DNA of 32,829 bases from Bacteriovoracaceae bacterium (lineage in GTDB: Bacteria; Bdellovibrionota; Bacteriovoracia; Bacteriovoracales; Bacteriovoracaceae), in the NCBI GenBank assembly GCA_049599895.1, contig JBMYPC010000017.1, positions 1 through 32,829 on the forward strand. The letters are read 5' to 3'. A model generated the notes under the pieces. It was given only the letters and a program-made list of their open reading frames with translations. It was not told the DNA's origin and did not search any database. The position numbers were made by a program, and so were the translations under genes. Positions 1 through 32,829 of the stretch are shown here, piece after piece (the stretch's first letter is position 1; each line of letters starts with the position of its first letter).

Positions 1-1008
1 ATCTCCAACTGATTTACCGATATAGGCACTGGCATCTGGAAAGATATAAAAAGCTCCCTCTGGTTCAGGGAAATCAAAGATCTGTGAGAAGAGTTTCACT
101 GTGAGCTCTTTTCTTTTTTGCATCTTTTCCTGAAGATCACTTATAATCTCTTGTTCAAAATCAAGAGCTTTAATGGCTCCCACTTGAGAAAACTCCGGAA
201 TGTTTCCAAGCATGTGACCTTGGAATTTATTAATCATAGAAATGACATCTTCTGAGGCCACAACGTAACCAACTCGAAAGCCTGTCATACAAAAAGATTT
301 TGAAAAGCTTTGAACAGTGAGAGTTCTTTTAAAGGCAGTTTCAGATAAAGCTGCAAAGTGGGTCATTTCATGTCCATCATAGACCATGCCTTCATAGGCT
401 TCATCGGCAATGACGATAAGATCGTATTCATCGGCAACTTTAGCAAGCTCTTTTAAACTCGATTCATGATAAACCCTACCTGAGGGGTTACAAGGAGAGT
501 TGATAATGATCGCTTTGGTTTTTTTAGTGATTGCTTTTTTTATTTCCTCAATATCAAGATCAAGGTTTTCATTAGTTGGGACAACTTTAGGAACGCCTCC
601 TGCAAGTTTGATACTTTCAGGGAATGTTACCCAAAATGGAGCGGGGATAAGAACTTCATCCCTCGGATTTAAAATTGTTTGAAAAACCGAGTAAAGAATA
701 TTTTTTGACCCTGAGCCTACTAGAATGTTCTTGCTTGTAAGTTTAAAGTTCCATTTTTTAGCACATCGTTTGGCGATCTTCTCTCGTAAATCATGAATTC
801 CTGAAACTAATGAATACTTTGTTTTCCCTTCATTTAAGGCTTCAATGGTGGCCTTAAGAATCGCAGGATGAGTTGAAAATTCAGGCTCTCCCACGTTTAA
901 AGAAAGTATTTTCTTTCCCTCAAGCTTAAGTTTATGAACTTCTGCCGCAAGACCGATACTCTTTGATTCTTCAATTTCAAGTACTCGGTCAGAAATCTGA
1001 GTTTTCAT
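1..1008 (-). CDS. PLP-dependent aminotransferase class I/II (aspartate aminotransferase-like); runs off the window edge
   Basis: Not in ORF track. Manual translation from ATG at 1008 gives MKTQISDRVLEIEESKSIGLAAEVHKLKLEGKKILSLNVGEPEF, with motifs TKYS, GSGSK, NSPCNPSG, DEAY, SFSKSFCMTGFRVGY (PLP lysine) and PEGAFYIF. Frame is open to position 1. Confidence 0.95.
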   Translation of the reverse strand, partial: MKTQISDRVLEIEESKSIGLAAEVHKLKLEGKKILSLNVGEPEFSTHPAILKATIEALNEGKTKYSLVSGIHDLREKIAKRCAKKWNFKLTSKNILVGSGSKNILYSVFQTILNPRDEVLIPAPFWVTFPESIKLAGGVPKVVPTNENLDLDIEEIKKAITKKTKAIIINSPCNPSGRVYHESSLKELAKVADEYDLIVIADEAYEGMVYDGHEMTHFAALSETAFKRTLTVQSFSKSFCMTGFRVGYVVASEDVISMINKFQGHMLGNIPEFSQVGAIKALDFEQEIISDLQEKMQKRKELTVKLFSQIFDFPEPEGAFYIFPDASAYIGKSVGD

Positions 1009-1034
1009 GGGAAGGTTTAACCTTTTAGATCAGC

Positions 1035-2117
1035 TTATTTCTGATCAATAATTTCCGTTTGAACTTTAACTGATTCAGAGTGAATGATCTGATAAAGCTC
1101 TCGAATGTAATCTTCAGAAAGGCCCAGAGAAGCAGCAATCTTGATTCGCTTGTTCATGAGGTCTTCCATTCTTCCCATTTGAAGAGGAGTGACATGAGCT
1201 TTACTCTTAAGGTCTCCAATCTTTTTAGCAACATCCATTCGATGTGAAAGAGCATCAATAAGTTCTTGGTCAATACGATCGATTTCAGATCTTAATTCGT
1301 CAAGGTGCTCTTCGTATTCTTTGTCTGTCGAGAAAGTTGATTTTCTATCCAGTTCTTTAAAGATTTTACCAAGGCGAGTAGGAGTGATCTGTTGAGCCGC
1401 ATCACTTAAGGCGGTATTAGGATTGATATGAGTTTCAACCATTAAACCATCAAGGTTGACATCAATGGCCTTTTGGCAAACTTTGGCAATAAGGTCTCGT
1501 TTTCCACCAATGTGACTTGGGTCACAGATAATCGGAAGATCTGGGTGGCGTCTTTTAAGCTCAATTGGCATTCTCCAAAGAGGGCGGTTTCGGTATTGTC
1601 CCTTAGATTCAGAAGCAAAGCCTCTGTGGATTGCACCGATTTTTGTTATTCCAACAGCGTATAGTCTTTCAATAGAGCCCATCCATAAAGCGAGGTCAGG
1701 GCTAATAGGATTTTTGACGAGAACAGGAATATCAATTCCTCTTAGTCGGTCAGCAATTTCTTGAACTGAAAATGGGTTAGCAGTAGTTCTCGCTCCAATC
1801 CAGAGGATATCAACCCCATATTTAAGCGCTAAGCCTACATGTTCGGCGTTGGCAACTTCACAGGTTGTGAAAAAGCCATATTTTTCTTTAACTTCTTGAA
1901 GCCATGGTAGGGCCTCTTCTCCACGCCCTTCAAAAGTTCCCGGTCTTGTTCTTGGTTTCCACACTCCAGCGCGAAAGATTTTAACTGACGAATCATTTTC
2001 AGAAATAAGTCTTGCCGTTTCTAAAACCTGCTCACGAGATTCAGCACTACAAGGTCCAGCGATATTATAAAGATCGTTATTAAATCCAGGCCATTTTTCT
2101 AAAGGGACGAAATTCAT
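1035..2117 (-). CDS. Bifunctional DAHP synthase (type I-beta) with C-terminal chorismate mutase
   Basis: Motifs IAGPCSAES, RAGVWKPRTRP, IGART, DPSH, GLMVETH, SDAAQQ. C-terminal AroQ-like segment LDELRSEIDRIDQELIDALSHRM. SD AAGGA upstream. Confidence 0.93.
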   Translation of the reverse strand: MNFVPLEKWPGFNNDLYNIAGPCSAESREQVLETARLISENDSSVKIFRAGVWKPRTRPGTFEGRGEEALPWLQEVKEKYGFFTTCEVANAEHVGLALKYGVDILWIGARTTANPFSVQEIADRLRGIDIPVLVKNPISPDLALWMGSIERLYAVGITKIGAIHRGFASESKGQYRNRPLWRMPIELKRRHPDLPIICDPSHIGGKRDLIAKVCQKAIDVNLDGLMVETHINPNTALSDAAQQITPTRLGKIFKELDRKSTFSTDKEYEEHLDELRSEIDRIDQELIDALSHRMDVAKKIGDLKSKAHVTPLQMGRMEDLMNKRIKIAASLGLSEDYIRELYQIIHSESVKVQTEIIDQK

Positions 2118-2287
2118 ACTTATTCCTTTTTTGTATTTAGTGCTTCTTGATAAATGTCAGTTTTTTATATTCTATGCGTTAATCGGTATTTCACCTATCG
2201 CTGAGGAGAGACTTTCATAGTCGTCTGACATTTAGTCATTTTTATTGAAATATCAGAAAGATAGCCGACCCTAAAGATGCTAAGTAT

Positions 2288-2315
2288 CTAATAGTTGGTA
2301 CAAGAGAGCTGTCAA
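2288..2315 (-). promoter_or_regulatory. Possible sigma70 promoter for the DAHP synthase/aminotransferase operon
   Basis: Perfect TTGACA (2315-2310), 16-nt spacer, weak -10 TATTAG. Confidence 0.35.
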
Positions 2316-2440
2316 TTTTCACAAAGGAAAGATTTTGAATGTAAGAAGAAGTTAAAAATCACCTTATAAAAAGACGTAATTCTTATAGAATCTATGGAGC
2401 CTCCTTCTCAGTTCATGTTACACAGCTTAGCTTATTTCTC

Positions 2441-3760
2441 ATGATTGAGCGTAGAATTCATTTGTGGGGGATGTTTTTAGCGGTATTGCTTGTCTCAGTC
2501 GATCTTCACGCCAATTGCTTAGAACTCATTTTTAAAAGTTCCTCTAAAGAAAGCATAGTTTATGATCGAAACTTCTACCCACAAGTTAGTAAGTATGATT
2601 TTTTAAAAGAGATTAATCTCTTAGAAATTGAAAAGGTTTCTAAGGAGAAGTTTCATCGCGACCTCATAAGAGTAGGGGATCATCCCTTACTAGGATATTA
2701 TCTCGAGTTCATTCAGGGACAAAGAAAAGTGAAGCAGACCAAAGCTCTAGATGCTATTGGTGAACTTTCTCGAATTGAGACTAGTGAAAACTCATTTATG
2801 AAAAGGTTTCGAAAGATTGTTGAAAAGGTCGAGAAAAGAAAAGGCCAATTTCAAGAGTCTTATTCTGGAGACCTTGCAAAGATCAGGCTCAATAGCCGGA
2901 ATTTTAGAAATGCGGCCATGCAATGCCGCTCAAAGCATTCTAATGATCTTAAGAAAAAGGCAGCAAAGATTTTCACACCCTTTTTGGTGGGAATGGGAAC
3001 AGGTGTTTCTGTAGTGACCTTTGCCTCAGCTCAAAATGGTGAGATGACCAGCCAGAAGTGGTGGCAGATTGGTTATGAACTCACTCGTGGCGCTATTCTT
3101 GCGACTTTCTCGGCGAGGATATTTGCTAATACTAACAACCACATGTTTAAAAATTGGCTTAAGTCTTATTTCTTGGTCTATCGAAGCTCTGCCCTTATCG
3201 ATATCCCTGTTTTTTCAGCTTTTTTCAGCGGAGATAAAAAGGAGATGGAAGCTAAGTTAATGGAGAGGTGGAGCTCCCCGGAAGAAAAAATAAAACTGAA
3301 AAACCTTATTAAAATTTATGAAAATCCTAGCTGGGGACAGAAGTTCAAGCTTGAGCTTGAGAAGTGGAAAGAAATAATCTTTTCAAAAGTTTCTCATGAG
3401 GAGCTCATGCAAAATTTTAAGATCATTAAAGAAATAGATGAAAAGTTTGAACTCGATGACGAGACCTTAAAAGATCTCTTGATCTTATTGATGATAATGG
3501 AAGAGTATGAAGCGACCTCTGAAGAAAGGCTTTTCAGTACCGGTGATGTGGGAATTGACAAAAATATCTTTACAGCTGGCTATGCTGCCGTAACTTTTCC
3601 TATTGAAGCTTGGGCGCCAACAAAGATTTTTCATATCATTTGTGAGAATTCTTTTCAGCCAGGTGTTGCCATGGTTAAGGGATTCGGTTTTTATATTCTC
3701 TATCGATTTCTCTCTGATGGTATCTGGTATGAAGTCCGTAAACGCTCAGTGGATTTATAG
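2441..3760 (+). CDS. Hypothetical exported/membrane protein
   Basis: 439-aa ORF with signal-peptide-like N-terminus (LAVLLVSVDLHA-NC) and several hydrophobic or amphipathic segments. No family recognised. Confidence 0.75.
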   Translation: MIERRIHLWGMFLAVLLVSVDLHANCLELIFKSSSKESIVYDRNFYPQVSKYDFLKEINLLEIEKVSKEKFHRDLIRVGDHPLLGYYLEFIQGQRKVKQTKALDAIGELSRIETSENSFMKRFRKIVEKVEKRKGQFQESYSGDLAKIRLNSRNFRNAAMQCRSKHSNDLKKKAAKIFTPFLVGMGTGVSVVTFASAQNGEMTSQKWWQIGYELTRGAILATFSARIFANTNNHMFKNWLKSYFLVYRSSALIDIPVFSAFFSGDKKEMEAKLMERWSSPEEKIKLKNLIKIYENPSWGQKFKLELEKWKEIIFSKVSHEELMQNFKIIKEIDEKFELDDETLKDLLILLMIMEEYEATSEERLFSTGDVGIDKNIFTAGYAAVTFPIEAWAPTKIFHIICENSFQPGVAMVKGFGFYILYRFLSDGIWYEVRKRSVDL

Positions 3761-3790
3761 ACTCTCTCAACTAAAGCTAAAGGACGTTCT

Positions 3791-4072
3791 TTGAAAGTAA
3801 GAAGAAATATCAATTGGCCCTTAAGATGGTTTAACCTGACCATTATCGTGCTTTCTGTTCTTGTGATTTATCAATTCTATAAAGAAGAAATACTCAAGTG
3901 GAGTTGTTACGAAGAACCTAATTCTGCGTCTTGTCACCTACTAGGAGACTATTATTTTTCAAATGGTGAAAAGTCTAATGCTCTTGAGGCTTGGCGGTTT
4001 GGCTGTGAGAATGAGTATGAGAGGGCTTGCCAGAGTTACAATCTTTATAAGTCAAAAAAGCCTGAGCTTTAA
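3791..4072 (+). CDS. Small membrane-anchored Cys-containing Sel1-like repeat protein
   Basis: N-terminal TM helix followed by CYEEPNSASCHLLGDYY...AWRFGCENEYERAC, the pattern of Hcp-type Sel1 repeats. Confidence 0.7.
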   Translation: MKVRRNINWPLRWFNLTIIVLSVLVIYQFYKEEILKWSCYEEPNSASCHLLGDYYFSNGEKSNALEAWRFGCENEYERACQSYNLYKSKKPEL

Positions 4073-4124
4073 TCTCAAACAAAAGACTCTAGAAAGTTGT
4101 AAAGAATTTTAGTATAAATTTCTC

Positions 4125-4364
4125 ATGGGTCTTATAAGATTAATAATTGAAATTTATATTTACGTTTTACTTGCAGATGCAGTTTTAAGTTTTCTCCCGC
4201 AATTCAAATCTCATCAGGCTGCTGTTGCGGTTCGAAAACTTTCAGACCTTACATGCAAGCCCATTAGAAAACTTCTTCCAAGTGATATGTCATCACGTTT
4301 TCCCTTTGATTTTTCTCCTTTGATTGCCATCGTTGTTCTTAGATTGTTTGTCGCTCTGTTTTAA
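4125..4364 (+). CDS. yggT: YggT family membrane protein
   Basis: 79 aa. IYIYVLLADAVLSF...LTCKPIRKLLP...FDFSPLIAIVVL matches the YggT pattern. Confidence 0.9.
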   Translation: MGLIRLIIEIYIYVLLADAVLSFLPQFKSHQAAVAVRKLSDLTCKPIRKLLPSDMSSRFPFDFSPLIAIVVLRLFVALF

Positions 4365-4429
4365 TTTGCGCTTTTAGTTAATTATTGGATAGAATTAAGC
4401 AAGAAAGTATTTCGGGGATATACGTTCAT

Positions 4430-5347
4430 ATGGATATGACACAATTATCATTAGACCAACTTGCCAATGAAACAATTCATTTGAGTCAAAAGCTCAGAGA
4501 TAATACAGAGTTTAAAATTGAAGATCTGCATGATTTCTCTGAAGAAGTTGAAAAACATTGTGAGAAACATTGTGAAGAAGAGATCAGAGAAGAAGCTCTA
4601 GAAGAGAGCGAACTTTCTTCTGACCTTGAAGTTCATGAGTTACCAAATAAGCCTGGGATTATCTTTCACTTAAGTCTTGCTGGGGGAACATTTATTTTAA
4701 GGGCCCTTGCAACAGACTCTATTGAGAATGTTTGGCCTAAAATAATGGATGAACCAAAGTCAAAAGAGTTTAAATCATTAAAGCTCTCTGGGGACTTTGA
4801 TTTTTCAAAACTTCAGTACTATCCGGTTGAGCGATTTGAACAAGCAGAAGTTTTAAAAGAGCATTTTAGTAATAGACGAATTCCTATTGATGAAGATGTT
4901 CTCTGTAATATTGGAGATCCTGGCTTTAGCTGGTGGCTAGACTTAAAACCAGCATCAGTCAGTGTGTATTTTAAAAGTCATGGTGTTGAGTGTTCCAAGA
5001 ATTACTTAAGACTAGGGCCTTTGAGTGATCTTTCAATTTTTCAAAGCCGCTTTAAAAGAGTTGTTGAAAGATTGAATCAAATTGATTCTCTTGGAATTTC
5101 TTGTGATGAGAAATGCTTGTCGTTGAAGTGTTCAAAGCCTCATCTTCCAATCTTTCAAGAACTGAAGAATCTATTTCTCTCTGGTGCTTGGAGTTCAAGT
5201 GGGGATCTCTATTCGAGTCTTGAAAAGAATACGACTTTAAGGCTTTTCTTAGAAGAAATTGCACTAGTTCGAAGATTTTGGCTTGAAGTTGAAAAAGAAA
5301 TCAATTTTTCCACAGAAAAGCTATCAACCGCGACGAAAGTCCAGTAA
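4430..5347 (+). CDS. Hypothetical protein, possibly with a degenerate UvrC-type GIY-YIG region
   Basis: ORF track 4385-5347; ATG at 4430 preferred over TTG 4385. Acidic N-terminus followed by LPNKPGII...LGPL spacing reminiscent of the UvrC N-terminus. Confidence 0.65.
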   Translation: MDMTQLSLDQLANETIHLSQKLRDNTEFKIEDLHDFSEEVEKHCEKHCEEEIREEALEESELSSDLEVHELPNKPGIIFHLSLAGGTFILRALATDSIENVWPKIMDEPKSKEFKSLKLSGDFDFSKLQYYPVERFEQAEVLKEHFSNRRIPIDEDVLCNIGDPGFSWWLDLKPASVSVYFKSHGVECSKNYLRLGPLSDLSIFQSRFKRVVERLNQIDSLGISCDEKCLSLKCSKPHLPIFQELKNLFLSGAWSSSGDLYSSLEKNTTLRLFLEEIALVRRFWLEVEKEINFSTEKLSTATKVQ

Positions 5348-5381
5348 ACCCTGCCATTTTCATAGGATTTTTCAAAGCTTG

Positions 5382-5390
5382 TGGTAAAAT
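5382..5390 (+). promoter_or_regulatory. Extended -10 sigma70 promoter upstream of ftsB-like gene
   Basis: TG-G-TAAAAT about 30 nt before the GTG start; SD AAGGA follows. Confidence 0.5.
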
Positions 5391-5421
5391 GTCTAAGTAG
5401 GACAATTTAAAGGATTGGGTT

Positions 5422-6039
5422 GTGCCATTAACATCAAATCAAGATTCCATTTCAAGTGATCGTTTAAGAAAAGCCATTGAAAGAAATAGAGCAAAGCAGG
5501 CCAAAAAGTCAGGTCTCAGCAGTCTTAAATCTACAGTGAACTCAAGTTCTGGCTACAAACAACAAACCATGAACTTCTCAGCTAATAAAACGGCCAGCCG
5601 AACTCATGTGGCCACACATAATATGGAACCTGAGTTCGTAAGACCCAAAAGAGCAAAGAGGCGAGTTCAGGCTAATAAACTTCCTGTTAAGGCCAAATCA
5701 ACAACTCCCACAAAGCAAAGAAAAAAAAGAAAGCTTAGTAAAAAAAGAACTGATCTTTTTTATAAAGTGAGCTGGGGATTTCTTGCGATAATTGCCCTAA
5801 GGTTAATTTTCGCCGAAAGAGGCATCCTTGATTATTTTGCTCTTCAAGACCTTATTGATCATAAAAAAGAGATGATTGTTGAAACTCAAAATGAAAATCT
5901 TGAGCTACGACGAGAAATCGTTCTGATTCGAAAAGATGCTCATTATCAACGTAAAGTTGTAAGAGATAACCTTGGGTTTATTTCTGAGAATGAGTATCTT
6001 GTTGTATTTTCTGAAGAGAGCGGCGATCAAGCCAATTAA
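5422..6039 (+). CDS. ftsB: Septum formation initiator (FtsB/DivIC family) with long basic N-terminal extension
   Basis: TM helix ending IFAERGILDY, coiled coil ETQNENLELRREI, and VRDNLGFISENEYLVVF. Confidence 0.82.
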   Translation: MPLTSNQDSISSDRLRKAIERNRAKQAKKSGLSSLKSTVNSSSGYKQQTMNFSANKTASRTHVATHNMEPEFVRPKRAKRRVQANKLPVKAKSTTPTKQRKKRKLSKKRTDLFYKVSWGFLAIIALRLIFAERGILDYFALQDLIDHKKEMIVETQNENLELRREIVLIRKDAHYQRKVVRDNLGFISENEYLVVFSEESGDQAN

Positions 6040-6541
6040 GCTTATCTAAAAGTTTTATTTTTTTTGAAAGCTCTGAACTTGATTTCAGCTCCAAAATATA
6101 TTGAGCAATAATCGTTGGTGTACGCATAATCGGCGGAGGTTCTTGTCTTCCTGGATGGGCCTTCATATTTCTTTCGATATGGACAACCTGAAGGTTTTTA
6201 TTAAGAAAGAAGATATCGAGATCCATATAGGTATCTGGCATCCAAAAGGACTTAGGACTTTCTTTTTGATTGATAAAGAGCATTCCCCAATTATCTTTCC
6301 ACTGATGACCCTTGATGCCACTTAGGCCAAGACTTTGCTCTTTTGATGTTATTGCCAGCTGAACAACGAATTCATTTTCTGAAACTTTTACTTTGTAGAG
6401 CTTCGGGTCATTTAACCTTGGGTCCTTGCTTTCATAGGTATTATCTGCACTGTGGCAAGCAGAGATAAAAAATAAGGCGAAACCTAGAAGGTAATGGCCA
6501 AATGTTGTAGCTGTGGATAAATTAATGCGAGCTAAGTTCAT
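5978..6541 (-). CDS. DUF192 domain putative lipoprotein
   Basis: QSLGLSG, GMLF, FWMPDTYMDLDIFFLN, YILEL; lipobox-like FISAC. Confidence 0.88.
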   Translation of the reverse strand: MNLARINLSTATTFGHYLLGFALFFISACHSADNTYESKDPRLNDPKLYKVKVSENEFVVQLAITSKEQSLGLSGIKGHQWKDNWGMLFINQKESPKSFWMPDTYMDLDIFFLNKNLQVVHIERNMKAHPGRQEPPPIMRTPTIIAQYILELKSSSELSKKIKLLDKLNWLDRRSLQKIQQDTHSQK

Positions 6542-6631
6542 GATTCAATATTCTACAGAATAGGGTGTTATTCGAAAATGGATATTTAGCTGAAAATAAC
6601 AATCAACCCATTAATATTATTAAAAAAGAGA

Positions 6632-8431
6632 ATGGAAATTATGTCTGGATCAAAAGTTGATAACTCAGCGCTTCTTAAAACTCATCATTGCGGAAGCCTC
6701 ACTAAGGAAGACTCTGGCAAAGAAGTAACTCTTTGTGGTTGGGTGAATAAAAAAAGAGACCTTGGGGGACTGACGTTTATTGACCTTAGAGATAAGCACG
6801 GTCTTATTCAACTTGGCTTTGAAAATTTCACTGCTGATATTGATACTGTTAAAAAGTGTCCGACTGAGTCTGTTGTGAAAATTACGGGATTAGTTGGGGC
6901 AAGACCAGAATCTGCTGTTAATAAAGATATGAAGACAGGAGAGGTTGAAGTTCAAGTAACGGCTTTCGAAGTCCTCTCAGAATGCGATATTGATAATATC
7001 CCTATCCTTCCAAGTGCAAAAAAAGAAGCGACTGAAGATCAACGTTTGAAATACCGCTACCTTGATCTGAGAAGTGAGCATTTGCAAAATATTTTAGCGA
7101 TTAGATCTAATGTGATGAAGAAGACGAGAAACTTTCTCTATAATGAGGATTTTACAGAAGTCGAAACTCCCATTCTTTATAAATCAACTCCTGAAGGGGC
7201 AAGGGATTATCTTGTTCCTAGTCGTGTTCATCCAGGTAGAGTTTACGCTCTTCCACAATCACCTCAAACTTTGAAACAACTTCTTATGATTGGTGGAACA
7301 GATAAGTATTTTCAAATCTGTCGCTGTTTTAGAGATGAAGATTTAAGAGCTGATCGACAACCCGAGTTTTCTCAAATTGATATTGAAGTTTCTTTTGCTA
7401 CTCAAGACTATTTAAAAAGTCTTGCCCTTAGTCTTTGTGAAGATGTTTTTGAATCAAAAGTTGATCTTCCTATTATGACTTTTGATGAGGCGATGGAAAA
7501 ATATGGTTCTGACAAACCTGATCTTCGCTTTGGACTAGAGCATCGAATTGTGACTGATCTTTTTACATCCACTGACTTTGGAGTTTTCAAATCAGTGGTT
7601 GAAGCAAAAGGTCTTATTAAAGCGATTTTTGTCGAAGCGAGCTTAGGGACATTTTCAAGAAAAGAGCTCGATGGTCTTACTGATGTGGTGAGGCCCTATG
7701 GTGGAAAAGGGGTTGCCTTCTTTAAAGTTGAATCAGGGAAGCGAACGGGAGGAATCTCAAAGTTTATTACTGACCAAGTTTATGCAGGCTTAAATGAATC
7801 AGGCGATGGAACGTGGCTTTTCTTTGCTGATGGAGACAAAACCGTTTCTCACGCCTCAGCTGATGCTGTTCGAAGACATCTTGCAGAGAAATTAAAGCTT
7901 CATTCAAATGAGAGAAAGTTTGTTTGGATTAAAGACTTTCCACTCTTTGAGTGGGCAAAAGAAGACGAAAGAGTTGTCGCAAGACACCATCCCTTTACGA
8001 TGCCTAAGATCAATCAAGTTGATGAGTTTTTAAATGCGACTCTTGAAAATACTGAAGAAAATATCGAAAAGCTTCTCAATATTAAAGCCGAAGCTTATGA
8101 CCTTGTTTGCAATGGTTACGAACTTGCAGGTGGCTCCATTAGGATTCATAGAGGAGATGTTCAGCAGAAAATGTTTGAGCTTCTTGGAATGGATCAAGAA
8201 GAGATCAATCATCAATTTGGCTTTTTTGTCGAGGCCTTAAAGTATGGTACTCCTCCTCATGGTGGCCTTGCCTTTGGTCTTGATCGACTGGTCATGCTTG
8301 TGGTGGGGACGGATTCGATTCGAGACGTGATTGCTTTTCCAAAAACCACATCGGCAACGGATCTCATGGCAAGTTCTCCTTCTGCTCCAGCCGAGAAACA
8401 AATTGAAGAGCTTCATTTTAAGTGGCGCTAG
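6632..8431 (+). CDS. aspS: Aspartate--tRNA ligase
   Basis: KTHHCG, RDLGGLTFIDLRD, RLKYRYLDLR, TPEGARDYLVPSR, LPQSPQ, FRDEDLRADRQPEF, PPHGGLAFGLDR, IRDVIAFPKT. Start may be ATG 6641. Confidence 0.98.
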   Translation: MEIMSGSKVDNSALLKTHHCGSLTKEDSGKEVTLCGWVNKKRDLGGLTFIDLRDKHGLIQLGFENFTADIDTVKKCPTESVVKITGLVGARPESAVNKDMKTGEVEVQVTAFEVLSECDIDNIPILPSAKKEATEDQRLKYRYLDLRSEHLQNILAIRSNVMKKTRNFLYNEDFTEVETPILYKSTPEGARDYLVPSRVHPGRVYALPQSPQTLKQLLMIGGTDKYFQICRCFRDEDLRADRQPEFSQIDIEVSFATQDYLKSLALSLCEDVFESKVDLPIMTFDEAMEKYGSDKPDLRFGLEHRIVTDLFTSTDFGVFKSVVEAKGLIKAIFVEASLGTFSRKELDGLTDVVRPYGGKGVAFFKVESGKRTGGISKFITDQVYAGLNESGDGTWLFFADGDKTVSHASADAVRRHLAEKLKLHSNERKFVWIKDFPLFEWAKEDERVVARHHPFTMPKINQVDEFLNATLENTEENIEKLLNIKAEAYDLVCNGYELAGGSIRIHRGDVQQKMFELLGMDQEEINHQFGFFVEALKYGTPPHGGLAFGLDRLVMLVVGTDSIRDVIAFPKTTSATDLMASSPSAPAEKQIEELHFKWR

Positions 8432-9848
8432 TTACTTATTAGTACTCCTTTTAGTGTTCCTTTTGGCTTCCTGTGGGTCTTTTAGGTCTCAGGAGGCGAT
8501 TATTCAGGTCACGAATAAGTCTTATCAATCTGAATTTAAAGATGAGTTTGGTTACACAGGGGAGACCCCAAGCTTTTATAAAATGCGAGCCGCAAGAAAG
8601 CAGAAGCTTTATCTTGTTGATGAAGAATCAGAAGTTCTTAAAACTTATCAGTACCGCTGCTCTTATAATTTTCGAGATTCAATTATTCCAAACCTTATTC
8701 CTGCTGTTTTTTTTCCAGTAGGGACAATCCTTTCAGGTGTTTTCTTTTCGGTTGATGGGTGGAATGGTTCTCTTTATCGTTGTCATAAAAAGCTTGATCT
8801 TGATTTCAAAGATCAAGAGAATTATCAAAAAAGGGTACTTCTCATACCATTTAATGAGGAAGATCCTGTGTTAAGAAGAAAGATCTTAAAGCTCTGGAAA
8901 GAAAAGTTTTCAGTGAACCTTAAGAAATCGAATTATAAAGTCTTGAATGTCTCAAAACCATGGGAATTCCTTGGCCTTAAGGGAACACATTTTACAAGTT
9001 CAAAAAAACCTCATGAATTCAATGAAAGAGTTCTTTTAGAACTAGGCTATATCACCCAGATGACCCACATCGCTTATCTCGATAAAGAGTATGATGAAAA
9101 AGGCCTCAAAGTTAAACTTCGAATTTATGACGTCTTTAAAAGGAAGTACATTGAACAGAACCATGCCTCTCATCATTTTACAGGAGTAAAAAAAGATTCT
9201 TTTTCTTGGAAAACAGTCCTTTTAAAAAGCTTTACTTTAATTCCCAACGCTATCACTCTTTCCACAAGTACAAGACCAATTCTTAGTGAGGAACCAACTT
9301 TAAAGTCTTATGAAATTAAAAGTCATCCCGAGAGTTTTCCAAGTATTGTTCAGGCGATTGGCTTTGAGTCGATTAATCACCCCAATCAATATAATACTTG
9401 GCAAGCGGGATTTTATTTTGGTCCCGCGATCGCTCTTGATGCTTGGAGAGTTGAAGGAAATGATGATGCCTCTAATCTCTACCGGACAAACATTGAAGTT
9501 TATCAGCTAATCTTTAATGGCAACGCCTTTTGGAATACGGCATTTGGCATGCCGACACTTTTTTTGGGCTTCGGAATTGCTTACACCAATGTTGATAATG
9601 AACTGAATACAGACTTGGGCGGAGGGGAGAGCTCCGTTTTAAACTTTGGCTTTAAACATCATATCTTTCTTAGTGATCGATATTATGTGGGAGTTGAGCT
9701 CTCTGCTCATTCTCTTGGAGAAGGTTTCTCAGGGAAAAAAGTCCTGAAAGAAGGACCTCTTCATTACGACTCTTGGTATAAGGCATTCTTTAAATTTGGA
9801 ATTTATCTTCCGACTCTTCGGAATCATATTAGTGAATACGTGTATTAG
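8403..9848 (+). CDS. Putative multi-domain lipoprotein with C-terminal outer-membrane beta-barrel-like region
   Basis: ORF track start is 8331, but TTG 8403 gives a clean signal peptide MKSFILSGASYLLVLLLVFLLASC with lipobox. C-terminal third has alternating aromatic beta-strands (LFLGFGIAYTNV, YYVGVELSAH, FFKFGIYLP). Confidence 0.7.
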   Translation: MKSFILSGASYLLVLLLVFLLASCGSFRSQEAIIQVTNKSYQSEFKDEFGYTGETPSFYKMRAARKQKLYLVDEESEVLKTYQYRCSYNFRDSIIPNLIPAVFFPVGTILSGVFFSVDGWNGSLYRCHKKLDLDFKDQENYQKRVLLIPFNEEDPVLRRKILKLWKEKFSVNLKKSNYKVLNVSKPWEFLGLKGTHFTSSKKPHEFNERVLLELGYITQMTHIAYLDKEYDEKGLKVKLRIYDVFKRKYIEQNHASHHFTGVKKDSFSWKTVLLKSFTLIPNAITLSTSTRPILSEEPTLKSYEIKSHPESFPSIVQAIGFESINHPNQYNTWQAGFYFGPAIALDAWRVEGNDDASNLYRTNIEVYQLIFNGNAFWNTAFGMPTLFLGFGIAYTNVDNELNTDLGGGESSVLNFGFKHHIFLSDRYYVGVELSAHSLGEGFSGKKVLKEGPLHYDSWYKAFFKFGIYLPTLRNHISEYVY

Positions 9849-9854
9849 AGAAAG

Positions 9855-12800
9855 TTAAGGAGTTCTGTAAAGATAAACAGAAGGTGAATCGACACTTGAT
9901 TCAAGAGCGGGTGCCGATATGAGAATTGTTTTACCATCAGAGCTTACATCAACTCCATGACCGACATCTGACTCAGCCCCTGTTGAATGTGGTGTGATTC
10001 TAAAGAAGTCATCAGCAGCCGTTTCTCTAAGAAGTGCAACGCCAGTTTCAACCCCTTTTTCCTTTGCCCCAACTAAAAGAGAATCTGTACCATTGCTTTG
10101 AACGGCAACACTTAGACCAAACTCTTGATAGTTATCTGTGTCGTCATTATCTGTCGCTACTGGAGCTGTATCAAGATCTGAAAGATCATAATAATAGATT
10201 CGCCCATTTGAATTATCATGCCCCGGAGCTCCAACAAAGAGGTGATCCCCAGTCATAAAAAGAGATGAGCCAAAATCATCACTCTCGTTGACTGTGGAGA
10301 GTTGATACTGAGTTGCATTTGGAAGAGTTTGAAGATCAGCGATCCAGAAGGCCTCTTTTTCTTTTGAAGAAAGAATTAATCGATTGGCATCAAGTTGCAT
10401 CACTGAACCAAAGAGAGCGTCTTCACCATTCGCTTCTGGATAAGGAATACTTTTTTCGCTTAAAAAGTTATATTCAGTTCCTGCATTTTCATAATAATAA
10501 ACGATACCTGTATTATCAGCTCTATATGGAGCAGCAACAGCAAAGCCATTTTGATCAATTTTTACGTTTTCTCCAAATCGATCGTCTGCTTCTGAGTCCG
10601 ACGGATAGATTGAGTTAAGGAGAGTGAGGCCTCCAGTTGAGTGGTACTTGTAAACAAAGACGCTACCCATATCATCACCTTGAGTGAAGAGGTCTTTTCC
10701 TGGAGCTCCAATGACTATGAAGTAGTTAGGGGCATCGAAGTGAACATCAACAGAATGACCAAATTGATCACCAGCTTCAGCATCACTGAGAGTGATTTCT
10801 TCTCTTAGCTCAATCGTATCTCCTGCAGAGTTATAATAAACGGTAACCTTGCCTTGATTAGACTTGCCGCTGCTTGCAAATCCTGGTTCGCCAACAACCG
10901 TGAGACCACTTTCCATTGCAATACTTCGCCCTAGGTCTGTCCCTTGAGTTTCACCAATGGTGTCATGAATAAGGTACCAGTCCTCACTGGTTGTATCGTA
11001 GCTATAGCTTGCTTTAGCACTACTACAAGATCCTGTTTTCGCTGCAATTGTATGAGTTGCATAAACCTCAATTGTTTGAGGAGAAACAACAGGGATAGCA
11101 AGCAGGTCGAGATCGTCCACTGTCACATCAACAAAGTCTTTGCCAGCTGGAACAACAGCAGTTCCTAATGGAACCTCGCAGTTTGTTGTTCTTTTGTAAT
11201 AAAGATTTACTGTTGCACCGGCGATAGTTCCTTTGACTCTAAAGGTTGGTTGGTCATTTTTACTTGGAGAATGGTCTAGTAGAGTTATGCTACTAGGTGT
11301 ATTCACATAAGTGTAGTTTGCAAAAACATGAGAACATGTTGAACTAAATCCTGCTTTTCTTTGCTTCACTCTAAATGTATAGCTTCCATTTGTTTCAAGG
11401 GGAGCTGATTGGATTGTAATTGATGTCTGCCCATAAGCAGTGGCGCCGATTCCAACAAGGTTAGAACAGTTTGTATCTGAGTAAAGTTTGATTTCTGCAT
11501 TCTCAAGAACTCCACCAATATCAAATTGTGGGGCATTTTGCGTGTCCGTTGCTGAGTAGCTAGCGTTGAGGGCCATTGTCATCGCCGCGCCAATATCAAG
11601 AGTGTAAGTGGTAAAGGCTTTCGAACAATCTGTAAAAGTACCATCTAATCTTCTTTTTGTTGCGTAATAGTTGTGAATTCCATCTTGCTCAACAGGGTCA
11701 GAAATGAGATCGACATAACCTAGATTACCCGCAATTCCTTTACCCATAAGGCTTGAACATTGAGAGTCACTATAGATAAAAGCTTCTTCATTTTCTGCGA
11801 CATTATAAACTCGAATCACTGGTGTGAGGCTTTCTCCTGGATTTAGTGAAAGAACTGCCAGTGTAAGACCATTATAATCATAGACTACATCATCACTACA
11901 AACTGTTTGGTGAGGATAAGTGGGGTCCATGTGTTGTTTAAAACTAAAGACCACATGATTTGATGAGAACGTAAGGTTTGAGATATCAAGAGGTGTTCCC
12001 TCGATATAAGGAATCGCTGTTCCCTGACAGCTTGGTCCCATATAAAGAGAAAAGCTTGTGGCATTTTCAAGAACAGTGCTATCAACAAAATCAAAAGTAG
12101 GGTTTCCAACACCGTAGTTATTTGGCGTGATGGTCACCTGAAGTTTAGAGTCAAGTGTCTTTGTCGGTGATCCGTATCTATAGCAACCGGAATGAGTGTC
12201 ACCATCACCTGGATCCATTTCTTGAGTTGCAATAAGGTAGTATTCCCCGTCATTAGGGATGCTGTTTGTGAGTTCTGTAATTGTATGAGTTCCTGTTCCA
12301 TCTCCTGAGTCGACAGCATTGACATTTCCATCAAAGACAAGCTTTGAGTTGTCACAAACATCATTTGATCCTTCAACAAGATAGATTTTAACTCCTGTTC
12401 CGCCAGCAATAACTTCATCAAGAACGACTTCTGGTTTTACATCTGAGCGTGGGCTTACATCATTAATCACGCTAACCTTGGGAGCTCCCTTAAGGTTATA
12501 ATTAAAACTATTGGCATTGAAGCATGAAGATGTGTAGGTTGATCCATCTGTAAACTTCTGACGAGCATATATACGATAAGACTTATTGTCGCTGTAATCA
12601 GCAAGTGTTGAAAGATCCACTGAAATTTGCTGACTGGCCCCGGCGATCGCTACAGAGGCATCCGCTGCAATCTTGTCACAAGTCTCATAATAGAGTTCGA
12701 GTGTTCCACCAGTCACCATATTGTCGACTGTAAGATCAAAAAGATGGCTTTTTCCATGAGAGGGAGAAATTGGAGCCGCTGTTTCAAAAGTAGGGGCAAT

Positions 12801-15800
12801 ATCAAGGAAGTATTCACCTAGTTTATAACATTTTGATTTATAAGTTCCACTGTCATCAGTTTGATAACCATAGATTGGGTAGATGAAGTCAAGGTCAGCG
12901 TTACTTAAAGCTGAGAGGGTTTGGGCTGCAATACTTGTTGTTGCTGCCGGAAGATCAATAGTTCCACCACTGATATTAACGGCGGCTACCGGACAACCAC
13001 TTTCATCAGTAAACCCATCAAAAGCGGTTTCAGGATCATCAATATAAAAGAGTTCAATCTTTCCATCATCGACAATTCCAGTAAGACTGACATCAGGAGT
13101 GACATCTTGTCCTGAAGCACTTGGCAGACCATCAAATGAGAAGTTGGCGCTTAAAAGATCTCGCTTAAATGTATGATCATAGCTCACCGTTGTACATTCA
13201 GAGATATCTTCGCCTTCATCTCGTACACCATTGGCGTTGGCATCATCGAACTGTCTTGCAAAGAATGTATAAGTTCCATCGAGTGGAAGGAGCATGGAAG
13301 CGTCATCTACATCGTCATCACCATCTGTGTCAGCAACCTTAACTTTTGTCGTTCCTCCTGCTGAAACATTTCTTCCTCTCACGACATCACAACCGTTTCC
13401 ATCTTTGAGGTAGCTGTCACTAACATAAGATGTTGCACCTGTGTCATCTGTAGCGGCACTAAACATTAAAATTGAGGCCAAAGAATTTGCTGATTGGGCC
13501 CCTGTGTTCCACTTGAGAGTCAAGGCTGCTCCGTCAGAGGTGAGTTTGACCTTATTTGTTTTAGAGTTATAGGTACAGGTGAAAGTGTTATTGTTTGAAG
13601 CCGCGTTTGAAGCGAGATTCATTTCTGTTGCAATCGTAGAGCAAACGGTTTCAATTGATTGATAAGTTGTTTCTTGGATTGAAATTTGAAGATCAACACC
13701 GTCATCAACAAAATCAAGATATTTATTCGTGCTTGTAATATTAATTGTGCTCGTATAGTCAGGGTCCATTGTATAGAGTTCAACTGTGTACCCAGCAATT
13801 GTTCCTACAACATCAATCTCTGGGTTATAAGAATCGTCATTTGCATTAAGAGCAATACCAGTTGGTCTCCTATCAAGAGTATAATTAATTTCTTCGCTAC
13901 ATGTTGAAGCGTATTCACCACCAGCAGTTTCTTGTCTGAAGGCGAGAGTGTAAAGTCGGTCTTCATCGATTTGGTTTGGGCCTGCGGCATTAACCGTAAA
14001 CTGAGTTGATGAGTCTCTTGTTGTCGTGATTCTGTTGAGATCAGCATTACAATCGCTTAAGCTCTTATAAGCAATGACAACATTTGTGGCGTAAATGTTA
14101 TTCATCGTAAATGATGGTGTTGTGTCATTGTCCGTCGCAGTTGTTCCTGTGGCGTAGCCTAAGTTCTTAGGTCTTCCATCGAGAGTATAGTTCACCTTTT
14201 CATAAGAACAATTTGAAGCATACTCATTGGCATCATGAGTGGCGTCTGCATCAAGATTATGAACTTGTTTAAAATAGAATTCGTAAGTTCCGTCTTCTGT
14301 AAGTCCTGGCTCTCCAACGTAGTCGAGGGCCCTTGTCAGAGTTGTTCCGCCTCTTAAGGCAGAATCCTGATCTACTAAAGTTCCACAATTTGTTGAGCCA
14401 GACTTGGTGTAAATCTGAATCATTGTTTCACTGGCATCACTGATAACATTTTCAAAATAGAGACTCGGTGTAGGATTATTGTCGACGTCAGAGCTTCCGC
14501 TTAGACTCGGATTAATAATTCTTTGATTAACGGAGTGAATCAGCGTTGGATTTGTTAAACACTCACTTGCATATCCTGGTCCAGTTAATTGAACATAAAC
14601 TTGATGAGAGAAGCTATCTGATGTGAAGTAAAGAGTTTCGGCGATTTCTCCTGCATCTCCATCTTCGTCGTTACCACCACCGTCGGTGATGATATTTGTT
14701 CCATCAACATAATCAGCTGCAACAGTACAATTGCTGTCTTTATAAAGAGTCGCTGTGATTGCAATATCTGTTGTGAGACCTGTAATTGAAACGGTCGGTT
14801 CCCATTGTTTAACATTATCATTTAAAACAATATTATTTTGTGGGTAGAAGAGAGTGTACTTGTATGGGCCTTCACAACTTGAGCGATAAGTATTTGTTCC
14901 ATTATAAACTTGTTGAATATAGTAATTTGCAATTCCATCTCCCGCTAAAACCGGAAGTTCTATGGAAGCGCCTCCTCGAACGGCGGCAATTGTTGGAGTC
15001 GAAGCATTGTCAATTGTGACAAGTGGAGCTCCAGCGCAACTATTGTCTTTGAAAACTTGAATGGAATTGTTCGCATCAAAACCTGCTCCTAAAAGATTTG
15101 TTGCATCAACAGTAATTTCAGGAGAAGGATCTGTATCTGAATAGATCTGATCAAGTGGACTCGCATCACCATCGAAGCTAAGCCCTAGGCTGCCATCAAT
15201 TGTCCATGTGACAGCTTCAGAACAATTACTTTGGTACTCTCTTGTAAGACCGTTGTAAAAAGCTTGATCGATGAAAAGCCTAATTTCTCCATCGTTAAGA
15301 TTTACGTAGTCTGTAAGATTTGAAAGCGTAATTGTGGCACTACTTGAGTTACCTGTGACTCCTGCAGGAGTGAAGTTCTCAATCATAGTCCCATTACATC
15401 TTTGAAGGCCACTTGGATCATAATAGACTTCAATGTTATTTGTTCCAGCATCCCAATTAGAAAATGTAATGTCTCTTCCTAGAAAACTTGCACTTAATGA
15501 ACTACTAATATCTTTTGGTTTTCCATCAAGAGTGAAAGTAAAGATATCTCCTAAAGGATCATTGGGATCGACAATACAGTCTGAAGCAAAATCATCGGTG
15601 GCAACAGCAACTGTTGTTCCTACTGCACTTGTTCTTTTTGAGTTAAACTGCTTGAAATAAACTGTATATTGGCCATCAGTTGGGAAGCGATCACCAGAGT
15701 CAAGCCTAATGAGAGTTGTCCCATCTTCAATTCTTTCGATATCTGAAGGGCCTTCAGAGTCGGTGATTACAGCGGTGTCACAACTTGTAAAACTCGTAGG

Positions 15801-18800
15801 AGGAGTTCCAGGAGTATAATAAGCTCTTAAGCTATTATTTGGAGACGCCACTGATCCAGATGTTGTATTGGTGACATCAAAACCTGTTCTTGCAACATTT
15901 GTTGTAAGAGAATCAATTGTCGTGTCTTGAAGATCTGCAACAGTTGGAGTTGCTTCAATATTGTAGACAAGATATTGATTGAGACATCCATAGTTGTTTG
16001 GAATTCTTCCATCAGCGTCATTCCAAGTGCCAGATGCATCTAGAGAAGCTTCAGTTCTTTCAGGTGTTCCATAGTTACTATTATCTTCTGAAACAATTCG
16101 AAGACCAATGTAGTAAAGACCATCTTTTGTAAAGACTGTCCCTTCTGAACCTACTAGTGGATCATTCGCCGTCGTATTTTGGTTATCAGTTAGAGCTGTT
16201 AGGTTAGTGACATCTTCAAGCCCGATGGTCGTAGTATCAGGGTCATTGGGATCAGTTCTTTTCCAGTCAGAAATAAGTGTTCCATTTTCACAGATATCGG
16301 AGACTGGGTCGACTCCTGGAGTAAAGTTGTCAGCTGAGATTGCATAAAGACCAATAATATTTTTATAAAAACCAGGACTGTGCTGATCACTACTATAGCT
16401 TGAAGCTCCAGTATCATCAATATTATTAAAACCGAGAATCTCTTCAGCTGTCGAGTTCACATGACTCCAAAGGATGTCGAAGTTTCCTGAGCCTGAACTA
16501 ATGGTAAAGCTTCCGGTTAATTCATTGAAGGAAACTGTAAATGTGTAAGCCGAAGTGGCTGCAGCTGCAGCGGCATCGAGTTTAGTTTGAATCTCTGTCG
16601 CAAGGTTTGCTCCGGTAGTATAACGAGCCGAAGCTAAAACAGCCTCGAAAGTGAAAACACTGTCAAAGACTCTTATTGTATTATTCGTGACATCAATTTC
16701 AAAAACTCCATCTGATAGGGCCCAGTCTCCTGTATAAGTGAGGGCCCCGGTATCATCAGCGGCATTTGAGAAACCTAAAAGTTGCTCAGCATTTGTTGTT
16801 GCTGATGACCAAAGAATATTAAAGAGTGCTCCATCTGAAGAAATGTTAAACCTTTCACTTGAGACGTTATAACTACAAGTGAAGTTATCATCAGCATGGG
16901 GATCTGAGGCAAGGGACATTTGGTTTGCAACTTCAGTACAGAGAGCCTGAGGAGTGGCATAAGTTCCCGGGCCTAAAGTCGCTGTTAAGAACGTTGCCGA
17001 AGTATCTTGAAAGGCAATTTGATCATTTGTTGCCGCTGTGACTGTTGCAAAATTTCCTGTTTTTTGAGCAGGGTTATTATCTTCAATATCAATAATTTCA
17101 ATGCTTGGATTAAGTTTTGAAGAAGGACTCACTGTTCCTGTTGCAAAACGCATTTGCGTTGAAACCCCATCAACTTTAAAGGTAAGAGGACTACTACAAT
17201 CATCAAAGTTTGAATTATACTGATCTTTGTATTGGGCCACATAAACTTTATAAATTCCATTTGAAGTGATTGATCCTTGGGCAATTTGATATTTCCCTCC
17301 AGGCATAGAAGGTTCTAAAACGTTTGTTCCCGCACATTTAAGATCGACTGTTGTCGGAAAGCCTGGGGCTGCATCAGCATTATCTTGGTATTGATAGACA
17401 TAAACTCCAATAGTCGAGCCTTCAAAATCATTGTCAAACTTTAGCGTTGGAGTTGTGGTATTGATAACAGAGATCGACTCATTTGTTCCTTGGTTATCCC
17501 AAGTATACGGATTCGTCTCGACAAAAATTTGTGATTCAAATTCAACATTTTTAATAACAGCATCAAAATTGTAGTTGTGAATTGTCGTTGTACAGTCAGA
17601 TTCATAATAAGGAGCGACTCCCACCCCAAGGCCATCACTATCTCTTACGATCGCATAACGAAACTCAAAACTATCACTTTTCTTAAAAGGCGTTGTTGGG
17701 CTGGTCAGGTCATGATCAAAAGCAAAGGTTTCATCAACTCCCACAATATTAGCGAGGGGGGCACCTGTGACAAGGTTACCAGCTGAACAGGTATCAGTGA
17801 CGGAAACATCATATACTTTAAGATAAACATCTGTGGCTCCATTATAAGTATCTTCAATGCCAAAGTGTGGGTCCGGAGAAATTGTTCCAGAAGTTGATGT
17901 CAGAAGAGATGTTGGAGCACCATCAATTTCATAAGTCTCTGAGACTTGACTACATCGGGACTCAAAATTTCCAAGAACTTGCTTTGCATAGACTGTGTGA
18001 ACGCGATCGGCGAGGGGAAGAGTGTAACCACCATTTCCAGCGACTCCATTTTTAAGATCAATAGTCACTGTTCTTTGGGATTGATCATTTTCAAAATCAG
18101 CAGCTTCTCCTAATGTTCCATTGTTATTGGCATCATAGAGAAATTCATTTGTACAACTTGAATCACTATAAAGATGAAGTTCTGTTTTAGTTCCGGTACT
18201 GACCAGAAGATCATTGAGAACAAACTTTGGATTAAAATCATAGCTTGTACGAATCGGAGTTGAAGCCTCTCTTTGAATACTTGTTGGCATAGCATCGAAA
18301 ACATAATTGACGCTTACACAATTTGAAGTAAAGGCTACACCTTTTTTTAAGCGAGCTGAAATTGGCCAATTTTGGTTATCGGTTGAGGCGACTCCAGCGA
18401 TTGTTGCAGTAAGGTCAATTTCTTCTGTGATTGCACTCGTCGATCCACCAATAGTACCAGATTTAATCGCTCCACCTGTACAAGTTCCATTAGCAAAGAA
18501 CTCATAATCGTAATCGACAACCAGTCCAGTTAAGACAACTTTTGGCTTTAAGTTATTACTGGGTGAGATTGTCTCGGGAGCAAGAGCAAGGCTTGGAGAA
18601 GCCTCCATTCTGTAATCCACATAGTTTGAACAATCATCAACACCATCGGCATTGTTGTTTGTACTATAAACAAAAAACCTTGAGTCACCTTCCGTTGTAA
18701 TGAGACCATCATCAAGTTCAAAACTAAGGGTCTCTGTAGAGGCGTCATAAGATTCATTTTTTACAGCAACAGAGTCACCTGGAATACAGACGACCGTTCC

Positions 18801-20957
18801 AGCGGCTGACTTTAAGAGCTTAATGTTATTCCCACCTGCTCCAATCCCTGCTCCGTATTCTGCAGCAGAGATGTTCTCAACTTGAAACTTAGGGTTCAGG
18901 TTTGAAGATGGGGAAGGAGTGATTCTTGTGAGGTTCTTTGGACTTCGATCAAGAATATAATCAATTTCTAGACAGTCACTAGTATAAGCTCCTGCTCCAA
19001 TTGTCACAGTTTCGATAAAATAAAAATAATATTGATCGTCAGGATCAAGCCCTCCAGGATAACTTCCACCAGCTGGATTAAAAGTAATATTTTCGCTTAA
19101 TGCTGTTGTTGTCGTATAGGTATGATCAACACCACCAACACAACCATTGGCAAGTTGAGCTGTTTGAACATAAATATCAATTCTTGAGTTATCAAGAGTG
19201 TTTGAGACTGTAAAAACTGGTTGAGAGTTTGTACTGATCCTTGTTTGGGTTGGACCATAGTTAACGCTAAAGTTTGTTCCCGTAATCTCATAGCTCACGC
19301 TATCAACAATAGGTGTACAGTCTGATTCTTGAGTTTCTCCAGCATCGAGAAATTGAGTTAATGAAAAGTTTCGTCTTCCTCCAACTCCAACTGCTTGGGG
19401 CTTTAGAATTGAAACGATCACATTATTTCCAGAGACTGCTGAAGTATAGTCAACTCCTGAAGTCAGTCTGGTTGCTCCGTTACAATTTGTTGATTCAAAC
19501 ACGTTCACTTTATTTAGAGGTGAAATATTCGCGGCCACAAGTTTTGGGAATGGGTCTGAACTAAGGTTGGGGGTTGATGGATCAAGCCCTTCAAGGATCG
19601 GGGTTGTTTCAACTGTATAAGAAATAGGCCCTACACAAGTCGAATCAACTCCATTGATTTTTTGTCTGATATAAAAATTATAAGTTCCTTCTGGGTCGTC
19701 TACTAAGTCTTCTGTTGAGGTGATTGAAATGTTTCCACCTGTGTGTCCTACGGCCATGAGAACTTTAGCCTCAGAGTCAGCTTCACATTTATCAGCATCA
19801 CCGTCATCTTGGTATAAATAAACATCGGCATCACTATGAACATTTTCTGCTATAAATGCAGGGAGGAACTTTGAGTTTGTCGGGGTTTGATAGGACTTAT
19901 CAAGAGCAAAGTTCTTGGGAGCAGAGTCGAGAGTATAAATTAAAGGATTTTTTGAACAAGGAGATTCAAGCCCTGGACCAAAACCTGTTCCCGGTGTTTT
20001 TTCCTGGGTGAAATAGAAATTATAGACTTTGTCTTGAGTGAGAACTGTTTCATCAATGGCCATCTCACCTAATGTCGGGGCAATCGGGTGAGCAAGGTTG
20101 TCTGGGTCAAGGACGAGGTCTGGAGCTCCCGAACACGCGCTGTTTTGATAGAGAAAAACATCAGAATAGATTCCACCAACTTGGATGTGATTATTAATCT
20201 TAAATCGGATTTGATTTTTGTTATCTGTATTTGATTGTCCTGCAGAGAGATAAGGATCCAGTGGGGCAGAGTCAACGGTATAAATATCACTGGCATCTGA
20301 ACAAGGAATTTGTTCACCATTGATTTCTGTTGTTGCATAGAATTGATAAGCTCCATCTTCAAGAGTTTCCGCTAGTCCGAGAACTAAGCTTGCGCTTCCA
20401 TTAATGTCTGCAACTGCTGAACCTACTGAGCTGAGGCATAGGGGGTCTCGATAAAAGAATACAGGGACGCCACTTTGGCCACCGGTGACTGTAAGCCTTG
20501 GCCTTCTTTCAATATTAGTTGTAGGACCTGGAAACACTGTCGGGGGATTAAGAGTGTAACCATCAGAGAAGTTGTAAAGAACTGTTGTGGGAAGACATCC
20601 TGTTCTATTTCCTTCTCTGTCAGCAACGCGAATTTTGTAAGGATAGTTTCCGTTATTAACAAGAGCTGCTGAAGTTAAGAAGACTGAGCCTTTTGTCTTA
20701 ACAGTTTTAATGTCTCTCACTCTTTCACAGCGGCTACCAGAATAGAGAGTGACTTTTTGACCAATGAGAAGACTTCCGGTTACCTCAAAAACAGGTTTCT
20801 TAGAATCTGAGACTTGATAAAGTCTTAATGTATAATTTCCTTTAGGAGTTTGAGCGGCTTCTTTGGATTCTTTTTCTTGCAACGTGGGATTACAACTTAC
20901 GAGCACCGTAAGTAAACTTGCAATCAATAAATGGTTCCACGTTTTAAATAACAACAT
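9855..20957 (-). CDS. Giant repetitive surface lipoprotein / adhesin-like protein (~3700 aa): Ig-like repeats plus C-terminal FG-GAP beta-propeller
   Basis: Single ORF (track start TTG 20999). ATG 20957 gives MLLFKTWNHLLIASLLTVLVSC with lipobox. About 26 repeats by eye of P.F.V...LY....C...DG.Y.FY..Q...S.C....Y.LD..P. C-terminal FG-GAP motifs include FGHSVDV/IVIGAPG, FGSSL/LFVGAPG and FGLSVAV/LLVGA. Confidence 0.9.
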   Translation of the reverse strand: MLLFKTWNHLLIASLLTVLVSCNPTLQEKESKEAAQTPKGNYTLRLYQVSDSKKPVFEVTGSLLIGQKVTLYSGSRCERVRDIKTVKTKGSVFLTSAALVNNGNYPYKIRVADREGNRTGCLPTTVLYNFSDGYTLNPPTVFPGPTTNIERRPRLTVTGGQSGVPVFFYRDPLCLSSVGSAVADINGSASLVLGLAETLEDGAYQFYATTEINGEQIPCSDASDIYTVDSAPLDPYLSAGQSNTDNKNQIRFKINNHIQVGGIYSDVFLYQNSACSGAPDLVLDPDNLAHPIAPTLGEMAIDETVLTQDKVYNFYFTQEKTPGTGFGPGLESPCSKNPLIYTLDSAPKNFALDKSYQTPTNSKFLPAFIAENVHSDADVYLYQDDGDADKCEADSEAKVLMAVGHTGGNISITSTEDLVDDPEGTYNFYIRQKINGVDSTCVGPISYTVETTPILEGLDPSTPNLSSDPFPKLVAANISPLNKVNVFESTNCNGATRLTSGVDYTSAVSGNNVIVSILKPQAVGVGGRRNFSLTQFLDAGETQESDCTPIVDSVSYEITGTNFSVNYGPTQTRISTNSQPVFTVSNTLDNSRIDIYVQTAQLANGCVGGVDHTYTTTTALSENITFNPAGGSYPGGLDPDDQYYFYFIETVTIGAGAYTSDCLEIDYILDRSPKNLTRITPSPSSNLNPKFQVENISAAEYGAGIGAGGNNIKLLKSAAGTVVCIPGDSVAVKNESYDASTETLSFELDDGLITTEGDSRFFVYSTNNNADGVDDCSNYVDYRMEASPSLALAPETISPSNNLKPKVVLTGLVVDYDYEFFANGTCTGGAIKSGTIGGSTSAITEEIDLTATIAGVASTDNQNWPISARLKKGVAFTSNCVSVNYVFDAMPTSIQREASTPIRTSYDFNPKFVLNDLLVSTGTKTELHLYSDSSCTNEFLYDANNNGTLGEAADFENDQSQRTVTIDLKNGVAGNGGYTLPLADRVHTVYAKQVLGNFESRCSQVSETYEIDGAPTSLLTSTSGTISPDPHFGIEDTYNGATDVYLKVYDVSVTDTCSAGNLVTGAPLANIVGVDETFAFDHDLTSPTTPFKKSDSFEFRYAIVRDSDGLGVGVAPYYESDCTTTIHNYNFDAVIKNVEFESQIFVETNPYTWDNQGTNESISVINTTTPTLKFDNDFEGSTIGVYVYQYQDNADAAPGFPTTVDLKCAGTNVLEPSMPGGKYQIAQGSITSNGIYKVYVAQYKDQYNSNFDDCSSPLTFKVDGVSTQMRFATGTVSPSSKLNPSIEIIDIEDNNPAQKTGNFATVTAATNDQIAFQDTSATFLTATLGPGTYATPQALCTEVANQMSLASDPHADDNFTCSYNVSSERFNISSDGALFNILWSSATTNAEQLLGFSNAADDTGALTYTGDWALSDGVFEIDVTNNTIRVFDSVFTFEAVLASARYTTGANLATEIQTKLDAAAAAATSAYTFTVSFNELTGSFTISSGSGNFDILWSHVNSTAEEILGFNNIDDTGASSYSSDQHSPGFYKNIIGLYAISADNFTPGVDPVSDICENGTLISDWKRTDPNDPDTTTIGLEDVTNLTALTDNQNTTANDPLVGSEGTVFTKDGLYYIGLRIVSEDNSNYGTPERTEASLDASGTWNDADGRIPNNYGCLNQYLVYNIEATPTVADLQDTTIDSLTTNVARTGFDVTNTTSGSVASPNNSLRAYYTPGTPPTSFTSCDTAVITDSEGPSDIERIEDGTTLIRLDSGDRFPTDGQYTVYFKQFNSKRTSAVGTTVAVATDDFASDCIVDPNDPLGDIFTFTLDGKPKDISSSLSASFLGRDITFSNWDAGTNNIEVYYDPSGLQRCNGTMIENFTPAGVTGNSSSATITLSNLTDYVNLNDGEIRLFIDQAFYNGLTREYQSNCSEAVTWTIDGSLGLSFDGDASPLDQIYSDTDPSPEITVDATNLLGAGFDANNSIQVFKDNSCAGAPLVTIDNASTPTIAAVRGGASIELPVLAGDGIANYYIQQVYNGTNTYRSSCEGPYKYTLFYPQNNIVLNDNVKQWEPTVSITGLTTDIAITATLYKDSNCTVAADYVDGTNIITDGGGNDEDGDAGEIAETLYFTSDSFSHQVYVQLTGPGYASECLTNPTLIHSVNQRIINPSLSGSSDVDNNPTPSLYFENVISDASETMIQIYTKSGSTNCGTLVDQDSALRGGTTLTRALDYVGEPGLTEDGTYEFYFKQVHNLDADATHDANEYASNCSYEKVNYTLDGRPKNLGYATGTTATDNDTTPSFTMNNIYATNVVIAYKSLSDCNADLNRITTTRDSSTQFTVNAAGPNQIDEDRLYTLAFRQETAGGEYASTCSEEINYTLDRRPTGIALNANDDSYNPEIDVVGTIAGYTVELYTMDPDYTSTINITSTNKYLDFVDDGVDLQISIQETTYQSIETVCSTIATEMNLASNAASNNNTFTCTYNSKTNKVKLTSDGAALTLKWNTGAQSANSLASILMFSAATDDTGATSYVSDSYLKDGNGCDVVRGRNVSAGGTTKVKVADTDGDDDVDDASMLLPLDGTYTFFARQFDDANANGVRDEGEDISECTTVSYDHTFKRDLLSANFSFDGLPSASGQDVTPDVSLTGIVDDGKIELFYIDDPETAFDGFTDESGCPVAAVNISGGTIDLPAATTSIAAQTLSALSNADLDFIYPIYGYQTDDSGTYKSKCYKLGEYFLDIAPTFETAAPISPSHGKSHLFDLTVDNMVTGGTLELYYETCDKIAADASVAIAGASQQISVDLSTLADYSDNKSYRIYARQKFTDGSTYTSSCFNANSFNYNLKGAPKVSVINDVSPRSDVKPEVVLDEVIAGGTGVKIYLVEGSNDVCDNSKLVFDGNVNAVDSGDGTGTHTITELTNSIPNDGEYYLIATQEMDPGDGDTHSGCYRYGSPTKTLDSKLQVTITPNNYGVGNPTFDFVDSTVLENATSFSLYMGPSCQGTAIPYIEGTPLDISNLTFSSNHVVFSFKQHMDPTYPHQTVCSDDVVYDYNGLTLAVLSLNPGESLTPVIRVYNVAENEEAFIYSDSQCSSLMGKGIAGNLGYVDLISDPVEQDGIHNYYATKRRLDGTFTDCSKAFTTYTLDIGAAMTMALNASYSATDTQNAPQFDIGGVLENAEIKLYSDTNCSNLVGIGATAYGQTSITIQSAPLETNGSYTFRVKQRKAGFSSTCSHVFANYTYVNTPSSITLLDHSPSKNDQPTFRVKGTIAGATVNLYYKRTTNCEVPLGTAVVPAGKDFVDVTVDDLDLLAIPVVSPQTIEVYATHTIAAKTGSCSSAKASYSYDTTSEDWYLIHDTIGETQGTDLGRSIAMESGLTVVGEPGFASSGKSNQGKVTVYYNSAGDTIELREEITLSDAEAGDQFGHSVDVHFDAPNYFIVIGAPGKDLFTQGDDMGSVFVYKYHSTGGLTLLNSIYPSDSEADDRFGENVKIDQNGFAVAAPYRADNTGIVYYYENAGTEYNFLSEKSIPYPEANGEDALFGSVMQLDANRLILSSKEKEAFWIADLQTLPNATQYQLSTVNESDDFGSSLFMTGDHLFVGAPGHDNSNGRIYYYDLSDLDTAPVATDNDDTDNYQEFGLSVAVQSNGTDSLLVGAKEKGVETGVALLRETAADDFFRITPHSTGAESDVGHGVDVSSDGKTILISAPALESSVDSPSVYLYRTP

Positions 20958-20983
20958 AGTTTTTTTCTTAAACCCCAATTCTC

Positions 20984-21011
20984 TTTTCGGTAAAAACAAA
21001 ACAAGAATTTA
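20984..21011 (-). promoter_or_regulatory. Possible sigma28 (FliA)-type promoter of the giant gene
   Basis: TAAA-N16-ACCGAAAA versus consensus TAAA-N15-GCCGATAA; spacer is one nt long. Confidence 0.4.
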
Positions 21012-21165
21012 GGGCCTTAATTTCTTTAACCTTCTGATTTTATTCTAATTTAGGTAGGTGATAGCCGTGATTTTTATAAAATAACAATGACTTAGGAAAA
21101 CTTAGTGTTTGGGAAACGACGACTTTTTGAGGCAGAGCGCTCTCTGAAAGAGGAAGATTTTTCCT

Positions 21166-21831
21166 CTAAGCTGCTTGTTTCTTTGAGTTTTCTGAATTTG
21201 GCCCCTCTGAATCGTGGCCAGGAAATGAGATCACGTTACCCTCGTAATCAAGGTGAATAACTCCCTCCATTGGAGAGAGACTTAAGGCCTTGGCATAAGT
21301 GGTTTGCTTCTCAGCTTGAAACTTTTCAAAAACGATTTGTTGAACAGTTTGTGAAAAGGAAAAGACATCTGTGAGAGACTGAGCTGATTGTCTAAGATAG
21401 GGAAATGTAAATGAGAGAACAAAGCTCATCATTCCCAGTGACCAACTAATAGGAAACAGTCCAAAGGCCAATGTCTTTATCGAAGCTCGCATAAAACAGG
21501 TCTTTAAACCTATATTCTGAGAATGACGAGAGATCACTTTAAGTCCAAATAAATACTTTCCAATGGTCTTCCCATTTGAAATATAAAGTGAGGCCATGAA
21601 ATAGGTAAAATAGGTACAAATAAAAAAGAGTGGGAAAAGCTTAATATAGCTTGCAAGAACTTTTGTATGAATAACGGGATGCACTCCATAGAAAAGTAGC
21701 TTGCTTGTACTTGTGAGAGTGAAGAAACTTGCTTGAGCTAAGATGACAACACAAAGAAGATCAACAAGATAAGCATAGGCCCTAGGTCTTAGCATTTCTT
21801 TTGGTGTTAAATTCTTTGTTCTCTTTTTCAT
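21166..21831 (-). CDS. RDD family membrane protein
   Basis: RAYAYLVD, GKTIGKYLFGLKV, FMRA, QSLTDVFSFSQTV. Confidence 0.88.
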   Translation of the reverse strand: MKKRTKNLTPKEMLRPRAYAYLVDLLCVVILAQASFFTLTSTSKLLFYGVHPVIHTKVLASYIKLFPLFFICTYFTYFMASLYISNGKTIGKYLFGLKVISRHSQNIGLKTCFMRASIKTLAFGLFPISWSLGMMSFVLSFTFPYLRQSAQSLTDVFSFSQTVQQIVFEKFQAEKQTTYAKALSLSPMEGVIHLDYEGNVISFPGHDSEGPNSENSKKQAA

Positions 21832-21840
21832 GCCTTTAGC

Positions 21841-21867
21841 CTTTCGGCAATCAAAGACATTTACTGA
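21841..21867 (-). promoter_or_regulatory. Possible sigma28 (FliA)-type promoter of the RDD gene
   Basis: TCAG-N15-GCCGAAAG overlapping the mutS stop and ending 9 nt before the RDD ATG. Confidence 0.5.
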
Positions 21868-24566
21868 AGGCGAGATTGAATTTCGTGAATTTTATTCAAA
21901 GCTTCTAACGGGGTAATTTTATTAAGCTCAATTTCAGAAATTTGTCTTCTTAGTTGATTGTCGTGCTCAGCTTCTTTGAAAGTTTCAAGTTCTGTCTCTA
22001 CTTGAGGGTTCGAAGGAATATCAAAAAGGTCCATTTGCATTTCATTGTCAGAAGTTGCTTTTGACTTTTGTGTTTCAAGTTTCTTTAAAAGTGAGTTGGC
22101 CCTTGAAAGAAGTTTTGCTGGAAGACCAGCAAGTTTAGCGACATAGATTCCGTAAGACTCTGAGGCAGGAGCTTCGATTAAGTGATAGAGAAATTGAACA
22201 ACTCCTCGCTCAACTTTTGTTGCAACAGTCATATTGACTGCCCCTGGAAGTTGATCAACAACTTCAATGAGCTCATGATAATGAGTGGCAAATAAAGTCA
22301 TCGCCTGAATATTTGAAGCGATATGCTCTGTGAGGGACCAAGCAATACTCAGTCCATCATAAGTAGAAGTTCCACGTCCTACTTCATCTAACAGGATAAG
22401 AGAGTGCTCTGTGGCATGTCTTAGAATCTCTGCTGTTTCAGTCATTTCAACCATAAATGTCGAAAGACCTTGAGTGATATTGTCATTGGCCCCAAGACGA
22501 CTAAAAAGAAAATCACAAAGACTTAGCTTTGCATTTTGAGCAGGAACAAAAGATCCCATTTGGGCCATCAACTGAATGATTGCAATTTCTCTCATTACAG
22601 TTGTTTTACCGGCCATGTTAGGACCTGTGATGAGAGCGAAGAATTTATCTTCGTGAAGTTCAATACTGTGGTTGATAAACTCGTTACCATTGAATCTTTT
22701 AACCAGGGGATGCCAGGCGGATTCAAGTTCACATCTTTTTCCATCAACAATCAAAGGTTTTGTGAAGCCTTCTTTAATCGCAATGTCCGTAAAATTTGTA
22801 ATAACGTCTAAAAAGGCAATGTTCTCTGAAAGGAGTCGAATCGATATGAGTTCGTTTGTAACGTTTTCAACAACCTCATTAAAGATTTCTCTTTCAACTT
22901 TTGAAAGTTTGTCTTTTGCAAGAATGGTTTCATTTTCAACTGCTTTGAGCTCATCCGTAAGAAACCTTTCTGTGTTAGTAAGAGTTTGTTTTCTTACAAA
23001 CTTTTTAGGCATCTTATCAGATTGGCTCTTTGGAACTTCAATAAAGAAACCAGCCACATTATTCTTTTTAACTCTTAGCTTTAAGATTTTAGTTTCTGAG
23101 CGATAAGATTCTTCTAGTTTTAAGAGTTCGTCTTCTACATTTTGACTAAGGTTTGAAAGCTTGTCTCGTTTTCGACTATAACCTTTCTTAATAAGGTTAC
23201 CTTTATCTATCGAGGCACCTTGTTCATCATTAATCGTTTTTTCGATTAACTCAGATAAAGTCTTTAAACTCTTAAGGGCCTTAGGTGAAATTTGAAATTT
23301 ATCCCAAAGTTTAAACTTTTGTTCCTTATGAGAGGACTGAATCTCATCGTAAATGAGTATGGCCTCTTTTAAACAAAGAAGGTCATTTGAGTTGATCTTT
23401 TGAGTAGTGATTTTCGCAAGAATTCGATCAATGTCTTTTACCGCTAAAAACTTCTCTCTAATAAGCTCTCTTAGAGAATCCTCTGTTTTATAGAGCTCTA
23501 TAAGTTCTTGGCGGTTTTGAATCTCGTTTTTGTCATAAAGAGGTTTTGTTAAAAACTCAAAAAGCTTTCTTGATCCCATTGAGGTGCGAGTATGATCGAG
23601 GAAACCTAAAAGAGTATGTTTTTTATCTTTTAATTGTCTTGGAATAATCTCTAAACCAGAAAGAGTGGAAAAGCTAACCTGCATGAGCCCGGTCTGGTTT
23701 TTCATCTGAAAAGGTTTAAGGTGAACGATGTTTTCAAACTCTTGTTGGCTGGTAATATAAAAAGCCAGCGCACCAAGTGAAGGTTTGAGTTCTTCATGGT
23801 TCTTTAAAACTTTATCTCTACTAAAGTTTGGAAAGATCTTAGCGAGAAATGATTTTGAGTTTTGAAATTTAAAATAGTCTTCATGTATTTTTGAAAGAAG
23901 AATATTGGTCTTTGAAAGAAAGTCTTCAACTTTTGAAAAGCTTTTCCACTGTCCAAAGTAATGAATAAATTCTTTCGGAGCTAAAACTCTTAGAGCATCA
24001 ATGAAAGCTTCTTCTGTTTGTAGTTGAGTTGCCCAGAATTCTCCGGTTGTAAAATCAATTGCTGAAAGGGAAAAGCCTTTTTCACCATATGAAGCAGTCG
24101 CAATATAATGAGATTCACTTCCTTCGATATGATCAAGATCATAGGGCATTCCTGGAGAGACGATTTGTGTAACAGCCCGCTTAACAATTCCTTTCGCTTC
24201 TTTTGGATCTTCGATTTGTTCACAGATTGCAACTTTATGACCTTCACGAGTTATGCGATCGACGTAAATCTTTGCAGCATGGTGTGGGATTCCGGCCATG
24301 GGAATAGGAACGGCAACTCCATTGTCATCAAGTTTTCCTCTATGGGTTTGAGCAATGTTGAGAATTTTAGCAGCGAGTTTTGCGTCTTCAAAAAAGAGTT
24401 CATAAAAATCACCCATTCGAAAAAACACAAGTGTTTCAGGTAATTTCTTTTTCACTTCTACATATTGTTCCATCATAGGAGTGAGCTTGATGTTCTTTTT
24501 TATGATTTCTTTTAAGGTGTAATTGGCCGTAGGTGTAGCAGTTTGTGTGGAACTCTCTTGACGCAT
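21861..24566 (-). CDS. mutS: DNA mismatch repair protein MutS
   Basis: TPMMEQY, FFRMGDFYELFFEDA, ITGPNMAGKTT (Walker A), STFMVEM, LLDEVGRGTSTYDG, FATHYHEL. SD GGAGG. Confidence 0.98.
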   Translation of the reverse strand: MRQESSTQTATPTANYTLKEIIKKNIKLTPMMEQYVEVKKKLPETLVFFRMGDFYELFFEDAKLAAKILNIAQTHRGKLDDNGVAVPIPMAGIPHHAAKIYVDRITREGHKVAICEQIEDPKEAKGIVKRAVTQIVSPGMPYDLDHIEGSESHYIATASYGEKGFSLSAIDFTTGEFWATQLQTEEAFIDALRVLAPKEFIHYFGQWKSFSKVEDFLSKTNILLSKIHEDYFKFQNSKSFLAKIFPNFSRDKVLKNHEELKPSLGALAFYITSQQEFENIVHLKPFQMKNQTGLMQVSFSTLSGLEIIPRQLKDKKHTLLGFLDHTRTSMGSRKLFEFLTKPLYDKNEIQNRQELIELYKTEDSLRELIREKFLAVKDIDRILAKITTQKINSNDLLCLKEAILIYDEIQSSHKEQKFKLWDKFQISPKALKSLKTLSELIEKTINDEQGASIDKGNLIKKGYSRKRDKLSNLSQNVEDELLKLEESYRSETKILKLRVKKNNVAGFFIEVPKSQSDKMPKKFVRKQTLTNTERFLTDELKAVENETILAKDKLSKVEREIFNEVVENVTNELISIRLLSENIAFLDVITNFTDIAIKEGFTKPLIVDGKRCELESAWHPLVKRFNGNEFINHSIELHEDKFFALITGPNMAGKTTVMREIAIIQLMAQMGSFVPAQNAKLSLCDFLFSRLGANDNITQGLSTFMVEMTETAEILRHATEHSLILLDEVGRGTSTYDGLSIAWSLTEHIASNIQAMTLFATHYHELIEVVDQLPGAVNMTVATKVERGVVQFLYHLIEAPASESYGIYVAKLAGLPAKLLSRANSLLKKLETQKSKATSDNEMQMDLFDIPSNPQVETELETFKEAEHDNQLRRQISEIELNKITPLEALNKIHEIQSRLQ

Positions 24567-24614
24567 CTTGTGATAGCCTCCATCAATGGACTTTTGGGAA
24601 GTTTGAAGAGCAAA

Positions 24615-24643
24615 AATTTATCATTGCGATAACTCCGTGTAAA
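24615..24643 (-). promoter_or_regulatory. sigma70 promoter of mutS
   Basis: TTTACA-N17-TAAATT with extended TG motif (TGA-TAAATT). Confidence 0.55.
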
Positions 24644-24740
24644 GAAGTCAGTTATATTGCGACAATTTAAGTACTTGAAATTTGATGGGTGGAAAGGATG
24701 TTTTGCTAGTTATGAAACTCTAGTCGTGGCAAAATAGAGT

Positions 24741-25754
24741 ATGCTCAAGCAGAGACTTATAATTAGTATTTTCGTAGGACTTAATCTCTTCACCATCGGC
24801 TTTTCTGTTTTAAATAAAGATGATGGAAGGGCCCTTTATAAAAACGATGCGCCAGAAACAAAACCTGATGTTTCAAGCTTTTTAAACGAAATCAAATTTT
24901 ACACTTTAAAGAACTCCACGCCGACTCTTGAGTTAAAATCCAAGGAACTTATAAAGGATGAAAACACAGGCCTTCTTTCCTTTTTTGGTCCTGATGGAAT
25001 TGTCTATAACTCTAAAACTCCAAAGCAAAATATTTACTTCAGTGGAAGATTAGGCTTCTACTATCAAAAAGAGGCGATTCTTAAACTTCGCAATGACTCA
25101 AAGTTTAAGATTGATGAACTCAATCTTAGTTGTGACGAAGCGATCTATCATTCAGAGAAGGCCCGGGCCACATGCAAGCACAATGTGAAAACCGTAAGTC
25201 ATTCAGAGAAAACTGGAGATACTCTTAATATTAATTCCGATTGGATTGAGGCCTATCCTGAAAAAAACCTTGCGACTTATAAAGGAAAAGTTGAAGGGGA
25301 GCTTACTCGTAAAAAGCGCTACGAACATCCGGTTTATTTTAAATCCCAAGAGGCCAAGGTGAACCTTAATGATTCCCTAATTACCTTAAATGACGAAGTT
25401 TGGCTCAAAAGGCTCCAAGTTACTGGAACTGCGAACAAAGGTGAGATCTTTCTTGAGAACTATAATAAAAAGCTCAAGTATTTCACCCTAAATGACGATG
25501 TGAAATTGAAGGAAATTGTGAAACCCAAAGTTGGTGGGAAGCAGTATTTAAGGACTGCTGTATCCGAAAAACTTGAAGGCATTGTTAGTGAAAACCTTCT
25601 TGTTTTAACCGGATTTCCAAAGGTTTATCAATTTAAGGATATAATTAGAGGGAATCGTATCGTTCTAAGAAAGAACACCGAAGTTGTTGAAGTTGAAGAT
25701 GCGAATACCAGCTTTTTCTTAGACGAAGAAGAGACAGAAAAAGAAAAACAGTAA
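24741..25754 (+). CDS. lptC: LPS transport periplasmic protein, LptC-like N-terminus with LptA/OstA-like C-terminus (probable fusion)
   Basis: N-terminal TM anchor and repeated beta-jellyroll-type strands (ATYKGKV, ITLNDEV, LLVLTGFPKVYQFKDIIRGNRI). Directly upstream of lptB-rpoN-hpf. Confidence 0.75.
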   Translation: MLKQRLIISIFVGLNLFTIGFSVLNKDDGRALYKNDAPETKPDVSSFLNEIKFYTLKNSTPTLELKSKELIKDENTGLLSFFGPDGIVYNSKTPKQNIYFSGRLGFYYQKEAILKLRNDSKFKIDELNLSCDEAIYHSEKARATCKHNVKTVSHSEKTGDTLNINSDWIEAYPEKNLATYKGKVEGELTRKKRYEHPVYFKSQEAKVNLNDSLITLNDEVWLKRLQVTGTANKGEIFLENYNKKLKYFTLNDDVKLKEIVKPKVGGKQYLRTAVSEKLEGIVSENLLVLTGFPKVYQFKDIIRGNRIVLRKNTEVVEVEDANTSFFLDEEETEKEKQ

Positions 25755-25765
25755 AAGGATTTACT

Positions 25766-26539
25766 TTGCAAGAAGATAAAAATGAAAGCACGGAGAAGTT
25801 TTCAAGCACGACTCTTGAGCCAATTCTCGAGGCCACGGGATTAAGCAAATCTTATGGTGGAAGGAAAGTGGTAAAAGAAGTAAGCCTCAACGTTAAACAA
25901 GGCGAGGTGGTTGGACTTTTAGGTCCAAATGGTGCGGGAAAAACAACGAGCTTTTATATGATAGTGGGCTTAGTGAAAGCGGACAGCGGAGAGATTCGAA
26001 TCAATGAACTGGATCTTACAATGCTTCCCATTCATTTAAGAGCACACGAAGGATTAGGATATTTACCTCAAGAGGCAAGTGTTTTTAGAGACCTGTCAGT
26101 GGAGGATAATATACGAGCGGTTTTAGAGCTTAGGAAAATTCCAAACGCTACGAAAAACTCGCTCCTAGAAAGTTTGATCTCGGATTTTGGCTTAGAACAT
26201 ATTCGAAGATCAAAAGGATCTGCTCTCTCTGGTGGAGAGCGGCGAAGAGTGGAAATCGCAAGGACGCTGGCATTAGAGCCGAAGTTTATTTTACTGGATG
26301 AACCTTTTGCAGGAGTCGATCCTCTTGCAGTGAGTGACATTCAGGGGATAATAAAAAACTTAAAACATCGAGGAATAGGTGTTTTGATAACAGATCACAA
26401 CGTTAGGGAAACCCTTGGCATTGTTGATCGAGCCTACATTATGAACAATGGCGAACTCTTAGTTGATGGCAAGCCAGAGGATATTGTTCATGATGAAAGA
26501 GCACGGAAGTTCTACCTAGGTGAAGAATTTAGAATGTAA
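25766..26539 (+). CDS. lptB: LPS export ABC transporter ATP-binding protein
   Basis: GLLGPNGAGKTTSFYMIVG, YLPQEASVFR, LSGGERRRVEIAR, LLDEPFAGVDP, ITDHNVRETL, YLGEEF. Confidence 0.97.
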   Translation: MQEDKNESTEKFSSTTLEPILEATGLSKSYGGRKVVKEVSLNVKQGEVVGLLGPNGAGKTTSFYMIVGLVKADSGEIRINELDLTMLPIHLRAHEGLGYLPQEASVFRDLSVEDNIRAVLELRKIPNATKNSLLESLISDFGLEHIRRSKGSALSGGERRRVEIARTLALEPKFILLDEPFAGVDPLAVSDIQGIIKNLKHRGIGVLITDHNVRETLGIVDRAYIMNNGELLVDGKPEDIVHDERARKFYLGEEFRM

Positions 26540-26566
26540 GTTCGAAACTTCTTAAGGTATGAATTT

Positions 26567-28030
<1,464 letters not shown>

Positions 28031-28050
28031 TAGAAAATTAACTTTAAAAC

Positions 28051-28070
28051 TGGGGGATAATATACCCCCA
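28051..28070 (+). other. GC-rich hairpin after rpoN (pause, processing or terminator-like)
   Basis: TGGGGG-ATAATATA-CCCCCA; no clear U-tract on the + strand. Confidence 0.45.
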
Positions 28071-28085
28071 AAGACCTTCTCATCA

Positions 28086-28398
28086 ACTAAAACCGAAGGT
28101 TTTAGCCCCCGGAGGGGATCAGGAAGCGTCAGTGCCCGGTCTACACGAAGTTGATAACTAGAAGTTAGGAGTTAAAAATAACTTAAAGCCATTAACCTTC
28201 TCATCAAAACAGTTTGATGACCAAAAGGAGAAATATGAGACTAAAAACGTGAGTTTTTAGCCCCCGGAGGGGATTAGGAAGCGTTAGCGCCCGGTACTTA
28301 CGAAGTTGATTACTGGAAGTTAGTCGCAAAAAATAACTTAAAAAATCATTTAACCTTCTCATCAAAACGATTTGATGACCAAAAGGAGAGACATGAGA
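28086..28398 (+). repeat. Diverged tandem duplication (~155 bp x2) of the structured hpf leader
   Basis: Units 28086-28240 and 28240-28398 share TTTTAGCCCCCGGAGGGGAT, AGGAAGCGT, CGAAGTTGAT, GAAGTTAG, AAAAATAACTTAAA, TAACCTTCTCATCAAAAC, TTTGATGACCAAAAGGAGA and ATGAGA. Confidence 0.92.
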
Positions 28399-28761
28399 GT
28401 AACAATCGAATTTCAGCAACTAGAACACACACCTTCTCTTGATGAAAAAATTAAGCAGAAGTCACAGAAGTTTGAAAAATATTTTCGAAACGAAGTGGGC
28501 CTCAAGTGGCGTTGTTATGTGAAAAGCGGAGTCCATCACGCAGAGTGTACGATTCATGGGCATAGAGAAACAATTCATGCCAAAGCTCATTCAGACAACC
28601 TTTATAAGACTCTAGATAAAGTGTGTGAGAAGCTTGAAAAACAGATTAATAAGTCGAAGCAGAAAGTGAAAAATAAGATTCACAGAAAGCAAGGCAACGT
28701 GATTTTCTTTGAGCCTGAGATTGCTTGGGGAGAATTTGAAGCTGAAAAAGAAGCAGCTTAA
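28393..28761 (+). CDS. hpf: Ribosome hibernation promoting factor (HPF/RaiA family)
   Basis: MRVTIEFQQLEHTPSLDEKI...HAKAHSDNLYKTLDKVCEKLEKQI; conserved position after rpoN. ATG 28393 has SD AAGGAG (track start 28372). Confidence 0.92.
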   Translation: MRVTIEFQQLEHTPSLDEKIKQKSQKFEKYFRNEVGLKWRCYVKSGVHHAECTIHGHRETIHAKAHSDNLYKTLDKVCEKLEKQINKSKQKVKNKIHRKQGNVIFFEPEIAWGEFEAEKEAA

Positions 28762-28786
28762 AACAATTAACAAATTAAAACGCTAT

Positions 28787-28813
28787 AAGCCTCCAATATT
28801 TGGAGGCTTTTTT
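28787..28813 (+). terminator. Rho-independent terminator after hpf
   Basis: AAGCCTCCAA-TAT-TTGGAGGCTT followed by a T run. Confidence 0.9.
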
Positions 28814-28826
28814 ATTGAAAGTCTCT

Positions 28827-29049
28827 GCAAAAAAGTGCCAGGCAAAAAAGTGCCAGGTACTTTTAAGAGATTGTAAGAAAACCAAGCATTCAAAGCAATG
28901 TCTCAAAAAAATAATCTTCAAAATTGAAATGCAACTCTTTTAAACTCCTAAGAATTCATTAGAAAATATTTTGAAATCTTACTTTTTCTAAAAAGTACCT
29001 GGCACTTTTTTGCTTTTTTGTGGCACTTTTTTGCCTGGCACTTTTTTGC
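28827..29049. repeat. REP/REPIN-like inverted repeat element with internal short tandem repeats
   Basis: 14-mer GCAAAAAAGTGCCA at 28827 and 28842 (+) and at 29000, 29021 and 29036 (-). Each arm holds the imperfect palindrome AAAAGTGCCAGGTACTTTT (28846-28864; reverse at 28991-29009). Confidence 0.85.
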
Positions 29050-29142
29050 TTTTTTGAAAAAGAAAATTCTTCCATCTTCAGAGAACTTTGTATTGGAGTA
29101 GGGAAATGCATCAATGTATTTTTCAATATTAATGTTCATCAT
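29050..29142 (-). pseudogene. Probable 5' remnant of a gene truncated at the repeat element
   Basis: ATG overlaps the terB-like stop (TAATG). MMNINIEKYIDAFPYSNTKFSEDGRIFFF is protein-like, then reads into repeat-derived AKKCQAKKCH. Confidence 0.5.
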
Positions 29143-29660
29143 TAGCCTTTTAATGATTGGAGTTTGTCGAGAACTGTGGCCTTTGCGGAGATAAAGTGTT
29201 TGTGTTCGAGAAGAAGAGCTTTGGTGATATTTCGAATTTCTTCAGTCTCAACACTCGCAACACCTCCATCACTCGCAGCAAGGGCAAAGAGAGCTTCCAA
29301 AAGATGATAGCGATTATCATTATCCATGCGATCATTAAGGGCGTAGCAATAACGATGGTTTTCAGCTCCAGAGAGTGTCTGGATTTCATCAATGGCAAGT
29401 GTGGCAAGCTTTTCACTTTTTTCTCTTCCAAAGTCTGTCCAAGTTTCAAGAGCGGTGATCATATGATCTTTTTCTTTCGGCTGAATTTTTAAATCTGCAT
29501 AGGCGACTCTCGCTAATAGGCCGGCGATACAGGTCCAAGTGATTAAATCTTCCTCACTTCCATCAGGAAAGATTACTTTCGCCTTACTATGAAGTCCACT
29601 GTGATATGGATCTTTAGAATCATTAGAAGTTAAGTTTTTAAAAGCGTCCCAGAATCCCAT
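29142..29660 (-). CDS. TerB family (tellurite resistance TerB-like) protein
   Basis: AGLLARVAYADLKIQPKE and LLEALFALAASDGGVASVETEEIRNI. ATG 29660 (MGFWDAF) has SD AAGGA; track start is 29777. Confidence 0.85.
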   Translation of the reverse strand: MGFWDAFKNLTSNDSKDPYHSGLHSKAKVIFPDGSEEDLITWTCIAGLLARVAYADLKIQPKEKDHMITALETWTDFGREKSEKLATLAIDEIQTLSGAENHRYCYALNDRMDNDNRYHLLEALFALAASDGGVASVETEEIRNITKALLLEHKHFISAKATVLDKLQSLKG

Positions 29661-29787
29661 AAATTTTCCTTGATCATCATTTTGAGAAGGCATGATATCG
29701 CCGGTAAGTTCTAAATTACAAGTCGAGCATTGCACTAATAAAGTAAACACCAAGTGTTTCACTCCGTCATATGGCAAGCTTTATAAG

Positions 29788-29851
29788 TAGACTAAAAGCG
29801 TCTTTGCTTTTAGGCGCCGCAGGCGACTAGCAAGCGTAAGCGCGCGGTCTA
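29788..29851 (+). repeat. Third copy of the ~60-nt three-hairpin motif
   Basis: TAGA-CTAAAAGC/GCTTTTAG-G-CGCC GCA GGCG-ACTAGCAA-GCG TAAG CGC-GCGGTCTA, colinear with 28086-28143 and 28240-28295. Confidence 0.75.
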
Positions 29852-29896
29852 GCTAAGTCTCAACTTGATATTCAAACTTAGACAAATATATAATTT

Positions 29897-29905
29897 TGCT
29901 AGAAT
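29897..29905 (+). promoter_or_regulatory. Extended -10 sigma70 promoter of clpS-clpA
   Basis: TG-C-TAGAAT, with TTAGACA upstream. Confidence 0.45.
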
Positions 29906-29969
29906 ATAAGCAGTTTGCAGTTGCGATTACCAATTTTAATACCATCTTAAAGATAAGATAAGTGAGGAT

Positions 29970-30317
29970 TTGAAGGTGAAGACTTTAAACAATATTTGGA
30001 AAGCTCAAAGTGAAGACCATGAAGGTGATTCGGATTTGGCCACCATAGAGGAAGTCAAAGTCAAGAAACCTTCACGGTACAAAGTGCTGCTTCACAATGA
30101 TGACTATACAACTATGGAGTTTGTGATCTTTATTTTGCAATCCATCTTTGGAAAAACCTTTGATGAGGCAAAAGTTGTTATGCTCAAGGTCCATAATGAA
30201 GGTACAGGAGTCTGTGGGATTTATACCCATGAAATAGCTGAAACTAAATCTTCAAAGGTTAGGCAGCTTGCTAAAGAAAATGGTCATCCTCTTCTTTGCT
30301 CCATTGAAGAGGAATGA
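29970..30317 (+). CDS. clpS: ATP-dependent Clp protease adaptor ClpS
   Basis: PSRYKVLLHNDDYTTMEFV, MLKVHNEG, EIAETK, HPLLCSIEE. GTG 29976 is an alternative start. Confidence 0.97.
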   Translation: MKVKTLNNIWKAQSEDHEGDSDLATIEEVKVKKPSRYKVLLHNDDYTTMEFVIFILQSIFGKTFDEAKVVMLKVHNEGTGVCGIYTHEIAETKSSKVRQLAKENGHPLLCSIEEE

Positions 30318-30342
30318 AATAACAAAAAAGGATGAATGATCA

Positions 30343-32709
30343 ATGATGAGTCGTAAATTAGAACAAATCATTAACTCCTCAATTAAACTCGCCAATGTGC
30401 GAAGACATGAATATTTAACTCTTGAGTCGATTCTTTTATCGATGCTTCAAGAAGACGATGTCGTAAAAGAAATTTTAAAGGGCTGTGGTGCTGATACAGA
30501 GAGCATGACAAATGAATTAGAACAATTTCTTGATGATGAAGGTAATTTTTCCATTCTTTCAGAAGGTCAAATTCATGACCTCGGTGAAAAACAGTTCGTC
30601 GACGATGAGCTGAGGCGACTCGCGGGAGAAAGTGGAATTCGCTACCAACCTGAGATCTCCATGTCCCTTCAAAGAGTCATTCAAAGAGCGGCACTTCATG
30701 TGCAGTCATCTGGAAAAAGAGAAATTAAAGGAACCAATCTTCTGGTTGCCATGTTTCAAGAAAAAGAGAGCTTTGCTCTTTATACGATTCAAAAACAAGG
30801 GGTCAATCGACTCGATATTGTGAAAACCATTAGTCACAACCTAGACAAACCTACGACCCAGGAAGACGCTGATCGATTTGATTCTCTTCGTGGAGAGAAA
30901 ACTATTGAGGGTGAGAAAAAGGAGACTCCCCTTGAGAAATTTTCTGTCAATTTAAACGAACAGGTAAAAAAAGGAAGAATTGACCCTCTGATTGGTCGAG
31001 ACAAAGAACTCAAAAGAATTGTTCAAGTCCTTTGTAGGAGGAGAAAAAATAATCCTCTCTTAGTTGGTGAGGCGGGAGTGGGAAAAACGGCCCTTGCTGA
31101 AGGTCTTGCTTGGTCCATTGAAAACGGAAAAATCCCTGAAGTTCTTAAAGAGGCTACGGTTTATTCTTTAGATATGGCGGCACTCCTTGCTGGATCTAAA
31201 TATCGAGGTGATTTTGAGCAGAGACTCAAAGGCGTTCTTAAGCAACTTGAGGAATTGGAAGAAAAAGGTGAACTGAGTGTGCTTTTTATTGATGAGTTTC
31301 ATACCTTAATGGGTGCAGGATCCACTTCAGGTGGAAGCATGGATGCTTCAAATTTATTAAAACCAGCTTTGAGCCAAGGCCGACTTCGTTGTCTTGGAAG
31401 TACGACTTTTACTGAATACCGAAAATTTATCGAAAAAGACTCAGCGTTTGCGAGAAGGTTTCAAAAAATTGATGTGAATGAGCCATCAAAAGACGAAACT
31501 TTAAAGATCTTAGAAGGGCTCAAGCCTAAGTTTGAAGAGTTTCACAGCGTGAAATATGGGCCGAGTGTCCTAAAAGCAGCTGTTGATCTTTCTGATCGCT
31601 ACATCACAGATCGTAAAAATCCTGACAAGGCCATTGACCTGATTGATGAAGCGGGGGCAGCGATTCAACTTTTGCCGCCAAGTCAGAGAAAGTCTCAGGT
31701 GACTAAGAGAGATATCGAACAAATTGTTGGACTTGTTGCAAGAATTCCTAAAATTCAGGTCAATAAAGATGATAAAGAGCAGCTCAAATCTCTTGAATCG
31801 AACCTGAAACTTCTTATATTCGGCCAAGATAAGGCCGTTGAGCAAGTGAGCAATGCCATTTTGATGGCAAAGTCGGGACTTCGAGATGAAGGAAAGCCTC
31901 TTGGATCTTTTCTTTTTGTTGGGCCAACTGGAGTGGGGAAAACGGAACTGGCAAAACAACTTTCAAATCATCTGAATTGTCATATTGAGAGATTTGATAT
32001 GTCCGAATATATGGAAAAGCACACTGTCGCGAAGCTTATTGGGGCGCCTCCGGGTTATGTGGGGTATGAAAGTGGCGGTTTGTTAACTGATGCGATTAAT
32101 AAAAATCCTCATTCTGTTGTTTTACTCGATGAAATTGAAAAAGCTCACCCAGATATCTTCAACGTTCTTCTGCAAGTGATGGATCACGGAACTTTAACTG
32201 ATGCTCAAGGACGTGAAACGAATTTTAAAAACACAATTATCATTATGACGAGTAATGCAGGGGCGAGAGAAGCAGAAAATCCTTCAATTGGACTACAAAG
32301 TGAAGCAACTTTGGATGGAACAGGGGCCTTAAAAGATTTAAAACGAGAAAAAGCGATAAAAAATACGTTTAGCCCTGAATTTCGTAACCGTTTAGATGCA
32401 ATAATTCCTTTTAATCCACTTGGAATGAAGCAAATTTTATCGATTGTAGACAAATTTTTGGTTCAATTAGAGCAAAAACTTCTTTCAAAAGGTGTAAATG
32501 TCACTTTTGATCACCAAGTTAAGGAATGGCTCGCTACAATTGGCTTTGATCCGAAGATGGGTGCACGTCCAATGGAGAGAATGATCGATCAAAAACTCAA
32601 AAAACCTCTTTCAAAAGAAATTTTATTTGGAAAATTAGAGAAAGGTGGCTCTGTTTCTATAAAAATGGATGAAAAAAGAGAGAATATAGAGTTATTTTTT
32701 GAAGATTAA
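30343..32709 (+). CDS. clpA: ATP-dependent Clp protease ATP-binding subunit ClpA
   Basis: Two AAA+ modules (GEAGVGKT, GPTGVGKTE), RRRKNNP, RFDMSEYMEKHTV. No ClpB/C M-domain; downstream of clpS. Confidence 0.96.
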   Translation: MMSRKLEQIINSSIKLANVRRHEYLTLESILLSMLQEDDVVKEILKGCGADTESMTNELEQFLDDEGNFSILSEGQIHDLGEKQFVDDELRRLAGESGIRYQPEISMSLQRVIQRAALHVQSSGKREIKGTNLLVAMFQEKESFALYTIQKQGVNRLDIVKTISHNLDKPTTQEDADRFDSLRGEKTIEGEKKETPLEKFSVNLNEQVKKGRIDPLIGRDKELKRIVQVLCRRRKNNPLLVGEAGVGKTALAEGLAWSIENGKIPEVLKEATVYSLDMAALLAGSKYRGDFEQRLKGVLKQLEELEEKGELSVLFIDEFHTLMGAGSTSGGSMDASNLLKPALSQGRLRCLGSTTFTEYRKFIEKDSAFARRFQKIDVNEPSKDETLKILEGLKPKFEEFHSVKYGPSVLKAAVDLSDRYITDRKNPDKAIDLIDEAGAAIQLLPPSQRKSQVTKRDIEQIVGLVARIPKIQVNKDDKEQLKSLESNLKLLIFGQDKAVEQVSNAILMAKSGLRDEGKPLGSFLFVGPTGVGKTELAKQLSNHLNCHIERFDMSEYMEKHTVAKLIGAPPGYVGYESGGLLTDAINKNPHSVVLLDEIEKAHPDIFNVLLQVMDHGTLTDAQGRETNFKNTIIIMTSNAGAREAENPSIGLQSEATLDGTGALKDLKREKAIKNTFSPEFRNRLDAIIPFNPLGMKQILSIVDKFLVQLEQKLLSKGVNVTFDHQVKEWLATIGFDPKMGARPMERMIDQKLKKPLSKEILFGKLEKGGSVSIKMDEKRENIELFFED

Positions 32710-32829
32710 GTGATTTTTACTCTAAATAGGCTTTCTTGTGCTTTAAAAAGGCAAAAGAAAGCACCAATGTGACAACATTTTAAGCCAAGTTTTTCTTCTT
32801 TTACTCTTTTATTTAATTTCCCTGCATCC

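Follow-up and report, generated by a model that had tools for sequence, protein, structure and literature searches.

Leader controls and dispersed repeats

Leader peptides and upstream ORFs control the genes behind them, as in the ermC, tnaC, and pyrL leaders, where a short ORF with its own Shine–Dalgarno (SD) sequence lies ahead of the gene and ends in a hairpin. Hibernation-factor genes have a structured leader of another kind, the raiA motif RNA of Bacillota and Actinomycetota, found 5′ of raiA/hpf. Structured sequences are also dispersed between genes as repeats. The bacterial MITE-like intergenic repeats include Correia/NEMIS, ERIC, RUP/BOX, and RPE. They are about 60–190 nt long, non-coding, and transcribed with their neighbours, can add promoter-like sequence, and sometimes have direct-repeat flanks. 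The REP, BIME, and REPIN repeats of Proteobacteria are short, extragenic, and high-copy, a REP or REPIN being a single imperfect palindrome of 20–40 nt. REPs near stop codons lower translation. As set out by Di Nocera et al. 2013 (PMC3733652), one end of a REP bears a conserved head, GTAG or CGTC, that is left unpaired, and compensated hairpins, high copy number, and positions after stops are typical of them.

The locus considered here is the hpf leader of a Bacteriovoracaceae bacterium, in a 32,829-nt stretch of DNA (the window). The initial annotation described a tandemly duplicated hpf leader. That the leader is dedicated to hpf is not supported: the 5′ half of each unit is a repeat dispersed 63–68 times over the genome. 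What emerges is a new dispersed repeat, structured and belonging to one lineage of Bacteriovoracaceae, and two of its copies remodelled the hpf leader. We favour, at a probability of roughly 0.6, the reading that the leader results from insertion of a mobile repeat and local re-copying, which left two diverged copies, each with an hpf start region, and that it is not an evolved hpf-specific switch. For hpf, an apparent special riboregulator is thereby replaced by a history, in which the leader became about five times as long through a mobile repeat and the start region was doubled. The nearest kin in kind are the REP/BIME and MITE-like repeats, and the repeat fails most of the tested defining features of each. 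Among the papers listed by literature searches, none dealt with repeats of this kind in Bacteriovorax, Halobacteriovorax, or Bdellovibrio.

Layout of the rpoN–hpf spacer

The spacer between rpoN and hpf is 362 nt long here. The features of the locus are as follows.

26567–28030, + strand: rpoN (sigma-54), the gene 5′ of the leader (ORF; Pfam Sigma54_CBD and Sigma54_DBD)
28051–28070, + strand: GC hairpin TGGGGG-N8-CCCCCA directly after rpoN (fold; T run absent on the + strand)
28074–28086, + strand: 13-mer copy A1 (ACCTTCTCATCAA), abutting repeat copy 1 on its 5′ side and forming the left arm of the 13-nt direct repeat that flanks it
28087–28194, + strand: repeat copy 1 (E1), with P1 28087–28105, P2 28106–28117, P3 28119–28140, and a 3′ extension up to 28194
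28195–28240, + strand: decoy (upstream) copy of the hpf start region, with 13-mer A2, hairpin TCATCAAA-ACAG-TTTGATGA at 28201–28220, SD AAGGAG at 28225–28230, and ATGAGA
28235–28252, + strand: predicted 5-codon ORF, MRLKT-stop (read from the sequence; stop within the P1 loop of repeat copy 2)
28241–28352, + strand: repeat copy 2 (E2), with P1 28241–28260, P2 28261–28272, P3 28274–28295, and a 3′ extension up to 28352
28353–28398, + strand: gene-proximal hpf start region, with 13-mer A3, hairpin 28359–28378, SD 28383–28388, and ATG 28393
28393–28761, + strand: hpf, a short HPF/YfiA-type hibernation factor of 122 aa (ORF MRVTIEF...)
28787–28809, + strand: intrinsic-terminator-like hairpin and T run 3′ of hpf (terminator prediction)
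29788–29863, + strand: three-hairpin repeat, third copy in the window, within the divergent region 5′ of clpS (29970–30317) (covariance model R1, 78.1 bits; ClpS Pfam match)

The order of the leader is A1-E1-A2-T1-E2-A3-T2-hpf, where A is the 13-mer, T is the hairpin, SD, and ATGAGA, and E is the repeat with its 3′ extension. The product of hpf matches Pfam Ribosomal_S30AE and TIGR00741 (HPF/YfiA, 62.4 bits against a cut-off of 40.9). The nhmmer matches of repeat copies 1 and 2 run from 28087 to 28163 and from 28241 to 28318, and those of the covariance model R1 from 28083 to 28155 (71.3 bits) and from 28237 to 28310 (72.5 bits). The GC hairpin at 28051–28070 is absent from the list of + strand terminators. 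The third copy, at 29788–29863, lies between a divergent 211-aa ORF on the minus strand (29142–29777) and clpS-clpA.

TRF reports a tandem repeat at 28086–28410 with a period of 155, 2.1 copies, 82% matches, 4% indels, and a score of 446. A repeat search resolves it into a 99-nt segment at 83% identity (28089–28187 and 28244–28342) and a 63-nt segment at 86% (28185–28247 and 28343–28405), the offset between units being 155–158 nt. The 28 differences between the units mean that the tandem repeat is no assembly artefact. The duplication is not recent, as had been proposed from the divergence of the units. The sequence AAAAGGAGA-N3-ATGAGA closes both units. In unit 2 its ATG (28393) opens hpf; in unit 1 the ATG (28235) starts ATG AGA CTA AAA ACG TGA, i.e., MRLKT-stop. 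A strong decoy SD, AAGGAG, stands six nt 5′ of this ATG. In unit 2 the first hairpin is CTAAAAAC-GTGA-GTTTTTAG (28241–28260), and its loop contains the TGA of the minigene (28250–28252). TRF, the repeat search, and direct reading of the sequence thus agree with the initial annotation on the tandem layout, the decoy start, and the minigene ORF. The decoy start is most likely a leftover copy of hpf's own start region.

The 13-mer ACCTTCTCATCAA occurs exactly at 28074, 28195, and 28353, the three positions first claimed for it. With up to one mismatch it has 4 matches in the window, against 0.11 expected, and at least 4 matches were reached in 0 of 100 shuffles. Elsewhere in the genome, 34 sites outside the leader match it with up to one mismatch, a number that clearly exceeds a rough estimate for random sequence. 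Codon usage is the probable source of the word, its reverse complement resembling the common codons GAT-GAG-AAG. A further observation is that a segment of the hpf coding sequence, TTGATGAAAAAATTAA at 28439–28454, shows 81% complementarity, across 16 nt, with the leader word TTAACCTTCTCATCAA (28350–28365 and 28192–28207); the segment is a possible alternative pairing partner for the 13-mer.

A dispersed three-hairpin repeat

When the units were compared by BLAST with their own genome (3.27 Mb, 266 contigs, 97% complete), the first ~80 nt recurred on many contigs and the second half did not. The 5′ ~55–80 nt of each hpf unit thus belong to a dispersed repeat family. Iterative nhmmer searches of the genome gave 35, 58, 65, and then 68 matches at E < 1e-3, where they converged, and R1, a covariance model built on 40 copies, gave 63 matches at E ≤ 0.01.

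The core of the repeat consists of three hairpins. P1 has 8 bp, formed by CUGAAAAC, a loop, and GUUUUCAG. P2 has 3–4 bp and a GCA loop, CGYC-GCA-GRCG. P3 is a bulged hairpin, YAG-N-AAGCG-UNAG-CGC-N'-CGGU. In about 20 long copies the core is followed by one more hairpin, which is weak, and by a 3′ module whose end reads ...ACTTGAAATTTAAACCAGTACGACTATATA. The three hairpins are supported by covariation. Across the alignment of 40 copies, pairing holds in 90.9% of cells, compared with 77.9% in shuffles (none of 500 reaches the observed value) and 31–46% with slid partners; 83 cells show changes on both sides of a pair, against 28 in shuffles; and RNAalifold finds compensatory changes in 11 of 17 pairs. 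G.T pairs (43) outnumber A.C pairs (29, of which 17 fall at the single doubtful pair 28–40), and therefore the fold belongs to the strand as given. An alternative P2–P3 helix, considered for one copy, was rejected: the partner in column 39 varies (C in 26, G in 11) and column 51 stays G.

Rfam has no counterpart of the repeat. At E ≤ 10 the hpf units gave chance-level matches only (E ≥ 4), no match was found at gathering score over the whole window, and none at E ≤ 0.1 for four canonical repeat copies. As noted at the outset, the leader does not resemble raiA RNA. It is like the raiA motif in being a structured element before a hibernation-factor gene; in contrast to it, the structure here is a genome-wide repeat, and the raiA model has no match at E ≤ 10 in 27900–28900 and none at gathering score in the window.

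In 18 copies longer than 100 nt (e.g., L077, L037, and L036), one or two extra hairpin modules are nested directly after the GCAG of P2. These read CCGGTTTGCGG...AAAGGGTGCCAGTGGCAC..., or CAAAAGTGTCCAGCGGACAGTTTTG, and are repeats inside repeats. A module of the nested type (CCGGTYTGC...) also flanks a tRNA-Gly gene on contig C103 of the same genome. The three-hairpin repeat itself has no copy within 400 nt of any tRNA in this genome.

Comparison with REP and MITE-like repeats

The repeat shares much with the REP/BIME/REPIN class: it is short, structured, extragenic, high-copy (63–68), and lineage-specific, often lies directly after stop codons in operons, keeps its stems by compensatory changes, and forms mosaics with other hairpin modules. 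The genome also carries a RAYT-like gene, with 30.2 bits to PF01797 (cut-off 23) and 63.6 bits to NF047646, the latter below the cut-off of 80. The element could thus be a REP/BIME-type repeat moved as single-stranded DNA by this tyrosine transposase, the hairpin modules nested in 18 copies being REP-like and giving a BIME-like mosaic. We consider this a distinctly improbable account. The core, at 55–60 nt, is made of three unlike hairpins and not of one palindrome. GTAG is absent from the 40 aligned copies, and CGTC occurs only inside a paired strand of P2, in 18 of 40 (T at column 30), so that the alignment has no conserved unpaired head of either kind. Unlike REPINs and BIMEs, the copies are mostly single and not in inverted pairs, 16 lie between divergent genes, and there is a sense-strand bias. 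Lagging-strand targeting also predicts a stronger fit to GC skew than the 44 versus 24 copies found. Finally, the repeat does not flank the RAYT-like ORF (L089:1468-2043), the only gene of this kind in the genome, which carries inverted copies of a different repeat, AAAAGTGCCAGGTACTTTTTAG; a link between the repeat and this gene was accordingly rejected.

The word that flanks the RAYT-like ORF recurs in the window. Directly after the hpf terminator, at 28827–28870 and 28990–29056, there are arrays of AAAAAGTGCCAGG(TAC) words in opposite orientation, and these contain the same word that, inverted, flanks L089:1468-2043. The form AAAGTGCCAGG occurs 25 times in the genome, both strands counted. 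The arrays look like the REP/REPIN repeats of the RAYT-like transposase.

With the MITE-like repeats the element has in common its length, its lack of coding capacity, its predicted transcription with neighbouring genes, its promoter-like sequence, and, at some copies, direct-repeat flanks. In contrast to a MITE, it has no terminal inverted repeats (in two long copies, only the internal hairpins are inverted), and no related insertion sequence was found in its own genome. No autonomous element with the same ends was found either: of 20 matches to the 3′ module, 19 have a 5′ module at most 400 nt away and one is an orphan, and no pair of 5′ and 3′ modules in this genome encloses a gene. The search for a mobilising enzyme gave none. 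For repeat biology, this is a structured family outside both the REP and the MITE definitions, sense-biased and often starting exactly at the stops of essential operons.

Placement in the genome

Gene contexts were counted on crude ORF calls. In co-directional gaps, 24 copies are sense and 7 antisense; divergent gaps hold 16 copies and convergent gaps 7. The next downstream gene is on the same strand as the copy in 43 cases and on the opposite strand in 15. By Pfam, sense copies occupy the L11/L1, S12/S7, S19/L22, IF-1/S13, S11/rpoA, and rpoA/L17 spacers, those of groES/groEL, acpP/fabF, and atpG/atpD, and sites after S9, clpP, and dksA and before clpS and phoH. The antisense copies are genuine, e.g., one in the ftsY–zapA gap and another adjoining a flagellin gene. 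Replication direction explains the orientation no better than transcription direction: copies lie on the G-rich strand in 44 cases versus 24, a fit no better than that to the neighbouring gene.

For 26 copies, a same-strand gene ends at most 60 nt upstream. In 9 of these, its stop codon falls exactly at P1 model positions 2–4 (C[TGA]AAAC or C[TAA]AACC), and in five more it lies within −1 to +5. Examples of a stop in P1 are found in L040 (groES/groEL), L046 (acpP/fabF), and L032 (IF-1/S13 and S11/rpoA). This would follow if stop codons are the target of the repeat, or if essential operons tolerate no other insertions.

The sense bias and the stop codon in P1 could reflect a function at the RNA level. 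It may be asked whether the three-hairpin element is a host RNA module, i.e., the binding or cleavage site of one RNA-binding protein or RNase, which spread by mobility to about 65 transcripts and came to stand twice at hpf. All core-only copies inside operons are sense, the structure is conserved with its G.U pairs on the sense strand, and orientation fits the neighbouring gene at least as well as it fits GC skew. Against this, seven copies are antisense to real genes, P2 or P3 is interrupted by nested hairpin insertions in 18 copies, the sites are not orthologous between genera, and genomes differ in copy number, from 1 up to about 65. We know of no partner protein. A host module of this kind is rather unlikely to account for the family.

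A bolder version makes the element a transposable RNA control module, whose first hairpin, with its stop codon, would sense the terminating ribosome or recruit one RNA-binding factor. About 65 transcripts, among them ribosomal-protein operons, groESL, clpP, clpS, dksA, and hpf, would be tied into one post-transcriptional circuit, with the hpf leader, whose 5-codon ORF has been kept and closes in the second of two modules, as its most elaborate case, a switch responding to ribosome availability. We rate this idea as speculative and improbable.

Distribution among relatives

The initial annotation proposed a ribosome-sensing control of hpf, a claim that can be examined for conservation. By the refuting condition that the annotation itself named, it fails: none of 19 relatives has the unit or the minigene. 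Their rpoN–hpf loci have no R1 match (0 of 19), and their spacers, 10–128 nt long in 18 and 299 nt in one, have no sequence in common with the leader described here. On the sequence comparisons, a regulatory role of the leader in the control of hpf may be regarded as unsupported.

In the genomes searched, the repeat itself is confined to a few members of the Bacteriovoracaceae. Among 60 other genera of the family, weak R1 matches occur in two, G044 (3–4) and G015 (1). Under stricter filters, none of 140 other genomes sampled from the phylum has a match at E ≤ 1e-4. When 185,579 species genomes were scanned with a pattern, one more MAG of the Bacteriovoracaceae (G077, 7 matches) proved to hold true copies. 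Thus, three genomes besides its own have the repeat, with 7, 4, and 1 copies. Four non-Bacteriovoracaceae genomes that matched the pattern lack P1 and P2, and these were set aside as chance matches. Metagenome contigs yielded nothing closely related to the leader: a 19-mer was found at 12 loci, none of which aligns with the leader locus beyond 22–31 nt. A phage origin was also discarded, as the 15 matching viral loci match the search word alone and viral contigs hold no copies of the repeat. The copies in G077 and G044 adjoin genes unrelated to the sites in the own genome, e.g., PhoD, FolE2, RibD, and PaaA; unlike a riboswitch or another cis-regulatory RNA, the element is not upstream of orthologous genes across genera. 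The distribution is the pattern of a lineage-specific proliferating repeat and not that of a conserved regulator of particular genes.

Origin of the hpf leader

The repeat is dispersed in the genome and absent from the spacers of relatives. Therefore, a repeat most likely inserted into the leader and duplicated its target, after which the locus was re-copied locally. The flanks of the two copies fit this reading. An exact 13-nt direct repeat brackets copy 1 (28087–28194), and the proposal that the 13-mer is a scar of insertion or duplication is probably right. Copy 2 (28241–28352) is bracketed by a direct repeat of 46–49 nt, within which lie the SD hairpin and, as ATGAGA, codons 1 and 2 of hpf. 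The two copies are mutual nearest relatives, with 87% core identity, against at most 83% to any other copy, and E1 and E2 share a 3′ extension that is absent elsewhere in the genome.

We suggest that one copy of the repeat entered the hpf leader with a 13-nt target duplication. The second copy could have arisen in two ways. In the first history, a block of repeat, leader, and ATGAGA would have been duplicated in tandem via the microhomology CTAAAAC/GTAACAA, in keeping with the 2.1 copies that TRF counts. In the second, another copy would have landed after codon 2 of hpf, a long target duplication keeping the gene whole. In either case hpf would be translated from the proximal SD and the ATG at 28393, and ribosomes loading at the distal start region would synthesise MRLKT and terminate within P1 of copy 2.

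Two other loci serve as precedents for the second history, a second insertion with a long duplication. The copy between the S19 and L22 genes has a 10-nt repeat, AGAAGAAATA, on both sides, and the original TAA stop is split. The copy in G015 (L093:1440-1667) lies inside a 63-nt direct repeat of period 101, in which the final 10 nt of a tRNA-Gly gene (minus strand) are present a second time; the tRNA gene stays whole. Where a MITE has a target duplication of fixed length, the flanking repeats here vary, being 10, 13, and about 46–49 nt at three copies. In a few cases, long duplications of differing length lie on either side of the repeat and leave the target gene whole.

Target duplication is not general across copies, as flanking repeats do not exceed controls. 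With flanking direct repeats of at least 9 nt, 7 of 62 copies score 20 or more, against 4 of 62 controls, and short repeats of 6–7 nt flank 31 of 68 copies, against 28 and 35 in controls. Most copies have no flanking repeat of 9 nt or more, and therefore transposition with target duplication is documented for a few copies only.

Apparent constraint on the two units

The differences between the two hpf units are unevenly spread. Of the 28, stems, SD, and start (83 positions) hold four, and loops and linkers (75 positions) hold 24 (hypergeometric P = 5.6e-6 for differences avoiding stems, SD, and start, the structure having been defined after the fact). All four stem differences keep pairing: a double change from C-G to A-U in P1, one from C-G to U.G, and one from G.U to G-C. 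No change is seen in the locus-specific hairpins or in the SD and ATG of the decoy, whereas adjacent loops differ at about one position in three. Since 24 of the 28 differences fall in loops and linkers, both hpf units look constrained, and the sequence suggests constraint on each of them. The retention of the decoy SD, the decoy ATG, and the locus-specific hairpins counts against a neutral leftover. Hairpin-templated correction, or faster mutation of unpaired bases, could mimic part of the stem conservation. If the constraint on both units is due to selection, the leader would be an example of a selfish repeat recruited into translation control.

A doubled leader that acts in the translational control of hpf has to be weighed here. 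Ribosomes finishing MRLKT would stop in P1 of copy 2 and remodel the structure downstream, coupling hpf to ribosome availability; or else one protein would bind the two identical SD hairpins. The pattern of differences agrees with such control, as stem pairing, SD, and ATGAGA are kept, and so is the strong decoy SD at its six-nt distance from the ATG. The whole leader folds better than shuffles (z = −3.78). In both copies of the SD hairpin, CCUU pairs with AAGG of the SD in the predicted fold, and therefore the native hpf start region is partly occluded. A stop of the upstream gene in P1, as for MRLKT, also occurs in 9 of 26 other copies.

There are several points on the other side. The structured part is a dispersed repeat and not hpf-specific, a comparable leader is found in none of the 19 relatives, and the stem conservation has the mutational explanations just given. 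The stop of the minigene lies about 140 nt from the SD of hpf, with no conserved long-range pairing between them. The minigene resembles the ermC, tnaC, and pyrL leaders as a short ORF with its own SD that ends in a hairpin ahead of a gene. Unlike those ORFs, it consists of the gene's own first two codons run into a repeat. Unlike a uORF attenuator, the leader has no terminator-like site on the + strand between the minigene and hpf. Translational control by the doubled leader is therefore, in our judgement, unlikely, and we retain insertion and re-copying as the source of its two start regions.

Promoter-like sequences

Each unit also contains a sigma-70-like promoter (TTGATA or TTGATT, N17, AAAAAT), and tandem hpf promoters had been put forward as another explanation of the leader. 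The palindrome TCATCAAA-N4-TTTGATGA would then be the operator of a repressor. The site TTGATA-17-AAAAAT at 28151–28179 scores 9 of 12, both hexamers are nearly conserved in unit 2, and the half-sites of the palindrome are identical in the two units, 158 bp apart, with a differing 4-nt spacer. Promoter-like sites are nevertheless at chance level, 3 against 2.7 ± 1.6 expected, and in many copies elsewhere the −35-like TTGA belongs to the fourth hairpin of the repeat. Within the genome, exact copies of the palindrome are found only at hpf and near-matches mostly inside genes, which gives no sign of a regulon; an operator regulon was rejected. Tandem promoters under a repressor are thus a very improbable basis for the doubled leader.

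Promoter-like sequence is also seen at the ends of the long form of the repeat. About 20 copies (e.g., L039:1497-1615) end in TTGAAA-N16-TATATA, a good sigma-70-like promoter pointing outwards; in front of several downstream ORFs it is 14–20 nt away from the ATG. On its 5′ side the long form is nearly always flanked by TATAC, and the long copies are bracketed by TATA-like words. These ends may act as a portable promoter, or they may mark a target duplication of TATA-like sequence.

Follow-up and report, generated by a model that had tools for sequence, protein, structure and literature searches.

Repetitive extragenic palindromic (REP) sequences, with their BIME and REPIN arrangements and RAYT partners, are extragenic, GC-rich and lineage-specific hairpin repeats that occur in mosaic clusters. 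As described in PMC6006769, they are recognised as single-stranded DNA and carry a GTAG or GTGG guide 0–2 nt before the hairpin; their ends often supply a stop codon (PMC3733652). Pneumococcal BOX elements have a constant module at each end and exchangeable ones in between, and frequently provide the gene upstream with its stop codon (36 cases in the account of PMC3049150). Regarding the fold itself, the mini-hairpins GCGNNAGC and GCGNAGC are reported to be extraordinarily stable in DNA and much less stable as RNA, a property of the DNA form that standard models miss (PMC13037366).

The window, by which we mean the whole 32,829-nt stretch of Bacteriovoracaceae DNA analysed here, contains three copies of a core repeat of 55–60 bp, each where a first-pass annotation had reported a three-hairpin motif. 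Their exact spans and the neighbouring features are as follows.

26567–28030, + strand: rpoN (context).
28074–28086, + strand: left member of a 13-bp direct-repeat pair without mismatches, abutting stem 1 of copy 1; possibly a target duplication.
28087–28140, + strand: copy 1; stem 1 of 8 bp with a GAA loop, stem 2 with a GGA loop.
Within 28087–28140, + strand: stem 3 of copy 1, comprising GC-GTCA-GT, the AA/GC loop and the outer stem.
28141–28194, + strand: tail of copy 1, the first ~20 nt resembling the family tail by eye.
28192–28240, + strand: first copy of a 49-bp hpf leader (hairpin, ribosome-binding site, ATG AGA), interrupted by copy 2.
28195–28207, + strand: right copy of the 13-bp direct repeat.
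28241–28295, + strand: copy 2, heading the second unit of a 155-bp tandem duplication.
28296–28349, + strand: tail of copy 2, its agreement with the MITE-like end (14/29) being at background level.
28350–28398, + strand: the 49-bp hpf leader again, here continuing into the probable hpf start at 28393.
28393–28761, + strand: hpf/yfiA family gene (context).
29792–29848, + strand: copy 3, located between clpS and a divergently oriented TerB-domain gene (− strand).
29862–29894, + strand: tail of copy 3, agreeing with the MITE-like end in 19/29 positions (null 0.2%).
29970–30317, + strand: clpS (context), followed by clpA at 30343–32709.

Contigs from a second study span copies 1–2 and copy 3 with zero differences, so that the window copies are not an assembly artefact. 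Copies 1 and 2 head the two units of one 155-bp tandem duplication (134 matches over 154/158 nt); hence the window contains two independent insertions and not three. In the tail of copy 1 a MITE-like end is not recognisable (13/29). The tail of copy 3 holds a promoter-like TTGATA-18-TATAAT facing clpS, with TATAAT at 29889–29894. Antisense terminators over copies 1–2 number 3 against 1.5 expected, which carries no weight. The hairpin of the hpf leader (28200–28223 and 28358–28381) resembles, by eye, a middle module of the family with its tip deleted, and an older insertion may therefore underlie the leader. Elsewhere in the window, a 3714-aa ORF on the − strand (9855–20999) is without an NCBIfam match.

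The three copies are members of a dispersed repeat that is scattered about 50 times through the genome, instead of a motif present three times as first described. Iterated nhmmer finds 42–43 full copies (E below 1e-4), and a covariance model built from 40 copies of this genome, the window's three included, gives at least 49 matches at E up to 0.001, from at most 52 scored candidates. The window copies score 66–76 bits with this model, and the next match in the window scores 9 bits. Pairwise identity among the 40 copies ranges from 52 to 98%, with a mean of 74%. In many copies, further hairpin modules separate stem 3 from stem 1 or 2, and some family members are such modules alone; with composite modules counted, the genome holds 106 clusters. 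This is a layout of BOX type, with fixed end modules and variable middle modules. The comparison with Rfam proposed in the annotation returned nothing that reached the gathering score, and all 15 weak matches lie outside the copies. In the open-access literature we found no description of the repeat, and no article pairing Bacteriovorax with repetitive extragenic palindromic sequences.

Across the 40 copies, 91.4% of cells are paired. Double-sided changes occupy 87 cells as compared to 30.5 in shuffles (reached in 0/500), and 11 pairs display a double change (5/500 shuffles). The early proposal that structure is kept while sequence changes is supported by covariation as well as by changes on a tree of the copies. 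On that tree, which uses the same columns and hence provides a rough check, the linker base and the base after stem 3 change about 12 and 14 times per side and only 15 times as a pair, in agreement with the G..C versus C..G swap noted before; for control column pairs, changes come close to the sum of the sides. Stems 1 and 2 are as originally drawn. Stem 3 is a hairpin as well, in a different register: the proposed GCG-TNAG-YGC is rejected, its pairs holding only in 37, 39 and 38 of 40 copies, and RC-GNNA-GY fits better, both pairs holding in 40/40. Below this tip lies a 2x2 AA/GC loop (38/40 copies, swapped to GC/AA in one), followed by the outer stem, where G-U type pairs occur in 14, 9 and 20 of 40 copies at three positions.

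Loop sequences point to DNA as the folded form. Loop 2 is GNA in 38/40 copies and loop 3 is GNNA in 38/40 (33 GNYA, 5 GNRA), each closed by an invariant C-G, so that the C-GNA-G and C-GNNA-G patterns of DNA mini-hairpins are found in 38/40 copies each; 25/40 have a loop 1 with G first and A last. When folded as RNA, single copies do no better than shuffles (z −0.06 to −1.45); folded as DNA, they do modestly better (z +0.07 to −2.57). Such weak scores would fit a fold whose mini-hairpin stability escapes standard models. Conversely, the many G-U type pairs in outer stem 3 suit RNA and count against the DNA reading, and computation is described as unable to tell a DNA from an RNA fold reliably (PMC5737381). 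On balance, the folded form is probably single-stranded DNA.

For the analysis of position, neighbouring genes were taken as the longest ORFs of 80 aa or more, a cut-off by which short genes are missed. A core match is present in 66 clusters. The 57 of these with two neighbours fall into 31 co-directional, 18 divergent and 8 convergent spacers, a distribution like that of background spacers (651, 347 and 140). Within co-directional spacers the repeat is sense in 24 cases and antisense in 7 (p=0.003; as the copies are mutually related, this and the other tests of position overstate the effect). According to the first-pass annotation, many copies in random orientation would have spoken for a mobile repeat over a riboregulator; the copies are indeed many, and their orientation is not random. 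Replication strand, with direction deduced from third-position skew, gives no significant bias (33 leading and 22 lagging copies, p=0.18, with 11 left unassigned; in divergent plus convergent spacers, 11 and 12). Of 27 copies that follow a gene on their own strand, 17 have the stop codon of that gene no farther than 13 nt from loop 1 (~9% expected), often inside stem 1. Several of these copies are located in ribosomal-protein operons, and the upstream genes include what we take, from their translations, to be rplK, rpsL, rpsS, infA, rpsK, rpoA, rpsI, groES and atpG. Clusters are also found no farther than 150 bp from 11/30 tRNA genes. Genome-wide, the neighbours are functionally unrelated and largely housekeeping genes.

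The repeat is restricted to few relatives. The covariance model matches 6/100 other genomes of the family, with 1–6 matches each; a strict pattern is found in 0/40 relatives, and a stem-3 pattern in 2/300 other genomes of the phylum, both within the family. A search of viral contigs for a phage origin gave 0 matches with three patterns. A single metagenome match and one of three genome-collection matches lie within coding sequence of unrelated organisms and are taken as chance. Comparison of two genomes of one genus (G083 and G114) displays 3/3 tested sites filled in one and empty in the other; the flanks are only 73–86% identical, so these empty sites cannot fix the element ends. Two further sites are common to both genomes, which suggests that some copies persist for long. 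The rpoN–hpf spacer measures roughly 80–110 bp in 5 relatives and 362 bp here. As separate observations, G114 (L066) carries three tandem core copies at 99-bp spacing where its congener has none, and in G167 (L169 1580-6150) two composite elements enclose a 4.4-kb segment, and each adjoins the 3' fragment of a tRNA-Glu; the segment has genes that by eye look globin-, Rrf2- and sensor-kinase-like, and no whole tRNA was found there.

The search for a mobilising gene has so far returned negative results. Within 17 loci around Y1_Tnp, GIY-YIG, DUF559 and integrase genes the covariance model gave 0 matches, including 7 integrase loci, and copies flanking a RAYT were sought around 8 Y1_Tnp loci, likewise with 0 matches. 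Module searches beside 41 mobiliser-candidate loci found nothing except one tail-like match, at a GIY-YIG locus of G058, which turned out to be an end of the MITE common in that genome. Y1_Tnp, GIY-YIG, DUF559, integrases, reverse transcriptase, DDE_3 and IS1595 were accordingly rejected as mobilisers, as none adjoins the core. One carrier genome (G044) has 3 copies yet is without a Y1_Tnp match. As the assembly is split into 266 contigs, with several clusters located at their ends, a repeated gene, e.g. a second RAYT, could be missing from it.

Other repeats and genes came to light during this search. The sole Y1_Tnp gene of this genome is flanked by a different repeat (L001 1356-2061), which is also present in the window at 28827–29049 as an inverted pair ~100 bp apart and forms 20 mostly paired clusters in the genome. 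The motifs of this gene, NHYH and YVYQNP, resemble subclass 2.1 as presented in PMC6006769, a subclass for which that account reports no REP. RAYT-like genes of relatives carry inverted flanks of their own. A DRT8-like defence reverse transcriptase (L143 264-1817, C155, E 3e-138) adjoins a small RNA-like gene end. In G148 (L233, L244), small GIY-YIG genes lie directly behind tRNA-Ala and tRNA-Met, with a different hairpin repeat before them. Integron attC sites have an invariant GTT at their 3' end, stand in cassette arrays and have an integrase nearby; this identity was rejected for the repeat, with GTTA in only 8/40 copies, housekeeping genes as neighbours and the integrase loci without a match.

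Based on this dataset, we propose, with a probability of roughly 0.55, that the repeat is a lineage-specific, non-autonomous mobile element with three predicted single-stranded DNA mini-hairpins, pasted into transcribed DNA by a trans-acting nuclease. The folded sense strand would be recognised by this putative nuclease, for which the invariant AA/GC loop and the G-A-capped tips may serve as recognition sites. The presumptive target would be the non-template strand of strongly transcribed genes, often at TA. Copies would survive where the host gene stays intact, spared by a supplied or overlapped stop codon, by a replacement promoter in the tail, or by a duplicated flanking target sequence. 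The arrangement of copies in the window would likely have arisen by one insertion into the rpoN–hpf spacer, marked by the 13-bp repeat, and a subsequent duplication starting at the left end of the element; copy 3 would be a separate insertion, the tail of which may now promote clpS. By analogy with REP and RAYT, the mobilising enzyme could conceivably be of Y1/HUH type, which we consider a tentative and somewhat doubtful assignment. Long duplications at some copies count against insertion of the REP/IS200 type, which to our knowledge is not known to give them.

These long duplications are what target-primed copying would explain. In this model, synthesis is primed from a free 3' end, left by a nick or a stalled fork within a strongly transcribed gene; an existing element and a variable tail are copied, and synthesis then resumes upstream, thereby duplicating the target. 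The enzyme would be a reverse transcriptase or a repair polymerase. Flanking direct repeats scoring at least 15 are found at 10/95 clusters and at 0/600 controls. Across several genera, direct repeats at the ends of tRNAs, tmRNA and genes measure 10–96 bp; they usually sit flush with or close to the left end, and the tails after them vary in length. In other genera, the repeats of related composites at tRNA and tmRNA ends span 24–96 bp. PMC2853133 and PMC2266710 describe long duplications of variable length that have no known mechanism. However, the repeats concern a minority of insertions, and several other composites in those genera display none. Among 39 core copies only copy 1 (13 bp) and the rpsS copy (10 bp) have an exact flush repeat of at least 10 bp, by which a general target duplication for core copies is rejected; copy 2 has a 49-bp flanking repeat with mismatches. 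An empty site for a long-repeat insertion was sought in genus g76 and none was found, the congener's locus being itself rearranged. The only reverse transcriptase of this genome is DRT8-like and not flanked by the repeat, and reverse transcriptases were found in only 4/9 carrier genomes. Furthermore, some duplications extend, by eye, past RNA ends, which argues against an RNA template. Target-primed copying hence appears improbable. A joint reading, which we rate as unlikely albeit a little less so, is an undescribed class of DNA-mini-hairpin elements entering by target priming at the ends of highly transcribed genes, tRNA and tmRNA, without a transposase of REP or MITE type; it would leave duplications of 10–100 bp and supply stop codons or promoters so that the host gene survives.

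The tails and left ends bring up a TA-targeting MITE moved by a DDE transposase. Its left end would be TATA and its right end Correia-like, and the three hairpins would travel between them as passengers. TA directly precedes stem 1 in 17/39 core copies (7.8% in background), left flanks being mostly TATA, GATA and similar. A 29-nt TATA-ended tail has 22 matches in this genome, 18 of them directly after stem 3, and agrees in 24/29 positions with the terminal repeat found in G058 on an element of 165 bp that likewise ends in TATA. A promoter-like site (at least 10/12) follows stem 3 at 16–18 nt in 9/61 tails, compared to 2% in controls, reminiscent of the promoter-like tails of Correia elements (PMC3184786). 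On the other hand, under half of the copies carry the tail, and terminal inverted repeats are absent from the elements of this genome, where both ends of one young copy share only TATA. DDE_3 was found in none of 10 genomes and IS1595 in none of 7; in 16 loci the G058 element stands without the three-hairpin core. Covariation and the 10–96 bp duplications would also be left unexplained, and we consider this origin as improbable as target-primed copying. The G058 element itself (L279 1501-1665) is a MITE with 27-bp terminal repeats whose ends agree in 24/27 positions; it has shorter forms of ~40 bp, 71 tail-pattern matches in its genome, and no DDE_3 or IS1595 match.

However the repeat has spread, its structure might be kept for a role in mRNA, with post-stop hairpins stabilising or cutting the message and tuning operon stoichiometry. 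Sense bias and stop-codon position would agree with such a role, as would the G-U type pairs in outer stem 3 and the 6 of 66 clusters found on the ribosomal-protein contig against 0.9 expected (a contig chosen post hoc); similar roles are described for REP, ERIC and BIME repeats (PMC6006769, PMC3049150, PMC3184786). Yet GNA triloops and GNYA tetraloops are poor RNA loops, the divergent spacers hold 18/57 copies, as many as by chance and some of them upstream of their own promoter-like tail, and sites are not conserved across genera. A selected mRNA role therefore seems slightly less probable still. A novel RNA that regulates stress and proteostasis genes (hpf, clpS-clpA) in cis, as a riboswitch or leader, is a reading that the annotation had raised in view of covariation and to which the missing Rfam match and the 42/57 copies with a sense-oriented downstream gene would conform. 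It is very improbable and already largely refuted, as the motif is present in 0/9 orthologous hpf/clpS loci of 5 relatives, downstream genes are unrelated in function, the best-scoring promoter-like site for clpS is found downstream of copy 3, and copies 1–2 are one duplication.

A covarying motif upstream of stress genes may thus be a mobile repeat read as DNA, which would be a trap for RNA-motif discovery. The ~50 copies offer a natural set under selection for DNA mini-hairpin loops, in a repeat that is strongly drawn to the stop codons of highly expressed genes without a visible mobiliser. If the mobiliser is neither RAYT nor DDE, a new route would exist by which small repeats spread and rewire promoters.

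Compared with known systems, the repeat shares with REP/BIME/REPIN its extragenic, GC-rich, lineage-specific and mosaic character, the stop codons at its ends and, as predicted here, recognition as single-stranded DNA. Unlike REP, it has three hairpins instead of one, is mostly single and directional instead of forming inverted pairs, and shows some long target duplications; the RAYT of this genome does not adjoin it and has a repeat of its own. With BOX it shares fixed outer and swappable middle modules, a likeness of layout drawn from descriptions of BOX, and the provision of stop codons; the terminal inverted repeats, target duplications and proposed IS partner of BOX were not found. TA-type MITEs (Correia, ERIC, RUP) are alike in the TA at the left end, the TATA-ended tail and the outward promoter-like site; they differ in their inverted termini and in the tail that most copies here are without, and the present repeat is GC-rich and has no matching transposase found. 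DNA mini-hairpins of the d(GCGNAGC)/d(GCGNNAGC) type (phage G4 origin, ssiA, N4 promoter) have the same C-GNA-G and C-GNNA-G loops on one strand; unlike these, the repeat is chromosomal and multicopy, with neither a replication-strand bias nor a phage match. Insertions of IS1549, IS1634 and restriction-modification genes are also associated with direct repeats that vary in length and in part lie at tRNA ends; such insertions encode a transposase or nuclease, whereas the element here is non-coding and ~60–300 bp long. As neither a GTAG/GTGG guide before stem 1 nor a RAYT neighbour was found, and inverted termini are absent, we file the repeat under neither REP nor MITE: of the REP-like single-stranded DNA element considered in the first-pass annotation, the way of working is retained and the membership is not. 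Most likely, it works like REP or BOX, as a non-autonomous mosaic repeat recognised as folded single-stranded DNA. New in this analysis are its covarying core with DNA-type loops, its preference for stop codons and for one strand, the empty sites, and the MITE-like tail.
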